Shown here: positions 1-64,000 of the stretch, piece by piece
Layout of the letters: every line of letters begins with the position of its first letter
Numbering within the stretch: position 1 is the first letter of the stretch
Assembly (NCBI GenBank): GCA_041665925.1
Contig: JBAYHW010000003.1
Coordinates: 7,737-71,736 of the forward strand
Origin: Minisyncoccota bacterium
GTDB taxonomy: Bacteria > Patescibacteriota > Minisyncoccia > Phycocordibacterales > UBA9973
Direction: 5' to 3'
Length of the DNA: 64,000 bases
The notes under the pieces: model-generated
What the model was told of the DNA's origin: nothing
What the model saw: the letters and a program-made list of their open reading frames with translations, nothing else
Database searches by the model: none
Translations under genes and position numbers: made by a program

Positions 1-225
1 CACACCGAGGGTGTGCCCTAAAACGATTGCAAATTGGCGGAAAGACTCTCCAGGTGGCATCTGAGAATCCAGACACCCTCCAGAGCTAAGAGCCAGCATC
101 CCGACCCGTCACTCACGGTCGGCCATAGAGCCCTCGGGCTCCCCTGGGCAAATCGCTCCTTCTTCATGCATTCCATGCTAGCAATGCATGCTTCCCAAAG
201 AGCCCCTCCGAATATATTTCTATAG
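1..225. other. GC-rich non-coding stretch, possibly a structured RNA that is partial at the window edge
   Basis: About 60% GC in a roughly 35% GC genome, many short hairpins (for example gagcccgagggctc), and no convincing ORF. The 63-aa ORF 34..225 has no protein-like composition. Confidence 0.3.
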
Positions 226-228
226 ATT

Positions 229-477
229 TCAGTTCAATTTGTCAACAAGTTTTAACTTATCGAATCGAGATAGAGATTTAATCCTGGCTTCTTCGTGAGA
301 AGCTGTAGACCTGTTTTTAAATTTCTTAAAATACACCATTTTCACCGGCCTGCGTCCGTGAGTATACTTCGCTCCCAAATTTGAGCTATTGTGCTCCTCC
401 ACTCGTCGTTTCAAATCCGTGGTAATCCCAGTATAGAAAGTCCCATCGGCGCATTTTAAAATATAAAGATGATACAT
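229..477 (-). CDS. GIY-YIG nuclease domain protein (small UPF0213/YhbQ-like)
   Basis: 82 aa with the YILKCADGTFYTGIT...RRVEEHN GIY-YIG motif. Confidence 0.8.
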   Translation of the reverse strand: MYHLYILKCADGTFYTGITTDLKRRVEEHNSSNLGAKYTHGRRPVKMVYFKKFKNRSTASHEEARIKSLSRFDKLKLVDKLN

Positions 478-480
478 AAT

Positions 481-519
481 TTATACTATTCTCCTATTCG
501 TACGAATTAGACAATAGAG
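481..519 (-). promoter_or_regulatory. 38-bp 5-prime element with 12-bp palindrome ATTCGTACGAAT, copy 1, directly upstream of the GIY-YIG start codon
   Basis: Near-identical copy at 768-805, seen directly in the sequence. Confidence 0.6.
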
Positions 520-767
520 ATGACGGCGCGGGCTAGGGGTGGGAGTTTCGGCGCGAGCGAATAATAGCACGCTAGGCTACGCTGCTCTTTCTCGACAAGG
601 TCTGCCCCGGACAAGACAGCGAGATGCTTAGAAGTCGCCTTGAAAGAAAGTTTGAGGTGCTGGGCTATGTCGCCGACGTTCGCCTCTTTCTTCAGCTTCA
701 AAAATTTCACGACTTGCAATCGTCTTTTATTCGCGAGCGCCTTTAAAATTTTTTCATATTCTCTCAT
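507..767 (-). CDS. ArsR/SmtB-family HTH transcriptional regulator
   Basis: 86 aa with a wHTH signature VGDIAQHLKLSFKATSKHLAVL. Confidence 0.75.
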   Translation of the reverse strand: MREYEKILKALANKRRLQVVKFLKLKKEANVGDIAQHLKLSFKATSKHLAVLSGADLVEKEQRSLACYYSLAPKLPPLARAVISIV

Positions 768-805
768 ATTACTATTCTACCATTCGTACGAATTAGACAA
801 TAGAG
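768..805 (-). promoter_or_regulatory. 38-bp 5-prime element with palindrome ATTCGTACGAAT, copy 2, directly upstream of the ArsR start codon. Candidate ArsR operator.
   Basis: Direct repeat of 481-519. The copy contains TGGTAGAAT, an extended -10-like sequence, just before the ATG. Confidence 0.6.
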
Positions 806-836
806 GGGTTGGGGGAAATTGAAAAGCGAAGGCGGT

Positions 837-1121
837 TTAGATTTTGTCTTTTGGCGGGCCCCACATCCATTTAGGTTTCTCCCCTTTTTTGTATCCGAAA
901 TAAAATATAAGAGCAACCATGAGCAAGACACCGAGGAGGGCTGCGCCTGGCGAGTCATCCGCGTCCCCAATACGAATACCAAGCAAAGCAATAGCAATGC
1001 CCACTAGAACCACAGCCCATCCCTGCCAGCGTACAGGCACCCAGCCCCAGCCATACATCTTCCGCTTAAACCACAAACGCTCCGGATTGTCTTTTAGATA
1101 CGCAATATATTCTTTGGTCAT
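837..1121 (-). CDS. small membrane protein, Trp-rich (KRKMYGWGWVPVRWQGW...KGEKPKWMWGP). Paralog of 23471..23794.
   Basis: ORF with a central TM helix and a conserved motif shared with a second copy in the window. Confidence 0.6.
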   Translation of the reverse strand: MTKEYIAYLKDNPERLWFKRKMYGWGWVPVRWQGWAVVLVGIAIALLGIRIGDADDSPGAALLGVLLMVALIFYFGYKKGEKPKWMWGPPKDKI

Positions 1122-1307
1122 GTAAGTATTATACTCCTTTTAACTTCCTCTTGCTCTTCTGCCTCATCAAAAATCAAACCTGTCCCGTACTAAATAATTT
1201 TTGCATTCGATTAATTATTTCAGTACTGGGATCATTCTCCCCGCCTGCTCCCGAACTATCGTGAGAGCGGGCAGGCTTTACCACCCCCGCCATTTAAGCT
1301 AATTTAT

Positions 1308-1330
1308 AATCATCTCCTTACACGTGTAAG
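1308..1330 (-). terminator. perfect hairpin ctccttacacgtgtaaggag downstream of 1340..1693
   Basis: 20-bp palindrome followed by an AT-rich run. Confidence 0.5.
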
Positions 1331-1339
1331 GAGATTAAT

Positions 1340-1693
1340 TTATTTAAAATAAGAAAAAATTGCTGCCAATACGGAAGAAACCCCAAAAATCCAAAATCCC
1401 CATTTTTCTGCTATCCTCCAGGGCTCTTTCTCCATATATTCAATCCCCTCCGGGGTTAAAATTAAAATTGTTCCCCCAGAATCTCCCCAGCGAAAGTACA
1501 GAGATCTTCCATAGTTTACCATTTGATATATGTCGGGTCCCGTTAGTTTGCCACTTGATCTATTAGCAACCTCTCCATATTGCATATTTGTAGAGTTTGA
1601 TTTTTTATACTCCTCATACATTATTTTTGTAGCAATTTTTTCTTTTTTTGTCATATTTATTTTACCTCTCCGATTATCTTTTTTATACGGCAA
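1340..1693 (-). CDS. hypothetical C-terminal tail-anchored protein. The likely start is an internal Met near 1654.
   Basis: ORF with a C-terminal TM helix. The 37-nt overlap with the upstream gene disappears if the internal start is used. Confidence 0.45.
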   Translation of the reverse strand: MPYKKDNRRGKINMTKKEKIATKIMYEEYKKSNSTNMQYGEVANRSSGKLTGPDIYQMVNYGRSLYFRWGDSGGTILILTPEGIEYMEKEPWRIAEKWGFWIFGVSSVLAAIFSYFK

Positions 1694-2433
1694 TAAGTCA
1701 ATCCATCCATTAACATAATATCAAAAATGTGCCCGACCCTCATAGGATCTTTATGCCAAGCAAAATCCATATTACCGAAGTATTTACTTTTCTTTGATAA
1801 CACCTCAAACCTATATTTGTATTCTTTGTGGGATTTCACCCATTCTGAGCTTACAATTTTTATTCTCAGTCTCTGCCCTTCGCCTTCAACACTACCGCGG
1901 ATTGTCATCTTGTTTGTGATTTTTCTACGAACATTTACATTTGATAAAACTCCTTTCAAAACGCCTTTCCTCGATTGTTTAGCCAATTTATCAACTGCTT
2001 CGTTGTGTTGATCTCCAGAATGACCTTTTACTTTCACAAAATCAACATAGACGCGAAATGTTTGACCCATTCTTCTCATTAAACGAAGGAGCTCCTTCCA
2101 TTGTTCAGTATTAGCAACTGGTTCACCATTACTTTTTAGCCATTTCATTCTTGGCCAAGTAAACATTGCTGTCTTGTAGTTATTAACCACATATTGTGAA
2201 TCGGTATAGACAACTATGTTTTCTGCTCCCTTAATATCATTTATTTTTAACACTTCTTTCAGAGCTAAAATTGGAGCTTGCAATTCCATCATGTTATTTG
2301 TGGCGCCTTTATATCCATAGGGCGTAAAATCTTTTATTTCACCACCTGGAAATATAAAACGCATACCAACACCACCCTTTCGTGGATTGGGAGCAGAAGA
2401 TCCATCTGTATATATTAAAAGGGGGTCGCTCAT
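1657..2433 (-). CDS. RNase HI domain protein with an uncharacterized C-terminal extension of about 100 aa
   Basis: The N-terminal 155 aa carry all RNase HI catalytic positions (YTDGS, MELQA, YTDSQY, GHSGDQHNEAVDKLA). The C-terminal 100 aa have no recognizable fold. Confidence 0.8.
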   Translation of the reverse strand: MSDPLLIYTDGSSAPNPRKGGVGMRFIFPGGEIKDFTPYGYKGATNNMMELQAPILALKEVLKINDIKGAENIVVYTDSQYVVNNYKTAMFTWPRMKWLKSNGEPVANTEQWKELLRLMRRMGQTFRVYVDFVKVKGHSGDQHNEAVDKLAKQSRKGVLKGVLSNVNVRRKITNKMTIRGSVEGEGQRLRIKIVSSEWVKSHKEYKYRFEVLSKKSKYFGNMDFAWHKDPMRVGHIFDIMLMDGLTYCRIKKIIGEVK

Positions 2434-2488
2434 ATTTCCACCTATTTTAACAAGTGCGGTTCTTGTTGAGCCAAATTTTTTAAATATG

Positions 2489-3124
2489 CTACCATTTCTT
2501 TTTTAATTCTTTGGATAAAAAATCCACTAGGGGTCTAGCCCAGTCTTTGAAACTAATAACGTGAGTAAATATTAATGTGCCAATCGTTATAAAGGAAATT
2601 GTATTAAAACTATATTTTTCGGACATTAAAGCAAGTAAACCAAAAGAGATAGAATTGTAGAAACAAAATGCGAAAATTTCCCCTGCATAAACCACTCTCT
2701 CTTTTAAATATTTTGCCTGAGCTTCCTTCGCGGCATAATCAAAATATATTTTTGCATCACCCCGTTGAATTGCATCAACCGCTGCATTTATTACTTCATC
2801 CATCTTTTCTTTAAAAATATCACCTTGCCTTTTTATCTCTTTCGCTTCAAAGTCTACTATTTCTCTTGTGTAAGAAATAGTTCCAATTACAGTAAAGAGG
2901 GAGAAAGTTAAAGACAAAATAAGAAATTGAAGATCTAATTGATCCTTGAAGAAAAACCCAATTCCCACAATAGCAACTACGAGGGTTGAGATTGTTTTAA
3001 ATAAATCTAATTGAGTAAGCAGTAGCTGAAAATTAGAATTTAGTTCGTAATCTGAATATTTATCTTTTAAACGGAACGAGTCCTCTATGGCTTTTACAAT
3101 TATTTTTTTATGTTCTTCGTGCAT
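2489..3124 (-). CDS. hypothetical 4-TM membrane protein
   Basis: Four hydrophobic helices with a soluble Lys/Glu-rich loop of about 60 aa. Confidence 0.55.
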   Translation of the reverse strand: MHEEHKKIIVKAIEDSFRLKDKYSDYELNSNFQLLLTQLDLFKTISTLVVAIVGIGFFFKDQLDLQFLILSLTFSLFTVIGTISYTREIVDFEAKEIKRQGDIFKEKMDEVINAAVDAIQRGDAKIYFDYAAKEAQAKYLKERVVYAGEIFAFCFYNSISFGLLALMSEKYSFNTISFITIGTLIFTHVISFKDWARPLVDFLSKELKKKW

Positions 3125-3153
3125 ATATAACTTGCAATGTATAATAGTAAAAA

Positions 3154-5199
3154 CTACTGTACATCATTATTGTTTAAAACTTTTATTACAACTCCCTGCA
3201 TTTGAATTTCTTCGTTCGATTTAAATTTCAATGGTTGGTGCTTGGAATTATCTGAGCGAGGATAGAGAACGATGAGACCATTTTCCCTACGATACTCTTT
3301 AATAGTAGCATCATCCCCAATTAGTGCCACAACCTTTTTCCCTTCTTCTGGTCTATAGTTTTTAACGCACAAAACAAGATCACCGTCATTTATTCCTGCT
3401 TTATTCATAGAATCTCCGGAAACACGCAAAACAAAATATTTTGAACCAGAAGACATATAATCCTTTCGAACAGAAATCATTTCTTGAACTGTTGGATCAG
3501 CATACATCAACTCGCCACAACCCACCGATTCAAACACGGGAACTTTTACCATTTCAAAAGTATATGGAGAGGCAATCTCTTCCTTTATCCTCTCTGGGGA
3601 ACTTGTAGGTATAGTCTTGTTATTTATAATTTTTTTGAAATATTCTCGAAGATTGTCGTCAACAATATAAATGTAAGTACCTTTTATTCCCCGAGTCAAA
3701 AGTGTCCGGTATATATTTATGATATATCTCTCTAATTCTTTAGGGTCTGCTACACCAGCGTGACCATTGCGATCACAATATTTACTCTTATCTACTACAA
3801 TCTTATTTTCATCTTTATCATAGGTAAGCTCTGGTCCAACAATGACGCCAACATAATTCATGCCGTAACCCTGGACTGTATGTATACAACCTACTTCATT
3901 AACTGCATTAGGAGAGTTGACCCAATCTTTCGTTTTACTATTCCATCGAAACTTATGCCCCTTTATTTCAATATCAAAATCTTGCTCCGGTACGCCGTTA
4001 GCTGGATTCGTAACCCAGGGCCAAGCAAACCCTGCGACCATACGTGAAAGTCCTAATTTTTTATCTTTTTCCTTTATTGCTTTGTGCATTTCCGACACGT
4101 CATCAAAAATGCTTAGTTCATAATTTTTTAAATCTGGAAACTTTGCTTTTCTTTGATTGAGGGTATCATCGATAAATAGAATATAGTCTTCCCCTGCTTG
4201 AATCCGCATTTGCTTTGTGAGTTGATAAAAGCTGGCACCTTTTTGTCGCAGGTCTACGTCATCAATATCAGCAGGAAGTACACTCTGCCCTTGATCATAA
4301 AAAAACACTTGTCTTTTCGTATTCTTAAGAATCCAATCGAGTTGAGTTGCCTCTCTCGACAATCCCAGTTGTTTATTAATCTCATCGAATGCTTTGAATG
4401 CTGCCCCCAGATTTTTGCGCTTTTTTAGCCTATGTGCTTCATCCACAATAACCAAGTCATATGACTCGTTTGTAATATCATAAGGCCCAATGACCATATT
4501 TGATTTAAGCCCAGGCGTAGCTTTAAACACTTTCTGCAGGGTGCCTCGCAAGCTAGTCATGGGCGCAATCAATGCGATTTTGAGATGCTTCGTGCTCTCG
4601 TGGTCTTTTAAGTATTTTATTAAATATGTCGCCAAGATTGTTTTGCCTGTCCCAGCTACACCTTCTACTACATAAGTAGTGGCTTTCTCATTTTCAATAT
4701 CTTTTACTAATTTTTTAACAAAAATATATTGTTCCTCGGTTAACGCTTTATACGGCGAATACTTGAAAAGATCGCTATTTTCGATCTCATAAATTTCTTT
4801 TCGGATAAGTCCTTTCTTTATTAACTCTTTCCAGATTATTTCACATTTTGCTCGATATTCTGATCTTTGATAATAATTATGATTTCTTATTCCGTCATTT
4901 TTATTCTGTAACATAAGCGACCCCTCAGCAGCTAAATGTTCTATAAGAAAAGCTTCAATATCTAGCGCTGCTGATTTGTTATATGTTTCATCGGTAATTA
5001 TATGAGCTTTCTTTAGCCTTCTGCGTTCATCATTTTCATAGTGCTGTCTACTGCGATTGAAAAAGTTTGTTGTCTCACCCACATATGCCTCATTTGTCGT
5101 TTCGAGCAAATAAACCACGGGCCAATCACATCCGTAGTGATATTTGTGTACTTCTTCAAAACCTTGCGGATTAAATTCAAAAGTTTCTATTTGCGCCAT
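3154..5199 (-). CDS. fusion of a GIY-YIG-like N-terminus, a DUF2075/Schlafen-like SF1 P-loop NTPase and a C-terminal LexA-type S24 peptidase
   Basis: N-terminal YVGETTNFFNRSRQH. Walker A GVAGTGKT and Walker B/DEAH-like LVIVDEAHRL. The C-terminus VLRVSGDSMNKAGINDGDLV...VVALIGDDATIKEY aligns with the LexA catalytic domain, including the Ser in GDSM and the Lys dyad. Confidence 0.8.
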   Translation of the reverse strand: MAQIETFEFNPQGFEEVHKYHYGCDWPVVYLLETTNEAYVGETTNFFNRSRQHYENDERRRLKKAHIITDETYNKSAALDIEAFLIEHLAAEGSLMLQNKNDGIRNHNYYQRSEYRAKCEIIWKELIKKGLIRKEIYEIENSDLFKYSPYKALTEEQYIFVKKLVKDIENEKATTYVVEGVAGTGKTILATYLIKYLKDHESTKHLKIALIAPMTSLRGTLQKVFKATPGLKSNMVIGPYDITNESYDLVIVDEAHRLKKRKNLGAAFKAFDEINKQLGLSREATQLDWILKNTKRQVFFYDQGQSVLPADIDDVDLRQKGASFYQLTKQMRIQAGEDYILFIDDTLNQRKAKFPDLKNYELSIFDDVSEMHKAIKEKDKKLGLSRMVAGFAWPWVTNPANGVPEQDFDIEIKGHKFRWNSKTKDWVNSPNAVNEVGCIHTVQGYGMNYVGVIVGPELTYDKDENKIVVDKSKYCDRNGHAGVADPKELERYIINIYRTLLTRGIKGTYIYIVDDNLREYFKKIINNKTIPTSSPERIKEEIASPYTFEMVKVPVFESVGCGELMYADPTVQEMISVRKDYMSSGSKYFVLRVSGDSMNKAGINDGDLVLCVKNYRPEEGKKVVALIGDDATIKEYRRENGLIVLYPRSDNSKHQPLKFKSNEEIQMQGVVIKVLNNNDVQ

Positions 5200-5202
5200 A
5201 TA

Positions 5203-5550
5203 CTAAAGTTCTGTGTATTTGTTGTGTCGGCCTTTGGCTTTTTTTATGGGGTATTTTTTATTATTTTCCTTCATTTTTTTTCTCAAAGCTTTTTCTATGT
5301 CTATATTTAAATCATCACTCAACAAAAGAACCCAATAAAAAACATCTGCCAGTTCATCCCCGATTTCATTTTTATTGGTTTTGATATATTTTTCAATTTC
5401 TTCTTTCGATTTCCATTGAAAGTGCTCCAGTACTTCCCCTGCCTCAAGAGACAAAGAGATTGCCACATCTTTTGGGTTGTGGAATTGTTTCCAATCTCTA
5501 GCTTCCCTGAAATCATTTATTAATTTTGTAAGAGATTTAATGGGATCCAT
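5203..5550 (-). CDS. MazG-like nucleoside triphosphate pyrophosphohydrolase
   Basis: EAGEVLEHFQWK...ELADVFYWVLLL...KYP motifs. The start was moved to the internal Met, which has an AAGGA/GGAAG RBS. The ORF-track start at 5640 adds a low-complexity N-terminus. Confidence 0.75.
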   Translation of the reverse strand: MDPIKSLTKLINDFREARDWKQFHNPKDVAISLSLEAGEVLEHFQWKSKEEIEKYIKTNKNEIGDELADVFYWVLLLSDDLNIDIEKALRKKMKENNKKYPIKKAKGRHNKYTEL

Positions 5551-5779
5551 TTTATTTCTTCCAATCCTTAATTTGAATCCCGCCGGGGATCTTTTTGACG
5601 ACCACTTTTTGCTTCTCCTTCCAGTTGAGCTTTCGGACAAGATCCATGGGTAAAGTGACAGCGAGCGATGCTCCGCCGACCTTGGTTAACTTCCTTATAT
5701 TGCTACTAGCTGATTTAGTTATTCCCATAAATACTTATTCGTTTACGCATTCGATTACGTACATCATACTCCAGCTAGG

Positions 5780-5919
5780 GGGTAAATTCAATCCCGTTAG
5801 AAGTCGCGAGGGATCTTATGACCCTCTACTTCTAACGGGACTAGTCTGAAAAAGAAATCGCCCCGACCGAAGCCGGGGCGACGAGCGTTCTGGCCGTGAG
5901 TACTAACTCGGCCAGAACG
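5780..5919 (-). terminator. cluster of three GC-rich hairpins downstream of the small GC-rich ORF
   Basis: cccgttagaagt...acttctaacggg, cgccccgaccgaagccggggcg, and gttctggccg...cggccagaac, which overlaps the stop codon. Confidence 0.45.
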
Positions 5920-6117
5920 TGATGAGGAACGGGAGCGCGACGGCCAGGGCTGTGGCGCCCCATCCGACCTGAAGCACCCGCCGCCGCAAGAAGACGAAGG
6001 GCTGTTGAGGCTCCTTGTCCTCGGCGATACGCAGCCGAAGCAACCCAGCACCGGCGAACGCCACTAGCGCCAGCGCTACCAGCACGAGGATCAAAACGTC
6101 AATTGGATTCATCTTAT
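5903..6117 (-). CDS. small 2-TM hydrophobic protein encoded in a GC-rich islet (about 62% GC)
   Basis: MNPIDVLILVLVALALVAFAGAG... with a strong AAGGAGGAG RBS. The composition is foreign to the surrounding genome. Confidence 0.4.
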
Positions 6118-6268
6118 TTCTCCTCCTTACGAACTCGGGATTTACATTACCACGATTTAAAAAAATTTCAAGGGCTGAGTCTATTCCCCTTTTTGGATAG
6201 AAATTTATTTTAAACAAGAACAATCCTTGCTGGTCAATGATGCAAAAGACACTCGCAAGGTTTGTTTT

Positions 6269-6460
6269 TTATTTTATAATCCGCGCCCAGATTCTTTCGT
6301 GCAGATAATAGAGAAAAGTTAAGATAAGCGCCAGGATTAAAGTAATCACAGTTGATTCTCTGAGTTCACCGGTGTAGAGATACACAACAATCCCTGTCGC
6401 GATGGTCGCCAAAATTCTCCAAGTTATGGCCTTTAAAATAGATTGTGTTTTAGTTTCCAT
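6269..6460 (-). CDS. DUF2061-like small membrane protein
   Basis: 63 aa with two TM helices, ITWRILATIATG motif. Confidence 0.45.
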   Translation of the reverse strand: METKTQSILKAITWRILATIATGIVVYLYTGELRESTVITLILALILTFLYYLHERIWARIIK

Positions 6461-6468
6461 ATTTATTT

Positions 6469-7200
6469 TTACAACTTCTCTACTTTAAAAGTGACTTTGT
6501 AGTTTGTATACGGCACAGGTTTACTTGCGAGAGGAAATGGTGAACTTGAGACTAAGGAAACTTTCCAAGTATCGAAGCCTCGAGGAGCATCGTTGTCCGC
6601 CATGTTTAAGGTCTCCTGATCAGTATTAGATTTCAAAGTAACATTAACGACGATGTTACCCGCCTGAATACAAGTAGCATCAGCAGGACAGCGACTGTCG
6701 GACAATATTTTATTCAAAGTGATCCGTACTCCATTTATATATTTAGTCTCACCCACCCCGACGATACCGGTAGTAGCAACTTCAGGTGTAGTTTCTTCTA
6801 TCATATCTACCTCGAGAGTGCTGCCAGTGGTAAAGGCCCCCTTCACTTTCACCGTCTTATTTACTAACGTTCCGAGGACGTTGCTTATTCTAGAAAATTT
6901 CAAGGGCATAGAGTATGAAACTTCTTGACCAGAATTTTCTGGCGCAGCAACTATCAAGAAAAAGTCTGCGCCCTGCTGTGACAACTTACCTGTAAATGAT
7001 TCTTGGTTTTGACAGGCTTGAAACTCACACTTAGGACCACTTCTGCCCACCCCGGAACCGTCCGGGCAAATGAGCGCATCCATGGTGCAAGCATATGGTT
7101 CGTCATCAGTTATGTCTGCAGTTTGTTTATCTTTAAAAAAGAAAAACAAGCCTGCTAGAACTGCTAAAATCACTAAAATTAGTATGTAGAATTTTTTCAT
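6469..7200 (-). CDS. secreted or anchored Cys-rich hypothetical protein
   Basis: N-terminal TM/signal and multiple Cys pairs. Confidence 0.55.
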   Translation of the reverse strand: MKKFYILILVILAVLAGLFFFFKDKQTADITDDEPYACTMDALICPDGSGVGRSGPKCEFQACQNQESFTGKLSQQGADFFLIVAAPENSGQEVSYSMPLKFSRISNVLGTLVNKTVKVKGAFTTGSTLEVDMIEETTPEVATTGIVGVGETKYINGVRITLNKILSDSRCPADATCIQAGNIVVNVTLKSNTDQETLNMADNDAPRGFDTWKVSLVSSSPFPLASKPVPYTNYKVTFKVEKL

Positions 7201-7219
7201 ATCTTTATATTATATTTTT

Positions 7220-8089
7220 TTAATCTATCGCGTCTACTGCGTCATAAGCCATGTCTTCGGCTTGGTTGGCATAACTTTTCGCTCGGCTGTAGTTCCCGTC
7301 ACCGTAGGCATCTTCAGCATCTTCGAGTCTGTCTTCGGCTTCATTTAAAAGATCCTCTGCGTCTCTGACGTCACGGCCTCTGTCGTCGGCATAGTCTATG
7401 TCATCTTGTGCTTCGTCTATGGCTTCTCGTGCATCATCTATGGCATCGTTAGCTTGAGTCCTCGAAGAAGAACTGCTACTCGTGGTCCCTCCAGCATCAT
7501 CGAAAGCATCCTCGGCGTTATTGAAGGCATCGTTCGCCTTGGTATAAGCCTTGGTATAATTACCGTCAACAAAATACGCTATCATTGCATCTACCATGTC
7601 TATCCGCGCATCGTCTAAACTATTTTCTGCGGAAGTTGTGTTGCGCCTAGAATCATCTATCTCATCTTGCGCATCTCGAATCATTTTGAGCGCCTCGGTT
7701 ATCCTCTGCATTGCGCGAGTAGTATCTCCTCCGTAATAATTGTTGTAATTCCCTCCACCTATGACGCCTCCAGTAATGGTAAGATACTTAGCTCGGGATG
7801 CCGCATCGAAATACCCAGAAGCGGTAAGTCCGTTACTTGCTTGCCAGGTCATAAGAGCTTGTCTCGTCATCATACCGAAAACTCCGTCTGGGTAACCAAT
7901 AGAATAATAACTAGAACCATAATACCCCACTGAAGAAGAAGTATTTAAATATTGCTGTAGACAGCGGACGTCTTCCCCTGAAGAACCTACCCATAAGTCG
8001 CGAGTAAAATTGCATCCGGTAGCCTCTGCATTAAAAGCAAACAAGGCTATGCCTGAAAGAATAAAAACTTTTAGAATAGTTGTTTTCAT
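7220..8089 (-). CDS. secreted protein with a peptidoglycan-binding (PG_binding_1-like) domain and acidic D/A-rich repeats
   Basis: Signal peptide, GEDVRCLQQYL...DGVFGMMTRQAL motif, and a repeated NY..A..ANDA..DAxDD unit. Confidence 0.65.
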   Translation of the reverse strand: MKTTILKVFILSGIALFAFNAEATGCNFTRDLWVGSSGEDVRCLQQYLNTSSSVGYYGSSYYSIGYPDGVFGMMTRQALMTWQASNGLTASGYFDAASRAKYLTITGGVIGGGNYNNYYGGDTTRAMQRITEALKMIRDAQDEIDDSRRNTTSAENSLDDARIDMVDAMIAYFVDGNYTKAYTKANDAFNNAEDAFDDAGGTTSSSSSSRTQANDAIDDAREAIDEAQDDIDYADDRGRDVRDAEDLLNEAEDRLEDAEDAYGDGNYSRAKSYANQAEDMAYDAVDAID

Positions 8090-8207
8090 GTGTTTTAAAT
8101 AAGATTAATAATGCTAAAACGGCCTTTTTCGCATTCTACTCCAACCCAAACATAAATTCAACACACTTGTATGTATTGAGAATTAATACGCATATTGCCA
8201 TTAATCT

Positions 8208-9098
8208 TTACCAAGAGCCACTGGATCCCCCGCCACCTGACATTCCCCCACCGAATCCTCCAAAGCCACCTCCGCCACCATGACCACCACGCCCACCGTG
8301 CCCGCCACCAAACCACCATGGATAACGTCCTAAAGTTTTCCTTTGAGCGTAAGCTTTAGAAACCATAAAATCAAAGAAGAGGCCGAGACCGATAAACATA
8401 AATACGACTGGGATAGCTGCAAGAATTGAAGAAATAAAGAAATGCCAAATGATAAGAGCCACTCCTCCACCCAAAACTCCTCCGCCCCACCAAGACTTCG
8501 AACGTCCTAAAACGGCAGTAAGAATTTGGAATAAAATAAAAAGGAAGAAGATGATGAACTCCCACGGAAAGTTCGAAGAATTTTCTGAAGTAGAATAGTC
8601 TTCGGGGATTATATTGGTCCCGCTAAGCAAAGCGATCATTTTATCTACTGCGCCATCTATCCCTGCATTATAATCTCCTGCCCTGAAAGCTGGAGTAATA
8701 ACCTCCGACTGGATATATGAAGTTCCTAAGTCTGTAAGATCTCCTTCTAATCCATAGCCAGTGTGAATTCTGGTTTTTTTGTCCGATAAAGAAATGAGAA
8801 GTAGGACTCCATTGTTTTTATCTTTTTTACCTATACCCCATTTAGTAAATATTTCTTGAGCTAAATTTTCTATGACATCACCATCTAAGGATTTAATGGT
8901 TACCACCGCTATTTCATTGGTAGTATTTTTTTCAAATGCTTGAAGTTTTGTCTCTAGTGCTGTCTTTTGCTCCGCGGAAAGCATTCCCGCATAATCTTGC
9001 ACAAAACCCGTAGGTTTCTCTGGAACAGAGAAAGCCATTACTGAAAAAGGTAAGACAAGTAAAAAAAGTAATAAAAATCTAAGTATTAAGCGAGACAT
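8208..9098 (-). CDS. TPM-domain (YgcG-like) membrane protein with a Gly-rich tail
   Basis: Signal peptide, then a TPM phosphatase-like domain, TM segments and a C-terminal GGGHGGRGGHGGGGG tract. Confidence 0.8.
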   Translation of the reverse strand: MSRLILRFLLLFLLVLPFSVMAFSVPEKPTGFVQDYAGMLSAEQKTALETKLQAFEKNTTNEIAVVTIKSLDGDVIENLAQEIFTKWGIGKKDKNNGVLLLISLSDKKTRIHTGYGLEGDLTDLGTSYIQSEVITPAFRAGDYNAGIDGAVDKMIALLSGTNIIPEDYSTSENSSNFPWEFIIFFLFILFQILTAVLGRSKSWWGGGVLGGGVALIIWHFFISSILAAIPVVFMFIGLGLFFDFMVSKAYAQRKTLGRYPWWFGGGHGGRGGHGGGGGFGGFGGGMSGGGGSSGSW

Positions 9099-9128
9099 AA
9101 ATTTAAGCTAAAGAAAATATTTCTCAAG

Positions 9129-9713
9129 CTAATCTACAAAATCAACTTTAGGTGCTGCTTGATTCTCGGCAGGAACATTGAAGTATGCCCTCTCGGTGAC
9201 TCCGAAAACTTTCGCTACTATAGACGTAGGAAAGGTTTTAATATTGGTATCAAAAACACGAACTAGCTCGTTATATTTCTGACGTTCTACGCTAATACGA
9301 TTTTCTGTACCTTCAAGAGATATGATTAAATCTCGGTAAGCTTGAGAAGACTGAAGAGTCGGATAATTTTCTGCAATTATGAGCAGACGACCGAGAGCAG
9401 ACTCTACTTGAGTTGCGGCTTGCGCTTTTTCGTTTGTAGTACCAGCTCCGGAATAACGCGTGCGGGCTTCAGCAATTGCTATAAAAACATCTTGCTCTTG
9501 CTTAGCTACACCTTTGACGGTATTGACGATGTTGGGGATAAGGTCAAAGCGCCTTTGGTACTGGTTTTCTACTTGGGCCCATTGTGCGGTAATCTGCTCC
9601 CCGCCTTTTACAAAACTATTGTATTTAGAAACTCCCCAAAGTGACAAAACAACAACAACTCCCAAAATTACAACCCATTTCATATTTTTCCCTAAGAAAT
9701 TTTTTTCTTCCAT
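9129..9713 (-). CDS. lemA: LemA family protein
   Basis: QWAQVENQYQRRFDLIPN...ENYPTLQSS...LEGTENRI motifs. It is adjacent to the TPM gene, the usual pairing. Confidence 0.85.
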   Translation of the reverse strand: MEEKNFLGKNMKWVVILGVVVVLSLWGVSKYNSFVKGGEQITAQWAQVENQYQRRFDLIPNIVNTVKGVAKQEQDVFIAIAEARTRYSGAGTTNEKAQAATQVESALGRLLIIAENYPTLQSSQAYRDLIISLEGTENRISVERQKYNELVRVFDTNIKTFPTSIVAKVFGVTERAYFNVPAENQAAPKVDFVD

Positions 9714-9784
9714 ATTTTTAATTAAATTTATTGAATAATATTGAGATTATAACACATTTTTATTTTCAATCTATAGCTAGAAGC

Positions 9785-9838
9785 TTGCTCGGGTGCCTGT
9801 GGCCCCGCCTACGCCAAGGCTTCGGACGGGCAAGCATT
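9785..9838 (-). terminator. long GC-rich hairpin downstream of the DUF167 gene
   Basis: gcttgctcggg...cccgcctacgccaaggcttcggacgggcaagc. Confidence 0.4.
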
Positions 9839-9840
9839 TA

Positions 9841-10062
9841 CTACTCAATAATTATTAACTTACTAGGGTGTTTATGACCGTTTACAATTCGGATTTTGGA
9901 AATTGGCACACGAAAATACTCGGCTATTATCTCTAGCACGCGAACATTTGCCATATTGCGCTCGGCTTTTTCTTTTACAGAAATTTCAAAATGATCGGGA
10001 GTCTTCTTTTTAAAATTTTCTTTCTTGGCACTGGCTGTGACTTTAACATGGATGTATTGCAC
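9841..10062 (-). CDS. DUF167/YggU family protein
   Basis: 73 aa with the family-typical IsVkEkAeRnmANvrVlEiIAeyFrVPiSkIrIVnGhkhpsKlI pattern. Confidence 0.65.
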   Translation of the reverse strand: MQYIHVKVTASAKKENFKKKTPDHFEISVKEKAERNMANVRVLEIIAEYFRVPISKIRIVNGHKHPSKLIIIE

Positions 10063-10150
10063 AAAATAATTCTACCATTTTCTTGATAAACTGAGTAGAA
10101 ATAAATAATGCGCAAAAGATCGCAAATAACTTAAATGTTATTTATTGTTT

Positions 10151-10357
10151 TTAATTCGCTGGTGCTTCGTTGTTTCCTGCAGGTAACTTAAGATTTACAT
10201 CTATGCTCCCGTTTTGAGGAGTATCATTGCGCATTGCTGGCAAACCAAACCTGAAAAACAAAAAGATAACTAGGATTGCTAGTATCACCCCTACAATTAT
10301 ACCCACCCCTGAACTATCTCCACTAGTACCACCTGGATTATTTATTACAGTTGACAT
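10151..10357 (-). CDS. small membrane protein
   Basis: 68 aa, single TM. Confidence 0.4.
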   Translation of the reverse strand: MSTVINNPGGTSGDSSGVGIIVGVILAILVIFLFFRFGLPAMRNDTPQNGSIDVNLKLPAGNNEAPAN

Positions 10358-10443
10358 AAATTTTTATAATTAGTTGTTAATATAGACCTAACTATTATGC
10401 CGTATGTGAAGAGATTTGATTTCAATTATTTTTATATCTCAAC

Positions 10444-11094
10444 TTACGGATAATTCCTGCCATCCCCGGTAATAGGGATAACGTCTCCTAAATATTTCGG
10501 CTTACTGTGAAATATTAAATTCAGCACAGCTTTCTCGTTGGCAAATACTTCTCGAACATAATTTTTAAAACGAATGTGTCCTTCGTCAGCTGACAGGCCA
10601 GAAGCCTCCAGTCCGAGCGCCCGAGCAATGAATACAGAACGTGGTAAATGAAAAGACTGAGTAGATATAATCACAGACTCAACTTGAAAAATATCTCGGG
10701 CACGGTACATAGTGCTATAAGTATCAAAACCCGCATGGTCAAGAAATATGTCGGCGTCGGGAATGCCTTTTTCTAAAAGATAATTGCGAACAGGATCCAC
10801 TTCGTTGTGAGCCACGGTGCTGTTGTCTCCGGAGACTAATATTTTTTTAACTTTTTTTGCCCGATATAGTTCTATGGCGGTATTGACTCTATCTTTAAAA
10901 ATAGACGAGATGGCCCCATTCTCTAATATTGCAGCTCCGGGAATAAGCGCCACCTGTGCCTCTCCTACGTCATCTATGTTTTTATAAATATGTGACTTTG
11001 ACCCGAAGTAAATAACCAAATTAGAAACAACAATAAAGAGGAGAAGAATTTCTGCTCCGTAGATAAGAAAAGTTATAAAACGTTTGAAATTCAT
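10444..11094 (-). CDS. DUF218/SanA-like (YdcF/ElyC family) membrane-anchored protein
   Basis: ILVSGDN...HNEVDPVRNYL...FLDHAGFDTYSTMYRAR motifs. Confidence 0.75.
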   Translation of the reverse strand: MNFKRFITFLIYGAEILLLFIVVSNLVIYFGSKSHIYKNIDDVGEAQVALIPGAAILENGAISSIFKDRVNTAIELYRAKKVKKILVSGDNSTVAHNEVDPVRNYLLEKGIPDADIFLDHAGFDTYSTMYRARDIFQVESVIISTQSFHLPRSVFIARALGLEASGLSADEGHIRFKNYVREVFANEKAVLNLIFHSKPKYLGDVIPITGDGRNYP

Positions 11095-11097
11095 TGT

Positions 11098-11250
11098 TTA
11101 CTGTAATGGATTTCTACCTTGAATGATGCGCACCAAAAACAAAACAACAGCTATCACCAAAAGCAGGTGAATAAAACTTCCCAAAACATGAAAGCCGAGG
11201 AACCCCAGAGCCCAAAGAATCACTAATAGAATTGCAATATTTGTAAGCAT
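11098..11250 (-). CDS. lmo0937-family mini membrane protein (50 aa). It is below the ORF-track size cutoff.
   Basis: Translation MLTNIAILLVILWALGFLGFHVLGSFIHLLLVIAVVLFLVRIIQGRNPLQ matches the conserved family pattern. Confidence 0.55.
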   Translation of the reverse strand: MLTNIAILLVILWALGFLGFHVLGSFIHLLLVIAVVLFLVRIIQGRNPLQ

Positions 11251-11274
11251 ATAATTTATGGTTAAGATAATAAT

Positions 11275-11631
11275 CTAATTTTCTTGATTTTCTAATTTAA
11301 CAGCCGCTTCAGGGGTAGAAACTGTCTTCCCCATCAAAAACATTTTGATAATCCCAAAAGCGATCAGCCAGTACACAAGCATAGCTAATAGCGTCGTCCA
11401 TTCAAAAATAGACCCTTCGACCCGAGACATTTTAAAGACACTCAAAAAAGGAGCTGCGAAAATATAACTAAGCTTATAAATAAAACTACTGAACCCAGCA
11501 TAAGGATTTGCTGCTAATAATTTCAAAACAAAACGAAATGCCAATAATACTTCTAAAACACCTAAAACATACCAAACTATTTGTGTCCCGCGATAAAGTG
11601 GCTTCGTGGTCGGAGAATGAAATGAATCCAT
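11275..11631 (-). CDS. YggT-like small membrane protein
   Basis: Membrane helices with an LLAFRFVLKLL motif. Confidence 0.4.
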   Translation of the reverse strand: MDSFHSPTTKPLYRGTQIVWYVLGVLEVLLAFRFVLKLLAANPYAGFSSFIYKLSYIFAAPFLSVFKMSRVEGSIFEWTTLLAMLVYWLIAFGIIKMFLMGKTVSTPEAAVKLENQEN

Positions 11632-11714
11632 ATATTTTTCTATTAATTATTATTGTTAATTACGACTAATAAAGACCTACATATAATGCCGTAGAGATAT
11701 AGAATTTATTTCAA

Positions 11715-12653
11715 TTATTTATTAGCGGAACACTTGACCTGAAGCTCAGCGAGGTCAGCCGCGGTCGCCACTTGATTGTCGCCTTGATTGAGCTCGTACA
11801 TTATCGCTTTCGGATCCTTCACATGCTCCAGGGCGAGAGCGTGCCCTAATTCATGAGCTAAAACACGCACAAGCTTTTCCCTACTACTAAATTCATAAAT
11901 ATCTATTTCCCTCTTTATCTCCTCCTCGATATATACTCCTTCTTCGAAAGACTCTCCGCGAGAAATATTTATGTCATTGTATTTTTCTACCGTGAGATTT
12001 AAAATTTTAGCCAATCTGTTAATCGCCACGACTATAGAGTTCACCTCAGAAGCTAATTCATTTACCTGCCTCTGTTTCTCTTCTAGTGTCCTACCGAGTG
12101 TCTGGAGAGCCTGGTGCTCTTTTTCTAATTTATTAAATTCATCTTCGGGGGCTCCGCCTTTTTTATTCCAAAAATTCACTTCTCGTTCGTAAGCACTCGT
12201 GCGAGCGTTGAAGGCGCTAATCTCTGCCTCGAGAGAACTTTTTTCTTTTTCATATTGAATCTTTAATGGTTCAAATTTTGCCCGCAGACTGTCGTACGAT
12301 GCCTTGTTGTCTTTCACTACAATGCCTAAGTCGTCGAGCTTGCTCGTAGCCTGCTGACGATAATCATATATAAGATTTATGGTTAAAACATTTGGTAATG
12401 TATTGGTAGGCTGATATTCGAAAAGATTCTTGCCATAAGGAGTCTCCCAGACTTGCTCTGCTTCTGACAATGCTTCCAGAAAATATTTCTCTGAAATACC
12501 GAAATTAATATTAAACTTGCCAATGTTATACGGTATGGGCTCGGTGCATGGTGCTGGCTGTAAAAATGGAATGTAATCCCGAAATGCATACACCACTGCT
12601 CCGAGAAAAATGAAAGTGGTGAAAAATTTTAAGATACTTGATATTAGCTTCAT
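11715..12653 (-). CDS. membrane-anchored matrixin-like zinc metalloprotease (metzincin)
   Basis: HELGHALALEH zinc motif plus an AIMY Met-turn. N-terminal TM and a coiled-coil middle region. Confidence 0.75.
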   Translation of the reverse strand: MKLISSILKFFTTFIFLGAVVYAFRDYIPFLQPAPCTEPIPYNIGKFNINFGISEKYFLEALSEAEQVWETPYGKNLFEYQPTNTLPNVLTINLIYDYRQQATSKLDDLGIVVKDNKASYDSLRAKFEPLKIQYEKEKSSLEAEISAFNARTSAYEREVNFWNKKGGAPEDEFNKLEKEHQALQTLGRTLEEKQRQVNELASEVNSIVVAINRLAKILNLTVEKYNDINISRGESFEEGVYIEEEIKREIDIYEFSSREKLVRVLAHELGHALALEHVKDPKAIMYELNQGDNQVATAADLAELQVKCSANK

Positions 12654-12658
12654 TTTAT

Positions 12659-12688
12659 TTTACTTGCTAGGTCTTGCCTAGCAAGTTT
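12659..12688. repeat. REP-like palindromic element, copy A: ttacttgctaggtcttgcctagcaagtttc
   Basis: Identical 30-mer at 13829-13858 and a partial inverted copy at 13384-13395. Confidence 0.7.
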
Positions 12689-13352
12689 CTATATCATTAT
12701 AAGATAACCATTCGAAAATTTCTCTTTTAAAAACTTCGGGTGATGAAAAATATCTTGGATAGTCCTTATAATTTATAATACCATTTTGCTTTCGCACCTT
12801 GCCTATGTAATCCGGATAACTCGAAAAATAATATTTTTGCAAAAAATCTATGGCTTTTGTTTTATTTTTTATACCATTTTCCTTCCAGTCCCCTTGAATC
12901 AATTTGACCGGGTTCAAATGTATATAGGAAAAAATGTATTTCAAATATCTATCATCTCCTAAATGCTCTGATTTAAATTTCCCCTCAAAAAGTCCGCCTG
13001 TTCTTTTATATTTATTATTAAAATACATTACATATGCTGTACTTACTTTCTGCATAAATTTACTGATACCATTTTCCTCTTTTTCAGTTACTAGGATATG
13101 AAAATGGTTAGGCATCAGTACAAAAGACCCGATACTTATCAAGGGCTTGCCTCTTTCAAAAAGATACGGGTCCTTTTCTTTCGTATTTTCCACTAAGAAA
13201 TTCCGAAAATTATTAGTCCCATTACAGGTATACAAAAGAGTGATAAAACGGTAATAATCTTCTTTTTCGAGAAAAATTTTTTGTTTACTATTCCCGCGAT
13301 TATACAAATGATAGTATTCTCCTACAGCAAATGATGTAGTGCGTACTGACAT
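12678..13352 (-). CDS. IS200-like Y1 (HUH) transposase, RAYT-like (REP-associated tyrosine transposase)
   Basis: YHLYNRG N-terminal motif, HUH motif MPNHFHILV, and catalytic Tyr in YIHLNPVK. At 224 aa it is longer than a classic IS200 TnpA, as RAYTs are. Confidence 0.8.
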   Translation of the reverse strand: MSVRTTSFAVGEYYHLYNRGNSKQKIFLEKEDYYRFITLLYTCNGTNNFRNFLVENTKEKDPYLFERGKPLISIGSFVLMPNHFHILVTEKEENGISKFMQKVSTAYVMYFNNKYKRTGGLFEGKFKSEHLGDDRYLKYIFSYIHLNPVKLIQGDWKENGIKNKTKAIDFLQKYYFSSYPDYIGKVRKQNGIINYKDYPRYFSSPEVFKREIFEWLSYNDIETC

Positions 13353-13383
13353 GCTTTAATTATACTCTATCCCGAATTTGCGA

Positions 13384-13395
13384 GGCAAGACCTAG
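13384..13395. repeat. partial REP-like half-site (ggcaagacctag) in inverted orientation
   Basis: Matches the core of the 30-bp element. Confidence 0.4.
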
Positions 13396-13416
13396 AAAAT
13401 CAGAAATCTTATCAAC

Positions 13417-13821
13417 TTAGTCAATCAAATTTTTAACCTTTAAATCATCAAAAACAAACTGACTTACAAGAGAGGTCAGTTCCTTCTTCGAGTAGTGAAA
13501 CCAGTCAATTGCACCTATTTCATTACTTGGCTTAAGTGTTCCTTGGTATTTTGCCTGATAGCATTTTAATTTAACTATCGTCCCTTCAGGCTTGCCATGC
13601 GCTTGAGCCTCGAAGGTCCCATAATACAATATAGTAACTGGATCTAAATCGACATTCAATTCCTCTTTGATTTCTCGTACAAGGGCTTGTTCATCACTTT
13701 CACCTTCTTCGCGTTTTCCGCCAGCAAAATACCAAGTATCCTTATTATGACTACGAGTTACCAAAACTTTTCGGTCTTGTATTTCAATAAGGGCTGATTT
13801 GTAGATGTATGTTTTTCCCAT
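13417..13821 (-). CDS. NUDIX hydrolase
   Basis: Nudix box GGKREEGESDEQALVREIKEELNV. Confidence 0.8.
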   Translation of the reverse strand: MGKTYIYKSALIEIQDRKVLVTRSHNKDTWYFAGGKREEGESDEQALVREIKEELNVDLDPVTILYYGTFEAQAHGKPEGTIVKLKCYQAKYQGTLKPSNEIGAIDWFHYSKKELTSLVSQFVFDDLKVKNLID

Positions 13822-13828
13822 TTTTTTC

Positions 13829-13866
13829 TTACTTGCTAGGTCTTGCCTAGCAAGTTTCCTAGCAAG
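13829..13866. repeat. REP-like palindromic element, copy B, plus an extra half-site cctagcaag
   Basis: Identical to 12659-12688. Confidence 0.7.
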
Positions 13867-13868
13867 TT

Positions 13869-14864
13869 TTATTTCTCGCTTAGAGTGTACCTGTCTAGAA
13901 TAGCTTCGAAGATAAGTGGGGCAACTATGGTGGCGTCAGACTCTATCACGAACATGGGGGTGTCTTTGGTTAATTTGTCCCAAGTGATTTTTTCATTCGG
14001 AGTAGCTCCAGAGTATGAGCCATATGAAGTAGTACTGTCTGAAATCTGACAGAAATAACCCCAAGGTCGGACGGGCTTCTTTAAATCATATTTAATAGAT
14101 GGCACGACGCAAATAGGAAAATCTCCAGAAATTCCTCCCCCTATCTGGAAAAATCCTAGCCCGGGACCTCCTGCGGAAAGTTCAAGATATTTATCGTAAA
14201 GATCCATCATGTATTCCACCCCAGTCTTCATGACACTAGACTTGACCTCCCCAGCTTTACAATAACCTGCGAAAATATTCCCCAAAGTAGAATCCTCCCA
14301 CCCAGGCACGACTATCGGCAAATTTTTCTTAGCAGCTTCGAGGAGCCAGCAATGCTCTGGATTACCTTCGTATTTATCTTTCAATTCATCAGACAAGAGA
14401 ATTTGATAAAAATATTCGTGCGGAAAATATCTCTCACCCTTGGCCTCGGCTTCTTTCCAGCGTTTCAAAATAATCGGCTCTACGACACGAAAAGCTTCTT
14501 CTTCGGGAATGGATGTATCTGTAACCCTTCGCTCCCCTCTTTCTAAAATTTTCTGATCGTCTTCTTTCGTAAAATACCTATAATCAGGATAATCCTTATA
14601 GCTATCGTGTGCCACTAAGCGAAAAACTGATTCCTCTAGGTTAGCTCCCGTACAGGAGATGGCATGAATTTTATTTTCTTTAATCATAGCCGCTAGGGTA
14701 ATGCCCATCTGTGCGGACGACATGGCTCCCCCCATAGCAAGCATCATTTTCCCCCCACCGTCCAAGTGCGCCTTGAAAGCGAGAGTGGCATCTTTCATAG
14801 CCCTCGAGTTAAAATTATGGAATAATTTCTGAAACAAGCCCAATATTGAAATTTCTTTTGACAT
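13869..14864 (-). CDS. deoxyhypusine synthase-like family protein
   Basis: GGAMSSAQ and QIGGGISGDFPI Gly-rich NAD-binding-like motifs. The assignment is tentative. Confidence 0.45.
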   Translation of the reverse strand: MSKEISILGLFQKLFHNFNSRAMKDATLAFKAHLDGGGKMMLAMGGAMSSAQMGITLAAMIKENKIHAISCTGANLEESVFRLVAHDSYKDYPDYRYFTKEDDQKILERGERRVTDTSIPEEEAFRVVEPIILKRWKEAEAKGERYFPHEYFYQILLSDELKDKYEGNPEHCWLLEAAKKNLPIVVPGWEDSTLGNIFAGYCKAGEVKSSVMKTGVEYMMDLYDKYLELSAGGPGLGFFQIGGGISGDFPICVVPSIKYDLKKPVRPWGYFCQISDSTTSYGSYSGATPNEKITWDKLTKDTPMFVIESDATIVAPLIFEAILDRYTLSEK

Positions 14865-14918
14865 ATATATAGTATAGCAACATTTGCCTTATTTTTCAAA
14901 ATATGCAATAATAGTGCA

Positions 14919-15161
14919 ATGATTTTAGTAGCGAAAATTCTGCCTTACGCGCAGATTATCCTTTCGGGAGTATTAGTAACCGCTATCTTGCTTCAGCAAA
15001 CAGCAGCAGGGTTGGGTGGAGCTTTAGGTGGTAGCGATACTGGCTCTTTTCATCATACTCGCCGAGGATTTGAAAAGTTTCTTTTTTACTTATCACTTGT
15101 CTGTGGAATTCTTTTTGCTTTATTTGCATTATTGTCTATAATTATAAAAGCTGCTGCGTAG
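14919..15161 (+). CDS. secG: preprotein translocase subunit SecG
   Basis: 80 aa with two TM helices and LLQQTAAGLGGALGGSDTGSFHHTRRG, the typical SecG core. Confidence 0.75.
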   Translation: MILVAKILPYAQIILSGVLVTAILLQQTAAGLGGALGGSDTGSFHHTRRGFEKFLFYLSLVCGILFALFALLSIIIKAAA

Positions 15162-15190
15162 GGAAAGTGAGAACGCTTTAGATTTCTTAT

Positions 15191-16945
15191 ATGGAAAAAT
15201 TTTATAGTCGGATACGCAATTTTAAATTGCCTAAAAAAGACGAACTTAATTCAGTTTTTCATTCCTTTTCAAAAAATGAATGGATTGTTTTTATTCTGCT
15301 TGTAGTTATATTTTTCATCAGCACGATAACTATAGTAGAAAGTATAAATAAGTCCTTGATGGTGAAAGTTCCATTCCGTGGTGGATCTATCTCTGAAGGA
15401 ATAATTGGAGCACCTCGTTTTATCAATCCAGTTTTAGCCAATTCTCCTGCTGATTTGGACATGGCGGCACTCGTATACTCAGGACTAATGAGAAAAAATG
15501 GAGATGGGACTCTTTCCCCAGACTTGGCAGAAAAATACGAGATGTCCAAAGATGGGTTGACTTACACATTCACGCTGAAAACAGGAATCGTGTTTCATGA
15601 TGGATTACCAATTACAGCGGATGACGTCATCTTTACTATTAACAAAGCAAAGGATTCAATTTTAAAAAGTCCAAGAAAAATAGACTGGGACGGAGTCACG
15701 GTTAAAAAAATAGACGACAGAACAATAGAATTTAACTTAAAACAACATATTCCAGCATTTCTAGAAAATGCAACTTTAGGAATAATGCCAGCGGCAATTT
15801 GGAGCGATTCGGCAATAGAATTAAATCCGGCTAACACATTCCCAATAGGATCTGGACCCTACATGATAAAAGATGTTGCGAAAGAATCTTCTGGAGTCAT
15901 AAATTCTTACGCCATGGAGGCCTTCGATAAATTTATTTTAGGTGAACCATACATTAATACAATGAACGTGCATTTTTATACTAACGAAAATGAACTCGTC
16001 AACGCCCTTGAAAATAAAGAAGTGGATCAAATAAGTTCTATCACCCCGCTCAATGCCGATATATTGAAAGAAAGAAATTTCCAAATTGAATCTTCGGTGT
16101 TGCCTAGAGTGTTCGGATTATTTTTTAATCAAAATCACAACCAACTTTTTACCAATAAAGTAATAACCAAAGCCATAGATCAGGCGATAGATAAAGATAA
16201 AATAGTAAGAGAAATGCTCTTCGGTTATGGTATCGCTATAGATGACCCAATTCCACCTAATCTGACCGCCTATCAAACACTTAGCCCTAAAAACACTCTC
16301 TCCCGCGAAGAGATATTAAAAAATGTAGAAAATAGCTTAGCAAAAGATGGTTGGTCGAAAGGCACAGATGGATTTTTGCAAAAAACTACAACTGATAAAA
16401 AGAAGAAGAAAACAACAGTTCCTCTAGAATTTTCTATCTCTACTGGTAATGCTCCGGAGCTTGCTAAAACAGCCGAACTAATAAAACAAGACTTAACGGC
16501 TATAGGAATGAAGGTAGATGTCAAAACCTTTGAAGTCGGTAATTTGAACGAAGGCGTCATTCGTCCTCGAGATTATGATGCTCTGTTGTTCGGACAAATT
16601 ATAAATCACGAATCAGACCTGTTTGCGTTCTGGCATTCATCTCAACGCAAGGACCCTGGACTCAATGTGGCGATGTATACCAATGCCAAGGTAGATAAAA
16701 TTCTAAAAGAAGCTTTCTCTATGATTGATGAACAGGCTCGAATAAAACAATATGCGATATTTGAAAGTGAAATTAAAAAAGATATGCCAGCTGTATTTTT
16801 ATACAGTCCAAATTTCATATACGCTCTCTCTGGCAAACTCCAGGGATTGTCTATCGATCATATAACATCCCCTGCGGATCGTTTTTCAAATGTATATTCT
16901 TGGTATACTCAAACAGAAAATGTTTGGAAAATATTCTCTAAATAA
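15191..16945 (+). CDS. ABC transporter substrate-binding protein, family 5 (peptide/nickel type), membrane-anchored
   Basis: SBP_bac_5 signature region DGLTYTFTLKTGIVFHDGLPITADDVIFTI with an N-terminal TM anchor. Confidence 0.8.
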   Translation: MEKFYSRIRNFKLPKKDELNSVFHSFSKNEWIVFILLVVIFFISTITIVESINKSLMVKVPFRGGSISEGIIGAPRFINPVLANSPADLDMAALVYSGLMRKNGDGTLSPDLAEKYEMSKDGLTYTFTLKTGIVFHDGLPITADDVIFTINKAKDSILKSPRKIDWDGVTVKKIDDRTIEFNLKQHIPAFLENATLGIMPAAIWSDSAIELNPANTFPIGSGPYMIKDVAKESSGVINSYAMEAFDKFILGEPYINTMNVHFYTNENELVNALENKEVDQISSITPLNADILKERNFQIESSVLPRVFGLFFNQNHNQLFTNKVITKAIDQAIDKDKIVREMLFGYGIAIDDPIPPNLTAYQTLSPKNTLSREEILKNVENSLAKDGWSKGTDGFLQKTTTDKKKKKTTVPLEFSISTGNAPELAKTAELIKQDLTAIGMKVDVKTFEVGNLNEGVIRPRDYDALLFGQIINHESDLFAFWHSSQRKDPGLNVAMYTNAKVDKILKEAFSMIDEQARIKQYAIFESEIKKDMPAVFLYSPNFIYALSGKLQGLSIDHITSPADRFSNVYSWYTQTENVWKIFSK

Positions 16946-16975
16946 CCCCGACGTAAAGTCGGGGTCCCGACCTAA
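16926..16975 (+). terminator. tandem hairpins ccccgacgtaaagtcgggg and cccgacctaaaagcgtcggg
   Basis: The same cgacgtaaagtcggg core recurs at 21243-21290. Confidence 0.5.
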
Positions 16976-17020
16976 AAGCGTCGGGATTATTAATAAAAAA
17001 CATAAAGTAAAAAAATCATA

Positions 17021-18967
17021 ATGAAAAAAACAAGACTATCTTTCAGCTCGATTAGTATCGAAGAAAAAAAAGAAGAAACCAAAGCACCGGCTCGCCCGAC
17101 GACCCACAGCTCTGCCAGCACGTCTCCCCATGCGCGAACCAATGAACACAAGACCCACGACAGAAAAAGAAATGCAAAGACTTCTACCTACCAATATTCT
17201 AAAAATGGCCAAGGCAGAGGTGGTAGCCGACCCTACAACGGGAATAGCCAAAATAAGAAAAAAATAGAAAGTAAAATTCCTCCCACAGAAAAAGGAGTAA
17301 TTCGTATTATTCCCTTCGGTGGAGTAGAAGAAGTCGGTAGAAATATGTTAATAGTTGAATCTGAAGATGATATCATCGTCCTCGACATTGGTTTCCACTT
17401 CATTGACGAAGAAGAAGCTCTGGGCGCCGACTATACTCTTCCCAACTTTAAATATATTGAAGAAAGAAAACATAAAATTCGCGCAGTAGCTATAACTCAC
17501 GGCCACTTGGACCACATAGGTGGTATTCCGTTTATAATGGAACGAATCGGCAATCCCCCAATTTATACCCAGTACCTCACGAGCTTGATGATAAAGAAAC
17601 GTCAAGAAGAATTTGTCGGGAAACAACCTCTCGACATACGTGTAGTAGACCAAGACAGCAAAGTAAAATTTAACCAGCTCTCTTTGGGCTTCTTCCCTGT
17701 TTACCACTCCATCCCTGACTCCATGGGTGTAATAATCGGTACTGAATACGGAAATGTCATAGTTTCGGGAGACTTGAAACTTGATCATGAAAAAGGTAAA
17801 GCCACCCCTGCTGAAGAAAAAAAGTGGGGAGCTTTGGGAAAAGAAAAAAATCTGCTCATGATTGCCGACTCTACTAACGCGGAAGTCCCAGGATTTTCTA
17901 TTTCTGAAAAAGAGGTTCAAAAAAATATTGAAGAAATAATCAAAACTATTAATGGCCGACTCATTATAGGTACTTTCGCTTCACAGTTCGACCGAATGAT
18001 AAAAATAGTAGAAATTTGTGAACGCTATCATAAAAAAATCGTAGTAGAAGGACGAAGCATGAAATCAAACATAGAGATAGCCAAGCTCGCTGGTTTAGTA
18101 AAGCCGAAGGCTGATACCTTTATCAACGCGCAAGATATGGAAAATTATCCACCAGACAAAATTGTGATAATAGCTACCGGCGCTCAGGGTGAAGAGTTCG
18201 CAGCGTTGATGCGAATGGCAACCAATAATCATAAGTATATTCGCCTAAACTCTAAAGACACTATTATCTTTTCATCTTCTGTTATACCTGGAAATGAGGT
18301 AAACATCCAAAAACTAAAAGACAATCTATACCGCCACGACTTGAAGTTAATCCACTATGGAATATCAGAAGTACATTCCGGTGGTCACGCTAGGCAGGAA
18401 GATTTAGTATGGATAAACAAAACAGTTCATCCGAAATTCTTTATGCCAGGGTATGGCAACCATTCCATGCTTCGTATCCATGCACAGCTTATTCATGAGC
18501 GAAATCATATGCCAAAAGAAAACATTGTTGTTCCAGACAACGGTATGATCGTGGAAATTGTAGACAAGGGTACAAAGATAACAACCCGCAAAGAAAAAGC
18601 ACCAGCTAGTATGATGGTCGTGGATGGGCTATCTATCGGCGACGTGCAAGACGTTGTGGTCCGAGACCGGGTTATGCTGGCACAAGATGGAATGTTCGTG
18701 ATTATCGCCCTTGTTGATCAAAAGACTGGAAAATTAAAAAAGTCCCCAGACCTTATCTCTCGTGGATTCGTTTACCTTAAAGAAAATCAAGAACTTTTGC
18801 GCCAAGTGAGAATTATGATTAAAAAATCAGTCGAAGATTCTACCGCAAAGATGCCCCTAGTAGACTTTGACGTTATTAAGGGAAATCTAGGTGAAGGAAT
18901 TTCAAAATTCCTATATCAAAAGACCGCTAAAAAACCTTTAGTCATTCCTGTGATATTGAGCGTATAG
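17021..18967 (+). CDS. rnj: ribonuclease J (metallo-beta-lactamase/beta-CASP) with a basic low-complexity N-terminal extension
   Basis: HGHLDHIGG motif and full-length beta-CASP architecture. The first 90 aa or so are Lys/Arg/Ser-rich. Confidence 0.9.
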   Translation: MKKTRLSFSSISIEEKKEETKAPARPTTHSSASTSPHARTNEHKTHDRKRNAKTSTYQYSKNGQGRGGSRPYNGNSQNKKKIESKIPPTEKGVIRIIPFGGVEEVGRNMLIVESEDDIIVLDIGFHFIDEEEALGADYTLPNFKYIEERKHKIRAVAITHGHLDHIGGIPFIMERIGNPPIYTQYLTSLMIKKRQEEFVGKQPLDIRVVDQDSKVKFNQLSLGFFPVYHSIPDSMGVIIGTEYGNVIVSGDLKLDHEKGKATPAEEKKWGALGKEKNLLMIADSTNAEVPGFSISEKEVQKNIEEIIKTINGRLIIGTFASQFDRMIKIVEICERYHKKIVVEGRSMKSNIEIAKLAGLVKPKADTFINAQDMENYPPDKIVIIATGAQGEEFAALMRMATNNHKYIRLNSKDTIIFSSSVIPGNEVNIQKLKDNLYRHDLKLIHYGISEVHSGGHARQEDLVWINKTVHPKFFMPGYGNHSMLRIHAQLIHERNHMPKENIVVPDNGMIVEIVDKGTKITTRKEKAPASMMVVDGLSIGDVQDVVVRDRVMLAQDGMFVIIALVDQKTGKLKKSPDLISRGFVYLKENQELLRQVRIMIKKSVEDSTAKMPLVDFDVIKGNLGEGISKFLYQKTAKKPLVIPVILSV

Positions 18968-18971
18968 AAAA

Positions 18972-20120
18972 ATGAAGCACAACAGACACATAATATATCT
19001 TGCTGGTTTCTTGTTTTCTATCCCTATTGCTTTAACTTCGTACATAAACTCAAGCTTCCTGGAGGGATATTTGAACAAATACTACGTTAGTGTTTTGTAC
19101 GTTGTTGCTTCCCTCATCAGCATCGTCGGCATGCTCCAAATGCCGAAGATTCTAGAACGCTTGGGCAACCGCCGAGCGACCTTTTGGTTTAGTTTTGTAT
19201 TCTTTTTATCCTTACTCACTCTAGCTCTAGTAAATAATGCAACCCTTGTTGTCTTGGCTTTCGTCCTGTATTGGATATCGGCAAGTTTTATCTTTGCGAC
19301 ACTTGATATTTTCGTAGAGGATTTCTCTAAAAGCTCCACGATCGGTAAACTGCGAGGATTGTACCTTTCTATAATCAACATAGCTTGGGTGCTGTCGCAA
19401 ATGATCTCCGGAAGTATCATAGCCAGAAGCTCGTTCTCTGGAATTTATTTACTCTCGGCTTTATTCACTATCTTGTTTGGAATTATATTTGTATTTTTCT
19501 TGCACAATTTCGTAGATCCAAAATATAAGAAAGTCTCTATCGTAAAGACAATAAAACACTTCATCCAAAATAAAAATATTTCAAAAATATATTTTATAGA
19601 TTTAACTATAAAATTCTTCTATGCCTGGATGGTAATCTACACCCCAATATATCTAAACGAGTATCTCGGCTTTTCTTGGGACAAGATTGGAATTATGTTT
19701 ACCATTATGTTGATACCTTTTGTGGTCTTATCTTTTCCACTAGGTCAGCTATCTGATAAAATCGGAGAGAAGAAGATAATGATTATTGGATTTTTAATAA
19801 TGAGCTTGTCTACCCTATCTATCCCATTCATAACTGAACAAAAAGTCTGGCTCTGGGCCCTCGTGCTTCTGTGCACTCGAATAGGCGCCGCCTCTGCCGA
19901 AGCCGTAACCGAAAGTTATTTCTTTAAAGTCGTCAGTGAAGAAAATGCCGACATGATCAGCTTCTTCCGTAATGCTTCTCCTGTAGCATATATTGTCGGC
20001 CCACTTCTAGCTATCCCGGTTTTATTTTTTATTCCTTCGTTCAAATATATATTTTTTGTTCTGGGTGCAATCTTACTGATCGCCTTCTTTATATCTCTAC
20101 GACTTAAGGATGTGAAGTAA
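18972..20120 (+). CDS. MFS transporter
   Basis: About 12 TM helices. Confidence 0.7.
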   Translation: MKHNRHIIYLAGFLFSIPIALTSYINSSFLEGYLNKYYVSVLYVVASLISIVGMLQMPKILERLGNRRATFWFSFVFFLSLLTLALVNNATLVVLAFVLYWISASFIFATLDIFVEDFSKSSTIGKLRGLYLSIINIAWVLSQMISGSIIARSSFSGIYLLSALFTILFGIIFVFFLHNFVDPKYKKVSIVKTIKHFIQNKNISKIYFIDLTIKFFYAWMVIYTPIYLNEYLGFSWDKIGIMFTIMLIPFVVLSFPLGQLSDKIGEKKIMIIGFLIMSLSTLSIPFITEQKVWLWALVLLCTRIGAASAEAVTESYFFKVVSEENADMISFFRNASPVAYIVGPLLAIPVLFFIPSFKYIFFVLGAILLIAFFISLRLKDVK

Positions 20121-20531
20121 GTGGTTTTTATAAATTTTTTCCTTATAGGGCTTAAGACGGATAACTTTTACCCTTAGACCTCCCTTTTTTAAATCTTTTT
20201 TCAGATTCAAAACATACGCTTTTTGGTCATACCCGAGAGCTATAATATCTGGTCTGATTTTCAAAATATGAGGAATGTGATTTTTAACCCCAGACAGCAC
20301 AACTCCGTCGACTAACTTAGACTTTTTAACTAAACCTAATCGGGCTTTTTCGTTATGGTGGGGATATTTACCTTTTATTTTATAAACATTTTTATCTCTA
20401 GCAATAGACACAACTAAAAAGCTATTTTTCACTAAATTTCTAGCCTGCTTGAATAAATTAAGATGTCCTGGATGCAGACCATCAAAGGTTCCAAAAAGCA
20501 TTATTTTTTTATCCCCAGTTTTTTTTGACAT
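20097..20531 (-). CDS. cytidylyltransferase-like nucleotidyltransferase (HxGH superfamily)
   Basis: MLFGTFDGLHPGHLNLF motif. The start was trimmed to MSKKTG; the ORF-track start at 20558 is likely too long. Confidence 0.65.
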   Translation of the reverse strand: MSKKTGDKKIMLFGTFDGLHPGHLNLFKQARNLVKNSFLVVSIARDKNVYKIKGKYPHHNEKARLGLVKKSKLVDGVVLSGVKNHIPHILKIRPDIIALGYDQKAYVLNLKKDLKKGGLRVKVIRLKPYKEKIYKNHLLHILKS

Positions 20532-20587
20532 AGCACAAGACCAGTATATACTATACAAAGTTCTTTTTAAAATTTAAAGAAATGATT

Positions 20588-20760
20588 TGGGGAAACTGGT
20601 TCAATTCCAGTACAGTGCCGCTACGGTAAGCCTCGTCAAACGAGGACAAGTCCGACTACCATTCATTTCGCGTATCCCGAGCAGGAGTAAAGCCTTCTTT
20701 TTTGAAGGACAACGAATTCTGCTACGGCAGGATTTTTTTATTTCTACAAGCAAGGAGCAT
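20588..20760 (+). ncRNA. candidate cobalamin (B12) riboswitch with a terminator-type expression platform
   Basis: GGGGAAACUGGUUCAAUUCCAGUACAGUGCCGCUACGGUAAG resembles the GGGAA..GGUGAAAAUCC..CCCGCCACUGU core. The downstream AAGUCCGACUACC resembles the conserved 3-prime AAGUCAGGAUACC element. A hairpin ctgctacggcag plus a U-run follows. The downstream genes are DUF4430 proteins. Confidence 0.5.
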
Positions 20761-20821
20761 AAACAAATTTATTTGTTTAATGTCCGAGTCACCGTAGAAC
20801 TATAGTATTACTATATTTTAT

Positions 20822-21241
20822 ATGTCAAAAAAAGCAAAAATAGCAATATCAACAACTCTAGGATTACTATCTGTATTTTTGTATTTATACGTTATCTCGC
20901 CAGTAAAAATAGCCCCAGCCACATCCACCACCCAACTTGTGCCCACGAAGGAAACGAACAAGAACTTGCCAAGTCCTACAGAGTTATCTTTTATTACCAG
21001 AGAACAAGATACTGTTTACGGTTTCATGGAAAAACTCAAGAAAGAAGGAAAAATAAACTTTGTAGATAAAACTTATTCCGGCATGGGGAAACTTATATTG
21101 TCTATCAATGGACAGAAAAGTAACGGCAATAAAACCTGGATATATTATGTAAACGGCAAGGAGGCCAATGTGGGAATTTCTAATTACCAGATTAAACCAG
21201 GAGATATAGTTTCCTGGAAATATGAATCAGTGCATTATTAA
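20822..21241 (+). CDS. DUF4430 domain protein (transcobalamin beta-domain-like, putative B12-binding), membrane-anchored
   Basis: N-terminal TM, then TWIYYVNGKEANVGISNYQIKPGDIVSWKY, typical of the DUF4430 C-terminus. Confidence 0.65.
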   Translation: MSKKAKIAISTTLGLLSVFLYLYVISPVKIAPATSTTQLVPTKETNKNLPSPTELSFITREQDTVYGFMEKLKKEGKINFVDKTYSGMGKLILSINGQKSNGNKTWIYYVNGKEANVGISNYQIKPGDIVSWKYESVHY

Positions 21242-21242
21242 T

Positions 21243-21290
21243 CCCGACGTAAAGTCGGGACCCCGACATAAATTTATTTGGCGTCGGGGT
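21243..21290 (+). terminator. hairpins cccgacgtaaagtcggg and ccccgacataaatttatttggcgtcgggg
   Basis: Shares a 15-nt core with the terminator at 16926. Confidence 0.5.
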
Positions 21291-21305
21291 TAATATTTAA
21301 AAAAG

Positions 21306-23048
21306 ATGGAAAAATTTTTGCAATTTATATTTATTTTAATGTTAGTAATCGGTGCCGGGAATATGGCGTCTGCAGAAGATACTCCGCTCACCATACACCT
21401 TACTCTCAGAGCTGGAGAAGTTTTCTTCTCAGAAGATGTCCCGCTGTATCCTGACAGCACTGTTTTATCTATTTTAAAAGAAGCCGATACTGCAAGTGAC
21501 ATCTTTACGGTTTCTAATATTCAAGAATTTTCTTTTGGTTCATATTTAAAATGTATCAACATAAAAGATATAGGGAATAAGTGTGATGACTGGCAATACA
21601 CCGTAAACGGAAGTTACCCAAGCACCAGCATTGATCAAACTACCCTATCAGGCTCCGGAAGTGTGTACTTTTATTTTAGTGCGAAAAACAGAATTTCTTT
21701 AAGTAGTGACGTTATTCAAACATCTGACACCGTCGTGGTAACTGTAGAAAAATATGATTATGAAGATGGATTATGGTCGGCAGAAGATACTGCCACAATA
21801 GGAGTAACTCAGCCAGACCCTTTGGGGTCTTTTAATCCCCCAACAGAAATAATGACCGGCACAGTGGATGGAAGCGGTCAAGTCAGCTTTTCTTCTATCC
21901 CTGTTGGAATTTATGACGTCGGCATAAGAGACGAATACGGGTATTATTTCCCAACAAAGCCGTTGACGGTTAATCCTGTAGTGCAACACACGGGAGGATC
22001 ATCCTCTTCTCTCTCGATACCTCTACAACAACCCGCAGGCAAAGTCCTAGGTGCGGAAACAAAAATCGGTTTTGACATGACAAAAGCCGTAGAATTCTTA
22101 ATATCTCAGCAGACTGAAAATGGAGCTTTCGGCGAAGATATGTATACGGATTGGACAACGGTAGCTCTAGCTTCTACTGAAGTACAAATACAAAAAATAC
22201 AGCCAATCTTAAAACTGGTAAAGTATTTATCACTTAACAAACCAGCTGGGGCCATGCTGACAGATTATGAACGCCACGCTATGGCCATTATGTCGCTCGG
22301 ATTAAATCCACATAATGCAAATGGAGAAAATTACGTTGAGAAAATTGTGAGTAGTTTCGATGGTAAGCAGTTCGGAGACATTAATGAAGACAATGATGAC
22401 ATCTTCGCTTTAGTGGTCTTAAATAATGCTGGTTATGGAGAGAAAGAAAAAATTATTGAAGAAAGTTTGAAATTTGTACTAGAAAGACAGAAGGAAAATG
22501 GATCTTGGGATGAGAGTATAGATATGACCGGTGCCGGAATACAAGCTTTGTCTAATTTTAAAGAAAACGAAAAGGTAAAAAGCGTGCTAATAAAAGCGAA
22601 GACATTTCTCGAAAAAACACAAGGAGAAAACGGTAGCTGGAATGATGATGCGTCGTCGACAGCTTGGGCCATAGGAGGAATAACGGCACTAGGAGAAAAA
22701 ATAGAAGATTGGAAAAAGAAAGACAGATCTCCTCTCGATTATCTCGCCACAATTCAAGATGCGGATGGAGGGGTGAAAGACGAAAATATTAAAAACAAAA
22801 TCTGGAAAACAGCTTATGTTGTCTCTGCGCTGTCGGGTAAAACTTGGAACCAGGCCATGGAAAAATTCGAAAAAATAGAAACGCAAAAAAATATTGAAAA
22901 ACCAAAAAAAATACTTAAACAAAAAGTAGCCGAGACGGCTCCTGCCACCCCAGCCACTTTAACTCCCCCTTTACCATCAGAATCACCAATAGAAAATTCC
23001 GAGGAAGGTTGGTTCGGTAAGTTCTTCCAGTATATTTTTAATTTTTAA
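21306..23048 (+). CDS. secreted protein with an N-terminal DUF4430-like domain and an alpha/alpha-toroid (prenyltransferase/squalene-cyclase-like) domain, plus a Lys/Pro-rich tail
   Basis: Signal peptide. WQYTVNGSYPS...GSVYFYF DUF4430-like motif. AVEFLISQQTENGAFGED..WTTVALA and QKENGSWDES repeats typical of an alpha6/alpha6 barrel. Confidence 0.6.
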   Translation: MEKFLQFIFILMLVIGAGNMASAEDTPLTIHLTLRAGEVFFSEDVPLYPDSTVLSILKEADTASDIFTVSNIQEFSFGSYLKCINIKDIGNKCDDWQYTVNGSYPSTSIDQTTLSGSGSVYFYFSAKNRISLSSDVIQTSDTVVVTVEKYDYEDGLWSAEDTATIGVTQPDPLGSFNPPTEIMTGTVDGSGQVSFSSIPVGIYDVGIRDEYGYYFPTKPLTVNPVVQHTGGSSSSLSIPLQQPAGKVLGAETKIGFDMTKAVEFLISQQTENGAFGEDMYTDWTTVALASTEVQIQKIQPILKLVKYLSLNKPAGAMLTDYERHAMAIMSLGLNPHNANGENYVEKIVSSFDGKQFGDINEDNDDIFALVVLNNAGYGEKEKIIEESLKFVLERQKENGSWDESIDMTGAGIQALSNFKENEKVKSVLIKAKTFLEKTQGENGSWNDDASSTAWAIGGITALGEKIEDWKKKDRSPLDYLATIQDADGGVKDENIKNKIWKTAYVVSALSGKTWNQAMEKFEKIETQKNIEKPKKILKQKVAETAPATPATLTPPLPSESPIENSEEGWFGKFFQYIFNF

Positions 23049-23431
23049 AACAAAGATAAAACCCAAGGAGTCGGAATCGCCAGAAACATAAGCAACGCAC
23101 CAATGAGACCTAGATTTTTGTAGAAATTAACTCTCTCCCCCATTCTCGCCATCTGATCAGTAACTTCCCAATATCGGTGCATTTTTACTAATGTTCCAAG
23201 TAAAAACAGCACAAGTAAAAGCACAGCATATTCTACATAGACTCCTAGAAGAATCCCCAGACCACCTAAAAGCATCATAGCTCCTGTCAGCAAAACTGCT
23301 TCTTTCGCTTTTGGTACCCCCTTTGACTGCGCATAACCCGTAAGCATTCCAACATTTTTGAAGTGATTATAAGCATTTTGTAAAAAATAACCCCCGAATA
23401 TAATCCTCCCCAACATAAATAAATAAATCAT
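23045..23431 (-). CDS. DoxX family membrane protein
   Basis: 128 aa, 4 TM, DoxX-like pattern. Confidence 0.7.
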   Translation of the reverse strand: MIYLFMLGRIIFGGYFLQNAYNHFKNVGMLTGYAQSKGVPKAKEAVLLTGAMMLLGGLGILLGVYVEYAVLLLVLFLLGTLVKMHRYWEVTDQMARMGERVNFYKNLGLIGALLMFLAIPTPWVLSLF

Positions 23432-23470
23432 ATAGTTCTTATAAGTTATTGATAATGGAACATTATACTA

Positions 23471-23794
23471 CTAAAATTTATCTTTGTCTCCAGATAATCT
23501 CGACAAGAGGGGCTGGATGGGGCCCCAAGACCACTTAGTCTTTTCTCCCTTCCATAGGCATACCCCAACAAAAATTAAAGTTAAAAAAATAAATCTAGGA
23601 ATAAAACTTGCAAGAGTAGCACTAAATGAATTGTGTGAATCATTGATAAACTTTAGGTCTCCCGCAAGAGAAAGTATATAAATAATCGTTACAGCCCAAC
23701 CTTCCCAGGAAATCGGCATCCAGCCCCAACCATACATCCTTCTCTTAAACCAAAGTTTTTTTACTTTTTTATTTCCTTGTATATTTTCTTCCAT
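23471..23794 (-). CDS. small Trp-rich membrane protein, paralog of 837..1121
   Basis: Shared motif LWFKRRMYGWGWMPISWEGW...KGEKTKWSWGP. Confidence 0.6.
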   Translation of the reverse strand: MEENIQGNKKVKKLWFKRRMYGWGWMPISWEGWAVTIIYILSLAGDLKFINDSHNSFSATLASFIPRFIFLTLIFVGVCLWKGEKTKWSWGPIQPLLSRLSGDKDKF

Positions 23795-23829
23795 ATCTGG
23801 ATAAAATTGACGTAATAGCTCTAAATTAG

Positions 23830-24360
23830 TTACAACTTTATATAGAATATTAATTTTTGTCTACCTTTCTCTGCAAGTTTTTTGAAACAAAAACCATTAT
23901 TTTTTTCTATAACCCTCTTTGACGCGTAGTTTTTAGCATCACAACCAACGATGATTTTTTTAATCCCCATTGATTTTGCTTTTCGGACTCCCCATCTTAG
24001 TATTTGCGTGGCGTAACCTTTATTCCTCTCCGTTGGCACAATCGCATAGCCTATGTGGCTAGCATACTTGCTTCTCCATAACCGATGCCTTATCTTTAAA
24101 AGCCCAATAAACCTACTCCCCTTAATGGCCCAATAAACTGTCTGCGGAACGTGGTCTTTGTCTAAACCAATACCAAGTCGATCGTTTCTTTTTTTAATTA
24201 AATATGCAGGGAAATCTTTCTTATTTTTAAAAAACTTAAGTTCACTAGTCCATGGTAAAGCATAAGGCTTTTTAGGTTCCCGTCTTACTTCTTGCATCCC
24301 ATTATAAAAACTATTTAAGTATTTTTTGTTTGGTAAAACAAGTTTTAACTTGGTTTTCAT
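23830..24360 (-). CDS. GNAT family N-acetyltransferase
   Basis: Acetyl-CoA-binding motif GYATQILRWGVRKAKSMG. Confidence 0.8.
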   Translation of the reverse strand: MKTKLKLVLPNKKYLNSFYNGMQEVRREPKKPYALPWTSELKFFKNKKDFPAYLIKKRNDRLGIGLDKDHVPQTVYWAIKGSRFIGLLKIRHRLWRSKYASHIGYAIVPTERNKGYATQILRWGVRKAKSMGIKKIIVGCDAKNYASKRVIEKNNGFCFKKLAEKGRQKLIFYIKL

Positions 24361-25001
24361 CTTTTATATTCTATAATTTTTCCAGCCCTGATTTCAACAT
24401 TATCCGCCTTGCGAAGCTTTTTAACATAGGACCTGGGAACGATATCAAAATGTTTTATTTTATCTAACTCTGCATCTATCCCCCACAGGTCCCCTTCCAA
24501 AAGTTCCCAACCCCCGCCCGAACGACTGGCATCGTCCAGTCGGGCAGGTTTTCCGAAAGCATTTAAATTTAGCAACGCGGAATACTGCCGCAAGGTTTTC
24601 TGTCCGTTATTTAAAAAATATTCGTGAAAATAAGACAACGCCAGCTCGCGTATGTTTTTATATACTGGTTCGCGATACCGTAAAACAGCATGATTGGTTT
24701 TAGATAATGCTCCCCAAAATTTCCCTATTTTAAAAGGCACAATTACGTGGTCATAATCCTCCTTTTCCGCTTTCAAGTGGACTAAATAGGGCCTAAAACC
24801 GTGCTGGGACAAGACGTAAGCCCCAAGGAGGGCACCCTCAAAGCAATGCGCCTCTTTATGCCTTAAAACAAAAAGTGGGCTTCTGAGCGTCTCCCCGTGT
24901 GCTTCAAAATTAAACCGTAAATTATTCAGAAAATCCTGCACCTTCTCTGGTGTATTTAATTTTTTAATTAATATTTTTTCTTTTTTAGTAAAACTGTTCA
25001 T
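24357..25001 (-). CDS. hypothetical protein, possibly a transglutaminase-like cysteine peptidase fold
   Basis: A Cys (HCFEGALLG), a His and an Asp in the order expected for a papain-like triad. Weak. Confidence 0.35.
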   Translation of the reverse strand: MNSFTKKEKILIKKLNTPEKVQDFLNNLRFNFEAHGETLRSPLFVLRHKEAHCFEGALLGAYVLSQHGFRPYLVHLKAEKEDYDHVIVPFKIGKFWGALSKTNHAVLRYREPVYKNIRELALSYFHEYFLNNGQKTLRQYSALLNLNAFGKPARLDDASRSGGGWELLEGDLWGIDAELDKIKHFDIVPRSYVKKLRKADNVEIRAGKIIEYKR

Positions 25002-25004
25002 TGT

Positions 25005-26540
25005 TTATTCAAACTCTGTAGTCGCTGGAGGTTTAGTCGTCCAGTCGAAGAATACGCGAACAATTTTCGGATGTTTGATGAGGGTACTGATTATTTCTTC
25101 ACAAACTTTTGGCTCTAAGTAAAAACCTTTAATAGTCATAAAATCTACCGTCTCAACAGTACGAACAACGAGAGAATATCCGTACACCCTGCCATCCCCT
25201 TTTACCCCGACAGTATTTACTCCAAGAAGCGCGATGATGGTCTGCGAGATTTTATCATAGACATTATGCTTTTTAAGAATTTGAGTAACTTCATAATCTG
25301 CATCCCGCACTATTTCTAAAAATTCCGAAGTAACCGGTGTCCCCACTATTCGTAAATATAATCCAGGGCCCGGAAAAGGTTGCCTGCCCGAAACTAATTC
25401 CTCTAGCCCAAACTCTCGTGCCAATTCTCGCACTTCAAATTTAAAATAATCAGAAAGCGGCATGATTTCTTTTAATCCTAGATCTAGGTCCACGTTGTGG
25501 TGGGTTTTGATCAAAGCCGAATTCCCAGCACTACCAGACTCTATTAAATCCGTCGCCAAGGTGCCCTGAAGCATATGCGTCGCCCCGTAATTCTGTGCAA
25601 CTTCTTTAAATACTTCTCCGTAGACTTTTCTAAAGGCCGAGCGTTTTTCTTCAGCATCTATGGTCTTGCCTATTTCTTCTATAAATTTATTTTTATATTT
25701 ATCAATTATTTCTAAATTTATTCCCGCTTTCTTGGCAATGTCTTTCACATGTTCAATCTCATTTTTACGCATTCCACCCGTATCTATCATAAAAGCTTTC
25801 AATTGACTGCCTAGCGTTGGCGCCAATATGGCGGCAAGAGTAGTAGAATCCACGCCTCCGGAAACTCCAATAATAGCTGTGCCACTCCCTAGGGCTTCTT
25901 TTGTCCTTGCACGAATTTCTTCTATGACACTACCTTTATCATAATCTTTCTCACAGCCACAAATATTCACAATAAAATTATTTAAAATAATATTTTCATC
26001 TTCGGTCTGCTCTACTTCTGGATGAAATTGCACGGCCCAAATTTTCTTATCTGCGCACTCCATAGCTTCTACGACACCCCCACTTTTTGAAGTAGCAATG
26101 ATATTAAAATCACTTGGTACAGTCTTTACAGAATCTCCATGTGAAGACCAAGCATTTATTCTTGCTGGTAAATTTTCAAAAAGTTTACTTTTTTCTAGGG
26201 TTACCTCTACTGGTCCATAAGACTTCCCTTCTTTAATCGCTTGAATTGAATTCTTGTCATTTATATATGCGAGCCATTGCATCCCGAGGCAAATACCTAA
26301 AACCGGAATATCCATTTTTATAACCCCTTCCGGAATATCTGGCATGTCAACATCATACACACTGGCATTGCCTCCAGATAGAATTACTCCTTTAGGTTTA
26401 TTTTCTTTGATCCAACCGAGCGATGCTTCCGAAGATAAAATAATGGAGTGAAATCCTAAATAACGCAGGCTACGTCTGATAATCTCCGTATACTGACTCC
26501 CGAGGTCTATGATTAAAATTTGAGGATTTTTATTTTTCAT
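25005..26540 (-). CDS. guaA: GMP synthase (glutamine-hydrolyzing)
   Basis: N-terminal GATase1 with the LGICLGMQ Cys site, then the SGGVDS PP-loop and a C-terminal dimerization domain. Confidence 0.9.
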   Translation of the reverse strand: MKNKNPQILIIDLGSQYTEIIRRSLRYLGFHSIILSSEASLGWIKENKPKGVILSGGNASVYDVDMPDIPEGVIKMDIPVLGICLGMQWLAYINDKNSIQAIKEGKSYGPVEVTLEKSKLFENLPARINAWSSHGDSVKTVPSDFNIIATSKSGGVVEAMECADKKIWAVQFHPEVEQTEDENIILNNFIVNICGCEKDYDKGSVIEEIRARTKEALGSGTAIIGVSGGVDSTTLAAILAPTLGSQLKAFMIDTGGMRKNEIEHVKDIAKKAGINLEIIDKYKNKFIEEIGKTIDAEEKRSAFRKVYGEVFKEVAQNYGATHMLQGTLATDLIESGSAGNSALIKTHHNVDLDLGLKEIMPLSDYFKFEVRELAREFGLEELVSGRQPFPGPGLYLRIVGTPVTSEFLEIVRDADYEVTQILKKHNVYDKISQTIIALLGVNTVGVKGDGRVYGYSLVVRTVETVDFMTIKGFYLEPKVCEEIISTLIKHPKIVRVFFDWTTKPPATTEFE

Positions 26541-26580
26541 TTATGAAAGATATGATAACATTTTTAAGGAAAAACAAAAA

Positions 26581-26600
26581 TCTCGAGCGCGTGCTCGAGA
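26581..26600 (-). terminator. palindrome ctcgagcgcgtgctcgag flanked by A- and T-runs
   Basis: Lies between the mini-ORF/DsbB transcript and the guaA start. Confidence 0.5.
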
Positions 26601-26609
26601 TTTTTACCT

Positions 26610-26675
26610 CTATTTTTTCTTTGCCTTTTTTGGCTTTTTTACGTCTTTACGATATGCATTGTTTCCTTTTCCCAT
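26610..26675 (-). CDS. possible 21-aa highly basic mini-protein MGKGNNAYRKDVKKPKKAKKK
   Basis: Short ORF between dsbB and the terminator. Speculative. Confidence 0.2.
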   Translation of the reverse strand: MGKGNNAYRKDVKKPKKAKKK

Positions 26676-26702
26676 GATTTTGTGATTATGCTAATAATGA
26701 AA

Positions 26703-27257
26703 TTAAACTTCTTTTTTATAAAAATGCGCTACGGCAAGTAAAGTAAGTAGCGCAAAGAACGCAGTCAGGGCCATCATGGGAATAGAAATATAGCCACCAA
26801 ATTCCGATACTAAACGCTGATAGCAAGAGACGCCGGAAGCATCACACGGCAAATTAGAACTTTCTCCAAAATAATAAAAGAAATTCTGATACAGAGAAAT
26901 TAGAAACCCAAAACACAAAAGGGGCAAGACATAACGAATAACTTTCCTGTCTTTATCCCATAAAGCAACACCGAACATCAAAAAGGTCGGGAACATAAAC
27001 ACTCTCTGCCACCAACAAAGAGCGCATGCTAAAAATCCAATAATTTCAGAATACACTAAAGGAAAAACCGAAGAAAACAGAGAAATCAAAAAAGCTAGAA
27101 TTAAAAAATGCTTATTTATAAAATCCAAATAAACATTTCCTCCCTTCCCGTTTGACCTAAAGAAAAGTAAAAATATAGCAACAACAGAAAGAACTTGAAG
27201 AAGAATAACTCCTAGCCCGAGAAACACATTGAGATAATGTATAGCTTCAGTGCTCAT
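26703..27257 (-). CDS. DsbB-family disulfide bond formation protein
   Basis: 4-5 TM with ACALCWWQR (CxxC...QR) and a second Cys pair CDASGVSC in a loop. Confidence 0.65.
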   Translation of the reverse strand: MSTEAIHYLNVFLGLGVILLQVLSVVAIFLLFFRSNGKGGNVYLDFINKHFLILAFLISLFSSVFPLVYSEIIGFLACALCWWQRVFMFPTFLMFGVALWDKDRKVIRYVLPLLCFGFLISLYQNFFYYFGESSNLPCDASGVSCYQRLVSEFGGYISIPMMALTAFFALLTLLAVAHFYKKEV

Positions 27258-27258
27258 T

Positions 27259-27648
27259 TTATTCTGGTAAAACGCAAGCAGTTTTCTCGGCTAGTTTTTG
27301 AAGTGGAATTTCTCCGTTCATTCGAGACCCATCAGCAAATTCCCAAGTAGGATAGCCTTCGATTTTTTTATCTGTACAAACTGGTAGCTGTCCTTGCCCA
27401 TTAGCCGTAGAACATTCTACATAAGGAATCAATTTCTGAGAAGAGCCGAAAAGCTTTTTCTGTGACTGACAGTGAGGGCACCAGTAAGCTCCATAAAACA
27501 CAGCACCTTTGTCTTTCAAGCAAGTAGCAAATTCGTCATATTTCCCAGGGCCAGGAGGAGTAGCGTCCGACTGAAGTACAACTGTAGCAATCGTACCCAA
27601 AATTAAAAGACCAACAACCGATATGAAAATTTTTACGTTTTTATCCAT
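27259..27648 (-). CDS. membrane-anchored thioredoxin-fold thiol-disulfide oxidoreductase (DsbA/BdbA-like)
   Basis: WCPHC active site and an N-terminal TM. It is adjacent to the DsbB-like gene. Confidence 0.7.
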   Translation of the reverse strand: MDKNVKIFISVVGLLILGTIATVVLQSDATPPGPGKYDEFATCLKDKGAVFYGAYWCPHCQSQKKLFGSSQKLIPYVECSTANGQGQLPVCTDKKIEGYPTWEFADGSRMNGEIPLQKLAEKTACVLPE

Positions 27649-27665
27649 CCCGTAATTCTAACAAG

Positions 27666-28064
27666 TTAAAATATTTTAGGCAAGAAAATTATGACCCCAA
27701 CGATGACAGATACAAACACAGACAGGAGCACTGCTGCGGCGGCAACGTCTTTCGTATCACGAGCATAGGGATGATATTCTGGAGATGTTAAATCTATGTC
27801 TATTTCTATCGCAGTATTGAAGGCTTCAGCAATTATCACAAAACCAATAGCAAAAACCAAAGCAATCCATTCAATGCCTGAGATTTTAAAATAAAATCCT
27901 AAAACTATTACAACAAAAGCCACTCCAGTATGAGTAAGTAAATTACTAGTCGTCATCCAGAAAACTTTCAACCCCCGAAAAGCGTTTAAAAATTTCTCTT
28001 GTGTCTTTACCTCCCGCCAGGCTTTTTTTTCTGTTGTAAAATCCAATACTTTATCTTCGTGCAT
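27666..28064 (-). CDS. dgkA: diacylglycerol kinase / undecaprenol kinase family (DgkA)
   Basis: AEAFNTAIEIDIDLTSPEYHPYARDTKDVAAAAVL. Confidence 0.8.
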   Translation of the reverse strand: MHEDKVLDFTTEKKAWREVKTQEKFLNAFRGLKVFWMTTSNLLTHTGVAFVVIVLGFYFKISGIEWIALVFAIGFVIIAEAFNTAIEIDIDLTSPEYHPYARDTKDVAAAAVLLSVFVSVIVGVIIFLPKIF

Positions 28065-28281
28065 AAGGATTGCGATCTATTATGTTTTCTTCAACCTCCT
28101 GTTCTCTTTTTTTAATCATATCAATCTCAGCTTGCTCTTCAGGAGTTAAAGTTCTTTTAGGAACTCCCACTGAGGGAACAACCTCAGCAGGTTTTTCAAC
28201 TGATTTTTCTGGCTTAAACTCTGGAATCTCTCTGGGGACTCTATTAAATCGAAACTCCCCTTGTTTTTCTTGTTTAGACAT
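28051..28281 (-). CDS. hypothetical charged protein
   Basis: ORF only. Confidence 0.35.
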   Translation of the reverse strand: MSKQEKQGEFRFNRVPREIPEFKPEKSVEKPAEVVPSVGVPKRTLTPEEQAEIDMIKKREQEVEENIIDRNPYARR

Positions 28282-28299
28282 ATCTATATTATACCACTT

Positions 28300-29478
28300 C
28301 TACTGATATTGTATATATATCGGTCTAGGGTTTAATTGTAAAAGAGTTCCTGGGGTCATTAGGGTTGTGCCTGGATCTAATATGTCATTTTTATAAAATA
28401 ATTTAAAGCCGGTAAATTGTACGGGTTCTGGATAAATAAAGTTTTTATAAGTACCAATTTTTTTCGCCTGCCCGCCCCAGCCATCCATATGCATGATGAT
28501 TTGCACTTCGGGTAATATCTTTATACTTTGGTAATTCGTAACCATTTTCTGTGTATAGCGATGGATGATTAAAATTTTCGGAGTTAAGTTGTTTTCTTTT
28601 ACCAATTTCGCTAAATAATTTGAAGCAAAATTTATATCGGCTGCATCTAGTGTCCCCACGACCTTCCCTGGACGAATCCCGCTTTTCATAGAAAATTCAG
28701 GATCAATCCCCAGATGGACGTTCGGCATTTTTAAATATTTTTCTAGCAATGGAATTTCTGTTTCTACTGTAGAAAATCCAACTTGAAGATCTAAAAACAC
28801 AATCGCATTGATCTTCTCTGCTATCGCTAAAACTTTGTCTATTTCAGACGAAGGCATACGCGCGCGATATTTGCCATCTGCGCCTGCGCTCCCCTGCGCC
28901 ACAACAGCGATGTAGTGAAGTGCGGGAATCACTGGCGTAGCTGGATCTGCTACTTCCCATTTTTTAATTTCATTTTTTAGCCGAGTCAGCATCTCGGCTT
29001 CTGGGTATTCTCCAAGTACACCCATTTTCGTAGAATATAAATTCCCATAATATGCAATGATGCGATTAAATGGGAGTAAGGCTCCATCGTTCGGATAAAG
29101 AGTTTTAACTGGCCAAGGGCTGGGCAGAGTTGGTTTCGGCGGGATGGTGACCGTGGTTATTGCTCCAGTTTTAGGATCTTTAACTGTTTTCGTCGTTGGT
29201 GGTAGAGGTGGAGGATTGTTGGCTAGCTCATTTAACTTTTTATCATATAACTCCACGTCTAAGGGAGGAGCTGGTATAGCCTTTTTTTCTTCAGAGAGAA
29301 TATTGGCCACAATATAATCACTTTTACTGTAATTTACTCCGTTACTAAAAACTCTCGGGAAAAAATAAAACACAGCGAAAAATAACGCACCAGCCACTAA
29401 ACACCAAAATAAGGTATTCTTTATACTACCTTGTATTGTCCTAGCAATTCTATTTTTCATTACTTTGCAGTATATCAA
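28300..29478 (-). CDS. membrane-anchored hypothetical protein with a Pro-rich linker. Possible glycoside-hydrolase-like TIM-barrel fold, weak.
   Basis: N-terminal TM, PPLPPTT linker, HLGIDPEF/MDGWGG motifs. Confidence 0.45.
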   Translation of the reverse strand: MIYCKVMKNRIARTIQGSIKNTLFWCLVAGALFFAVFYFFPRVFSNGVNYSKSDYIVANILSEEKKAIPAPPLDVELYDKKLNELANNPPPLPPTTKTVKDPKTGAITTVTIPPKPTLPSPWPVKTLYPNDGALLPFNRIIAYYGNLYSTKMGVLGEYPEAEMLTRLKNEIKKWEVADPATPVIPALHYIAVVAQGSAGADGKYRARMPSSEIDKVLAIAEKINAIVFLDLQVGFSTVETEIPLLEKYLKMPNVHLGIDPEFSMKSGIRPGKVVGTLDAADINFASNYLAKLVKENNLTPKILIIHRYTQKMVTNYQSIKILPEVQIIMHMDGWGGQAKKIGTYKNFIYPEPVQFTGFKLFYKNDILDPGTTLMTPGTLLQLNPRPIYIQYQ

Positions 29479-29513
29479 AATAGTACAAATATAACACTAG
29501 GCGAAAGGCATAG

Positions 29514-30365
29514 TTGTGTTGTCTGGACAAAAACTTTATAATACTCTATATGAAAAACTTTTTATATTTAGTGGTAGCTGTATGCGTTTTATCATTAGGT
29601 TTTAATACGCAACAAGCAACTGCTCAGTATGGTTTTGGAGACGACGTGGATTCTGTTGACTTTGGAAGTGACGGTAGTATTAAACTCACCGACCCTGTGG
29701 ATTCTATTGATGTCGGCGGAACTACTACTAACTCTTCAGGTGATGTTGAGTTGAAAAATGTAAAATTAAAAGATTCAGTAGATTCAATCAAGGTTGAGTC
29801 AATAAATACTACAAGCACTGGCAACGTAAAAGTACAAAACGCCGAATTGAACGGAGATATAAAAGTCCAAAATGTGGAAACAAACGAAGAAGATTCTACT
29901 TTTGAAATTACAATAGATACAGACAGTGCTTCCGTGTATACAGATTCGAACTCTTCAGTAACAAGCGCCAGCGAAGTAAAAACTGCTGATGACCTGACAA
30001 TGTACGTTGCTGGAACAGTTAAAGATGACGAAGCTTTACAAAAAGTTAATTTCAAAAATGATAATCTAGAGGTAGAATATGGTCTTCCTGGAAGACTCTT
30101 CGCTCTTATTCCGATAAACATTCCATACAAAGTCAGTGTTGACTCGTCTACAAATGCAGTTAGCGTAAAACTTCCATGGTGGCAAATATTTGCTACAAAA
30201 AAAGTAAAGGCTGCTAAAGTCAGCTCGGAGCTAAAAACAGAACTCAAGGCAAACGCTCCTACAATAACAGGGCAACCAGTTTCCCTATCCGGTCAAGCAA
30301 AGATAAAAGCCAAGGCAGGCACATTCTCTATAGTTATTGAAACTCTCTCCACGGAAGTCAAATAA
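29514..30365 (+). CDS. secreted repeat protein with VDSIxV repeats
   Basis: Signal peptide and tandem degenerate repeats of roughly 14 aa. Confidence 0.5.
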   Translation: MCCLDKNFIILYMKNFLYLVVAVCVLSLGFNTQQATAQYGFGDDVDSVDFGSDGSIKLTDPVDSIDVGGTTTNSSGDVELKNVKLKDSVDSIKVESINTTSTGNVKVQNAELNGDIKVQNVETNEEDSTFEITIDTDSASVYTDSNSSVTSASEVKTADDLTMYVAGTVKDDEALQKVNFKNDNLEVEYGLPGRLFALIPINIPYKVSVDSSTNAVSVKLPWWQIFATKKVKAAKVSSELKTELKANAPTITGQPVSLSGQAKIKAKAGTFSIVIETLSTEVK

Positions 30366-30451
30366 AATCAATATCCCGCCAAGCTAGCCATTAAGCTGGT
30401 TTTGGTGGTTTAGTGGGGCAATGCATTGTTTAGAGTTTTGTAAATACAAGT

Positions 30452-30964
30452 TTATGAAATAACTTTTGTAATTTCTTCCACATCATAATTCTCAGCCGCA
30501 TTGATGTGAACTATTCTTATACCTACTTTATTCAACATATCCCCTAGGAAATGATCTTTCCCGGGTTCATGCGCTCCTCCGTGCCCGTGCCCATGTCCAC
30601 CATCATGCGGCTTTTCATCCAATTCAATTACGAGATGCGGAGTAAAAAATGCTTTATTGAACAGGGCAAAATCTACGGATTTGATATGAGTCTGGTCTAT
30701 GGGCGCGTACTCCCAATTTCTATCCTTTTCTACTTGCACTAGCTTTGAGAGCTGAAGCTTGGGAACTATGTAATACCTCTCGGCCACAGCTTCTTCTAAA
30801 ACTTTAAAAAAAGCATGCTCATCTTTACTCATAAGGTGATCTTTCTTGGTGTAAGATAAATATTCGAGATGATCTTGAGCGATGTGTTTCCTAAGTAGTG
30901 GCGCATAGTAAATAGACGCCAGGGCCACAAGAATAAAAAAAGCAATAAGTAATGTTATCATCAC
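30452..30964 (-). CDS. DUF2726-like (restriction-endonuclease-fold) domain protein with a His/Gly-rich insert
   Basis: N-terminal TM, then VDFALF...LVIELDEKPH...GIRIVHI pattern with a DGGHGHGHGGAHEPG insert. Confidence 0.5.
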   Translation of the reverse strand: MMITLLIAFFILVALASIYYAPLLRKHIAQDHLEYLSYTKKDHLMSKDEHAFFKVLEEAVAERYYIVPKLQLSKLVQVEKDRNWEYAPIDQTHIKSVDFALFNKAFFTPHLVIELDEKPHDGGHGHGHGGAHEPGKDHFLGDMLNKVGIRIVHINAAENYDVEEITKVIS

Positions 30965-31065
30965 TTATTTTATACCATGTACATCACTTAATTCCTATTT
31001 GACATACATTTTTATATTTCTTGTAAAAGAATGATTTTCAACATAGAATCTGCTATATTTTTATT

Positions 31066-31485
31066 ATGAGTGAATTTTCCCCAGAAAATAAAATTTCCCC
31101 ACCAGGCACGTTAATAAACAACGCGCAGGCGCTAGAAGCTCTTCGAGAATATCTTTCATTTTTCTCTAAACATTTATATCCTCCATATATTTATGAACTG
31201 CCGTCCCATACACTAACAACAGAAGACGCAAATTATTATCACTATATGTGCAGGGGTAACGCCGTCCAAGTAATTTCTGGATTTATGAATATAGTTGTGG
31301 ATGATGCAGATATCTTGAGATTAACAAACGAGCAAAAAATCAAAATCAAAGAAATGGAAAATTCACTTCTTGAGATGAAGAGTGGCTCATTGCGAACGCC
31401 AGAAGATATGGTTTATCTAAAAAATTCCATCCAAACTGTGGTTGATATCCTAACAGAACAGGAAAGAAAATTGTTGGAAAACTAA
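31066..31485 (+). CDS. hypothetical protein
   Basis: ORF only. Confidence 0.45.
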   Translation: MSEFSPENKISPPGTLINNAQALEALREYLSFFSKHLYPPYIYELPSHTLTTEDANYYHYMCRGNAVQVISGFMNIVVDDADILRLTNEQKIKIKEMENSLLEMKSGSLRTPEDMVYLKNSIQTVVDILTEQERKLLEN

Positions 31486-31535
31486 CATGATATTTCTTGT
31501 AAAATAAACACTTTTGGAGTATTCTAACTTTGTAT

Positions 31536-31560
31536 TGCGGGTTCGTCTAATGGTGGGAAT
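31536..31560 (+). pseudogene. tRNA 5-prime-half-like fragment (tgcgggttcgtctaatggtgggaat) with no matching 3-prime half
   Basis: Homologous to the 5-prime acceptor/D-arm of the adjacent tRNA-Gln (shared tcgtctaa.ggt). No T-arm or acceptor complement within 200 nt. Confidence 0.3.
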
Positions 31561-31627
31561 AAAAATGAATCTGCTTTCATTTTTATCTGATTCTCTGAAG
31601 AAATCATTGTTATTTTGTATCCAAAGC

Positions 31628-31698
31628 TGGGAGATCGTCTAACGGTAGGACATATCCCTCTGGAGGATATTATCTTGGTTCGAATCCAAGTCTCCCAG
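31628..31698 (+). tRNA. tRNA-Gln (anticodon CUG)
   Basis: Manual fold: acceptor tgggaga/tctccca with U1-A72 (a tRNA-Gln hallmark), D-arm gtct/ggac, anticodon stem tatcc/ggata with loop cuCUGga, T-arm cttgg-ttcgaat-ccaag. No encoded CCA. Confidence 0.75.
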
Positions 31699-31842
31699 CT
31701 TTGTATATAAAATCAGCAATAAGGGAAGGAATCTGGAGGATTAATCTCCTGACCCACAGCAGTCATATGCTAAGTCAGGTGTCTGACACGCATAGGATAA
31801 ACTAATCAGTCATAGCATACCCGCTGAGAGCGGTATTCAGAA

Positions 31843-31872
31843 CAAAAAAGCACCTCTTGGGTGCTTTTTTGT
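31843..31872. terminator. bidirectional intrinsic terminator aaaaaagcacctcttgggtgctttttt
   Basis: Hairpin flanked by A- and T-runs between convergent transcription units. Confidence 0.7.
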
Positions 31873-31963
31873 TTGAGTAAGTTTAAGACTTCTTTTTTCT
31901 AATTTTGGATATAATAGAGTGCTCGTCAAGAAGTCTAAGAAGTAAACTAGCTAGACTAAGATA

Positions 31964-32374
31964 CTAGATAGTTTTCAGTGGATCATTTTGGATGAAATTA
32001 ATGTGTGCCTTTCTATCCCTTACACCGACGACTCCCTTATATAAATACATTAATCCACGCTGCTCAGCTTTATCCAAGCCACCAACGAGAGAATTAAATT
32101 TAATCTTAGGAACCTGATCACCATCACAACCAAAAATCTTGTTCATTAAATCATCACCGTCTAAATCCCTACCATTTTTATCTTTTCGACGTCCTGTTTT
32201 AGTTTTTACTTGATCAACAACCTCAATAAATGCATTCAATATCGCACCCTTAAAATCATTACTTGATAAGCGTGAAGCAGTGCGAGCTACGCCCTTACCC
32301 TTACCTTCGTCACCCCATTGAAGGCCGATGATCGGAATAATTTTAGAAATTTTTTTTGCTTTCATATTACGCAC
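31964..32374 (-). CDS. hypothetical 136-aa protein with a PurA-type P-loop motif QWGDEGKGKG but no further PurA similarity
   Basis: Motif identical to the adenylosuccinate synthetase GTP-binding loop. The remaining sequence is unrelated. Confidence 0.4.
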   Translation of the reverse strand: MRNMKAKKISKIIPIIGLQWGDEGKGKGVARTASRLSSNDFKGAILNAFIEVVDQVKTKTGRRKDKNGRDLDGDDLMNKIFGCDGDQVPKIKFNSLVGGLDKAEQRGLMYLYKGVVGVRDRKAHINFIQNDPLKTI

Positions 32375-32497
32375 TAACTATATCACTCTACCCATTGTGG
32401 AAAAGGTGGATAAGGTGGATAACTTTCCTTTCCTTCTTGAGTTTAAAGTTGTATATTTATAAATGTAAATTAATTAATATTTTAACTTAAGTTAAAA

Positions 32498-33133
32498 ATG
32501 AAAAAACTTTTAAATAAGAAACTATTTATTTCAAGTTTCTTGATCCTCTTCCTAGTAATGCAGTTCTACGCTTTGACAGAGTACGCTTTTGCTGTCACTG
32601 ATAACGTCGTCGTTACACTTGACGTGGATTCCGGAATTACAATTTCGGATGGTGCAGCGGTTACCATGGCTCCGAACATTAGCATCACTACAGATAGCTC
32701 CATAGGTAGCTCTGCATGGACTGTCATTACAAATGGGGCAAGCGGATATTCACTTGCAGTCAAGGCTTCCGCATCTCCAGCGCTCGTCTCCGGCAGCAAT
32801 TCTTTTGCTGATTACACTGAGGCTGTGGCTGGTACTCCGGAAGCTTGGTCTGTTGCTTCCGGTGATAAAGAGTTTGGCTATTCTGCATACGGTACCGACA
32901 CTTCAACGGCAGAATATGGAGCAGCCGCTACGTGCGGAGCTGCTGGCGTACCAGATGTCGGTCAGAATTATGAAGGGTTTGCAACTTCAGACAACATAAT
33001 CGCCACAAGAGCTACTGTTACTCCTGTCGCTGGTATAGCCACGACTATCTGCTTTGCTGCTGAACAAAATGGAGTTTTTGCTCCAGTGGGAACCTACACG
33101 GCAACAATAACGGGCACGGCTGTCACTTTATAA
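32498..33133 (+). CDS. secreted WxL-domain-like cell-surface protein (csc-like cluster member)
   Basis: Signal peptide. SAWTVITNGASGYSLAVKASASPAL and a C-terminal YTATITGTAVTL. Paralog of 34131..34907. Confidence 0.5.
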   Translation: MKKLLNKKLFISSFLILFLVMQFYALTEYAFAVTDNVVVTLDVDSGITISDGAAVTMAPNISITTDSSIGSSAWTVITNGASGYSLAVKASASPALVSGSNSFADYTEAVAGTPEAWSVASGDKEFGYSAYGTDTSTAEYGAAATCGAAGVPDVGQNYEGFATSDNIIATRATVTPVAGIATTICFAAEQNGVFAPVGTYTATITGTAVTL

Positions 33134-33148
33134 TGAATTAGTCATCCT

Positions 33149-34126
33149 TTGATCTTCCTTATGAAAAAAACCTTATACAGCTCCATCTTTGGAATATTAG
33201 CTATAAGCTTTTTTTTCTTACCTGACCACTCATACGCTTATACAAAGATTAAGGTTGACGTTACTCCCCAAAATGACTTTGTGGTAGAACCAGGTAAAAC
33301 TGAAGTTTTTCTAAATCCTGGAGAAAGTATGGTAAAAAATATTTCAGTTACGAACCGAGTCAATAAGACTGTGAAGTTTAAACTGAGCACAGAAGATTTC
33401 GTCGGTACAGATGATGCAAATCAACCAGTCATACTTTTAGGAGACACGCACAGCCCGTATTCACTCAAGGATTTTATTACACCTGAAATTACAGAATTCA
33501 GTTTGGAGTTCGGGGAAAAAATCACTATCCCCGTCTCTGTTTCCGTACCTCTGAACGCTGAACCACGCGGATTTTACGGAGCCTTGATTGTCTCCAATGA
33601 TCCAGACAAATTAACAAATGAAGTCATTTCTGAAGCCCAGGGTAAAACTCGCATTGTTTCTCGAATCGGTTCTTTGTTTCTTCTAAAAATAAACGGTGAA
33701 GGTATTGAAAGTGGAGATATTGAAAACTTTAAAGTCATAGGTCCATCAAAATTATTTTATAGTGAAAGACCAGATGGATTCGAGATTGCCTACAAAAACA
33801 CCGGGAACGTTCACTTAGTTCCCTACGGTACGATTACTATCAAAAATATATTCGGGAAAGCAGTCGCTGTATTGCCTGTCGATGCTTATTTTGCACTCCC
33901 TGACTCTGTTCGTTATCGAGAGGTAATGTGGGAAGATGGCTTTAACCTTGGACGTTATACCGCTCACCTTTCTCTTTATAAAGGATACAATGAAGAATAC
34001 GTTGACGCTAAAGTTTCTTTTTGGATAATTCCGTGGAAAATATTAATACCAGTATTTGTCGGAATATTACTTCTCGTCACACTGGTTTATTATATTTTGA
34101 CACGTTTTGAATTAAAGAGAAAATAA
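33149..34126 (+). CDS. cell-surface protein with an N-terminal signal and a C-terminal TM anchor (DUF916/CscA-like architecture)
   Basis: Signal peptide, a beta-rich ectodomain, and a C-terminal hydrophobic helix plus KRK stop-transfer. Confidence 0.5.
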   Translation: MIFLMKKTLYSSIFGILAISFFFLPDHSYAYTKIKVDVTPQNDFVVEPGKTEVFLNPGESMVKNISVTNRVNKTVKFKLSTEDFVGTDDANQPVILLGDTHSPYSLKDFITPEITEFSLEFGEKITIPVSVSVPLNAEPRGFYGALIVSNDPDKLTNEVISEAQGKTRIVSRIGSLFLLKINGEGIESGDIENFKVIGPSKLFYSERPDGFEIAYKNTGNVHLVPYGTITIKNIFGKAVAVLPVDAYFALPDSVRYREVMWEDGFNLGRYTAHLSLYKGYNEEYVDAKVSFWIIPWKILIPVFVGILLLVTLVYYILTRFELKRK

Positions 34127-34130
34127 TATA

Positions 34131-34907
34131 ATGAAAAAGTACGCTTCCTTTTTCCAAATAAAGCGAAGTGTTGCTCTGATTCTTACCTTCTCCACATTGT
34201 CGATTCTTCCTTCTCTTATTTTTGCTCAGACAATGCAAAGCACCACTTATAAAATAATCACTGACAGTGTCAATGTCGGAGGAGATGACAATTCCGCGAG
34301 TACAAATTATATAATTGGTGATACTTTGGGCGAGCTAAGCTCTGGAGATTCTAATAGTGCGAATTATTATATGCATGCAGGTTTTTGGCAGATGCAATCA
34401 AGCTATATTTCTATTACTAGCCCATCTGATTTGGCACTTACGTCGATCGGAGGCATCAATGGTGAAAATACTGAAGGTACCATGTCCTGGACCGTATTGA
34501 CTGACAATGTGGCAGGCTATTCTATGAGCATTAAAACACTTACCTCTCCTGCCCTGGCGTCAGCCGAAGATTCTTTTGATGATTATGCCCCAGCGGGCGC
34601 GGATCCAGATTATAATTTTTCAATTGCTACTTCTGTGTCTGAATTCGGATTTACTCCTGAAGGTGCAGATACAAACTCACGTTTCAAAGATAATGGATCG
34701 AGCTGCAATACGGGCTCGGGTGAGACCTCGGCTAAGTGTTGGGACGGACTTTCATTAGTAGATAAAATAATTGCGGGCAAAAGCTCGAGCAATCATCCTT
34801 CGGGCAGTACGACGACAGTGAGATTCCGTGCTGAATCTGGTAGTGCCCATATTCAAACTTCTGGTGCTTATTCGGCTTCAATAGTAGTAACTGCGGTCAC
34901 TTTGTAA
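34131..34907 (+). CDS. secreted WxL-domain-like cell-surface protein, paralog of 32498..33133
   Basis: MSWTVLTDNVAGYSMSIKTLTSPALAS and a C-terminal YSASIVVTAVTL. Confidence 0.5.
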   Translation: MKKYASFFQIKRSVALILTFSTLSILPSLIFAQTMQSTTYKIITDSVNVGGDDNSASTNYIIGDTLGELSSGDSNSANYYMHAGFWQMQSSYISITSPSDLALTSIGGINGENTEGTMSWTVLTDNVAGYSMSIKTLTSPALASAEDSFDDYAPAGADPDYNFSIATSVSEFGFTPEGADTNSRFKDNGSSCNTGSGETSAKCWDGLSLVDKIIAGKSSSNHPSGSTTTVRFRAESGSAHIQTSGAYSASIVVTAVTL

Positions 34908-34909
34908 AA

Positions 34910-36232
34910 ATGCAAACAAAAATTATTTTTTTCAGTGCCCTGCTAATCGCGATTATATTTATGGGAAGCGGGAGCTTTGCTAGTGCCGACGCAAACTCAA
35001 TCCAAATAAACCTTGGAGTCGATGGTTGCAATCTAAACGGTATTTGCGAGGCGGGACTGGGCGAAACAATCGCCAATTGTGCAGTAGACTGTACACCTCC
35101 TTCCCCTGCTGGAAATGCCACGAACACGACAGGCTTTAAATTGCCTGATGTATACAATGTGACTGTTTCTCCTGAACTTTATAGTGCAATTATTACTTGG
35201 AATACAGGCAGGAGCACGATTAGTACTGTGAGATGGGGCACAACGCCCGAGACAAAGGATGGGACAACCCGTAACATTTTTTTTGCTCGTAATCATAAAA
35301 TTCAAATCATCAATCTCGCTCCCGGCACCATGTATTATTTTACTCTTGAGAATTATGATATCTATGGAAACAATTATAGTACTCCCCCTACTTATTTCTT
35401 TACAAAATTTTTAATAGACACAGCATACCCATTGAATCCTAGAAATGTCAGAACTTCTACCGAAGAAAAAGGTATTAGGATTTTGTGGTTAAATCCTGCG
35501 GATGAAAATTTTTCTTATGTGAGAATAATGCGACATCAAAATAAATTTACCGGAGATCCATTTGTGGGCAAATTGATTTATGAAGGAAATAGTGAAAATT
35601 TTTTAGACACAAACGTGTTAGCCGGGAAAAAATATTTTTACTCACTTTTTTCTCGTAATTTAGATGGTAGGTATTCTAGCGGGGTCGGAACACAAGGTAT
35701 CGCTTTTTCTAAAATAATAATTCCAAAAATTTCAGAACCAGAACCCGAGAATATTACTGAAAGACAAGTTGGAGATTTCTTTGTACACCAATACAATCAA
35801 CCGGTCGTGCTTCTTGCAAAAGAATCTATTATTGAAATTAAAAACAACACAAATACTATAGTAGATACAAGTGACAAGACTGAAGCGGATGATTATTTGG
35901 TTGTCTCATATGAAGATGGTGAAAAGTTTGGACAATATTTGTTTTCTTATAACCAAGATAGTGCAAGATACCAAAGTGTGGTCTCTCCATTACCTCGAAC
36001 TGGAAAATATACTTTTGAAGTACTTAGGTTTGTCAATAATGAGAAAAAAATAATTGCCCAGGGCTGGGTTCTAGTAGAAGAAGCCCAGGAAAATATTAGG
36101 ATAATTCCCGTGAAAGAACCTCCGGCGTACCCTTATCTTATTTTCCTATGGATTTTGCTTCTAATCCTCTTAATTTTAGCGATTTTTATATTACTTCGTA
36201 GGCGAAAAAACGAAGAATCACAAGGGTTATAG
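34910..36232 (+). CDS. surface protein with FN3-like domain(s) and a C-terminal TM anchor
   Basis: Signal peptide, TWNTGRSTISTVRWGTTPE...YYFTLENYDIYGN FN3-like block, and a C-terminal LIFLWILLLILLILAIFILLRRRK. Confidence 0.55.
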   Translation: MQTKIIFFSALLIAIIFMGSGSFASADANSIQINLGVDGCNLNGICEAGLGETIANCAVDCTPPSPAGNATNTTGFKLPDVYNVTVSPELYSAIITWNTGRSTISTVRWGTTPETKDGTTRNIFFARNHKIQIINLAPGTMYYFTLENYDIYGNNYSTPPTYFFTKFLIDTAYPLNPRNVRTSTEEKGIRILWLNPADENFSYVRIMRHQNKFTGDPFVGKLIYEGNSENFLDTNVLAGKKYFYSLFSRNLDGRYSSGVGTQGIAFSKIIIPKISEPEPENITERQVGDFFVHQYNQPVVLLAKESIIEIKNNTNTIVDTSDKTEADDYLVVSYEDGEKFGQYLFSYNQDSARYQSVVSPLPRTGKYTFEVLRFVNNEKKIIAQGWVLVEEAQENIRIIPVKEPPAYPYLIFLWILLLILLILAIFILLRRRKNEESQGL

Positions 36233-36377
36233 CCATTTATACCAAAACTGTGGATAACTAGTGGATACTAGGTGTATTAACTAGTATAATATAGGAGATA
36301 TAAAGAATATCGCTTATCCGAGATTTTATTTTCAACTATCTCGTTTATCCAATAAATCCTTTTATATCTTGATATAA

Positions 36378-36761
36378 ATGGAAAAACTTAAAAAAGTTCT
36401 ATCATTAAGTGAGGCATCAAAAATTTCAGGTTATCACCCTGATTATTTGAGTGCTCTCATCCGTAAAGGAGAGCTCAGGGGCGAAAAAACGGGAGGAACT
36501 TGGTTTACCACAGAAGATGATGTCAGGGATTATATATTCAAACAAAAAGTGAGGCACAACCGTCCAGCCTTTTTTGATTTCTTGTCGCAAAAGCGAACTC
36601 AAAATATTGTAATTTATTCTGGAATTATATTCTGTCTCATTTCCCTGCTCGGTTTTTATTTCTATGGAATAAATCATAAGAATTTTACTCCTGAAGCCAA
36701 GAAAACTTTATCTCCTGACACAGAAGCAATAAAAGAAATAAAAACAGAAATTAACCAATGA
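36378..36761 (+). CDS. small HTH (excisionase/MerR-like) protein with a C-terminal TM helix
   Basis: LSLSEASKISGYHPDYLSALIRKGEL HTH, then one TM. Confidence 0.45.
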   Translation: MEKLKKVLSLSEASKISGYHPDYLSALIRKGELRGEKTGGTWFTTEDDVRDYIFKQKVRHNRPAFFDFLSQKRTQNIVIYSGIIFCLISLLGFYFYGINHKNFTPEAKKTLSPDTEAIKEIKTEINQ

Positions 36762-39655
36762 GAAAAATATTTTTACAAAAAAAATATTCACTTGTAAAAA
36801 AAATCGCTCTCACTATTTTCTCCTTAACTTATATTTTCGTTGCGATATTTTTTCACAACTCAAATGCTTACGCAGTTTTTAATAAGCAAATAAATTATCA
36901 AGGAAAACTTACAAATTCGAGCAGTGTTGCGGTTCCTGACGGATCATACAATATGGAGCTTGCACTCTACACCGTGGATTCTGGTGGCACTGCGATTTGG
37001 ACAGAGACCAGGATCGAAGCGAATCGCGTCGCAGTAGCTAACGGATTATTTAGTATATTGCTTGGCGAAGTTTCTTCACTAGCTTCCATAGATTTTAATC
37101 AGACGCTTTATCTTGGCGTAAACATTGGCGGAACTACAAACACTCCGACTCCTACCTGGGACGGCGAAATGGCTCCGAGAAAAAAACTTGGATCTGTTCC
37201 TGCAGCTTTTGAGGCAGTGAATGCGCTTACTGCCACTGCCGGGTTTACCGTGTCTGGAGGAAACCTCGTCTCCCCTATTCTCGTCGGCGGTTCTGGTACA
37301 ACTCAAGACCTGACCCTTCAAACCACGACAGGTGTGGGTGCCTCCGGTGCTGATATGCATTTTCTCGTCGGCAACAACGGTGGCACGGAAGCCATGACGA
37401 TACTAAATGATGGGAATATGGGCATAGGAATATTAAGCCCAAGCGCTGTTCTCCACCTTAAGGCCGGCACAGCATCTGCCGGTACTGGACCACTTAAATT
37501 TACCGCGGGGGCTAATTTGACCTCTCCTGAATCGGGCACATTAGAATTTGATGGCAGTAATTATTTTGGTTCAGTTGAAAGTGTTGGAACAAACTACACT
37601 TCCCAGTACCCATCTGCACATTCTAGCACTTACGTCAAATCTACATCGAGCTATAGCGCTAACTTCGAACCCTGGTTTGCTACCGATCCAGCTAAATCAC
37701 TGACGGGCGACTGGACAAATACGCAATGGGTGTCAGGTAGTGGTTCCCCTGCTTCGCAAAGATTGCATATTGATCTCGGTTCAGCTACAGTTATCAAAAG
37801 AATATATTACGAAAATTCTCATACCTCCGGCGGGTTTACCACTACAGGAGCCAAAAATTTTACCTTGTGGGGCTCTAATGATTCATCGGCTTTTTCGGAC
37901 ACAACCTATGGTTCAGATACAAACTGGACACAACTCTCTACTTCCGCTTCCCAATTTGATCAACACGCCGCATCTAATACCGCTGACCCCAAATATATAA
38001 CTGTTACGAACTCTACCGCATATAGATACTATGCAATAAAAATTGCAGACAACTGGGGCTACGCCGACTATATGGGCATTCGGCGCATTGAATTACAAAC
38101 AGCTGACTCCGTTACTGCGGACAGGCTAGGGTTGGTTATGGATAATGGCACCAGGTTGACTTCGGGTAGAATGCCTTACATAACTACCGATGGCAGACTA
38201 AAAGATACAACAAACTTTGTTTTTGATGGTACCAACCTGGGCATTGGTGATTCTTCACCGGATTATATGCTTGATGTTGCTGGCACTGCAGGATTTGATG
38301 GATTACTAACGGCCACAGCTGGACTAAACATTAGCAACGGAGCGACTTCGGCTGGGGTGCTCACTCTTTTGGAAGATACAGACGATGGTAGCAACTTTGC
38401 ATCTTTCCAAGTTCCTGCACTAGCGGCCAATACTGTGTATGTGTTGCCTGCCAATGACGGTGATGCATCCCAAGTGCTTACCACTAACGGTTCTGGGACA
38501 TTAAGCTGGGCGGCTGCATCTGCGGGCACGCCTACAGCGATTACAGTCGCCAACGAAGCGGCGGACACGACTTCATTTATAAGTTTCTTTACCGCGGCGA
38601 CGGGTGATCTCGGGCCAAAAACAAATGCAGCGCTTACCTTTGATGCTTCGACGGCGAAGCTTAGCGCAACTCAACTGGGTTCCACTGCAACGACAGGCAC
38701 TGCTCCCCTCACCGTAGCTTCTACCACGGTCGTAACAAATTTAAATGCGGATTATTTGGACGGACTGGACGGTTCCGCTTTCACTTCGCTTATTAATGAT
38801 GTTATTGGTAAGACCTCTTCCCTGCTCGGCTTTGCCCAATTTGGTGGCGATGGTTCTGACGGCGCTGGCCCAGCTTCAGGAGCGTTAACCTCCGATCCGA
38901 AACAATACACCAGCTGGACAATCACTGGAGCTGTTACTGTAAGTACTTCAGCGCCAGCGGGGTTGTTTGTGGGCGTGCAAGGCACCCTTACGTTAGATAC
39001 GGGCGGAAGTATTTCAGCAAACGGCAAAGGGCATGACCCCGGGAGTCCCCTTAACACAACCACTGGTATTGGAGAAAATTGTTTAGGTAATGTTAGTCAA
39101 ACCATGGAAGGAGGGTGTATTACAGGGGCTGGTGGAGGTGGTGGTGCCGATTCAGCTAATGCTGACGGGGCAGCTGGTGGAGGTGCGGGAGGTACGGGAG
39201 GTACGGGAGCAACACACGCTGGTGTCTCTGGTGGTGCTGCGGGGACAACAAGTGTAGCCAAAAAAACAGCAGCTAGGTTGGTGAAAGAATATTTGTTTTA
39301 CAATCCTTGGGCCAGTGGTAGGGGTTTAGTTGCGGGAGCAGGAGGAGGGACGGGCCGTACCTATGGCACTGGTGGTATGGGGGGAGGAATAATATATATT
39401 GAAGCAGACACTGTAACCATAACTCCAACTACAGCTGTTGTTACAGCGAATGGAGAGAATGCTGCCAATGATTCAAGTGGTAACGGTGGCGGCGGCGGCG
39501 GTGGCGGTGGTCTTGTGTGGATACGCGCTCGAACTCTAAGTGGGGTCAACACTACCACAGTTACTGCGAACGGCGGTACAGGAGGCACGTCAACTACAGG
39601 GTCGGCTGGAGGTAATGGCGCTGCTGGCGCGGTGATTATCGAAGATATTGATTAA
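36758..39655 (+). CDS. giant secreted protein with fibre-like repeats, a discoidin (F5/8 type C) domain and a Gly-rich C-terminus
   Basis: Signal/TM at the N-terminus. Discoidin-like block WTNTQWVSGSGSPASQRLHIDLGS...YYAIKIADNWGYADYMGIRRIELQ. C-terminal poly-Gly tract encoded by (ggc/ggt)n at 39481-39510. Confidence 0.7.
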   Translation: MRKIFLQKKYSLVKKIALTIFSLTYIFVAIFFHNSNAYAVFNKQINYQGKLTNSSSVAVPDGSYNMELALYTVDSGGTAIWTETRIEANRVAVANGLFSILLGEVSSLASIDFNQTLYLGVNIGGTTNTPTPTWDGEMAPRKKLGSVPAAFEAVNALTATAGFTVSGGNLVSPILVGGSGTTQDLTLQTTTGVGASGADMHFLVGNNGGTEAMTILNDGNMGIGILSPSAVLHLKAGTASAGTGPLKFTAGANLTSPESGTLEFDGSNYFGSVESVGTNYTSQYPSAHSSTYVKSTSSYSANFEPWFATDPAKSLTGDWTNTQWVSGSGSPASQRLHIDLGSATVIKRIYYENSHTSGGFTTTGAKNFTLWGSNDSSAFSDTTYGSDTNWTQLSTSASQFDQHAASNTADPKYITVTNSTAYRYYAIKIADNWGYADYMGIRRIELQTADSVTADRLGLVMDNGTRLTSGRMPYITTDGRLKDTTNFVFDGTNLGIGDSSPDYMLDVAGTAGFDGLLTATAGLNISNGATSAGVLTLLEDTDDGSNFASFQVPALAANTVYVLPANDGDASQVLTTNGSGTLSWAAASAGTPTAITVANEAADTTSFISFFTAATGDLGPKTNAALTFDASTAKLSATQLGSTATTGTAPLTVASTTVVTNLNADYLDGLDGSAFTSLINDVIGKTSSLLGFAQFGGDGSDGAGPASGALTSDPKQYTSWTITGAVTVSTSAPAGLFVGVQGTLTLDTGGSISANGKGHDPGSPLNTTTGIGENCLGNVSQTMEGGCITGAGGGGGADSANADGAAGGGAGGTGGTGATHAGVSGGAAGTTSVAKKTAARLVKEYLFYNPWASGRGLVAGAGGGTGRTYGTGGMGGGIIYIEADTVTITPTTAVVTANGENAANDSSGNGGGGGGGGGLVWIRARTLSGVNTTTVTANGGTGGTSTTGSAGGNGAAGAVIIEDID

Positions 39656-39674
39656 TTAAATTATTAAATAAAGA

Positions 39675-40787
39675 ATGAAAAAAAATAAACTTACAATCTT
39701 GATAATTCTCGTCTTAATATTTGCAGTGAGTTGCGGGTTTGCTAGTGCAGAAGAAATTCTGCCTGTTCCTCCAACGGAACAAACTTCGACGACTCCTGCT
39801 GACCCGGCACCAGAAGACACAAGTACTCCGCCTGCGGAAACTCCTCCCGTGACACCGGATCCCCAAACTCCACCCGCTGGAACGCCAGACCCAGGCACCG
39901 AAACCGGAACTCCCGCCGAAGACCCTGTCGTGCCACCAGCCGAAGCTCCTGCAGACCCTGCGCCAGAGATCCCCGTGGAGCCCATCCTGCCACCAGAGGC
40001 GCCAGTCGTTGTTGAAGAAACAGGCGACACCAATCCGCCGAATCGCATCAATGATTTGTCGCTCGAACGAGCGGGGCCGAAATCCGCGGATATTTCTTGG
40101 ACTGTGCCAGACATTGATGTAAAAAGTTATGATGTTCGTATATCACTGAAAGATCTCACGGAATCCAATTGGAGTAAGGCAGTCCAAATCACCGGCGGAG
40201 AAAATTCCAAAGAAGAAGGCGACGTCGAGATGGCAAGCTTGAGTGACTTGCCTCAAAACACGACGCTTTATGTCGCCGTGCGGACTTATGACAAGTCCGG
40301 CAACCCCTCCCCTATTTCCAATGTTCTTGAAATTGAAACCGAAGGCAAAGTAGAAAAAAGCAGGATTGCCGAGCTACGAGCAGGCGGAGCGGATGATGAA
40401 AACTTAAGTCCAGAAAATAGCGGGGTTGTCCGGCTGGTCTTGCAAGAAGAGGGTACTAAGTCCCCTATCTCCGACGAGTTAATCTTTGTGAATTTCATAA
40501 ATAAAAGAACGGGTGTAAGCACCGGAGGCGCTGTCACCGACGGCATGCTCGCTATGGAAATTCCGGCAGGAGAATATACAGTCAAGCTCATACTGCCGCC
40601 GACACTAAACGTCGCGGACGAATTGCCGACATTCGATATGGAAGAAGGTGGAGATGTGGATCTCGGTATTGTCAGGTTGACGCCCTCAGGTATGGCTGAA
40701 AACACAGATGGCTCTCTTTCTTTTGTAATCAAACTTTTGTTTGAAATAATTAAACTCTTACAAGAAATATTAACTAAACTTGGATAA
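39675..40787 (+). CDS. secreted Pro/Thr/Glu-rich protein with an FN3-like domain
   Basis: Signal peptide, PETPP-rich linker, and ISWTVPDIDVKSYDVRI...LYVAVRTYDKSGNPSP FN3 block. Confidence 0.6.
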   Translation: MKKNKLTILIILVLIFAVSCGFASAEEILPVPPTEQTSTTPADPAPEDTSTPPAETPPVTPDPQTPPAGTPDPGTETGTPAEDPVVPPAEAPADPAPEIPVEPILPPEAPVVVEETGDTNPPNRINDLSLERAGPKSADISWTVPDIDVKSYDVRISLKDLTESNWSKAVQITGGENSKEEGDVEMASLSDLPQNTTLYVAVRTYDKSGNPSPISNVLEIETEGKVEKSRIAELRAGGADDENLSPENSGVVRLVLQEEGTKSPISDELIFVNFINKRTGVSTGGAVTDGMLAMEIPAGEYTVKLILPPTLNVADELPTFDMEEGGDVDLGIVRLTPSGMAENTDGSLSFVIKLLFEIIKLLQEILTKLG

Positions 40788-40790
40788 CAA

Positions 40791-41849
40791 ATGTTGGGAC
40801 GATTGTTAAAAAAAATATTTCGGACGGAAGAACGTTTCAATCGTTTTATTATATTTATTTTGGCACTTTTGGCTGTGTTCGCACTTATGTGGCTCGCGAG
40901 CCGAGTATTTAAAAATGTGCCTTTTATAAGCACGCCGGAAGAAAATTCTGACAAGTGGCTAGACGATACTTTCAATTGGCAAAATTTAGATAAGACTATA
41001 TACGCGGTTCCCGAAAATATCTATCCTCGCGGGTTCAATCTTTTGTTCGTCGCCGATGATTTTCTGTCCTTCGATGAGTTCAAGGTTTCTGTGAAAAAAA
41101 TTGTTGCGGAGATGAAGAAAGTTGAACCCTGGAAAAGTCATTCCGAAATCAATATTTTCATGATTTATCAAAATGATCCGATTTTGTGCGAAGTAAAAGA
41201 AGAAAAAATGTATGCACCGATGCTAAAGTGTGGCAAAGATTTGATTAAACTAGTGCAGACATTACCCTTAATCAAGGTAAAAGTAATCGTCGTTTCGAGA
41301 GAACAATTTGTTTCTTGGTCTAACACCTCGAGACTAGAGAATACTTTTGTATTTTATAGTCTGCCCGCAAATAAAGAAGAAGACGCTTTTAACTACAAAA
41401 TATTTTTACACGAGCTAGCTATGGGCTTCGGATTGCGTGAAGAAATGCGAAGCATTATGGCGGAGTCTGGGTCAGCTCCAGCACGCCCTGAAGGGCCAAA
41501 CTGCGCGCCTACGGTAGATATTGCCAAAGATTGGTGGGGTGATTTTGTGCGCCGGGCTGACAGTACTCTCGTCTTTAGCCGGGCAAAAAATGATGTTGGA
41601 TTTTATTTTGGTTGCGCCGGTAACCAAGATTACATCCGTCCAACTCAAAAATCCCTGATGAATATCCAAGATTTTCCAGATGCAGAGACCTATGGACCGG
41701 TTTCAGAAGATTATTTGAAAAAAGTTTTACAATATTGCTTCTCAGGCAAAATATATGACAAAAAAACTGATTCAATATTCTTTGAACAATATAAAGAGTT
41801 CAAGGCTTGTTTAGGAGAAGAACAAACCTCTCTTTCTGACTCTATTTAA
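40791..41849 (+). CDS. membrane-anchored hypothetical protein
   Basis: N-terminal TM. No confident domain. LHELAMGFG is not a canonical HExxH. Confidence 0.5.
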   Translation: MLGRLLKKIFRTEERFNRFIIFILALLAVFALMWLASRVFKNVPFISTPEENSDKWLDDTFNWQNLDKTIYAVPENIYPRGFNLLFVADDFLSFDEFKVSVKKIVAEMKKVEPWKSHSEINIFMIYQNDPILCEVKEEKMYAPMLKCGKDLIKLVQTLPLIKVKVIVVSREQFVSWSNTSRLENTFVFYSLPANKEEDAFNYKIFLHELAMGFGLREEMRSIMAESGSAPARPEGPNCAPTVDIAKDWWGDFVRRADSTLVFSRAKNDVGFYFGCAGNQDYIRPTQKSLMNIQDFPDAETYGPVSEDYLKKVLQYCFSGKIYDKKTDSIFFEQYKEFKACLGEEQTSLSDSI

Positions 41850-42093
41850 GCTTGCTTTTGAGTTCGGGGGCTTGCTCTACGGCCATGACCTCAAACCTTA
41901 TTTGCCCAATTTCTTGTCCGCTTTCCGTTTTAACTTGAACTCTCCATTTCCCGGCTCGAATATTGTGACGTACGGAATATGTACGGAATCCTCCGTCCCG
42001 CCCGCCCCGGACAGCCAAGCCCACTGATTGATTTTTTGCCGAGAAAGAAAACTTCTTTGTAAGATTAGATACGGTAATGGAATTAGTATTCAT
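41842..42093 (-). CDS. hypothetical small protein
   Basis: ORF only. Confidence 0.3.
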   Translation of the reverse strand: MNTNSITVSNLTKKFSFSAKNQSVGLAVRGGRDGGFRTYSVRHNIRAGKWRVQVKTESGQEIGQIRFEVMAVEQAPELKSKLK

Positions 42094-42358
42094 AAACTAT
42101 ATTTTAGCACTTTTGATTCATTTTTCATTTATAGCCATTTTAGTTAGTTATACTAAGCAGACTTTCTTTTCTCTAAACATGAGTTTACTTTTCATACACG
42201 ATAGCAGTTCTCGCTTTTCCTTTATAGAGCTTGGAATGAGTATGACTGAGACGCCTCAATTTGCTATACTGAAAGTCGTCAAGAAACGCTTGTGGGATCT
42301 CACAGGCTAAGGTTCTAGACTGAGTCAGTCAGCCAATTTTCGAATCATAAATATTTTT

Positions 42359-43267
42359 ATGCCTTCAAAAGCACAGTTTGTAAAAACAAGAGATAAGTTA
42401 GAAATATATACCGAATCATTCGGCAATCCACAAAACTCGGCGATTCTATTGATAATGGGTGCAATGAATCAGGGTATTTTTTGGTATGACTCCTTTTGCG
42501 AAGAATTGGTAAATACTGGATTTTTTGTAATCAGATATGACCATAGAGATACAGGTTTTTCTTCTGTAATAGATTTTAAAAACAACCAGTACAATCTAGA
42601 TGATTTAACGAATGATGCTATTGATATTTTAAATGCATATAAAATTTCAAAAGCTAATATTGTGGGTGTATCGATGGGTGGTTACATTGGGCAATTATTA
42701 GCTATTAATTATCCGGATAGGGTTGAATCACTAACTTTGATTTCGACAACAGCTGATCATAGACCATACATGGATGTAACTATGGATAATTTTTCCAATA
42801 AATACGAACTTTCATACCCATCAGAAAAATTTATTAAATACATAGAAAGTAGTAAAAATAATCCACCTAAAACAGAAGAGGAATTTAAAAATGCTCAAGT
42901 GGAAGGTTGGAAAATATTTTTTGGAAAAGAATTACTTGAAGAAGATTTAAAAGAATTGATTAAGTTGATAGATTTATCAAACAAAAGAAATAAAAATAAG
43001 GTTTCACCATTTAATCACGGTCTCGCTGTCGCAAATTCCAAAGACAGATTGGAGATTGTTAAAAATATAAAAGCCCCTACTCTTATCATTCATGGAGAAA
43101 ATGATGTTTGTTTCCTGGTAGACCATAGCAAATATTTAAACAGTCAGATATCTAATTCAAGATTGGAGATTATAAAAGACATGGGACACATGTTTTCTCT
43201 GGGTGAATCAATAAAAATTGTTAAATATATTGAAGATTTTATTTTAATACCAAATTGTCCACAATGA
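42359..43267 (+). CDS. alpha/beta hydrolase
   Basis: GVSMGG nucleophile elbow plus conserved Asp/His positions. Confidence 0.8.
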   Translation: MPSKAQFVKTRDKLEIYTESFGNPQNSAILLIMGAMNQGIFWYDSFCEELVNTGFFVIRYDHRDTGFSSVIDFKNNQYNLDDLTNDAIDILNAYKISKANIVGVSMGGYIGQLLAINYPDRVESLTLISTTADHRPYMDVTMDNFSNKYELSYPSEKFIKYIESSKNNPPKTEEEFKNAQVEGWKIFFGKELLEEDLKELIKLIDLSNKRNKNKVSPFNHGLAVANSKDRLEIVKNIKAPTLIIHGENDVCFLVDHSKYLNSQISNSRLEIIKDMGHMFSLGESIKIVKYIEDFILIPNCPQ

Positions 43268-43318
43268 ATTTAAGAAAATTCCGTGTAATATTAATATTAT
43301 AAAAACGACTAAATAACT

Positions 43319-44305
43319 ATGAAAAGCAATTTTAAAATAATCGTCTTAGTATTTATAATTATCGTAATAGCTATTTTTGTATATTTAATAAACAGCAGAG
43401 ATGTGGTGGAAGAACTTCCTCTAGCGGGCACAGAGACTTCAATAAAAGGATGCTATGTTGCCCATCTTGAGAAAGATATTTATACCCTGGTTATACAGTC
43501 AGAGAAAGATGGAGCCGTCACTGGCGCCCTGGCCTACAATAATTACCAAAAGGATAGCTCTTCTGGAAGCTTTACAGGAACTTTCAAAGATAATATCCTC
43601 CTTGGGATTTACTCTTTCGACTCAGAAGGAATGCATTCTAATAGTCAGGTAATATTTAAAAAAGTTGGAGACAGCTTCATGCAAGGTTTCGGCACAGTAA
43701 AAGTAGTTGGTGATACATCATCTATCGACCCTATTTCTTCTGTAGAATACAACCCAAAATCAACATTTATAAAATCAGAGAATTGCCTAGAGAAAATTAC
43801 CGACTCAAATAATATTCTGACTTTCGACTACAATCCATTCTTTAAATATGTAGAAGGAAATAACTCCCCTTCTTTTGACTGGAGGTTAGACTCCAGGGAG
43901 CCAGGTGCAATTTTAGCAAGTGTTATCATCCCACGAACATATCTCCCTGGTACCAATTTCTCTGATGCGAAGCTTACCGTGGGTAGAGCAACGACCCCGA
44001 GTGCCATAAAGGGTTGCTCTACAGATGTGGTAAATGGTGAAGCGAAGATTGGTGAAGTCCAAATCAGTGACTATCCTTTTACTAAATTTTCTTCGAATGG
44101 GGCAGCGGCGGGTAACTTCTATGAGACCACTAGCTACCGAGGCATAGTGGACGGAGATTGTTATGCTGTGGAATATACCATCCATTCAACCAACATCAAC
44201 AATTATTCTCCAGATCAAAATATAAAGGAATTCAACAAAACATTCATACAAGATGAACTTGAGAAAATAATTCAGAGTTTGAAATTCCTAATAAATAGTG
44301 ACTAG
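43319..44305 (+). CDS. membrane-anchored or secreted hypothetical protein
   Basis: N-terminal TM. Confidence 0.5.
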   Translation: MKSNFKIIVLVFIIIVIAIFVYLINSRDVVEELPLAGTETSIKGCYVAHLEKDIYTLVIQSEKDGAVTGALAYNNYQKDSSSGSFTGTFKDNILLGIYSFDSEGMHSNSQVIFKKVGDSFMQGFGTVKVVGDTSSIDPISSVEYNPKSTFIKSENCLEKITDSNNILTFDYNPFFKYVEGNNSPSFDWRLDSREPGAILASVIIPRTYLPGTNFSDAKLTVGRATTPSAIKGCSTDVVNGEAKIGEVQISDYPFTKFSSNGAAAGNFYETTSYRGIVDGDCYAVEYTIHSTNINNYSPDQNIKEFNKTFIQDELEKIIQSLKFLINSD

Positions 44306-44313
44306 AAATATTT

Positions 44314-45459
44314 TTATCTCCACTCTTTAGCTACTTTCCACTTTATGCCAAGAGCAGCACCTAGAGATATAGCTACGGAGACACATCCTGCAAGCCAGCC
44401 GATGAAAGGTATCAAGCAAAGTAAGAAATAAACTACAGTGCCGAGTAGTATGGTTTTCCAATTGACTACATACCCTGACCCCTTAGATATCCATTTGTAA
44501 ACTAGAGCTCCGAGGAAAATAGGGGTGATTATGGAAGCAAAAACTAATAACATTGCGAAAGAAAGAAATCCAATTATCCCGAGAGGAATTCCTACGACAG
44601 TAATGAGAAGAAAAACAGAAAATACTGGAAGGACTATGAGAGTAACGACACCTCGCCCGAGCTCTTTGAGAGGATTTTCTGTAGCTTTTTCTACAAGCTC
44701 TCTGCTGTATCTCTTGAAACCAAGCCCAATGAGAAGAGCGGTGAAAAACAACATCAAGAATTTAGCCACGAATACGAAAGTAAAGAACCCAATTACTCCT
44801 GCAGTTATGCCTCTATTGGTCTTGTCGCGTCCAGACAATTGAGTGAAAACTGTATCTCCACGAACCCTGCCTCCCTCTTCAATAATGACCGGCTTTGCTC
44901 CTTTATATTTAAGATTACCTATGATATCTGCATTTGGCCCTAGGGTTAACTTTTCAGCTCTGATGTTCGCATCTCCTCCGATGGGTGCATTGATATAAAC
45001 TTCTCCCCCAGCAATTTTTGCATTTCCTTTAACTTCAGAATCTACCCTCACTGCCCCGCCGGCTATGGCTGCATCGCCACCTATTAATTTACCAGATAGA
45101 ATTATTTGCCCTCCACCAATAAGAGCATCTCCCATAACATTGCCGCTTACAATGATATTACCACCACCTATGCGTGCATCTCCTCTAACTTGGTTTGAAA
45201 CTGTAATATTCCCACCTACGACAAACAAATCCCCAGTAACTGGCCCAGACACTAATGCAGTACCACCAGCAACTAGAAGATCTTCCCCTGCTGCTCCAGC
45301 ACTAACGACACTCCCACCTGCCATGTATAAATTCTCTTCTGCTTTTTCTCCAGAAGAAAAAGATGGCTGCTGTCCTGCCTTAAATTCTGCAGCAAAGACC
45401 AAAACCGGAAACACCAATAAAATAAGCACAAAAATTTTGTTTAAGTTTTTCATATGCAT
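44314..45459 (-). CDS. membrane protein with beta-helical bactofilin/DUF4097-like repeats and a C-terminal multi-TM domain
   Basis: Signal peptide. Repeated GGxI/V-xVSG units (GDLFVVGGNITVSNQVRGDARIGGGNIIVSGNV...). Three or four C-terminal TM helices. Confidence 0.5.
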   Translation of the reverse strand: MHMKNLNKIFVLILLVFPVLVFAAEFKAGQQPSFSSGEKAEENLYMAGGSVVSAGAAGEDLLVAGGTALVSGPVTGDLFVVGGNITVSNQVRGDARIGGGNIIVSGNVMGDALIGGGQIILSGKLIGGDAAIAGGAVRVDSEVKGNAKIAGGEVYINAPIGGDANIRAEKLTLGPNADIIGNLKYKGAKPVIIEEGGRVRGDTVFTQLSGRDKTNRGITAGVIGFFTFVFVAKFLMLFFTALLIGLGFKRYSRELVEKATENPLKELGRGVVTLIVLPVFSVFLLITVVGIPLGIIGFLSFAMLLVFASIITPIFLGALVYKWISKGSGYVVNWKTILLGTVVYFLLCLIPFIGWLAGCVSVAISLGAALGIKWKVAKEWR

Positions 45460-45511
45460 ACATTATACAACGCATTTTTGTACATGCAAGAATATGTTAT
45501 AGTTAATAAAT

Positions 45512-45814
45512 ATGAAAAAACCTTTATTATTTGCATCGGGAGCAGCGCTATATATTATTGTTATCGTTAACGTCACACAAGCTTTATCATTTCTCTTAAA
45601 GAACCAAAATGAAACGATTATCATCCCTATGACTATGCTGAGTCTGTTTGTGTTGTCAGCTGCTGTGATGGGATTTTTATTTTTATCTGAACCTCTTTCG
45701 CTACTTATGGAAAACAAGAAACAAGAAGCCATCATCTTCTTTGCTAAGATTGTCGGATTTTTCGCTTGCTTCGTCGTTATCTTTGCCGTCTTACTTTTTC
45801 TTAATAAAATATGA
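45512..45814 (+). CDS. small 3-TM membrane protein
   Basis: Hydrophobic ORF. Confidence 0.45.
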   Translation: MKKPLLFASGAALYIIVIVNVTQALSFLLKNQNETIIIPMTMLSLFVLSAAVMGFLFLSEPLSLLMENKKQEAIIFFAKIVGFFACFVVIFAVLLFLNKI

Positions 45815-46251
45815 ACGAAGAAAACGAAATCCAGATTAAATGTCGGGCTGTTATCCTACATGAAGGAAAATTGTTAACAGTTAAGCATCCGCATGACAAG
45901 AGCTTCGCAGCACTTCCGGGTGGACATTTAGAATATGGAGAAGATGTAAAAGAATGCTTGATAAGAGAAATAATAGAAGAGCTTGGGGTTAAGCCAGACG
46001 TAGGTAGACTGTTTTATATCAATACTTATCTACAGAGCGACAACAAACAATACATTGAATTTTTCTTTGAGGTAAAGAACGGCATGGATTATTTAAACAT
46101 TGAAAAACTTCCCCGCTCACACGCACACGAAATTGCTGAAATAGTATGGGTAAGCCCAGATGATGATATCCGAATCCTGCCAAAAAGTTTAGGTGATGAC
46201 TTCAAGGCTGGAAAAATAATCTCCAACGAGGTTAGATATATAAAAGGTTAA
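45811..46251 (+). CDS. NUDIX hydrolase
   Basis: GGHLEYGEDVKECLIREIIEELGV Nudix box. Confidence 0.8.
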   Translation: MNEENEIQIKCRAVILHEGKLLTVKHPHDKSFAALPGGHLEYGEDVKECLIREIIEELGVKPDVGRLFYINTYLQSDNKQYIEFFFEVKNGMDYLNIEKLPRSHAHEIAEIVWVSPDDDIRILPKSLGDDFKAGKIISNEVRYIKG

Positions 46252-46279
46252 TTAATTTTGATATTAAATACTTAACAAA

Positions 46280-46306
46280 AACAACCAACAGCTGGTTGTT
46301 TTTTTT
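46280..46306 (+). terminator. intrinsic terminator aacaaccaacagctggttgtt plus a T-run
   Basis: Hairpin plus T8. Confidence 0.7.
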
Positions 46307-46432
46307 GATGTTTTGCATTAAACCACACATTAAGTTGTCATTAAAATACACCCATAACGTCAGGTATCTATACGAGAAGGTGGTCGGTTATTTCTCGATT
46401 AAAAATAACATTAAAAAATTAACAAAAAAATT

Positions 46433-48043
46433 ATGAAAAAAATCTTAAACTTAATTAAAAAATCAACTGCTGTATTTATGCTTTTAGCATTTTCAGTATC
46501 AACATTCGGAAATGGAGCAATGAATATTGCACATGCAGTAGCAACCCCAAACTGGGATGTTACTGGTAGTTATGTAATAAATATGGAATATCAAGGTACA
46601 CAATACCCTCATGATCTTTCATTAGTTCAAGACAATGTCGGCAACTTAACCGGAAACGGTGGTAGCCCTGCTGGAGGTAATGTCTATACTTACGACTTAA
46701 CCTCTGGATTAGTAGATGGAGATACAATTGACTTCTTGGCCAGCTACACAGCTACCCCAGATGCAGTCACTCCACAAACAATTATGCATGTCATGGGTAC
46801 AATTGCCGAAGATGGCACAATTTCCGGGACATGGACAGACAATTATCAGGGTGGTGAACGATCTGGTGCTGTATCGACCGTTAGTGGTAATGCAGTCTCA
46901 GTCGGATCTATGGATGCTGAAGACTTTGGAGTCATGGATTCAAGCGGAGTAAAAGGTTACACTGCTGGATTTGGATTAAATGATGCAACATTTGCAGGAG
47001 CTACTTCTGTAGTTATTAAATTATACTCAGATGCTACTCTATTGCAGACAAACACTCTTAGTGGTCCAAACGCAGCTTTAATAATTGGAGACCAAATCTC
47101 ATCACCATTTGATGTTTTTGGAACTTTTGATTATGCAGCTGACGGATACTGGGTAAATGTTCGAGGTGCTGAATACGGCCAAACCTTAATCCCAACAAAA
47201 GTTACAGCAACTGCTACTCTAGAAAATGGCAAGGTTGTTACAGCAGAAAATACGAACTTAACTGGAGATCCAGAAACAATCTTCCCAGCAAGTGGAAACG
47301 TTACTACGAATGCAGCAACTGCTATAACATCTTCAGACGCAACCTTAAATGGTATGAATAATGAAAACGCAGCTATTGGTCATTCATTTTGGGCTTCATT
47401 AAGTCCATTTAGTACCGAAAGTCCTACACTTCCTAGTGGAGTTTACTCAACACCTGACCTTGGAGCTATTAACGCTGATACATCTTTCTCAGCATCTCTT
47501 TCTTCAGTCTCAGGTCTTCCTGCAATCACAGAAAACACTACTTACTACTTTGCTGCCTGGACTAATGTCGATGGCACTTGGTATCCTGGTGCAGTCTTAA
47601 GCTTCAATACAGGAGATAACACTATTGGTGGTGAAGTAATTCCTGGTAATGGAGAACTCGAAGTTACATCAGTTGAAACTATTGATTCTTCAGCTACAGC
47701 AAATGGAACATTCGAAGACGGATGGGAATATGTGTTCAACATTACTGTGCCTACAGATGAAACTCACTTAGCAATGAAATTTGCTGATTGGGCAAAAACT
47801 GGAGGTGGTGGTACTATCGCAGCAGCAAACAATATCAGAATTTCTTCTCCACAGGCAGACAATGCTGGAGCAACAGTTCTAATTACTGCAGCAAATACGT
47901 ACTCTTCTCCTACACTAAACATGATTACTGACCTTAATCCTTCTATGGATGGAATTCAAGTGAAGGTTACAGTTGAAACATCTATCCCTGTAGGTTCTGC
48001 AACTGGAGCTTATACTACAAGTTACGGCGTATTAACAAATTAA
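46433..48043 (+). CDS. secreted hypothetical protein, Thr/Ser/Gly-rich and beta-rich
   Basis: Signal peptide. Confidence 0.55.
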   Translation: MKKILNLIKKSTAVFMLLAFSVSTFGNGAMNIAHAVATPNWDVTGSYVINMEYQGTQYPHDLSLVQDNVGNLTGNGGSPAGGNVYTYDLTSGLVDGDTIDFLASYTATPDAVTPQTIMHVMGTIAEDGTISGTWTDNYQGGERSGAVSTVSGNAVSVGSMDAEDFGVMDSSGVKGYTAGFGLNDATFAGATSVVIKLYSDATLLQTNTLSGPNAALIIGDQISSPFDVFGTFDYAADGYWVNVRGAEYGQTLIPTKVTATATLENGKVVTAENTNLTGDPETIFPASGNVTTNAATAITSSDATLNGMNNENAAIGHSFWASLSPFSTESPTLPSGVYSTPDLGAINADTSFSASLSSVSGLPAITENTTYYFAAWTNVDGTWYPGAVLSFNTGDNTIGGEVIPGNGELEVTSVETIDSSATANGTFEDGWEYVFNITVPTDETHLAMKFADWAKTGGGGTIAAANNIRISSPQADNAGATVLITAANTYSSPTLNMITDLNPSMDGIQVKVTVETSIPVGSATGAYTTSYGVLTN

Positions 48044-48053
48044 ATAAGTAATT

Positions 48054-48617
48054 ATGAAACACAACATATTATTAAAATCATTCCTTGTGCTCACGTTGAT
48101 CTTTACTCTATCTTCACACGCGTATGCATCAGAAGTAACGGGTACTTTATCTTCGTCAAACACAGGAAATGAAAATAGTACGAGTGGCTCTATGTCTGGA
48201 ACAGTTTCATCTCCTCCATCAGAAAGTGGTGGAGGTGATGGTTCTTCCAGCAGTAGTGGAAGCAGAAGAAGCACGGGTACTGTACTTGGTGCATCAACAG
48301 AACCCACAAATGCCACTACAACAAATTACTTTTCTAACGATGGCACAGCGTTCGTACCTTCATCTCGTAGTCTGGCAATTAGCCCCGGAACAGATGAGGC
48401 AACAGACGACTCAGCCATGATCACCAATAATGAAGACGTATTAGGTGCTGAAACTGCAGAAGCTGCTTCGCCGACACAAGTTGCGGCAGCTGGAGTAGGC
48501 TTGGGCAACTTGAGCGGTATGGCTTGGTTTTGGATTATTCTTCTAATTTTACTTCTTCTCGCAGTTATAATTTATGTTTATACTCGTCAAGGAAAAAGTA
48601 GAACACGAATTCCATAA
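48054..48617 (+). CDS. secreted Ser/Thr-rich protein with a C-terminal TM anchor
   Basis: Signal peptide, low-complexity S/T/G region, C-terminal WFWIILLILLLLAVIIYVY helix. Confidence 0.55.
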   Translation: MKHNILLKSFLVLTLIFTLSSHAYASEVTGTLSSSNTGNENSTSGSMSGTVSSPPSESGGGDGSSSSSGSRRSTGTVLGASTEPTNATTTNYFSNDGTAFVPSSRSLAISPGTDEATDDSAMITNNEDVLGAETAEAASPTQVAAAGVGLGNLSGMAWFWIILLILLLLAVIIYVYTRQGKSRTRIP

Positions 48618-48633
48618 CTTAAATTAGCCGTCA

Positions 48634-48666
48634 AACAAAAAACCCGCAAAAGCGGGTTTTTTGTTT
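48634..48666. terminator. bidirectional intrinsic terminator aaaaaacccgcaaaagcgggtttttt
   Basis: Hairpin with flanking A- and T-runs between convergent genes. Confidence 0.75.
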
Positions 48667-48676
48667 GACTACTTTT

Positions 48677-49186
48677 TTATTTTTTATACAAACCTTTAAG
48701 TAATTCTGTCCCTCTATGTATCTGCACAGCAATGGTATTTTTCAACTGACCAGTAATCTCTGACATCTCATCTAGGGTTAATTCATCTAAATATCGCATT
48801 CGCATAACTTTCTGATATTTGGGCGGAAGACAATCAATCAAAAGAATGGCTTCTCTTCCGTCAAGTTTAGATATTGTCCTCTTAGAGTCATCAATACTCG
48901 GCTCAAAACCCTTGGTTAGAAGAGTGTCTAAACTAACTGTCTTGTGTTTCCTGTACTCATCCACTATTAAATTGTTAAGTATATGATACAAGAATGCTTT
49001 CATGGTTTCTATTTTCCCTCCCTTTACTAAATAATTCCAAGTTTTTAAGAAAGTATTCTGCACTAGGTCTTCGGCGAGAGTACCATCACTTACTTTATAA
49101 TATGCTCGCCTTTTGAGATCATTTGCATAACTCCCATGGGCTTCTGTTAATAACATCTTAAGTTGTATTTCTTGTTGTATTGTCAT
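48677..49186 (-). CDS. sigma-70 family (ECF-type) RNA polymerase sigma factor
   Basis: Region 2 EDLVQNTFLKTW and a region 4 HTH LDEMSEITGQLKNTIAVQIHRG. Confidence 0.7.
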   Translation of the reverse strand: MTIQQEIQLKMLLTEAHGSYANDLKRRAYYKVSDGTLAEDLVQNTFLKTWNYLVKGGKIETMKAFLYHILNNLIVDEYRKHKTVSLDTLLTKGFEPSIDDSKRTISKLDGREAILLIDCLPPKYQKVMRMRYLDELTLDEMSEITGQLKNTIAVQIHRGTELLKGLYKK

Positions 49187-49339
49187 TTTATTGTATGGTT
49201 ACTAATAATTTTAATTAGATATTTAATCTAATTTTAATATTATAGGAAGATGCCCACAATAAGTCAACAAGAAATAACCCTTATTTGGGGATAAAATGTG
49301 TATAACTTTAATATAATTTTAATATTGGTATTTACTGAG

Positions 49340-50578
49340 TTAAATAACCTTTATTGGCAAGGTTACACTGAAAATACTACCCTTAGATTTTGTGCTTTTA
49401 AGTTCAACACTTCCCTTGTGTGTCTCCGCTACCCATTTGACAATAGCAAGTCCTAACCCAGTTCTATTACCGTCAGAATTATGAGATTTATCACCCCGAT
49501 AAAATCTTTCAAAGACATGCTTAATGTCCTCTTTTGATACTCCGACACCATTATCTTCCACGCTTATTTTGACAAAACCTTTTGAGACTTTAGCCGACAC
49601 AGTGGTACGCCCGTTTTGATGACCATAAGTAATAGAATTTTTAATAAGATTCATAAACATTTTTTCAAGATAATCTTCATTTCCAGGAATTTTTATTGAA
49701 GGAATGTTCTTAATAAAAATAGAAATGTTTTTAGGACTAGCAAGAGTAGCACATCTGTTTACTACGCTCTTAATGAGGGATTTGAGATCAATCTTATGGT
49801 AAATAATAGCATCTGTCTGCCCACGTCCTCCTTGCGAAGTTAGAAGAGCCAGGTCTGATACTATGTCTGAAAGCCGATTTACTTCTTCATCAACAGACAC
49901 CAGTATTTCTTTATTAAATTTAGTATCAGAGTTTTTAATCCTTCTCACCAAGTCAATGTTCCCTTTTATTATCGCAAGCGGAGTTCGTATTTCGTGAGTC
50001 GCGTTGGCTATAAAATCATTTTTTAATTTTTCTTGAGAAAGTAGAACCTCTACTGTTTTTTGTTTTTCTGCTAAAACAAGGGCTTTTTGTTCATTTTCAT
50101 TCATCCAATTTATTGTAATAGCTTGAGCTATCGTATTCCCTGCTGTATTAGAAAAAACTATTTCTCCTGCCGAAAAATCATGTTTTTGTTTATAACATAA
50201 AATTATTTCTCCATAAACACGATCTCCGTAATGTATGGGAATAATAATGTAACTTTTTAATAATCTCCAAAAAATTGACTCGTAATTTTCTTTTTTTACA
50301 TTACTATCAAACCATAATTTCCCACCTACTGTCTTCTTCTTTGTTTTTTTTCTATCAGGAAGAGTAGGAACACCAGGGGTATTTAAACTCTTGTATACAA
50401 GCCTGTATTGATCAGCATCATTGAATTTTCCCCAAGCAAAACCAAAATCTGCCTCAAAAATATCAATGCATTGATCAGTAAATTTTTTAACAATAGAAAT
50501 ATTACTCTCTTCGGCCATTGCGTAAAGAGTGGTTTTATTAAAATCCTCTAATTTTTTTGAAGCTACTGTTTTAGTCAT
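49340..50578 (-). CDS. sensor histidine kinase (cytoplasmic, GAF/PAS-like N-terminus)
   Basis: H-box ATHEIRTPL plus an HATPase_c with N, G1 and G2 boxes (EDNGVGV, GLGLAIVK). Confidence 0.85.
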   Translation of the reverse strand: MTKTVASKKLEDFNKTTLYAMAEESNISIVKKFTDQCIDIFEADFGFAWGKFNDADQYRLVYKSLNTPGVPTLPDRKKTKKKTVGGKLWFDSNVKKENYESIFWRLLKSYIIIPIHYGDRVYGEIILCYKQKHDFSAGEIVFSNTAGNTIAQAITINWMNENEQKALVLAEKQKTVEVLLSQEKLKNDFIANATHEIRTPLAIIKGNIDLVRRIKNSDTKFNKEILVSVDEEVNRLSDIVSDLALLTSQGGRGQTDAIIYHKIDLKSLIKSVVNRCATLASPKNISIFIKNIPSIKIPGNEDYLEKMFMNLIKNSITYGHQNGRTTVSAKVSKGFVKISVEDNGVGVSKEDIKHVFERFYRGDKSHNSDGNRTGLGLAIVKWVAETHKGSVELKSTKSKGSIFSVTLPIKVI

Positions 50579-51177
50579 TTTATATACTTTAGCACAAGGG
50601 GAATTTCTTCACGAAAAACAAATGGCATAAATACCTCAATGTTATCATGTTTAAGTAATAACTCTTTAGATATTTTTTGAAAACCTCCTCCAGGAATTCC
50701 TGATTCTTTTATTATTTTTTGAAAATTAACAGGTGATTTGTAAATATATACTGAACGTATAAAATTATTAATCTTTAGTCCTAAATTTTTTTCTTTATCC
50801 TCTAACCCTCTAAGCTTACCCAGGAGAATTAAGTCTGATGTTGCTATAGAAATACCGGTTTCTTCTTCCATTTCTCGAACTGCAGCTTCTAAATAATCCT
50901 CTCCCTGGTTAACGTGCCCACCAGCAGTAGCGTCAAGTAACCCAGCAGACCTGGCGTGTAACCCTCTTTTCTGGAAAATAATATTGAAATCCTTATCAAA
51001 CATCCACACGTGAACTTCGCGGTGAAGCAAGCCCAGTCGATGAACTTCGGTTCGCGTTTGAGCACCGACAACCTCATCATCTTCGGTTACTACCTCGAGT
51101 AGTCTTTTGTTTTCGTAATCTAAATTTGTCATACCTTGTTTCAGTTTTCGCTCTTTTGAGCTCATCAGCGGGGACAC
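50575..51177 (-). CDS. NUDIX hydrolase with a C-terminal extension
   Basis: GGHVNQGEDYLEAAVREMEEETGI Nudix box. Confidence 0.75.
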   Translation of the reverse strand: MSPLMSSKERKLKQGMTNLDYENKRLLEVVTEDDEVVGAQTRTEVHRLGLLHREVHVWMFDKDFNIIFQKRGLHARSAGLLDATAGGHVNQGEDYLEAAVREMEEETGISIATSDLILLGKLRGLEDKEKNLGLKINNFIRSVYIYKSPVNFQKIIKESGIPGGGFQKISKELLLKHDNIEVFMPFVFREEIPLVLKYIK

Positions 51178-51198
51178 ACATCCCTGTAACTGCGATCC

Positions 51199-51918
51199 TC
51201 AACGAACCGCAGTCTGGTTCGTTGGGATCATTGCCGGACGAAGCCCGGCGATTACTTCGAGTTGACGGACACATTCCTCAATTGTGCCGTCGTTGTAGAT
51301 GACGTGATCGTAGAGGACACCGAAGTCGTCACCGAAGTGGTCGACGTTCTTGGCCCACTTGGAGCCAAAATCGATGTTCTCTTTGCGGCACCTCTTGTAG
51401 AGCCGTTTGCGCATCTTTTCGGTGTCAGTCATAGTGATAAAGACTGTCACCATGCTGAGACTGTTGGGAAGTCTACGCACTGCCGTGCGGAAGACGTCCC
51501 AATGCTTCTTAATCTCAGGAGAAGCGTATCCGGACGTGAACAAAACAACATCCACGTAAGGAGACGCTTCCAGCGCTGGCCAGAGCCTCGGGTTCGGAAT
51601 ACCGGTCAGGTAGGGTTTCTTGCGCACTGAAACCCTGTGACTGGTCGAGAACCAGATGTCGTTACCAGGGTCAAACGCGTCAGGAGGGCGTTGTCCTTCC
51701 TCATAAACTACATCGAGTTCTCTTTTCCCGCTCGTAAGACGCCACTCGTATTCCTCCAAGCTCACAAACTCATACTCGGTATTGCGCCGTTCGCGCTTAC
51801 GAGGAGGCCGAGTGGTTACTCTGGGTATCCACAAAACCCGGTTACGCTCCGAGAGAAGCTGGAGCACGGTGCTCTTACCCACTCCCGAAAACCCGTTTAC
51901 TGACAAAATTATACTCAT
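51199..51918 (-). CDS. guanylate-kinase-like P-loop kinase, GC-rich gene
   Basis: GFSGVGKSTV P-loop and TTRPPRKRERRNTEYEFVSLEEY (a GK-like motif). The start was trimmed to the Met that has an AAAGGAGGGG RBS. Local GC is about 50%. Confidence 0.55.
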   Translation of the reverse strand: MSIILSVNGFSGVGKSTVLQLLSERNRVLWIPRVTTRPPRKRERRNTEYEFVSLEEYEWRLTSGKRELDVVYEEGQRPPDAFDPGNDIWFSTSHRVSVRKKPYLTGIPNPRLWPALEASPYVDVVLFTSGYASPEIKKHWDVFRTAVRRLPNSLSMVTVFITMTDTEKMRKRLYKRCRKENIDFGSKWAKNVDHFGDDFGVLYDHVIYNDGTIEECVRQLEVIAGLRPAMIPTNQTAVR

Positions 51919-52041
51919 ATCCCCTCCTTTAGGGATTTTGTTAAATCCCATAGTGAAGGGACAGTTGTTAATGTTCACTTCTTTCACTCTCTTAATACCA
52001 CAAAAACACCTTTTTTGCAAGGTTAAAATGTAATTAAATAT

Positions 52042-52710
52042 TTATTCTTTCAAAACAAATCCGACTCCGCGAACTGTATGTATTAGAGATTTATTTTTAG
52101 CGCCATCAACTTTTGTACGCAAATATCGTATATGCACGTTAAGCTCGTTGTTTGTTTCTTTAAATGCAGGACCCCAGGCATGATCTATGAGTTTACGCCT
52201 ACTGATAGCCTCTCCTTGATTAGAAATAAGTGTGTCTAGAAGTTTATATTCTTTGGGAGTAAGTGGAAGTATTTTCCCCGCACGGGTCACTTCGTGTTTC
52301 TTTTTATCCATTATCAAATCCCCTACTTTAACTATATTGGCATCAGTTATCTTTGGTCGACGCAAAACTGCTCGTACTCGTGCGAAAAGTTCCGTTAATC
52401 CGAATGGCTTTACTAAATAATCATCCGCACCCACATCAAGTCCGTTGACCTTATCTTCTGTGCTGCCTCGTGCAGTAAGCATAATTATAGGAGTATGGAT
52501 GTGGTGTTCACGAAGCTCTTTACATACAGCAAAACCATCTTTTTTGGGCAACATTATATCAAGCAAAATCAAGGCATAATTATTCTTAAGTGCTTTCTTT
52601 AAACCCTCTTCTCCGTCATAAGCCACATCCGTAGAAAAACGTTCGCTTTTAAGCGCCTTTTTTAATATGTCTACCAACTTCTTTTCATCTTCCACAATTA
52701 AAATTGACAT
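52042..52710 (-). CDS. OmpR-family response regulator
   Basis: Receiver domain (ILLDIMLPKKDGF) plus a winged-helix output domain. Confidence 0.9.
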   Translation of the reverse strand: MSILIVEDEKKLVDILKKALKSERFSTDVAYDGEEGLKKALKNNYALILLDIMLPKKDGFAVCKELREHHIHTPIIMLTARGSTEDKVNGLDVGADDYLVKPFGLTELFARVRAVLRRPKITDANIVKVGDLIMDKKKHEVTRAGKILPLTPKEYKLLDTLISNQGEAISRRKLIDHAWGPAFKETNNELNVHIRYLRTKVDGAKNKSLIHTVRGVGFVLKE

Positions 52711-52850
52711 ATCTTATATATACCATTAAATATAACGTTTTGCAACGAACATTAAATATATATTAACATATTACACAAGTTTATCCACAATTTTCAACCA
52801 TTAGAATAAAAAACTGTAATAACTACTTTTCAAAAACGGCTTTACAATAG

Positions 52851-53438
52851 ATGAAAAAAACAAAAATGAAGACTGAAAAAGGCATAAGGCTGAACGGGCA
52901 GCTTTATATTAATAAACTTGGGGAAGAGGGTTGGACATACATTAAAACCGTAGTAGATATTGTACGAGAACCAATTTTAATTCTAGATCAGGATCTACGC
53001 GTAGTAGCTGCCAATGAACCTTTTTATACAACATTTAAGGTAGAGACAAAAGATACAGAAAATAAAATTTTGTATGAATTAGGTAATGGACAATGGAACA
53101 TCCCTGAATTACGAAAGTTATTAGAAGATATTTTACCAAAAAATACTTATTTTAAGGGATTTGAGGTTACGCAAGATTTCCCAGGAATTGGACGCAAGAT
53201 AATGATCTTAAATGGCAGGCAAATTTATTTAAAAGAGGTTTCTGCGGCACAACTATACCCACCCATCATTCTCCTTGCGATAGAAGATATTACAGACATG
53301 ATGGATGTAGCAGATATGCTTGCCCGGCACACAAACGAATTTGAGGAAAAAATGGCAGAAAAAACAGGGCAACTAGAAATTCGCATTAAAGAACTAGAAA
53401 AGGAGATAGCGATGCTAATTAGTAGAATAAAAATTTAA
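52851..53438 (+). CDS. PAS-like sensor domain protein with a C-terminal coiled coil
   Basis: PILILDQDLRVVAANEPFYTTF PAS-like core. Tentative. Confidence 0.45.
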   Translation: MKKTKMKTEKGIRLNGQLYINKLGEEGWTYIKTVVDIVREPILILDQDLRVVAANEPFYTTFKVETKDTENKILYELGNGQWNIPELRKLLEDILPKNTYFKGFEVTQDFPGIGRKIMILNGRQIYLKEVSAAQLYPPIILLAIEDITDMMDVADMLARHTNEFEEKMAEKTGQLEIRIKELEKEIAMLISRIKI

Positions 53439-53450
53439 TTTTTGTTTCCC

Positions 53451-55079
53451 TTATTTAATACACGCTTTAATGAACGCAGTAAATAGCGGATGTGGCGCAA
53501 GCGGACGGCTAAGAAATTCTGGATGAAACTGTGTGCCTAGATAAAACGGATGCACGTTTTTGGGAAGTTCAGCTATTTCCATCAAAATTCCATCGGGAGA
53601 TCTGCCGGAAAATACCAATCCTGCATTTTCGAGCTGTTCAATGTATTTCGGATTGACTTCATAGCGATGACGGTGACGCTCGGAGATTTCAGCCTGTCCA
53701 TAGCTCACGCGAGCAATACTACCCTCTTTGAGTAGTGCCTTATAAGCCCCCAAGCGCATACTAGCTCCGTAATTTTTATTTTTAATCTTATCTACTTGGT
53801 CGGCCATAGTAGCGATAACTGGGTGAATAGTATTGGCATCCATTTCTGTGGAGTTGGCTTCCCGAAGTCCTAAGACATTACGGGCATAAGAAATAGTCAG
53901 GATCTGCATTCCAAGACATAAACCGAAATATGGAATTTTCTTCTTGCGTGCATAATCCGCGGCCAGAATCATACCCTCTGTGCCTCTCTTACCGAATCCT
54001 CCAGGAACGATGATACCATCTAGGCCGTCGAGCTCTTTTAACTTATCTTTGTCGTTTTCAAATTTTTCAGTATCAATCCAGACAATGTTGGGTTTATAAT
54101 TTTGAGCCCAGGTGGCATGATTGATAGATTCAATGACTGAAATATAAGTATCTTTACAGGACTTGAAATTAAAATATTTTCCAACAATCCCGATACGCAC
54201 TTCCTTTTTAATTTTTTTAATCTTATTCGCAAGGGTTGTCCATTCGGCTAGATCTTTATGTCGTGCTGGTAAGCCCATGGTCTTGAGTAACGTGGCACCA
54301 AAGTTTTCTTTTTCAAAATTTACTGGTACGTCATATATAGAGTAGACGTCTGGAGCAGAGATTATTCTTTCAATAGGCAAACTGCAGACGTTGCTAATGG
54401 TACGTTTAATGTCAGGAGTCGCTGGCTGATCAGCGCGACAAATCACAAAGTCTGGATTTAGTCCGACAGAGAAGAGGTCGGTGATAGCGTGCTGAGTCGG
54501 TTTAGACTTTTGCTCTCCAAGTAGTGACGGCGTCGGCAGATAACTTATGAGAACAATTAAAACATCCGCTGGATTTTTAGACTTCATCATTCTCGCTGCT
54601 TCCAAAAATGGCAGAAGCTGGTATTCCCCTACTGTACCGCCGTATTCTATTATTACCACTTCGGAATTATTTTTATCTTTGCAGGCTTTAATGCGTCTGA
54701 TTATTTCCTTAGGAATATCTGGGTAAACTTCCACATCTTCGCCTTCGTATTCTAAATTGCGTTCACGCTTAATAACTTCGGCATATATTTGCCCTGTGGT
54801 TAAGTAATTTTCGCGAGTACTAGTTTGGTTGGTAAATCTTTCGTAATTCCCGAGGTCTTGGTCAGCCTCAATACCATCTTCACCGACGAAAACTTCTCCG
54901 TGTTCGGCAGGGCGAATAGTACCAGCATCTATATTCACATACATATCTGCCTTTACGTTCGTGACTCTATAACCACGAGACTGAAGTATCTTTCCGATAG
55001 AAGAGGCTGCAATTCCTTTGCCTACTGAAGACATAACCCCTCCCACTACAAAAATATACTTTGTCTCTTTTTTGCTCAT
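53451..55079 (-). CDS. pyrG: CTP synthase
   Basis: N-terminal synthetase domain plus a C-terminal GATase with GLCLGMQ. Confidence 0.9.
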   Translation of the reverse strand: MSKKETKYIFVVGGVMSSVGKGIAASSIGKILQSRGYRVTNVKADMYVNIDAGTIRPAEHGEVFVGEDGIEADQDLGNYERFTNQTSTRENYLTTGQIYAEVIKRERNLEYEGEDVEVYPDIPKEIIRRIKACKDKNNSEVVIIEYGGTVGEYQLLPFLEAARMMKSKNPADVLIVLISYLPTPSLLGEQKSKPTQHAITDLFSVGLNPDFVICRADQPATPDIKRTISNVCSLPIERIISAPDVYSIYDVPVNFEKENFGATLLKTMGLPARHKDLAEWTTLANKIKKIKKEVRIGIVGKYFNFKSCKDTYISVIESINHATWAQNYKPNIVWIDTEKFENDKDKLKELDGLDGIIVPGGFGKRGTEGMILAADYARKKKIPYFGLCLGMQILTISYARNVLGLREANSTEMDANTIHPVIATMADQVDKIKNKNYGASMRLGAYKALLKEGSIARVSYGQAEISERHRHRYEVNPKYIEQLENAGLVFSGRSPDGILMEIAELPKNVHPFYLGTQFHPEFLSRPLAPHPLFTAFIKACIK

Positions 55080-55084
55080 TTATT

Positions 55085-56008
55085 TTATCTATTTAAATAT
55101 TTTCTAGCTGCTAAGAAGCTGGAAATAATCCCTAAGATTATACCTGATAATAGAAGTATTGCAAAAATTGTAAGGAGGTTTGAAACATAATAACCATACA
55201 TGTCAATTCCTAGAAAATCAGTCATATTCTTGCCTAGCCATGCTGTTGCCGGCCAAAACAAGGCAAGGGTAATCAATGTAGCTACTGTGCCATAAATTGC
55301 CCCTTCTATCATAAATGGCCCACGCACATGCATCTTAGAAGCTCCAACGAGCCGCATTACCCCTATCTCTTCTTTTGATATAAAAATAGTCAGACGAATA
55401 GTGTTGAAAGTGATGATAATAGATATAATAACCATAAGTAAAGTAATCAGGAAACCTAATTTCTGCGCTCCGGAAATAATGGTATTTAATCTATCTATAA
55501 CTAATTTATTTTTATAATAATTAACATGATCAACGATAGAAGCAGAGCCAAGCACGAGGGCATTGTCGGACTTCATAAAGTTCGCGATACTTTCATACTG
55601 CCCAACTTCTTTAGCTTTCACATTCAAATACCCCCCGAGTGGATTTTCTTTTATCTCATCTAAGGCTTGAATCGTCGGATAGTCATTGGAGTGTCGTTCA
55701 CGAAAAAGCTTTAAAGCTTCTTCGGCGCTGGTATAAGACACCGCAGAAATCTCTGGTAACTTTTCTAACGAGGACTTCAGGGCTATAATCTTATCTTCGC
55801 TCGCCCCGACGGTGAAGTAAATTTTCACATCCACTTTATCTTTAATTTGAGTGAGAGAAAAATGCAAGACAGCTTGAAGCAGAATAATCATTGTAATCAC
55901 CGAAAGTGTAATAGTCACCACTAGTACCGCCGCCCAAGAAACGAGTCCATTTCTTTTAAAATTTATAAATCCTGATTTTATTATTCTTTTTAGGGTAACG
56001 ATGGTCAT
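55085..56008 (-). CDS. ftsX: cell division ABC transporter permease FtsX
   Basis: 4-TM FtsX topology with a large extracytoplasmic loop. It is adjacent to ftsE. Confidence 0.8.
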   Translation of the reverse strand: MTIVTLKRIIKSGFINFKRNGLVSWAAVLVVTITLSVITMIILLQAVLHFSLTQIKDKVDVKIYFTVGASEDKIIALKSSLEKLPEISAVSYTSAEEALKLFRERHSNDYPTIQALDEIKENPLGGYLNVKAKEVGQYESIANFMKSDNALVLGSASIVDHVNYYKNKLVIDRLNTIISGAQKLGFLITLLMVIISIIITFNTIRLTIFISKEEIGVMRLVGASKMHVRGPFMIEGAIYGTVATLITLALFWPATAWLGKNMTDFLGIDMYGYYVSNLLTIFAILLLSGIILGIISSFLAARKYLNR

Positions 56009-56026
56009 TATTTTAGTATAACATAC

Positions 56027-56695
56027 CTACTTATGATGCTTAGTGTCTCGTATTACCTTTCCATTTTCCATAGTAATCACTCTTTTATTAATGGACTCTA
56101 TCACTCCACGATTGTGCGTCGTTAGAATTACTGTAGTACCAAGATCATTTATTTTCTTTAAAATTTGGACTATTTCGTGAGTGTTCACTGGGTCTAAGTT
56201 CCCTGTCGGCTCATCGGCAATTATAAGCTCGGGTTGATTGATGATAGCTCTCGCTATAGCCAAGCGCTGTTGCTCCCCGCCAGACATCTGTCCTGGAAAG
56301 TGTGTTGACCTGTGGCTTAAATCAACAAGTTCTAAGACATGAGGAACGTCGCTTCGGATTTCTTCTTCTGTTTTACCCACAGCTTCCATAGCGAAAGCTA
56401 TATTTTCATAAGCAGTTTTATTAGAAAGTAATTTGAAATCTTGGAAAACAACTCCAATGCGCCTACGTAATTTAGTTAGATCTTTGTTTTTTAATTTACT
56501 AACATTAATAGACTCGAAGAATACCGTTCCGTCCGAAGGATTTTCTTCTGCCATAATCATCCTGGTTAGAGTCGTTTTCCCTGCACCTGAATGCCCTACT
56601 ATGGAAACAAACTCCCCCCCCTCAATAGTAAAGGTAACATCTTCGAGAGCTGTCGCATCTCTATAAATTTTTGAAACATTATTAAAATAGATCAC
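56027..56695 (-). CDS. ftsE: cell division ATP-binding protein FtsE
   Basis: GHSGAGKTT Walker A, LSGGEQQR signature, Walker B IIADEPTGNLD. Confidence 0.9.
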   Translation of the reverse strand: MIYFNNVSKIYRDATALEDVTFTIEGGEFVSIVGHSGAGKTTLTRMIMAEENPSDGTVFFESINVSKLKNKDLTKLRRRIGVVFQDFKLLSNKTAYENIAFAMEAVGKTEEEIRSDVPHVLELVDLSHRSTHFPGQMSGGEQQRLAIARAIINQPELIIADEPTGNLDPVNTHEIVQILKKINDLGTTVILTTHNRGVIESINKRVITMENGKVIRDTKHHK

Positions 56696-56707
56696 TTTCT
56701 TATACTA

Positions 56708-57595
56708 TCATAAATCCCTCTCTGCTTCAATGAAAAGGTTCAATTCACCCCCTAAAACTGCATCGACATTCGATGTTTCTACTCCTGTCCTGTGGTCTTT
56801 AACCATTTTATATGGATGTAGCACATAAGACCGTATCTGACTCCCCCATTCTATTTCTGTATTCTTAGTAACTTGCATACTTTCTTCAACACTCTTCTTT
56901 TCTTCTTCGGCTTTTTTGAAAATCTTAGCGCGAAGAATGGATAGGGCCAATTCTCGATTTTGTTCCTGGGATCTTTCAGTAGAAACATGCACCGCAATAC
57001 TTGTAGGAACATGAACAATACGAACAGAAGTCTCTCTTTTGTTCACATTCTGGCCACCAGGTCCACTTGAACGAGCAAACTCTATTTTTAAATCGTCTGG
57101 TTTTAAAACAACATCTTTTTCTTCCATTTTGGAAAACTTGGGTAGAACTTCTACTAATGAAAAGGAGGTATGGCGAAGCTTTTTCGCATTAAATGGTGAG
57201 ATTCGAACCAGGCGATGTACTCCAGATTCATTTTTTAATTTTCCATACGCATTTTTCCCAGAAACTTCTACGGTGATAAACCGGTACCCCCCATGGTCAT
57301 TCTTGTGTTCGTTAACAAGAGACATGACCCATTTTTCATTTTTCGCATATTTGGCATACATTTGAAAAAGTATGGCAGAGAAGTCCTCCGCATCGTCTCC
57401 TCCCGCTCCCGAAATTATAGATACAATTGCATTACCTCTGTCGTATTTACCCAAGCCTTCTTTTTTAGACTTTAATTCTGCAAGTTCCTTAAGAATGCTT
57501 TGGGCCTTTATTTTGTCACTCCAAAAATCTGGGCTTTGTACCACGGTTTCTAGTTTGGCTATTTCGATTTCTACTTCATTGGTGTCATTTTTCAT
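56708..57595 (-). CDS. prfB: peptide chain release factor 2, encoded in a single frame
   Basis: SPF tripeptide motif (RISPFNAKK) and GGQ loop SGPGGQNVNK. The start was set at MKNDTN, which has an AGGGAAAG RBS. No programmed +1 site was found. Confidence 0.85.
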   Translation of the reverse strand: MKNDTNEVEIEIAKLETVVQSPDFWSDKIKAQSILKELAELKSKKEGLGKYDRGNAIVSIISGAGGDDAEDFSAILFQMYAKYAKNEKWVMSLVNEHKNDHGGYRFITVEVSGKNAYGKLKNESGVHRLVRISPFNAKKLRHTSFSLVEVLPKFSKMEEKDVVLKPDDLKIEFARSSGPGGQNVNKRETSVRIVHVPTSIAVHVSTERSQEQNRELALSILRAKIFKKAEEEKKSVEESMQVTKNTEIEWGSQIRSYVLHPYKMVKDHRTGVETSNVDAVLGGELNLFIEAERDL

Positions 57596-57664
57596 AAAAA
57601 ATACTTTCCCTGTGCACACAACTTACTTTATCAAAAATCACAGTTATTTGCTATACTTATAGAT

Positions 57665-58378
57665 ATGGAACTACACCGACAGATAAATAAAAATTATATA
57701 CACCACCAGAAATCTTCTATTGCTAATGTTTTGAAAGAAGTAGTTTTTGGAATAGAAGACGGGATGGTTTCGACTCTTGGCTCAATCACGGGTATCGCCA
57801 TTGGAAGCAACAATCACTCAATTGTTATTTTGGCAGGCATAGTAATTATCTCTGTAGAATCTATCTCTATGGGAATAGGATCTTATCTTTCGAATATTTC
57901 TCATGAGGAAATGAATAAAAGAAAAATTGAAGAGGAAAAAGAAGAATTGCGAGATTTCCCTGAAGAAGAAAAGGAGGAGTTATATCAAATGTATTTAGTA
58001 AACGGTTGGCCTAAGGACCTAGCTAGGGAAATGTCAGAAGCAGCTTCGAAAAATGAAACTCTAATCCTACAGGAAATGACCATGCATGAACTAAATATTC
58101 CTGGTGATCAGGAATCTATCTCAATAAAAGGAGGTGTTTTTATGTTTTTCTCATATATCCTTGGTGGGGTTATCCCACTGTTGCCATATTTCATTCTAAG
58201 CACTAAAGACGCCATAGCAACATCTATTGTAATTACCTTAATTGGGCTATTTGCCCTTGGGATGGGCACGGCAAAATTCACGAAGCAACCCCTATTAAAA
58301 GCGAGTTTCCGAGTACTTATTCTGGGTGGAATAGCGCTGGCTGTTGGACTTGTCGCAGGTATACTACTAGGACAATAA
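57665..58378 (+). CDS. VIT1/CCC1 family iron/manganese transporter
   Basis: VFGIEDGMVSTLGSITGIAIGS motif and 5 TM. Confidence 0.7.
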   Translation: MELHRQINKNYIHHQKSSIANVLKEVVFGIEDGMVSTLGSITGIAIGSNNHSIVILAGIVIISVESISMGIGSYLSNISHEEMNKRKIEEEKEELRDFPEEEKEELYQMYLVNGWPKDLAREMSEAASKNETLILQEMTMHELNIPGDQESISIKGGVFMFFSYILGGVIPLLPYFILSTKDAIATSIVITLIGLFALGMGTAKFTKQPLLKASFRVLILGGIALAVGLVAGILLGQ

Positions 58379-58446
58379 ATTTGAGCCGCTGGGATGACTT
58401 GCACATCCGACCCACGAATTACGAATTCGTTGCTCTACTACCTGAG

Positions 58447-58908
58447 CTACAGCGGCATATTTTTTGCTAACAAACGTCCTTCTTTAACTCTTTTACTTAG
58501 AGATCTATTTTGTCGACCATTCCCCCTATTAGATCCAGAATATGTTGGGGTCAGTGAATCACAGTTAGGGCAAATTAATCTTAAATTATTTTCCACATTG
58601 TTTCTCCAATTACCATCAACATGATCGGCAACAAGTGGAACCAATCCAGTTTTTTTATTAACTTCTGACCATCCACATAAGCAACATTTATTACCGTACT
58701 TTTCACGTAAATAAATTTTTACAGAAGTAGAAACAATACCTAAGCTTTGTAGTCCGTTTACTTTGCCTTCCTTCCATTTTTTTAAATAACGATCACGCTG
58801 GTAAGCAATTTGACATTTATTACTACAATATTTATACCTAGCTCGCGCTGTTTCTTTTTTACACTTTAAACACTTTTCTCGAATCATCTTAGGTAATGAC
58901 ATAATCAT
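58447..58908 (-). CDS. HNH endonuclease (free-standing, candidate homing endonuclease)
   Basis: CCLCGW...ADHVDGNWRNNVENNLRLICPNCD HNH motif plus N-terminal CxxC pairs. Confidence 0.8.
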   Translation of the reverse strand: MIMSLPKMIREKCLKCKKETARARYKYCSNKCQIAYQRDRYLKKWKEGKVNGLQSLGIVSTSVKIYLREKYGNKCCLCGWSEVNKKTGLVPLVADHVDGNWRNNVENNLRLICPNCDSLTPTYSGSNRGNGRQNRSLSKRVKEGRLLAKNMPL

Positions 58909-58974
58909 ATTGTATTAACTAATACTACCACTGTCAAATTTAAAAGTGGTTGCAAATTCCAATATTCGTTCTCT

Positions 58975-59239
58975 TTGATTGCTGAGCCGTTGATCGGGAT
59001 TGAACCGATGACCTCGTCATTCGTTTACACCCCTATTTCACCACATCGGCTTATAAGAGGACTAGACTGTATCTTACGCATACCTTTCGGTGTAGCGTCC
59101 CTTGTCAGTCGTTCGGGCGAAATTTCTTTCGCCACGGTCTTGTCCTTTACAGGATATTAACCGTAATTCGGGATTCACAAACAAGTTTCCCTGCAAGTGG
59201 GCTATTAACGATAACCAATGACGTGCTCTACCAACTGAG
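58975..59239 (-). tRNA. tRNA-Thr (anticodon GGU) interrupted by a group I intron of about 192 nt at anticodon loop position 36/37. The intron spans about 59012-59203.
   Basis: 5-prime exon gccgttgtagctcagttggtagagcacgtcattggt. 3-prime exon aatgacgaggtcatcggttcaatcccgatcaacggct. The acceptor is perfectly paired and the anticodon stem cgtca/tgacg is restored on splicing. The intron has an R-like element cgaacgactgacaag and an S-like element gtaagatacagtctagtcc. The 5-prime exon ends in U and the intron ends in G. Confidence 0.6.
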
Positions 59240-59614
59240 CTACAACGGCAAAACGACTTTTCGACCTACCAAAACAGCTACAACGGCAACACTCAATCAT
59301 ACTAGTGCATTTTTACTTATTTTGCAAAAACCTTTACCTGATATATAAATAATTTACTTATTAAGTTCTTTCTCTGCTTGGTTGGCTAAGTCAATGATGA
59401 CACCTATTTCTTCCATCGTCAGTTTTTAGGCTTTGTATCTAAAATAACCAACCTATTAACTGCTTCAATTCTTTTTTCTTCATCTACCCCCGTTGGCGCA
59501 TTTTGCATCAATTAATAATACAATTTTTAATTGCGTCTGTAAATAAAAACACACAGAGGTTATCCCCATTTAACTTGAAAAGAGTTTTTAATTCAAGCGA
59601 GGAACTGCGGTTCA

Positions 59615-59965
59615 TTATTTAAAAATATTATAATGAGAAGTAACAAAAATAAAAGCAATCGCTAAGACAAAAAATACCAGCACCCCAAAAGCAATTGCCT
59701 TGTTTGATCCAATTTTAGGCGCAAAATAAATAATAGTAATCATATACGGTATCCATGATACAATAGTTCCCCACAAAACAAACTTAGCATGTTGACTTAC
59801 GGCAAATCCTCCTCCTAGGTGTCCTATAAAAATATAGGAAATGAGAGTAAAAACTGGAATAAGAGCCATAAAACCAGACAACGGACGAAAACCTCTCTCT
59901 TCAAGAAAGACTATCAAGGTAGTAAATAGCCCGCCACTTATGAAATAAATAATTAAATTTTTCAT
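59615..59965 (-). CDS. small 4-TM membrane protein
   Basis: Hydrophobic ORF. Confidence 0.5.
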   Translation of the reverse strand: MKNLIIYFISGGLFTTLIVFLEERGFRPLSGFMALIPVFTLISYIFIGHLGGGFAVSQHAKFVLWGTIVSWIPYMITIIYFAPKIGSNKAIAFGVLVFFVLAIAFIFVTSHYNIFK

Positions 59966-59976
59966 TTATAAATATT

Positions 59977-60072
59977 ACCACAGTTCCCCGTCCACTACAC
60001 CCGTGAACTTTATATGCTTATTTTATTGAGTTAAAACCTTTGCGCGAACTAGTGAACGGTGTTAGAACTGCT
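59977..60072. repeat. repeat element of about 95 bp bounded by inverted repeats, copy 1, with an extended -10 (TGGTAATAT) facing the downstream minus-strand gene
   Basis: About 85-90% identical to copies at 60509-60603 and 61329-61426. Termini cagttccccgtccactac and ctagtgaacggtgttagaactg are inverted repeats. Confidence 0.65.
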
Positions 60073-60495
60073 ATTTTGCTGAATCATTTGAGTATTTTTT
60101 CTAAGAGAAAGGTATGAGATTTCTATAATTACAAAAGCTAACAAAACAATGGCGGTCATGGTCATAATCCCACCCGTCCATGCTAGTTCAGTTTTAGTTG
60201 AAGAAGATAATAAATAGACTATGTATAAAAATAAGATTACGGGTGGTAACGGCAAAGCAAAAGCGGCCCAGTGTTTGTCTTTTCTAAAAGCCAGAGCAAT
60301 TATTATTGAGAGTACACCAACGATAAGCCAAAACACTGCTTCAGTAAAACCCTGTGATAATGAAATCCCGTAGTAATACTGATTACCAGTATCTTGAGTT
60401 GCGAGCCTTATTAAGTGCAATAAATTATTTACACCGCCATAAAAACCAATGAGCAAACCTAGGAGCACATTAATAATTATAAAAAATGTTTTCAT
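60049..60495 (-). CDS. 4-TM membrane protein
   Basis: Hydrophobic ORF. Its last 8 codons overlap the repeat arm. Confidence 0.5.
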   Translation of the reverse strand: MKTFFIIINVLLGLLIGFYGGVNNLLHLIRLATQDTGNQYYYGISLSQGFTEAVFWLIVGVLSIIIALAFRKDKHWAAFALPLPPVILFLYIVYLLSSSTKTELAWTGGIMTMTAIVLLAFVIIEISYLSLRKNTQMIQQNSSSNTVH

Positions 60496-60508
60496 ATACC
60501 CAAATCAT

Positions 60509-60603
60509 ACCATAGTTCAAGTCCAATACACCCGTGAACTTTCTGTCCTTATTTTATTGAGTCAAAACCTTGGCGCGACTTAGTGGATGGTGTTAGAACT
60601 ACT
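60509..60603. repeat. repeat element of about 95 bp, copy 2 (extended -10 TGGTATGAT)
   Basis: See copy 1. Confidence 0.65.
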
Positions 60604-60633
60604 TTTCATCTTGTTTAAATTTTATTTCATTTC

Positions 60634-61284
60634 CTAATAAAGCGACCAGGTTAGGAGAGCGGCAATATCATATGCTGCCAAATGAATCATGAAGTTATAT
60701 ACATAGCCATTTCTTACCTTCAATAACATATAAGGAAATATAAACGAAGCTAATATCGCAAAGAAAGTGAAACCAAGGCCAATAATTGTATCCGCTTTGA
60801 ATATTAGAAAAATGTGAATAGCTCCGAAAAATACAACAAAAAGTGTGATTATCTTCTTTAAGCTCATGCCAGATTGATACAATTTAGTCACCAAAATAGT
60901 GATTAGTAGTTGTTGCACGAATATTTCAAGTGGTTTTGCATAAATAAAGAAATTATTCATTAGTAAAAAGGAAATCCCACGACTCTCAAATGGCCATGCG
61001 GGTTGATCCACAAAATTGAGAATAAAATAAGAAGTAATCCCATGAAAAATAAGGGGGAGAACAACAAGAATAATAAACTCATGCCTGTGTGTTCTCTGTA
61101 TAACTTCAGTAAATACTTTTTTGAAAAAGACCATAAGTGCTAGTGCCATGAGGGACAAAAATGACCCAATTAAGATGTATCTACTGTGAGTAAATATCAG
61201 GCTGGGAAATAAAGTAGTAACACTGAAAGCCAACACAAAAAAGAGTATCGGGGATGTGGTGTTGTTTTTAATTAAAGAAACCAT
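60634..61284 (-). CDS. polytopic membrane protein (6-7 TM)
   Basis: Hydrophobic ORF. No convincing CPBP motifs. Confidence 0.5.
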   Translation of the reverse strand: MVSLIKNNTTSPILFFVLAFSVTTLFPSLIFTHSRYILIGSFLSLMALALMVFFKKVFTEVIQRTHRHEFIILVVLPLIFHGITSYFILNFVDQPAWPFESRGISFLLMNNFFIYAKPLEIFVQQLLITILVTKLYQSGMSLKKIITLFVVFFGAIHIFLIFKADTIIGLGFTFFAILASFIFPYMLLKVRNGYVYNFMIHLAAYDIAALLTWSLY

Positions 61285-61328
61285 TTTTTATACAATAAAA
61301 TAAATCGGGGTTATTTATACCAAAATCA

Positions 61329-61426
61329 TACCACAGTTCCCCGTCCACTACACCCGTGAAGTTTTTGTGCTTATTTTATTGAGTTAAAACCTTTGCGCGG
61401 GCTAGTGTATGACATTAGAACTGCTT
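61329..61426. repeat. repeat element of about 95 bp, copy 3 (extended -10 TGGTATGAT)
   Basis: See copy 1. Confidence 0.65.
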
Positions 61427-61504
61427 TTGAAGAAAAAAACGATACCACAATCTATATCCCCCAACTAGTATAAAATATCGTCAGTATCGTAAATAGCTTA
61501 CAAA

Positions 61505-62443
61505 TTAAAAATACTTTGGAAAAACAGTTTTAAACTTTTCAGCTACCGCTAGAAGCCACGAAAAGTAGATTTCCCATTTTCCCTCATCTTCAAAGTTACC
61601 AGGATAAGAAAGTCTTATACGACTAGCTTTCTTCTCTGGAAGCTCCATCCATTCCAGACTTTCCGATAAATCAGATTGAATTTTATCCTTGTTTTCAAAG
61701 AAATGCTGAAAAAGCTCTTTGTTGTCGGGGATGTATATATCGCAAGTAAAAACTTCATCTCTAGTGTTCACTGTCAGTGCAATATGGCAATCACTATTAC
61801 CGATACTTATATTAGTCCAATGTTGAGGATAACTTTTTTGAAACCGAAGAGTTGTTTTAGCCTGCTTGGCATAACTTTTGAAGGAATCCCAGAATTGTAG
61901 TTGTTTTATTTTAGTATCCGTAAGTTCAGCGCTTTCGGCAGAACTTTTCACTGCCTTGGCCCAATCGTTAGGTTTTGAAATGATTTCAAATTTTGGAGCT
62001 AATGGAGAGTCAGCAATTTGCCAAAGTTCAATCTTTAATAAATAAAACCCGATTTCTTCATTTGTATTTTCGTTTAACCAATCAATAGCTTGTCTATGCT
62101 CCTCTCTCACATCCTTTACTACCCATACAATAATTCTAGCATCGTAGCCAGAGGCATAGGTGATAATTTTACCTAAATGATCGTGATTAGTAACTTCCAA
62201 TTGATTTTCAATAATGATCTTATGCCCTGTAGTTTCTTCTTCTGCTAAAATATCAACATTAAAACTTCCAACTTTTGCCTCAGTCTGTATTAGTTTAATA
62301 TCAAACCCAATTTCATCACTCAAAAGCTTGAGATTTTCCTCTTGCGCTAGCCATTGTGTAAAATCATTAGCTTCGTGTCTCCATCCCTCTCTTAATTCAA
62401 TTTTCTTTAGTTTGCCTAGATTCATATTTTTATTATACAACAT
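61505..62443 (-). CDS. PD-(D/E)XK nuclease-like (NucS/DUF91-like N-terminus) protein with a DUF4268-like C-terminus
   Basis: The N-terminal segment (WRHEANDFTQWL...KVGSFNVDILAEEETTGHKIIIENQL...HDHLGKIITYASGY) fits a restriction-endonuclease-like fold pattern. Tentative. Confidence 0.4.
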   Translation of the reverse strand: MLYNKNMNLGKLKKIELREGWRHEANDFTQWLAQEENLKLLSDEIGFDIKLIQTEAKVGSFNVDILAEEETTGHKIIIENQLEVTNHDHLGKIITYASGYDARIIVWVVKDVREEHRQAIDWLNENTNEEIGFYLLKIELWQIADSPLAPKFEIISKPNDWAKAVKSSAESAELTDTKIKQLQFWDSFKSYAKQAKTTLRFQKSYPQHWTNISIGNSDCHIALTVNTRDEVFTCDIYIPDNKELFQHFFENKDKIQSDLSESLEWMELPEKKASRIRLSYPGNFEDEGKWEIYFSWLLAVAEKFKTVFPKYF

Positions 62444-62465
62444 AAATATAAACTTTTATATAGAT

Positions 62466-63572
62466 TTAACGCTTATTTACTACTAAATTAATAACATCAC
62501 TAACAGCTATTTTTTGTTCAGAAAAATCTTTCAATACTTGATCTAGTTGGGTATTTGTTTGAAAATAATCAAAACTCAAAACAGGTACAACTTTCCACTC
62601 ATTTTTTTCAGCAACTCTTTGGAGCACCTGTTTATTAAATTCTTCAACTAGGTAATTTCTAAGATCGTTTAAATGCTTTCTATATCTTATTACTGTATAA
62701 ACATCATAATATTGAGTTATATTTAATCCTGGACTGACAACATTTTTGAACGTTGTCATTAGTTTACTTTTTAAAAGGAGATTTTCTCTATTCTTGTTTT
62801 TGTATGTTTTGTATCTAGCTTTTTCCAACGCGATGGTATGGTTATCTGGTTCTAAAGAAGTCCTTTGTTGATTAATACCAAATTGCCAAAAATTTCTCAA
62901 AACTGGAACAAGTTTATATGTTCTTTGAACTGGAGATTTCCCATGAAAGGGATATTTGAAATAGATTACTTCTTCATCCTTAAATTTAAATTTTCTTTTA
63001 TAGGTTTCATCTTCGCCGTATAATTTTTTGAATTGATGATCTGTGAAGTAAGAAATTAAACTATATTTTTGACGAAAGCCGCTACCGAAAAAAGACTTCC
63101 TTGTACTTGAAACATCTAGGGCATGAAAAGATGTAGGTAAAATATATTTCTTTTTACTAATCTCAACCTCTTGCCATTCTATTGCGCAAAAAGATTTTCC
63201 ATATATGAGTAAGTTACGCAAGGACATAGAAAACATATCTGATAAATTATCCCTGCCTTCATATAGGCCTTCGGAGAATCTAGAATGTTTATCCAAAAAA
63301 TATGACTCTAGAACTTCTTTTGTTTTGTCGTTTGGGTGACTAATGTGAAAATAGTCGTGTTCATGAGTGACATAACCAAGATGTCTGGGAGAAGGCACTT
63401 CTCGTGATGGAAAAATTGCATATTGAAAAGCATCTACCATGTTTCGCAATCCCTCTAGTCCATCATCCACAGCCTTAGTTAAAGCTGAATAACCTTTTAT
63501 GTAATGTTTAAAATTATCAGTAAACCAAAGCCCTTTTTCTTCACTTCTTTTTTTTCTGGGTTTCATTTTCAT
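62466..63572 (-). CDS. hypothetical protein
   Basis: ORF. Its start lies 1 nt after the upstream stop, suggesting translational coupling. Confidence 0.5.
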   Translation of the reverse strand: MKMKPRKKRSEEKGLWFTDNFKHYIKGYSALTKAVDDGLEGLRNMVDAFQYAIFPSREVPSPRHLGYVTHEHDYFHISHPNDKTKEVLESYFLDKHSRFSEGLYEGRDNLSDMFSMSLRNLLIYGKSFCAIEWQEVEISKKKYILPTSFHALDVSSTRKSFFGSGFRQKYSLISYFTDHQFKKLYGEDETYKRKFKFKDEEVIYFKYPFHGKSPVQRTYKLVPVLRNFWQFGINQQRTSLEPDNHTIALEKARYKTYKNKNRENLLLKSKLMTTFKNVVSPGLNITQYYDVYTVIRYRKHLNDLRNYLVEEFNKQVLQRVAEKNEWKVVPVLSFDYFQTNTQLDQVLKDFSEQKIAVSDVINLVVNKR

Positions 63573-63573
63573 A

Positions 63574-64000
63574 CTACTTTTTCAAAAGCAATGCCGAGAT
63601 TAGTTTTTTCATAATCTCTCTTTTTTCGACCCATTCAGCAAAAGTTTCTATTATCTTATCTTGATGAAACCCGATGTCGTGGCTTAATTCACGAATAAAT
63701 TTACTTGGATGATCTGCGACTTCTTGTAGTCCTCCGTAAAAGCGCACATGATCGTAAGTTTTCGGAAGGTTGTCTATTTTTTGATGCATCTGGCCGAACC
63801 AATGATGATATCTATTTGTTTCTGTTTGTATTAATTTAATTTGTAAATTTAGGCCTCCAGCTTCTTTTGGCTTAGATAAAAGAGGTATGGTATTTGAAAG
63901 GAAGTTTTCTGGATAAGTTTTTTCAATTAAATCTACATATCGTATTAGAAAAGAATTATTTTCTTTGAACTGCGCTTGTAAGTAGATAAATCCACCAAGA
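63574..64000 (-). CDS. hypothetical protein, 5-prime partial (continues beyond the window end)
   Basis: The reading frame stays open with no stop from 64000 down to 63574. The ORF-track Met at 63789 is internal. Confidence 0.5.
   Translation of the reverse strand, partial: LGGFIYLQAQFKENNSFLIRYVDLIEKTYPENFLSNTIPLLSKPKEAGGLNLQIKLIQTETNRYHHWFGQMHQKIDNLPKTYDHVRFYGGLQEVADHPSKFIRELSHDIGFHQDKIIETFAEWVEKREIMKKLISALLLKK

Follow-up and report, generated by a model that had tools for sequence, protein, structure and literature searches.

The window, the whole stretch of 64,000 nucleotides (64 kb) that was analysed, comes from a contig of Candidatus Paceibacterota (CPR). Close to its start is a block of genes on the minus strand that the original prediction read as a single immunity island of seven co-oriented genes. 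The predicted genes and domains are all present, and the profile matches bear out the small GIY-YIG nuclease, the large nuclease-helicase-S24 fusion and the RNase HI with an extra ~100-aa C-terminal domain (PF00075 covers residues 5-154 of 258, and the remainder is OB-like). There are nine ORFs in place of seven, and the two that were missing from the count encode a 94-aa two-TM protein and a protein of 104 or 117 aa (Table 1). The supposed 4-TM protein has three clear hydrophobic segments and one weaker in a Kyte-Doolittle scan. The MazG-type protein is confirmed by its profile; its most probable start codon is the ATG at 5550, not the TTG at 5640, because the ENA gene call and 72 homologues have ~115 aa and the AbrB-like ORF occupies the sequence in between. 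Co-orientation, while real, does not distinguish the block, because the surrounding genes share its strand: 30 or more genes, from before the start of the window to ~14.8 kb, all lie on this one strand.

Table 1. Features of the locus, in window coordinates
Feature	Position	Strand	Details
Small GIY-YIG	229..477	-	82 aa, stand-alone; PF01541 E 3.8e-16
Second copy of 36-nt palindromic element	484..519	.	94% identical; between ArsR and small GIY-YIG
ArsR/SmtB-family regulator	507..767	-	86 aa; HTH_5 E 2.3e-10; NF033788 71.6 bits vs cut-off 55
36-nt palindromic element, core ATTCGTACGAAT	770..805	.	directly upstream of ArsR
Two-TM protein	837..1121	-	94 aa
Structured intergenic region	1125..1345	-	221 nt, three hairpins, z -4.4; perfect palindrome 1305-1342
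104-aa protein	1340..1654	-	117 aa from upstream TTG, to 1693; C-terminal hydrophobic tail
RNase HI + C-terminal OB-like domain	1657..2433	-	258 aa; PF00075
Membrane protein	2489..3124	-	211 aa; 3-4 hydrophobic segments
GIY-YIG / DUF2075 (SLFN-g3) helicase / Peptidase_S24 fusion	3154..5199	-	681 aa; E 2.6e-6, 1.3e-70, 5.2e-24
Peptidase S24 (LexA/UmuD-like) domain + stop codon	3154..3552	-	residues 550-681; PF00717 84.6 bits
Catalytic Lys634 codon of S24 domain	3298-3300	-	invariant, aligned to LexA K156
Catalytic Ser597 codon of S24 domain	3409-3411	-	invariant, aligned to LexA S119
Cys561-Gly562 codons, predicted self-cleavage site	3514..3519	-	aligned to LexA Ala84-Gly85
DUF2075 / Schlafen group 3 SF1 helicase core	3619..4752	-	residues ~150-527; PF09848 238.9 bits
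GIY-YIG nuclease domain of fusion	4810..5199	-	residues 1 to ~130; PF01541 E 2.6e-6
MazG-like NTP pyrophosphohydrolase	5203..5550	-	115 aa; PF12643 E 1.4e-20, 73.7 bits vs cut-off 27
AbrB/MazE-like (SpoVT-AbrB) protein	5552..5728	-	58 aa; PF04014 E 4e-8
Promoter-like site TTGAAT-17-TATGAT	5763..5791	-	ahead of AbrB-like ORF; consensus match only
Terminator-like hairpin	5857..5882	-	11-bp stem, 8 GC pairs, T-run; ends upstream gene

The genes between the AbrB-like ORF and the 104-aa ORF, both included, are tightly spaced, and this stretch is bounded by the terminator-like hairpin at one end and the perfect palindrome at the other. Its GC content is 0.32-0.39 compared with 0.44-0.49 in the flanks, and similar values are found elsewhere in the window. 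The terminator-like hairpin marks the upstream limit of the unit. An imperfect palindrome overlaps the promoter-like site, as does an exact copy of GCATTCGATTA; the only other exact copy lies within the structured intergenic region, which has no match in Rfam and is probably a transcription boundary. The AbrB-like stop codon is 1 nt from the MazG start, and the protein is a possible regulator of the operon. Past the structured gap of 218 nt lie the ArsR and small GIY-YIG genes. Each is preceded by a copy of the 36-nt palindromic element, which occurs just twice in 64 kb against an expectation of 0.24. The copy directly upstream of ArsR is a putative ArsR operator, and the arrangement gives the predicted control of the GIY-YIG by ArsR some support in the sequence.

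PADLOC recognises no known defence system at the locus. It gives only partial helicase matches to Nhi and AbiO and none for the MazG-like, RNase H, 4-TM and small GIY-YIG proteins; the last is also without NCBIfam and PHROG matches. No recognised defence gene, integrase or recombinase adjoins the MazG-helicase module within the window. IS200-family transposase genes are found near the module on the window contig, which also carries HhH-GPD glycosylase and NUDIX genes.

Among 31 fusion sequences the GIY-YIG residues Y30, Y39, G41, R49, H53, E82 and N99 are invariant, as are the helicase motifs GTGK186 (Walker A) and D253-E254-x-H256 and, in the S24 domain, Cys561, Gly562, Ser597 and Lys634. These last four residues align with E. 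coli LexA position by position, the S119A mutant chain included. The top PDB matches of the S24 domain (residues 547-678) are LexA and UmuD, and LexA is also the best by NCBIfam, with a score of 79.9 that falls below the cut-off of 110.95. In a structural model the nuclease and helicase are followed by a disordered linker (residues 529-547, N-terminal to S24) and by the S24 domain with a flexible cleavage loop, with low pLDDT in linker and loop. The fold of the helicase core is matched by Foldseek to SLFN11, RecD2, Upf1 and Dna2. The MazG-like protein is all-alpha and DCTPP1/RS21-C6-like, with PDB 4qgp (E 5e-21) and DCTPP1 (E 2e-17) as its closest structures, and across 64 loci its metal-binding residues E36, E39, E42, E66 and D69 show conservation of 95% or more. 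Catalytic residues are kept for all four activities (MazG, GIY-YIG, helicase and S24), and judged by these the two enzymes look catalytically competent.

We examined 83 loci containing a homologue of the fusion. MazG lies immediately ahead of the helicase in 77 of these. Upstream DNA is missing for four of the other six, which leaves 77 of 79 informative loci. The intervening gaps are mostly 5-9 nt by tblastn, and when 1,021 ORFs were clustered de novo, recurrence was confined to MazG and the helicase. Co-phylogeny of the two is weak (Mantel r 0.24). The fusion is 50-72% identical across CPR classes and has >7,700 homologous clusters. Bacillus cereus-group plasmids also carry the pair, adjacent in 11 of 11 cross-checked records. 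The two genes are adjacent in reversed order on a Halomonas plasmid and the IMG/VR contigs L148 and L149, and in the order of the window in L145-L147 and MT836409; in all, the helicase occurs in just 5 of 2.9 million IMG/VR contigs. On a Paenibacillus plasmid the closest plasmid homologue of MazG precedes a Topo III-FtsK fusion instead of the helicase. We conclude that the core unit is a two-gene operon of MazG and nuclease-helicase, co-inherited in Patescibacteria, plasmids and a few viral contigs, and that this cassette is widespread among these tiny-genome bacteria (Patescibacteria).

The S24 domain is present in ~70% of the homologues and lacking in ~25 of the 83 (~30%). The N-terminal part of the window protein is 76-80% identical to relatives whose S24 domain is just 43-48% identical, and other relatives share 82-87% identity with its S24 domain but just 51-56% with its N-terminal part. 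This pattern indicates that S24 subtypes have been exchanged between helicase lineages. N-terminal domains have been shuffled too, and in L096 that of the fusion is replaced.

Every other gene of the block co-occurs with the helicase in the 83 loci at chance-level counts. The AbrB-like gene is upstream of MazG in just two further loci (L014 and L048), making 3/83 with the window. ArsR was found once by tblastn, with a wider cluster of ArsR-like ORFs in four other loci. The small GIY-YIG turned up six times, at no fixed place. Together with ArsR it forms a separate regulated unit that is not conserved with the MazG-helicase module. Also outside the module is the two-TM protein, which has a paralogue at 23519-23761. 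The 104-aa protein, starting a few nt from the RNase H stop codon, has no family match and no homologue in related loci. The membrane protein, encoded 29 nt downstream of the helicase, is from a rare family that comprises 9 clusters. It is found in none of the 83 loci, and a homologue recurs downstream of the MazG and DUF2075-S24 pair in one related genome (L096); it is a lineage-specific neighbour and not part of the MazG-helicase machine. RNase H was found once, weakly. Its RNase HI domain (residues 5-156) has an intact DEDD set, and the OB-like beta domain that follows (residues ~160-258) is attached to RNase H in just ~137 representative clusters. In other genomes homologues of this protein recur at the tail of restriction-modification or other defence cassettes. 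The gene is a second one, independent of the pair, with an association with such cassettes, and is not a conserved companion of MazG and helicase.

There is no synteny around the pair across related loci, and the variable context often includes restriction, Fic or toxin genes. Among 111 direct neighbours are HATPase_c_3 (four), Mrr_cat, Fic and NA-iREase1 (three each), NYN and PDC-S41 (two each), HpaII and zeta toxin, whereas housekeeping genes predominate in a control set of 111 ORFs located 5 kb or more from the pair. The enrichment is qualitative, and total PADLOC family counts are similar for the neighbour and control sets (131 vs 124) because of generic matches. In Bacillus the carriers are megaplasmids; on the Bacillus plasmid, IS200/TnpB, zeta toxin and HNH genes adjoin the pair.

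We tentatively propose that MazG and the nuclease-helicase may form a system of the Nhi-like kind that acts against phage or mobile DNA, controlled by the S24 domain and with MazG acting on dNTPs, a reading that is credible if somewhat short of probable. The S24 domain would keep the nuclease-helicase as an inactive or tethered dimer. Replication of foreign DNA, or DNA damage, would generate RecA-ssDNA filaments that stimulate cleavage at Cys561-Gly562. A nuclease-helicase of 561 residues would be freed to unwind and cut invading or replicating DNA, and MazG would lower or clean the supply of (modified) dNTPs needed by the invader. There is no RecA or LexA in the 64 kb, and the proposed trigger therefore cannot be placed in this genome. 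The conservation of the fusion is unusually high for a defence gene, which counts against a role in defence; a housekeeping or repair role would also fit.

It is rather unlikely, in our view, that the pair is instead a DNA-damage (SOS-like) repair module. Here MazG would clean damaged or non-canonical dNTPs, and the GIY-YIG helicase would process stalled forks and lesions in the manner of UvrC-type and Dna2-type enzymes, its activity or turnover coupled by S24 to RecA filaments that form where the cell's own DNA is damaged. The full LexA/UmuD autoproteolysis set is consistent with this, as is the closeness of the MazG-like protein to the house-cleaning DCTPP1. Among the structural neighbours, Dna2 and RecD2 act as helicases in repair or replication, glycosylase and NUDIX genes are on the same contig, and a Bacillus “Pyrophosphatase” construct (see below) was marked “x” for phage defence. 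The very high conservation, and great frequency of the pair in reduced CPR genomes, would be expected of repair genes, but domain shuffling and loss of S24 in ~30% of members are atypical for core ones. Nor does a repair role sit well with the variable context, with restriction, toxin and Fic genes that are frequent beside the pair and not among distant ORFs, or with Bacillus megaplasmids on which it adjoins IS and toxin genes.

A selfish or addiction cassette is improbable. The AbrB/MazE-like protein would serve as an antitoxin-like regulator and the nuclease-helicase as a toxin activated by self-cleavage; persistence of the cassette would then rest on post-segregational killing or element maintenance and not on host immunity. 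An AbrB/MazE-fold ORF does abut MazG, and has a weak “addiction module antidote” match, but such a gene accompanies the pair in just those three loci. The pair is found on plasmids and a few viral contigs, but the number of IMG/VR contigs with the helicase is very small. IS200-family transposase genes are near the pair on both the window contig and a Bacillus plasmid, but no integrase or recombinase is beside the module in the window. One failed attempt to clone “Pyrophosphatase” is compatible with toxicity of this kind.

That the seven (nine) co-oriented genes are one immunity island, in which ArsR is the controller and the 4-TM protein the effector, is very improbable and largely refuted because the genes do not co-localize in the 83 loci, the check proposed with the idea itself; tight spacing, hairpin bounds and lower GC, the 4-TM homologue in L096 and the RNase H homologues behind defence cassettes speak for it, but the same-strand run and the GC values extend beyond the block, ArsR and the small GIY-YIG lie past the structured gap with their own repeated operator-like element, and the L096 linkage may reflect shared ancestry because that genome is related and shares other neighbours. 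Only the MazG-helicase pair recurs as a block in related genomes. The original observation is therefore partly confirmed and its interpretation partly supported: resemblance to a defence island holds for the pair, beside restriction, Fic and toxin genes and with a Bacillus version picked by Millman et al. (2022), and not for the whole block.

The possible Nhi-like defence role of the pair invites comparison with known systems. Table S2 of Millman et al. 2022 (bioRxiv 10.1101/2022.05.11.491447) includes a cloned defence candidate “Pyrophosphatase” (pyrophosphatase + DUF2075), with constructs SG192 from Bacillus firmus LK28 and SG193 from B. thuringiensis Lr3/2. One construct is marked “x” (not verified, against “v” for verified), and cloning of the other failed, so “Pyrophosphatase” has the status of a candidate and not of a known system; the main text does not describe it. 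Like the window pair it has two genes, a small MazG-like pyrophosphatase adjoining a DUF2075 nuclease-helicase, with 48% identity in MazG (E 3e-31) and 24% in the helicase core (E 1e-11). In the B. firmus partner the N-terminal domain differs, looking PD-(D/E)XK-like by eye, and the S24 tail is missing. In Nhi (S. epidermidis SERP2475; Bari et al.) and Nhi-like (B. cereus; Millman et al. 2022), both of them single proteins validated as defences against phage, an N-terminal nuclease is likewise fused to a DUF2075 SF1 helicase. The PADLOC Nhi and AbiO models match the helicase N-lobe only (residues 143-381; E 4.6e-13 and 2.1e-12). The nuclease is GIY-YIG in the window and PD-(D/E)XK in Nhi, and neither the conserved MazG partner nor the S24 domain has been reported for Nhi.

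The S24 domain aligns with LexA and UmuD in its Ser-Lys dyad and Ala/Cys-Gly cleavage site, with Cys-Gly as in UmuD, but it is C-terminal to a 530-residue nuclease-helicase and the fusion has no HTH DNA-binding domain. The MazG-like protein shares its family (PF12643) and metal-binding Glu/Asp residues with DCTPP1/RS21-C6, and differs in being locked in an operon with a nuclease-helicase. The RNase H differs from bacterial RNase HI (rnhA) by its OB-like domain; it scores 108 against an NCBIfam equivalog cut-off of 160, and higher, 149 bits, with the phage family phrog_531. Of the structural matches to the helicase core, human Schlafen 11 ranks first (Foldseek E 3.5e-10), and both are PF09848, at a sequence identity of just 12%; its nuclease has a different fold, and it has neither S24 domain nor MazG partner. 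SLFN11 goes to RPA-coated ssDNA at stressed forks, and this recruitment is a functional counterpart of a tail that would sense RecA filaments.

The minus strand of positions 229-5728 carries nine ORFs, which are set out in the table with the other features of the window. The original prediction had described seven consecutive co-oriented genes here; its genes and domains are confirmed, and the ORF of an AbrB/MazE-fold protein had been missed. The window belongs to the 93-kb contig ENA ERZ27249449 k141_143552, assigned by NCBI to Candidatus Paceibacterota. Shared orientation does not mark out a block, as all genes from beyond the window start to ~14.8 kb share this strand. The start of the MazG-like pyrophosphatase is best placed at the ATG at 5550, giving a protein of 115 aa, in agreement with the public gene call and with 72 homologues. 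Reading along the minus strand, abrB is followed after 1 nt by mazG, and this after 3 nt by the gene of the 681-aa fusion, hereafter the helicase gene. PADLOC found no known system and no full-length match among the nine proteins of the span, and there are no known defense genes among the neighbors of the MazG-helicase module in the window, the contig carrying SecG, NUDIX, LemA, PG_binding and similar genes. No second RNase H, MazG, RecA or LexA is encoded within the 64 kb of the window, out of the 93 kb of its contig; the missing recA and lexA say little, because the window is only 64 kb of the genome. An Rfam search of positions 1-6500 at a permissive threshold returned nothing meaningful. 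Elsewhere in the window there are a paralog of the 94-aa two-TM protein, a transposase gene and a GC-rich segment.

Features of the window, with positions in window coordinates
Feature	Position	Strand	Evidence or remark
82-aa GIY-YIG protein	229-477	-	PF01541, E 3.8e-16
ArsR regulator	507-767	-	HTH_5, E 2.3e-10; NCBIfam NF033788 above cut-off
94-aa two-TM protein	837-1121	-	no family match
104/117-aa protein	1340-1693	-	no family match
258-aa RNase H (RNase H-plus), ~100 extra C-terminal residues	1657-2433	-	PF00075, residues 5-154
211-aa membrane protein (4-TM)	2489-3124	-	3-4 hydrophobic segments
681-aa fusion	3154-5199	-	GIY-YIG 29-91; SLFN-g3/DUF2075 helicase 175-514, 238.9 bits; Peptidase_S24 554-672, 84.6 bits
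MazG-like pyrophosphatase	5203-5550	-	PF12643, 73.7 bits
58-aa AbrB/MazE-fold protein	5552-5728	-	PF04014, E 4e-8
Terminator-like hairpin, strong	5882-5857	-	first in operon layout, before promoter-like site
Promoter-like site	5791-5763	-	between terminator-like hairpin and abrB
36-nt palindromic element	770-805 and 484-519		copies 94% identical; upstream of ArsR and of small GIY-YIG gene
221-nt intergenic segment	1125-1345	-	three strong hairpins, z -4.4 vs shuffles; no Rfam match
GCATTCGATTA, exact copies	1203-1213 and 5747-5757		only copies in 64 kb; bracket AbrB-to-104-aa block
Paralog of 94-aa two-TM protein	23519-23761	-	45% identical
IS200/IS605-type Y1 transposase gene	12678-13352	-	~7 kb upstream of module
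GC-rich segment	36758-41849	+	GC 0.515 at 38-40 kb vs ~0.38 for window; encodes 965-aa protein (weak DUF5000 match only), then two proteins without family match

Across genomes, MazG alone travels with the helicase gene. Homologues of the 681-aa protein fall into more than 7,700 clusters; the 120 best match over the full length at 51-72% identity, with named sources in Kaiserbacteria, Nomurabacteria, Spechtbacterales and other Patescibacteria. All nine window proteins were searched by tblastn in 83 loci, comprising 80 metagenomic loci from an alignment-based scan with 31 homologues and three close loci. MazG lies directly 5' of the helicase gene in 77 of them, mostly with gaps of 5-9 nt. In four of the remaining six the sequence upstream is missing, so that 77 of 79 informative loci keep the pair, and MazG is truly absent only from L033, where RpoD lies upstream, and L075, which has a Clp protease-family gene. 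By the same search ArsR occurs once, AbrB twice and the small GIY-YIG protein six times at scattered positions; RNase H-plus, the RNase HI domain with an extra C-terminal OB-like domain, gave one weak occurrence, and the 4-TM, 117-aa and 94-aa proteins were found in none of the 83 loci. When 1,021 ORFs were clustered de novo, the helicase cluster spanned 81 loci and that of MazG 72; the third-commonest, a TspO-like protein, spanned 10. By both approaches, the seven genes are not one recurring unit.

The pair is also carried by Bacillus cereus-group megaplasmids, as a "nucleotide pyrophosphohydrolase" (50% identical) followed by a "DUF2075 domain-containing protein" (34% identical, without S24), adjacent in 11 of 11 cross-checked records. 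It is found too in a human-fecal "Bacteriophage sp." contig and in five IMG/VR contigs. On a Halomonas plasmid and in the viral contigs L148 and L149 the gene order is reversed with adjacency retained, and this is good evidence for functional coupling of MazG and helicase. Their phylogenies are weakly correlated (r 0.24), and the coupling is not argued from them. A match on an Enterococcus raffinosus plasmid, at 95% coverage, was rejected as an example of the pair; this GIY-YIG-DUF2075 protein lacks both an S24 domain and a MazG partner, and has an HNH protein upstream. In L084, the Bacillus plasmid copy of the module has a TnpA/TnpB pair close by. The closest plasmid homologue of MazG, 58% identical, is on Paenibacillus sp. 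37 plasmid pART37 (L101, 5001-9239), followed by a 1,204-aa Topoisomerase III-FtsK/SpoIIIE fusion in place of the DUF2075 helicase, and this MazG subfamily may take different DNA motors as partners.

Within the fusion, the residues expected of each domain are retained. In 31 aligned sequences GIY-YIG residues Y30, Y39, G41, R49, H53, E82 and N99 are invariant, as are the Walker A segment G183-T-G-K186 and D253-E254-x-H256 of the helicase, and C561-G562, S597 and K634 of the S24 domain. Aligned with E. coli LexA (the PDB chain used is the S119A mutant), C561-G562 corresponds to the A84-G85 scissile bond, S597 to S119 and K634 to K156. Cys-Gly is the cleavage site of UmuD. An AlphaFold model of the fusion (pLDDT 83) places the nuclease at residues 1 to ~130, the helicase at ~150-527, a disordered linker at 529-547 and S24 at 550-681, with low pLDDT in the cleavage loop N-terminal to the S24 catalytic core. 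Structure matches relate the helicase core to SLFN11, RecD2, Upf1 and Dna2, an SF1B-like fold, and the tail to LexA. The partner protein exceeds the gathering cut-off of 27 for PF12643 and is nearest to the A. fulgidus pyrophosphatase 4qgp and to DCTPP1/RS21-C6; its metal-binding residues E36, E39, E42, E66 and D69 show conservation of 95% or more in 64 loci. Conservation of these residues indicates a catalytically intact pyrophosphatase and nuclease-helicase pair with an intact self-cleavage module.

The domains of the fusion have been shuffled. S24 is missing from about 25 of 83 homologues, and in L096 an unannotated N-terminal domain of ~250 residues replaces GIY-YIG, with DUF2075 and S24 kept. 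There are two S24 subtypes, VGCGELM... and APCGNP..., whose distribution disagrees with the helicase tree. Over residues 1-527 the window protein shares 76-80% identity with one group, and 43-48% with the S24 domains of that group; its S24 is 82-87% identical to those of proteins whose N-terminal part is 51-56% identical. Judged from these identities, the S24 subtype (window 3154-3552) has been swapped between helicase lineages (window 3619-5199).

Flanking genes change in almost every helicase locus. The 111 ORFs next to the pair were set against 111 control ORFs from the same loci, at a distance of 5 kb or more. Pfam families in the immediate flanks include Mrr_cat (three), Fic (three), HATPase_c_3 (four), NA-iREase1 (three), NYN (two), HpaII endonuclease, zeta toxin, EVE and two further DUF2075 proteins, and PADLOC matches there include REase_II, mREase_IV, a ZorD-like Mrr, PDC-S02, PDC-S04, PDC-S41 and SoFic. 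The control ORFs match housekeeping families in Pfam (tRNA synthetases, gyrase, RNA polymerase, pilus proteins and sugar transferases), and their PADLOC matches are mostly generic, with single matches to AbiEi, DRT and PDC-S05/S23. The flanks of the pair are thus richer than the distal control in restriction, Fic and toxin families, as judged from small counts in best-25 lists; the enrichment is real in kind and modest in number. Total PADLOC family counts are alike (131 in flanks against 124 in control) and uninformative, because generic UvrD, AAA and methylase models match housekeeping genes. The genomics of the pair are those of an accessory gene.

A second DUF2075-family protein lies beside the pair in L012 (5603-7573), L014 (4228-6246) and L080 (520-2499), and also in L047, L062, L063, L068 and L081. 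Two flanking ORFs match the candidate PDC-S41 (E 5e-289), and the second DUF2075-family proteins of L012, L014 and L080, 657-673 aa long, most likely include them. On the window's own contig (L001) a DUF1905 gene lies near the module at 15252-15605 of that locus, just beyond the window start, and DUF1905 homologues directly adjoin the MazG-helicase pair in L009, L027 and L031.

RNase H-plus has associations of its own. It has an RNase H fold with the DEDD catalytic residues kept, scores below the cut-off of the NCBIfam rnhA equivalog NF001236 (108.2 against 160), and does better on the phage family phrog_531 than on NCBIfam rnhA. Its C-terminal domain is uncommon (137 representative clusters). 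A viral origin was considered and rejected, as one of 43 IMG/VR matches spans that domain. In five of seven distinct homologue contexts it comes last in a co-oriented series, behind a defense cassette. It is preceded by Type III RM in L086, L087 and L093, and by type I/IIG-like RM in L089 and L090; in one genomic background two cassettes occur before it, either Type ISP RM with a helicase (L094) or GmrSD (L095). The gene follows these cassettes at unrelated chromosomal sites. RNase H-plus adjoins prfB-ftsEX-pyrG in L087, but lies 50 kb from the same genes in the window, and so has no fixed chromosomal anchor. There is no far-side synteny between the window and the RNase H-plus loci, so that a swap at a fixed chromosomal hotspot cannot be claimed. 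We regard RNase H-plus as an independent, defense-cassette-associated gene, and its family may represent either a new defense-associated gene or a marker of defense hotspots. A conserved ORF of 63-70 aa (62-68% identical, MVHINPETV...YGVEYSD.EAWEA.HNL) overlaps its start in L087 (4817-5008), L089 (4793-4996) and L093 (5796-6008), and is not present in the window.

The 4-TM family comprises nine clusters. A homologue lies downstream of the MazG and DUF2075-S24 pair in L096, from a related genome; another context, partly informative, has housekeeping neighbors. The ArsR and small GIY-YIG genes lie beyond a structured gap of 218 nt, and this pair does not recur with the module. The same 36-nt palindrome precedes both genes, and its core ATTCGTACGAAT occurs twice in the 64-kb window against 0.24 expected. 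The element is a putative ArsR operator, and its placement supports the predicted control of the small GIY-YIG gene by ArsR. In the GC profile of 1200-5700, the block from AbrB to the 104-aa protein has GC of 0.32-0.39, against 0.44-0.49 in its immediate flanks. The two GCATTCGATTA copies and the GC step could reflect insertion borders, shared operator half-sites or chance. Low GC and the border 11-mer are suggestive of an insertion but were not accepted as proof of one, since comparable GC values are found in other parts of the window and an 11-mer is a short repeat.

MazG and helicase therefore belong together, as do ArsR and the small GIY-YIG protein, the remaining genes of the span being merely adjacent. 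The proposal of an immunity island accordingly stands in part, narrowed to the two-gene MazG-helicase module, and falls as a seven-gene unit.

A mechanism can be proposed for the module. The S24 domain would dimerize or restrain the enzyme until RecA-ssDNA filaments, or some other sign that foreign DNA is replicating or that there is damage, provoke cleavage at C561-G562. The freed nuclease-helicase would then degrade replicating DNA, with MazG stripping dNTPs (possibly modified) needed by the invader. Members without S24, for example in Bacillus, suggest that this domain is an added control layer outside the catalytic core. The conserved pairing with MazG suggests that nucleotide-pool control works alongside the DNA-degrading motor. 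By this mechanism the pair would be a defense system, a reading that we put forward tentatively, at slightly less than an even chance. Its main rival is an SOS-like repair module. In its favor are high conservation and abundance in reduced genomes, the house-cleaning character of DCTPP1-like enzymes, and a negative test of the Bacillus relative; we consider it somewhat unlikely.

To return to defense, a broader proposal is that a Schlafen-type nuclease-helicase with a LexA-like sensor and a DCTPP1-like dNTP pyrophosphatase ranks among the most broadly distributed innate immune modules in Patescibacteria. Infection would be sensed through RecA-ssDNA filaments or an equivalent, the Cys-Gly self-cut would free a DNA-degrading motor, MazG would starve the invader of nucleotides or clean them, and RNase HI-OB fusions, coming after RM cassettes, would serve in defense as accessories or on their own. 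Taken as a whole this is unlikely; if true, it would be a prokaryotic parallel to SLFN11 at ssDNA-coated stressed forks. CPR/Patescibacteria have very small genomes, very few described anti-phage systems and a handful of known phages (PMC12366544). A two-gene module in thousands of their contigs would be a major piece of their biology, whether in immunity or in the response to damage. The S24 fusion offers a concrete candidate switch, a defined Cys-Gly bond on a nuclease-helicase akin to Nhi, Nhi-like and the human Schlafens.

Among known systems, the validated defenses Nhi and Nhi-like both join a nuclease to DUF2075. The window fusion shares the DUF2075 (PF09848, 238.9 bits) SF1 core with intact ATPase motifs, but has GIY-YIG (PF01541) at its N terminus where Nhi has a PD-(D/E)XK nuclease. 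Its match to the PADLOC Nhi model PDLC02372 is confined to residues 143-381 (E 4.6e-13) and so falls short of full length. The S24 domain resembles LexA and UmuD in its Ser-Lys dyad, S597/K634 aligned with LexA S119/K156, and in a Cys-Gly site in a loop N-terminal to the catalytic core. It differs from LexA in that the fusion has no winged-HTH DNA-binding domain, residues 1-527 being nuclease and helicase, and it scores 79.9 on the LexA model TIGR00498 against a cut-off of 110.95.

Our literature search found no paper joining DUF2075 or Schlafen with MazG, or describing an S24-helicase fusion, and the sole trace of the module is in the supplement of Millman et al. 2022. Table S2 of that work (bioRxiv 10.1101/2022.05.11.491447) lists a cloned candidate named "Pyrophosphatase". 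Its Bacillus firmus construct SG192, a 98-aa pyrophosphatase with a 643-aa DUF2075 protein, is marked "x", the B. thuringiensis construct SG193 is marked "Cloning failed", and Nhi-like is marked "v" (Millman 2022, Table S2). The window likewise has a MazG-like gene adjoining a DUF2075 gene, 3 nt apart; its MazG shares 48% identity with the SG192 pyrophosphatase (E 3e-31), and its helicase core 24% with the SG192 DUF2075 protein (E 1e-11). SG192, the nearest tested relative, gave no phenotype. The MazG linkage may account for this negative outcome of a pyrophosphatase and DUF2075 candidate in one heterologous test, where, for instance, the phages may have been unsuitable or a trigger may have been lacking. 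The pair had therefore been chosen earlier from defense-island statistics, yet was neither validated nor discussed; in CPR, where the helicase carries GIY-YIG and S24, it takes a new form.

Follow-up and report, generated by a model that had tools for sequence, protein, structure and literature searches.

The described regulators closest to the one considered here belong to the ArsR/SmtB family. SmtB, CzrA and CadC share with it both the fold and the Pfam/NCBIfam family, being small, presumably dimeric winged-helix proteins, and they share also the form of the putative operator, an imperfect inverted repeat with a 2-bp centre that overlaps the regulator's own promoter. Operators of the 12-2-12 type in this family are reported to take more than one dimer, and the site described below (~15-2-15) is, like the 12-2-12 sites of SmtB, CzrA and CadC, long enough for this. 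Unlike these three, the regulator described here has no conserved metal ligands in α3, α3N and α5, its gene has no metal efflux or detoxification gene behind it, the 3′ end of that gene carries a second candidate operator, on the stop codon, and the promoter is an extended −10 promoter with a probable leaderless start. The best matches in sequence and structure are HlyU (Vibrio), NolR (Sinorhizobium) and PagR (B. anthracis), with TM values of 0.78–0.83, all of which recognise palindromic or AT-rich operators. NolR and PagR resemble the present protein in having no metal site, whilst the redox/persulfide-sensing Cys pair of HlyU and BigR is absent from it. HlyU, the closest solved relative, has been deposited as a transcriptional activator, whereas the position of the operator at the promoter analysed here (−20.5, see below) would imply repression.

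Patescibacteria have tiny genomes with few regulators and are mostly not cultivable, and to our knowledge almost nothing is known about gene control in these (CPR) bacteria. Our literature search returned no description of the motif or of an ArsR regulon in Patescibacteria/CPR, an absence that is no proof of novelty. The core ATTCG-NN-CGAAT was not found in the literature searched, and the single variant tried as a string, ATTCGCGCGAAT, gave nothing.

The DNA analysed is a 64-kb stretch, referred to below as the window. Its regulator gene, arsR, lies between two copies of a palindromic element, with a gene for a membrane protein before the first copy and one for a GIY-YIG domain protein after the second, all on the minus strand. 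In the direction of transcription the features are as follows:

1121..837, minus strand: 94-aa membrane protein, first in the direction of transcription, before copy 2
770..805, minus strand: candidate upstream operator (copy 2), CTATTGTCTA-ATTCGTACGAAT-GGTAGAATAG, a ~32-bp imperfect palindrome before arsR (direct repeat D1, inverted repeat I6)
782..793: core palindrome ATTCGTACGAAT of copy 2, exact match, spanning −26 to −15 from the A of the arsR ATG
774..782, minus strand: candidate extended −10 element TGGTAGAAT, with the TAGAAT hexamer at 774–779, a 6-nt spacer at 768–773 and the ATG at 765–767
507..767, minus strand: arsR, ArsR/SmtB-family winged-helix regulator of 86 aa (Pfam HTH_5, NCBIfam, AlphaFold model)
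484..519, minus strand: candidate downstream operator (copy 1), CTATTGTCTA-ATTCGTACGAAT-AGGAGAATAG (direct repeat D1, inverted repeat I4)
496..507: core palindrome ATTCGTACGAAT of copy 1, exact match, overlapping the arsR stop codon (507–509)
491..495, minus strand: AGGAG within the arm of copy 1 that faces the GIY-YIG gene, 13 nt ahead of its ATG
229..477, minus strand: stand-alone GIY-YIG domain protein of 82 aa (PF01541, E = 3.8e-16)

An earlier sequence-only reading of this DNA had described a 38-bp leader, with a perfect 12-bp palindrome in each copy, in front of both the arsR and the GIY-YIG start codons. Both the repeated element and the palindromes are indeed there. A repeat finder places the direct repeat at 36 nt, with 34 of the 36 positions identical (94%) and a spacing of 286 bp; similarity between the copies collapses beyond these borders, and the element sequence quoted earlier proves to mix bases from both. 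The minus-strand sequence of copy 2 is ctctattgtctaATTCGTACGAATggtagaatagtaatATG and that of copy 1 is ctctattgtctaATTCGTACGAATaggagaatagtataaattATG, each an imperfect palindrome of ~32 bp. The two mismatches between them are exactly the bases that turn TGGTAGAAT, the extended −10 sequence, into TAGGAGAAT, with its Shine–Dalgarno-like AGGAG core, so that copy 1 relative to copy 2 has lost the −10 features and gained AGGAG. No third match to the 12-mer exists in the 64 kb, where simple arithmetic gives a chance expectation of ~0.004 for a single exact one, and the relaxed core ATTCGNNCGAAT likewise matches exactly at the same two places only.

An Rfam search over positions 1–1400 gave no match even at E ≤ 1, so that no known RNA family covers the element, and at gathering thresholds the whole window yields two tRNAs only. 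Two further readings were dropped from the sequence alone: an integron attC site (the element has no GTTRRRY core) and a restriction site (the central NN is variable). The GC content of the arsR region is ~44–48% against a window mean of ~38%, from which we draw no conclusion about horizontal origin.

Profile and fold place the regulator in the ArsR/SmtB family. It scores 40.6 bits against Pfam PF01022 HTH_5 (cut-off 22) and 71.6 bits against NCBIfam NF033788, "metalloregulator ArsR/SmtB" (cut-off 55), whilst its score of 51.2 bits against the SdpR autorepressor subfamily NF033789 is below the cut-off of 100. The AlphaFold monomer model (pLDDT 92.9; elements H3–11, H14–26, H31–38, H42–54, E58–63, E66–71 and H77–85) has the α1-α2-α3-αR-β1-β2-α5 topology of the ArsR/SmtB fold, and Foldseek aligns it with HlyU, PagR, CzrA, CadC and NolR at TM 0.78–0.85, the value being about 0.83 for HlyU, PagR, CzrA and NolR. 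The best sequence match in the PDB is HlyU (E = 8e-13, 35% identity). Homologues fall into 711 protein clusters, almost all of 86–90 aa, and the named ones come from Patescibacteria lineages; a 100%-identical ArsR is found in a Candidatus Paceibacterota MAG.

The earlier description of this ArsR as ligand-responsive finds no support, since none of the Cys/His sensor types known from ArsR/SmtB proteins, HlyU or BigR is conserved in it. In an alignment of 34 family members, from which sensor sites were assessed, there is no conserved Cys, the sole conserved His sits in the recognition helix, and the metal and metalloid ligands (α3 CxC, α3N Cys and the α5 Asp/His/Glu set) are not conserved. The Cys pair of the HlyU/BigR/SqrR type is absent too: the only Cys of the window protein falls in a column where its relatives have S, V, M or A. 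Judged by its residues, then, ArsR is without any sensor site known in the family, be it for metal, metalloid or thiol, and groups with the non-metal regulators NolR, PagR and HlyU. The residues that are invariant among the 34 are E5, A10, A12, N13, R15, R16, V31, G32, S41, F42, T45, S46, H48, L49, L52, E61 and Q62. The recognition helix, S-F-K-A/S-T-S-K/R-H-L (SFKATSKHL in the window), is nearly invariant and in this matches the invariant core of the DNA site. A palindromic site is consistent with an ArsR dimer, which most likely would bind the core ATTCG-NN-CGAAT; the degenerate outer half-sites (..GAATAG) suggest that there may be room for a second.

Evidence that site and protein belong together comes from comparison of related genomes. 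ArsR has 459 matches in species-representative genomes, and we took 80 orthologue loci from such genomes, chosen by the protein alone, in 66 of which arsR could be placed automatically. Of the 66, 60 (~90%) have an exact ATTCG-NN-CGAAT core in the 150 nt before arsR, 59 have one between −15 and +150 from the arsR stop, and 54 have cores on both sides; composition alone predicts 0.38 cores in all 370 kb. The consensus from a position weight matrix is tATTCTCTA-ATTCG-YR-CGAAT-ARGMGAATAG. That the palindrome is an ArsR operator, as had been proposed, thus gains support from its flanking of arsR on both sides, the probable link of protein to site being one of association.

The idea of a locally duplicated leader does not survive this comparison. 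According to that idea the arsR promoter region was copied recently and the second copy has no conserved function, and the near-identity of the two copies in the window (34/36), closer than that of most upstream/downstream pairs elsewhere, is what one would expect of it. The two-copy layout, however, recurs in 54 of 66 orthologue loci drawn from several candidate phyla or classes, and the coding end of arsR has the downstream copy built into it, so that we regard a recent duplication as scarcely credible. The loci span Nomura-, Colwell-, Uhr-, Zambryski-, Sung-, Lipton-, Kaiser-, Vogel-, Jorgensen- and Doudnabacteria, and the architecture must therefore be ancient, a phylum-wide layout in which the last codons and stop of arsR also form part of the downstream copy. 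Among 60 downstream cores, the last base of the TAA belongs to the core in 23, as in the window, and another seven lie inside an ORF that continues through them to a stop in CGAATAG; operator, if such it is, and ArsR C-terminus are co-encoded.

The way the sites vary is informative about what reads them. Outside the core, upstream and downstream copies are 65% identical within a locus and 52% between loci; the central dinucleotide is shared within a locus in 58% of cases against 28% between loci; and position −5 covaries within the locus (C/C in 31 and G/G in 10 of 54). Such covariation of copies within a genome fits a single trans-acting specificity. The core itself is invariant in sequence, with a free central dinucleotide, and deviations from it are single, uncompensated mismatches, which argues for recognition by a symmetric dimeric protein and not for a hairpin.

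Copy 2 reads towards the start codon as CTATTGTCTA ATTCGTACGAAT GGTAGAATAG TAAT ATG, and the T of the TG in TGGTAGAAT is the last base of the core palindrome, so that operator and putative promoter are fused. A longer arsR ORF is impossible, because the TAG of the hexamer is an in-frame stop. A leaderless start would combine a −10 element ~6–8 nt before the ATG with the lack of a Shine–Dalgarno sequence, and in the window TGGTAGAAT is followed by 6 nt and the ATG. The arrangement recurs: of 77 distinct arsR upstream regions, 46 have TGnTAnnnT no farther than 40 nt from the ATG, the gap from hexamer to ATG is exactly 6 nt in 25 of the 77 and 6–9 nt in 34, and an SD-like sequence is present in just one. 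The recurrence of TGGTAGAAT-N6-ATG together with the near-absence of Shine–Dalgarno sequences supports the suggestion, already made in the sequence-only reading, of a leaderless, autorepressed arsR whose transcript would begin with the A of the ATG, give or take a base or two.

To relate sites to promoters we computed registers for all 358 distinct sites, with the transcription start assumed to lie 7 nt after the hexamer. Operator centres relative to extended −10 elements cluster at −20.5 (30 cases, fused as in the window), at about −28.5 to −34.5 (27 cases) and at −40.5 (14 cases), and extended −10 elements are ~3.4-fold enriched beside sites compared with shifted control positions. The operator in copy 2 would span −35 to −5 of its promoter. 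A protein bound at −20.5 must exclude RNA polymerase, from which we infer that ArsR on copy 2 would repress its own gene; for the −40.5 sites the sign of regulation is less certain, given the deposition of HlyU as an activator.

Copy 1 stands in a different context, ATC TCT ATT GTC TAA TTCGTACGAAT AGGAGAATAG TATAAATT ATG, where the left arm encodes the terminal residues S-I-V of ArsR and the TAA stop. As had been noticed before, it overlaps that stop, whose last A is the first base of the palindrome. The distance from the arsR stop codon to the GIY-YIG ATG is 29 nt, and the right arm of copy 1 ends 8 nt before the latter. A −10 element like that of copy 2 is missing from copy 1, which has no convincing one of its own either, a weak TAGTAT ending 5 nt before the ATG. 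Its AGGAG is a possible Shine–Dalgarno sequence for a read-through transcript, and this genome uses AGGAGG as SD elsewhere. Expression of the GIY-YIG gene would accordingly come either from read-through of the arsR promoter or from a weak promoter inside the operator, read-through by way of the AGGAG in the operator arm being just as likely. With copy 1 on the arsR stop and 17 nt before the GIY-YIG start, bound ArsR would hold GIY-YIG down by blocking read-through or by occluding the weak TAGTAT −10, and hence lower its expression by whichever route it is transcribed.

Co-repression of the GIY-YIG gene, another element of the sequence-only reading, is thereby plausible in part: what speaks for it is that the same motif precedes GIY-YIG homologues in at least four other genomes of distant lineages (L063, L079, L169 and L028), and what speaks against it is the missing copy-2-type −10 in copy 1. 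The GIY-YIG and serine hydrolase genes are the most recurrent neighbours. In the Doudnabacteria locus L063 (64% identity) the GIY-YIG gene is directly downstream of arsR with an operator between them, and begins with GTG, AGGAG lying 9 nt before it; L028, too, has the gene downstream of arsR, with operators between. In L079 and L169 the motif precedes GIY-YIG away from the arsR stop. GIY-YIG follows arsR directly in L073, with no site between, and is located upstream of arsR in L001 and L141. It is the recurrence of motif-preceded GIY-YIG genes in distant lineages that makes co-regulation plausible, and for the window the prediction is a GIY-YIG nuclease gene that would be held low together with arsR.

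As many sites fall between the stop of one gene and the start of the next, the element might alternatively work as RNA, forming a hairpin at the 3′ end of arsR or the 5′ end of the next message that acts as terminator, stabiliser or mask of the AGGAG. Copy 1 does form the expected hairpin (−9.7 kcal/mol, z = −2.3), and its CUCCU-like left arm can pair with AGGAG. The fold of copy 2, however, is no better than that of shuffled sequence (−5.8 kcal/mol, z = −0.27), neither copy has a U-run, and a terminator scan, looking for a GC-rich stem with a U-tract, is empty at both. Across the relatives the core is kept in sequence with one-sided mismatches and no compensatory changes, the outer arms of one site often differ in type and are non-complementary (L005, L035, L020), and upstream copies fused to a −10 element would lie before the transcription start and hence be untranscribed. 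An RNA function thus appears very improbable, and we return to a protein-binding site as the preferred reading.

The layout of two operator copies on either side of the first gene or inside it, at a distance of a few hundred bp, recalls lac O1/O2 and gal OE/OI. In contrast to those, the spacing of the arsR operators (286–376 bp) has no helical phasing (Rayleigh p ~0.5 at 10.5 bp), and DNA looping between the two is therefore not supported; a further difference is that the second arsR operator usually precedes the start of the next gene and may be that gene's operator. ORFs in the related loci are crude picks, which makes counts of convergent and co-directional genes approximate, but within these limits a co-directional ORF follows within 140 nt of 44 of 58 downstream sites, many with an extended −10 and leaderless ATG or with AGGAG and a start codon, and none follows the other 14.

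It could be that the downstream copy serves arsR itself, as an auxiliary operator that tightens autorepression by acting as a roadblock or insulator or by cooperation, and affects the downstream gene incidentally. The site is present in 59 of 66 loci though the next gene differs almost everywhere, half of the downstream sites overlap the stop codon or C-terminal codons, and, besides the 14 sites with no co-directional ORF, it persists before apparently convergent genes in L014 (pyrG-like), L032 (purF-like), L019 and L067, where it cannot be the operator of the next gene. Against this reading stand the 44 sites that are followed by a co-directional ORF and the identical sites that precede many genes far from arsR, whilst the unphased spacing disfavours a fixed repression loop. 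We consider a role for arsR alone rather unlikely. Somewhat more weight may be given, still tentatively, to the possibility that ArsR represents a phylum-wide, sensor-less operator-gene-operator cassette, with the distal operator in its own last codons and stop, by which any gene arriving downstream would automatically be ArsR-controlled or insulated from arsR transcription.

The relatives also show that the motif is not confined to arsR. The suggestion had been made to search for further copies; the 64 kb of the window holds two sites only, and additional candidate targets come from relatives, which carry the motif at genes other than arsR and GIY-YIG. In a reverse test, metagenome contigs were chosen by the motif alone, giving at least 120 loci that hold 178 exact cores. 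Among the motif-selected loci listed, 26 have an arsR homologue no more than 200 nt from a site, which accounts for 44 of the 178 sites, and no other neighbour is nearly as frequent; about three quarters of the sites, among the matches listed, are away from arsR. By crude ORF picks, 83% of sites are outside called ORFs compared with 20% of bases, and by equally crude gene calls ~10% of intergenic sites are between convergent genes. One contig (L137) has 10 sites in 6.9 kb, one before nearly every small gene.

Clustering of the putative downstream genes gave 100 entries for arsR, six for a 580-aa protein of unknown function, five for an alpha/beta serine hydrolase, four each for GIY-YIG and MiaA, three each for SerS, a Mur ligase and a PIF1-like helicase, and many singletons; ClpP, DprA, CYTH and DUF817 are also found among the putative targets. 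Pfam searches with 131 putative target proteins and 10 individual ones returned a miscellany with no functional theme. A hint of DNA metabolism among the targets (DprA, PIF1, a glycosylase, GIY-YIG) is too thin to claim. Asymmetric sites have a consistent orientation, TCTCTA-core-AGGnGAATAG followed by the gene, and AGGAG arms in relatives are followed by an ATG or GTG start 5–14 nt later in 8 of 18 cases, which suggests that in some targets the proximal arm doubles as ribosome-binding site and the operator is in the transcribed leader.

A motif that is multi-copy, intergenic and palindromic, that forms an array such as that of L137 and that neighbours functionally unrelated genes could also be a dispersed repeat of the REP or MITE kind, a recombination site or the target of some other factor, with arsR merely a frequent neighbour; the gene order around arsR, which varies even between close relatives, is in keeping with this. 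REP-type repeats are species-specific, however, whereas the core is kept across lineages whose ArsR proteins are merely 40–60% identical. The sites also have fixed registers to −10 elements and start codons, no other gene family approaches arsR in its association with the motif, the GTTRRRY core of attC-type sites is absent and the window has two copies only. A dispersed repeat is therefore very unlikely to be the explanation. The better comparison is with HrcA/CIRCE, NrdR boxes and LexA boxes, likewise wide-range pairs of transcription factor and palindrome with autoregulation as the most conserved target, from which the ArsR target set differs in having no conserved functional core apart from arsR.

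Taken together, these results make it probable that both copies in the window are operators of an 86-aa ArsR/SmtB-family repressor with no sensor, which would control its own gene, the one that follows and a small group of others that varies with lineage. The pair of protein and site has been kept across Paceibacteria/Parcubacteria and ABY1-type lineages, where it would mark further promoters that differ from lineage to lineage. What is unusual in this system is the well-conserved two-operator layout, the remainder being most likely an ordinary self-regulating switch.

For Patescibacteria the locus offers a testable pair, an easily expressed 86-aa protein and a 12-bp core within a ~32-bp site, that could be studied in vitro without culturing and that is conserved in hundreds of genomes. 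It also provides evidence, at the level of sequence, for extended −10 promoters with leaderless starts in this group. If the cassette is real, its sites would occupy helical-turn registers (−20.5, about −31 and −40.5) on extended −10, leaderless promoters, and the Patescibacteria would have in it one of their few general devices for controlling transcription.

In the metagenome contig L137 (Ga0193751_1000051), exact matches to ATTCG-NN-CGAAT, the core of the putative ArsR operator, form a dense cluster, and the contig also holds a relative of the gene that adjoins arsR in the window:

L137 1990-5826: dense island of exact ATTCG-NN-CGAAT cores
Window 837-1121, minus strand: small membrane protein gene, adjoining arsR on its upstream side

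Ten exact cores lie within 6.9 kb of L137, one per intergenic gap and in nearly all gaps, along a run of small genes that contains arsR. The homologue of the window's membrane protein (L137 5877-6164; 52% identity) is encoded by a gene with such a site in front; no ATTCG-NN-CGAAT site lies ahead of the window gene.

Genes encoding GIY-YIG proteins recur near arsR in the closest relatives, the loci L001 and L141, whose ArsR proteins are ~84% identical. In both, the arsR operator is immediately preceded by a frameshifted GIY-YIG copy (L001 2678-2930; L141 1637-1889), and an intact one lies ~1 kb farther upstream, so that the order of GIY-YIG gene and arsR is opposite to that in the window. The window itself encodes a second GIY-YIG protein, less than 5 kb from the first, and, between the two genes, an RNase H protein; both assignments come from domain matches:

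Window 3154-5199, minus strand: 681-aa fusion protein
Window 1657-2433, minus strand: RNase H-domain protein of 258 aa

The fusion begins with a GIY-YIG domain, continues with a Schlafen-group-3/DUF2075-type helicase and carries an S24 (LexA-like) peptidase at its C-terminus; it resembles a module of the defence or DNA-damage type. In the 258-aa protein the RNase H domain occupies residues 5-154, and the C-terminal extension of ~100 aa has no family match.

Three further features were noted:

Window 1-228: GC-richer stretch (~49%) downstream of the first GIY-YIG gene
Window 1305-1342: inverted repeat with 19-bp arms, TATAATCATCTCCTTACAC/GTGTAAGGAGATTAATTTA
Window 5860-6111, minus strand: small GC-rich (54-60%) membrane ORF

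The first, which is incomplete as the window edge cuts through it, yielded neither a convincing ORF nor an Rfam match, even at E <= 1. The inverted repeat is terminator-like on the plus strand and is flanked by two minus-strand genes. The membrane ORF has a canonical AGGAGG 8 nt 5' of its ATG and a clear stem-loop with a T-run past its stop codon, showing that this genome has Shine-Dalgarno-led starts alongside apparently leaderless ones.

Follow-up and report, generated by a model that had tools for sequence, protein, structure and literature searches.

REP/RAYT systems have been documented mainly in Proteobacteria, Cyanobacteria and Bacteroidetes, REP families normally comprise tens to hundreds of copies and, to our knowledge, how these systems spread is still unsolved. 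REPs have been described as species-specific (PMC6006769, Methods), and both a hairpin end that supplies a TAG stop codon and copies that lie within replication or repair genes have been reported for them (PMC3733652). The largest RAYT-like subclass, TnpAY1 subclass 2.1 (Quentin et al. 2018), is the same as RAYT Group 1 (Bertels et al. 2017) and consists largely of the TIRYT/TIRtron set of Di Nocera et al. 2013. Its members have NH[YF]H, W[EQ] or FQ, Y[IV]HLNP and SS motifs and a median length of 238 aa (PMC6006769 Table 1), and the subclass was reported to lack a REP partner, with no REP-like sequences nearby (PMC6006769). In some cases TIRs are reported to be self-complementary, in part or throughout, and to be repeated to a moderate extent (PMC3733652).

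The 64-kb stretch of DNA analysed here (the window) comes from a CPR (Paceibacteria-type) bacterium and includes a gene for an HUH/Y1 protein with short hairpins on both sides (Table 1). We consider it likely that this locus is a REPtron-like unit, a variant of the known partnership of REP and RAYT that is low in copy number and conserved to an unusual degree. Literature searches on RAYT or REP in CPR/Patescibacteria yielded no specific report. As for E. coli TnpA_REP (RayT, PDB 4ER8) and REP/BIME, the flanking palindromes are cognate and are also found elsewhere, and the gene, like that of the E. coli REPtron, is low-copy and is inherited with its neighbours. As reported for REPs, the window hairpin supplies a TAG stop codon and copies of it lie in replication and repair genes. 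However, in contrast to the E. coli REPtron, there is no GT[AG]G foot (neither GTAG nor GTGG is conserved at the foot of the hairpin), the palindrome is short and perfect with a constant apical stem and loop and a variable basal 3 bp, there are few copies per genome rather than hundreds, and the 224-aa protein has a predicted helical C-terminal tail and falls below the NCBIfam equivalog cut-off. The loop can face either way with respect to the gene, whereas classic REPtrons have regular inverted pairs, and the same core is common to several CPR lineages, rather than being species-specific. An earlier, sequence-only reading had described the locus as the classic REP plus RAYT arrangement. The REPtron-like character is supported, as are the cognate flanking hairpins, but "classic" was an overstatement for a locus with no GT[AG]G foot, three hairpin copies in the window and a RAYT score below the cut-off.

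Table 1. Positions of the features of the locus, numbered from the first nucleotide of the window
Feature	Position	Strand	Details
HUH/Y1 gene, RAYT/TnpAY1 class 2 type	12678..13352	-	224 aa
NUDIX hydrolase gene	13417..13821	-	134 aa, between copy 2 and copy 3
30-mer copy 1	12660..12689	+	hairpin 12662-12686, loop TCTTG, 19-nt core 12665-12683
30-mer copy 2	13829..13858	+	hairpin 13831-13855, core 13834-13852
Copy 3, degenerate, inverted	13375..13406	-	27/32 complementary to copy 2
Tandem duplicate of right arm and tail, CCTAGCAAGTTT	13858..13869	+	
Promoter-like TTGCCT-18 nt-TATAAT	13359..13388	-	10/12 consensus positions

The 224-aa protein matches Pfam Y1_Tnp (35.4 bits, cut-off 23) with no further Pfam match, and includes an HUH motif (N82-H83-F84-H85), a catalytic tyrosine motif (Y143-I-H-L-N147-P148) and an SS motif (S177-S178). 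The NHFH and YIHLNP motifs show little or no variation across 53 homologues, all 48 invariant residues of the family are present in the window protein, and a motif that is LFEG in its close homologues is LFQG in distant ones. The tyrosine motif is of the class-2 Y---NP type and not the Y---Q type of IS200 (PMC6006769 Table 1), and the RAYT model NF047646 was the sole NCBIfam match at E <= 0.01, with 44.6 bits, under its cut-off of 80. On both counts the protein lies apart from canonical IS200 TnpA, as the sequence-only reading had it. By its motifs (NHFH, LFEG, YIHLNP and an SS after the tyrosine) and its length, which is near the median, this RAYT/TnpAY1 class-2 type protein fits subclass 2.1, a placement judged by inspection of the motifs against PMC6006769 Table 1 and not from a tree, and the low intragenomic identity between copies is a further likeness. 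Unlike what is reported for subclass 2.1, the same hairpin is present on both flanks here and is also found alone elsewhere, and the GGGGWSAS sequence typical of TIRYT repeats is absent from the window flanks. Searches of the PDB with the single sequence and with a profile gave no significant match (profile E 0.2). In an AF2 model (pLDDT 85.9), the predicted structure is nearer to that of TnpA_REP than to that of IS200/IS608 TnpA, and residues 156-223 form a helical C-terminal tail. Subclass 2.1 is characterised by a distal HTH-like domain at the C-terminus, and for the tail of the window protein there was no specific fold match.

The 30-mer TTACTTGCTAGGTCTTGCCTAGCAAGTTTC is present as two exact copies (copies 1 and 2, Table 1), and had 0 matches in 100 shuffles. 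The identical pair had been recognized before, with copy 1 placed one base too early, at 12659. Identity between the two reaches 37 nt at 95 %. Folding of both copies as single-stranded DNA bears out the perfect hairpin that had been proposed, with a 10-bp stem and a 5-nt loop in each (-10.1 to -10.5 kcal/mol, z-score -7 to -8). Copy 1 is downstream of the Y1 gene and ends 9 nt from the ATG of an M10-like peptidase gene, while copy 2 is a direct repeat of it, located between the stop codon of a deoxyhypusine-synthase-like gene and the NUDIX gene, the ATG of which is 10 nt from the end of the copy. These direct repeats surround a 1169-bp segment and, as had been stated, bracket both the HUH/Y1 gene and the NUDIX gene. 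A partial inverted copy that had been noted at 13384-13395 is real but larger (copy 3), and its core, TTCTAGGTCTTGCCTCGCA (13379-13397, minus strand), has 2 mismatches and now folds poorly. The right arm of this core, CCTCGCA, is a variant also seen in a syntenic relative, L136. The Y1 gene has copy 1 and the degenerate copy 3, its upstream partner, as its native pair, and copy 2, an exact direct duplicate, is additional to them. The last base of the CCTAGCAAGTTT duplicate beside copy 2 is shared with the stop codon of the upstream gene, and same-side arm duplications were also found elsewhere, 15 among 120 copies compared to 0.29 expected. No further copies of the core with up to 3 mismatches are present in the 64-kb window beyond the three at the unit, and these three are all that were seen in the available sample of the source genome, namely the window and a 93-kb contig.

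The consensus hairpin is 25 nt, N3-TGCTAGG-TCTTG-CCTAGCA-N3', of which the apical 19 nt are constant and the basal 3 bp co-vary. The basal triplets outside the core differ (ACT, AAT, TTG, AGT, AAC and others) and all four pair types are found there, with Watson-Crick pairing at the three positions of 83 %, 74 % and 67 %, versus 33 %, 27 % and 42 % in permuted controls. In addition, both flanking copies in L136 carry a compensatory variant, TGCGAGG/CCTCGCA. The basal pairing and the compensatory change suggest that selection acts on the structure of the hairpin. As the loci were gathered by exact match to the core, its apparent perfect conservation is partly an ascertainment effect. No Rfam family corresponds to the hairpin; a sub-threshold match to RsaOG (25.6 bits vs 50) was the sole one and was taken as chance.

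The palindrome is not limited to the window locus. The 19-nt core was found at 10 loci in CPR genomes and in >119 metagenome stretches, which together represent about 120 distinct contexts, and the 122 distinct hairpin copies comprise 39 beside a Y1 gene, 54 alone and 29 that are undecidable. At least 54 copies have no Y1 gene nearby, and these stand-alone copies were checked for location, as had been proposed; 39 of the 54 are intergenic, mostly tens of bases from the end of an open reading frame, and 15 are intragenic. In one Nomurabacteria genome, the hairpin stands alone at three sites, each time with an identical basal triplet, and GTDB representative genomes have no more than 3 exact 23-mers each in a scan that is blind to other basal-stem variants. 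Roughly 9 matches to 18 specified bases are expected by chance in 596 Gb, and the three matches outside the CPR (Actinomycetota, Desulfurococcus and Saprospiraceae), which have unrelated loops, were set aside as chance. The core has no copy in viral contigs and phage carriage therefore fails to explain its conservation across lineages.

Within genes, the core is read as ARQDLA in 16 of the 17 intragenic copies examined, in unrelated proteins, and the genes with an in-frame hairpin include those for DNA ligase, Fpg and KsgA. In LigA, the core takes the place of a segment of equal length (ARQDLA versus GEVKFL), and the stretch that includes ARQDLA is 1 aa longer than in Bacillus LigA and the same length as in an orthologue that lacks the core. 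Clean insertion of the hairpin into genes is not supported, as the length of the LigA segment is unchanged. In Fpg, the ARQDLA stretch is inside an extra segment of roughly 23 aa. The core is identical at one site across diverged orthologues, and a single core sequence is common to CPR lineages in which the Y1 proteins share just 60-70 % identity.

All close homologues of the Y1 protein (59-88 % identity) have the core TGCTAGG-TCTTG-CCTAGCA on both flanks of the gene, and seven distant homologues (28-49 % identity) have other palindromes, again on both flanks, examples being CAGATAGGGGC-TTA-GCCCCTATCTG and GGAAGTC-T-GACTTCC. Since the palindrome differs with the homologue group, the Y1 protein and the palindrome co-vary. 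The orientation of the loop relative to the Y1 gene varies among the homologues. L136 shares with the window a block of genes that runs from the one for a squalene-hopene cyclase, via RNase J, SBP and SecG, to the one for the deoxyhypusine-synthase-like protein, and its Y1 gene is at the same place (72 % identity, with neighbouring proteins at 44-90 %). In a second relative, L135, the Y1 protein is 88 % identical and the order of Y1 gene then M10 peptidase gene is kept. Two homologues, P0040 and P0041, were examined on 24 contigs each, with one gene context per protein, and the window includes one Y1 gene. The Y1 gene, being in the same syntenic place in diverged relatives, is a resident gene and not an insertion sequence, and it is low in copy number and vertically inherited.

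A rival reading is that the locus is an autonomous IS200-like IS of about 0.7 kb (hairpin, tnpA, hairpin), the lone hairpins then being its remnants or miniature derivatives. The fold is that of a Y1 HUH protein, the same catalytic fold as in the IS200/IS605 TnpA (IS608, ISDra2), and recognition of a hairpin in single-stranded DNA is likewise expected; the distance from hairpin to hairpin is 660-740 bp in many loci, close to the roughly 700 bp of IS200, and the gene at one locus (L004) has hairpins 14-16 nt away on both sides. However, we consider this quite unlikely. The syntenic place is kept in relatives with a level of Y1 identity that is within the range for the neighbouring proteins, identical proteins on 24 contigs each are in a single gene context, and there is one syntenic copy and not many identical ones. 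Two family members that are named from a single Nomurabacteria genome share 70 % and 63 % identity with the window protein, and hence are not near-identical copies of each other. The motifs are those of class 2 (Y---NP, NHFH) and not DH[VI]H and Y---Q (PMC6006769), the same perfect palindrome is found at both ends in place of distinct, imperfect left-end and right-end hairpins, there is no tnpB, the sequences just outside the hairpins are unrelated between loci, and viral contigs include no copy.

The hairpins also form part of the predicted signals at both ends of the Y1 gene. The TATAAT of the promoter-like sequence ends 6 nt ahead of the Y1 ATG, a distance that points to a leaderless-type start, and the loop of the upstream hairpin, together with its right arm, makes up the -35 hexamer. 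The same geometry (TTGCCT-16..18-TAnnnT-6..8-ATG) was seen at 12 of 19 distinct homologous loci and the upstream hairpin thus doubles as the predicted -35 box of a leaderless-type Y1 promoter. At the other end of the gene, copy 1 holds the TAG stop codon (12678-12680, minus strand), and a stop codon within a hairpin arm was seen in at least nine homologues.

Overlap of the upstream copy with a promoter is what would be seen if the hairpins were ordinary regulatory or terminator palindromes, or the operator of a transcription factor, and the two exact copies in the window had arisen by a local duplication that has nothing to do with the Y1 protein. Consistent with this, most lone copies are intergenic and often tens of bases from a gene end, several copies elsewhere (L026, L037, L060, L066, L077 and L088) are in an A-run/hairpin/T-run configuration that resembles a bidirectional terminator, and copy 1 scores as a terminator. 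However, the two terminator-like predictions are both at copy 1 and on the plus strand only, whereas every gene here is read from the minus strand, where TAAAATAAAATG and TAAGAAAAAAATG come after the hairpins and neither exact copy has the T-run of an intrinsic terminator behind it. An operator would also leave the arm duplications and palindrome clusters unexplained, and the retention of one reading frame in nearly all of the intragenic copies, in unrelated proteins, as well as the switch of palindrome with Y1 subfamily, always on both sides of the gene, make this explanation very unlikely. An RNA-level role based on loop orientation was dropped, as the bias at the 3' ends of neighbouring genes is weak (41 vs 30).

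The NUDIX gene, which had been noted as bracketed by the palindromes, is missing at both syntenic loci, L136 and L135, and is a lineage-specific passenger outside the conserved unit. In L136, a 58-aa open reading frame is found at the NUDIX place and a gene for a PIF1 helicase is bordered by the downstream hairpin on one side and by a degenerate third hairpin on the other, and in L135 the gene upstream is different. If the hairpins were recombination sites at the borders of single-gene cassettes that the Y1 enzyme exchanges, loosely like integron attC, this would account for the position of the NUDIX gene exactly between two hairpin copies that are direct repeats, for its absence from both relatives and for the other differences in L136 and L135. 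However, the variable genes are known from only three loci with no recurrent cassette, no circular or excised form was observed, most lone hairpins are single and not paired around a gene, and ordinary recombination can also give rise to variable genes beside repeats. We consider this explanation very unlikely.

If the locus is indeed REPtron-like then, by analogy with E. coli TnpA_REP, the Y1 protein would bind the hairpin formed on single-stranded DNA, and the DNA would be cut and rejoined via the single tyrosine of the protein. Over evolutionary time, this activity may copy or maintain hairpins elsewhere, including sites behind genes and sites inside genes in the only frame that would be tolerable, encoding the peptide ARQDLA. 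Copy 2, in front of the NUDIX gene, would be a recent direct duplicate of the downstream copy, and it probably arose when the NUDIX gene joined the unit through insertion or recombination. In-frame palindromes are likewise tolerated in unrelated protein-coding genes in the case of Rickettsia palindromic elements (RPE) and of intragenic REPs. RPEs are insertions of 100-150 bp, and we know of no enzyme partner for them; the unit here is just 19-25 nt (6-8 residues) and left the length of the LigA segment unchanged.

A bolder possibility, which we think unlikely, is that the Y1 enzyme does more than insert its hairpin, and would write the 19-25-nt hairpin over short DNA segments as a templated patch on single-stranded DNA. 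Overwriting would explain the same-length replacement in LigA and the identical core at one site in diverged orthologues, the freely flipping loops and the arm duplications beside full copies, and the use of one core across CPR lineages with Y1 proteins that have diverged to 60-70 % identity. If true, it would point to an ancient, CPR-wide partnership of hairpin and enzyme in which copying works in a way not described for REPs, and, with variable genes (NUDIX, PIF1) next to the hairpins, the unit might also serve as a hotspot for gene exchange.

For the RAYT-like proteins as a group, this locus adds proteins with the subclass 2.1 signature that have an obvious cognate hairpin, and that are found in very small CPR genomes with scant intergenic space. 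The hairpin of 25 nt, with a core that is nearly invariant across lineages, supplies the stop codon and part of the predicted promoter of its partner gene. A small hairpin, a compact protein and many compensatory natural variants make up a simple and well-defined pair of substrate and enzyme, suited to biochemical study of how such hairpins are recognised and copied. For annotation, such CPR "transposase" genes should be viewed as resident genes rather than as markers of mobile islands.

The 30-mer TTACTTGCTAGGTCTTGCCTAGCAAGTTTC occurs at exactly two sites in the window, 12660–12689 and 13829–13858, and none of 100 shuffled controls had any match. The sequence-only reading had described this identical pair correctly, except that its first coordinate was one base too low (12659), and the copies enclose the genes for both the 224 aa HUH/Y1 transposase homologue (Y1) and the NUDIX hydrolase, as it had proposed. 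Flanks included, the repeat is 37 nt long with 95 % identity. As single-stranded DNA, both copies form a 10 bp stem (A-CTTGCTAGG / CCTAGCAAG-T) with a 5 nt loop, folding at −10.1 to −10.5 kcal/mol (z-score −7 to −8). The partial inverted copy noticed earlier near 13384–13395 proved to be a degenerate third copy in inverted orientation (27/32 match), with two mismatches in the core and the loss of a convincing fold. The right arm and tail, CCTAGCAAGTTT, are duplicated in tandem at 13858–13869. No further copies with three or fewer mismatches were found in the 64 kb window, and an Rfam search with the hairpin matched no family.

Every gene in the Y1 stretch is on the minus strand, and the table below runs in the direction of transcription. 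The stop codon of the Y1 gene is the TAG in the first hairpin arm (TGC TAG). The 93 kb ENA contig ERZ27249449:k141_143552 corresponds to the window.

Order of features around the Y1 gene
Feature	Position	Strand	Remark
Deoxyhypusine-synthase-like (DS) gene	13869–14864	minus	upstream neighbour
Duplicated arm and exact copy 2	13829–13869		ends 10 nt before NUDIX ATG
NUDIX	13417–13821	minus	passenger gene
Degenerate copy 3	13375–13406		overlaps putative Y1 promoter
Y1 gene	12678–13352	minus	224 aa
Exact copy 1	12660–12689		holds Y1 stop codon
M10-type peptidase gene	11715–12653	minus	ATG 9 nt after copy 1

Other repeats are present in the window. A 54 nt direct repeat with 78 % identity (10378–10431 and 11667–11720) lies at the 3′ ends of minus-strand genes, just past the DUF218 stop and across the final 6 bases of the M10 peptidase gene, and may be a shared 3′ element. 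A 106 nt direct repeat occurs three times in 59970–61428 (75–88 % identity, spacing 531 and 822 nt). A 27 nt stretch (58435–58461) over the tRNA-Thr gene (58383–58456, minus) recurs about 800 nt away at 59228–59254 and 59266–59292 with 78–85 % identity; ARAGORN finds only the one tRNA there, and the recurrences may be tRNA-derived fragments.

The Y1 family comprises 7145 database proteins at E ≤1e-5, mostly from Nomura- and Zambryskibacteria and other Paceibacterota, and the window protein retains all 48 residues that are invariant among 53 homologues. Its sole NCBIfam match is the RAYT model, at 44.6 bits, below the cut-off of 80, and a sequence-profile search of the PDB was uninformative (E 0.2). 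The best structural match of its AlphaFold model (pLDDT 85.9) is Escherichia coli TnpA_REP (4ER8; Foldseek E 1.2e-4), compared with E 2e-3 or weaker for the TnpA proteins of IS608 and ISDra2. By motif inspection (NHFH, LFEG/LFQG, YIHLNP and SS), and in its length too, the protein fits subclass 2.1 as defined by Quentin et al. Fold, model match and motifs all favour the RAYT type proposed earlier over IS200 TnpA. Subclass 2.1 equals Bertels' Group 1 (PMC6006769 Table 1) and has been reported without a REP nearby (PMC6006769); part of it corresponds to what Di Nocera et al. termed 'TIRYT' genes, which are flanked by TIRs (PMC3733652).

The palindrome is not confined to this locus. When GTDB representative genomes were scanned for the 9 bp stems with any 5 nt loop, 13 loci emerged, ten of them from the candidate phyla radiation (CPR; labelled Nomura-, Zambryski- or Campbellbacteria or Saccharibacteria), and in all ten the loop is identical or a one-base variant. 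The three non-CPR loci have unrelated loops, as expected by chance, and were rejected as chance matches. In metagenomes, the 19 nt core TGCTAGGTCTTGCCTAGCA was found in at least 119 stretches; no viral contig scanned contained it. Among the matches listed, 122 distinct copies remained after removal of duplicates, of which 39 have a homologue of the window Y1 protein no more than 120 nt away and 54 stand alone (at least 900 nt available on both sides, without a Y1 homologue), while 29 were too near a contig end to be called. One Nomurabacteria genome carries three stand-alone copies with a common basal triplet.

Outside the core, the next three positions show Watson–Crick pairing in 83, 74 and 67 % of 120 copies among the matches listed, versus 33, 27 and 42 % in right-flank permutation controls, and use all four pair types. 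Beyond these the signal fades, except for a tail of longer stems with up to 13 extra pairs. The unit is therefore a 25 nt hairpin, with the apical 19 nt constant and the basal triplet co-varying, and selection acts on the hairpin structure itself. In the syntenic relative L136, both Y1-flanking copies carry a compensatory double change (TGCGAGG/CCTCGCA), and the CCTCGCA arm is shared with decayed copy 3 of the window. The apical 19 nt are constant across lineages with Y1 proteins only 60–70 % identical, a constancy that is partly ascertainment as loci were gathered by exact core match; single core mutations are present in close relatives. REPs, in contrast, are usually species-specific.

Both loop orientations relative to the gene occur: by our own count, upstream copies have TCTTG in 13 cases and CAAGA in 4, and downstream copies CAAGA in 10 and TCTTG in 7. 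Same-side arm duplications, like that in the window, number 15 against 0.29 expected among the matches listed. Loop flipping and arm duplication hint at template switching or repeated enzyme action on hairpins. At one collected locus (L075, 2060–2097), two full cores abut with opposite loops (TGCTAGGCAAGACCTAGCA then TGCTAGGTCTTGCCTAGCA), a head-to-head doublet resembling REP dimers.

The conserved position, divergence and contexts of the Y1 gene argue against an active IS200-type element. L136 shares with the window the upstream block of squalene-hopene cyclase (53 % identity), DUF4430 (44 %), CTP transferase (64 %), MFS (58 %), RNase J (52 %), SBP (70 %), SecG (87 %) and DS (90 %), and its Y1 gene occupies the same position after DS. 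At 72 % identity, Y1 falls within the 44–90 % range of its neighbours and has therefore diverged in step with them. A second relative, L135 (Y1 88 % identical), keeps the order Y1 then M10 peptidase, and two other homologues, on 24 contigs each, have a single context (aminoacyl-tRNA synthetase, Y1, ribosomal protein S2, EF-Ts). A resident, low-copy, vertical pattern is also that of RAYTs (PMC5581495). The gene content directly beside the unit is variable: NUDIX is absent from both L136 and L135, which have ORFs of 58 and 133 aa, respectively, in that position, and in L136 (10670–12335) the downstream Y1 hairpin and a degenerate third one, which has a T-run, enclose a PIF1-type helicase gene. 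Exact copy 2 seems to have been duplicated recently, in connection with the gain of NUDIX.

In every close Y1 homologue (59–88 % identity), the gene is flanked on either side by the core. At 12 of 19 distinct loci, the upstream copy supplies TTGCCT (loop and right arm), followed after 16–18 nt by a TAnnnT hexamer and, 6–8 nt later, the ATG; the corresponding window site (13388..13359, minus) matches 10 of 12 consensus positions. This would be a leaderless-type promoter built partly from the upstream hairpin. The downstream copy provides the Y1 stop codon at nine or more loci. Seven distant homologues (28–49 % identity) have other palindromes at equivalent positions on both sides, in several cases again enclosing the stop codon. 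Protein and palindrome thus co-vary in this family, which is what defines RAYT/REP pairs (PMC6006769, section 12). The distant Y1 proteins of L025 (39 % identity) and L073 (3679–4383) contain IEVKPLSE/IESKALSE, the peptide coded by the palindromes flanking these genes themselves, and the pattern gives six matches in L025 counting both strands, i.e. three sites. This suggests a palindrome copy within the Y1 genes, as reported for subclass 2.4 (PMC6006769).

A second, unrelated palindrome family occurs in the window at 16943–16990 and 21239–21290, as doublets of CCCCGAC/GTCGGGG-type hairpins that start exactly at the TAA stop of two plus-strand genes (for example TAA CCCCGAC GTAAA GTCGGGG T CCCGAC CTAAAAGC GTCGGGA). 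No second Y1 gene was found in the window.

Stand-alone copies are mostly but not exclusively intergenic: among the matches listed, 39 of 54 fall between genes, as a rule no more than tens of bases from the end of an ORF, and 15 lie inside long ORFs. Of 17 intragenic cores among the matches listed, 16 are read in one frame and orientation as ARQDLA and one in the alternative open frame as ARSCLA; the remaining frames hit TAG. REPs giving TAG stops and REPs in replication and repair genes are known (PMC3733652). The proteins concerned include NAD-dependent DNA ligase (LigA), Fpg/MutM, a KsgA-like methyltransferase and an FAD-linked oxidase, with the core at the same site in three diverged LigA and three diverged oxidase orthologues. 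In the LigA-like ORF of L051 (about 7113–7165), the ARQDLA core is immediately preceded by two copies of a different palindrome, AGATAGAGGT-TAA/TTA-ACCTCTATCT, read in frame as the peptide IEVKPLS...DRGLTSI. This palindrome belongs to a different Y1 subfamily as its cognate flank, so that three palindrome units cluster in one DNA ligase gene. A clean insertion into LigA was rejected: coreless L083 (133–390) has GEVKFL where L063 (6642–6899) has ARQDLA, with 5/18 nucleotides identical in frame (our own count), and Bacillus LigA differs from the core-bearing LigA at this segment by one residue in length. As the L083 and L063 segments are of equal length, the LigA core appears to be a substitution of existing sequence, not an insertion.

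What was observed is the anatomy, conservation, co-variation, structural similarity and synteny of the unit, and the REPtron-like reading (REP palindromes with a partner RAYT gene) is supported. The system departs from the REP/RAYT pairs described so far in how the hairpin is built, in copy number, in its conservation across lineages and in the group of hosts. In the most likely account, for which we infer the enzymatic activity, copying mechanism and promoter function, a domesticated Y1 HUH enzyme would recognise its cognate 25 nt hairpin on single-stranded DNA and now and then copy it to other sites, and the hairpins at the Y1 gene would have been recruited to serve as promoter and stop signals. 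A cognate palindrome is now seen for a protein subclass (2.1, by motifs) reported to lack one.
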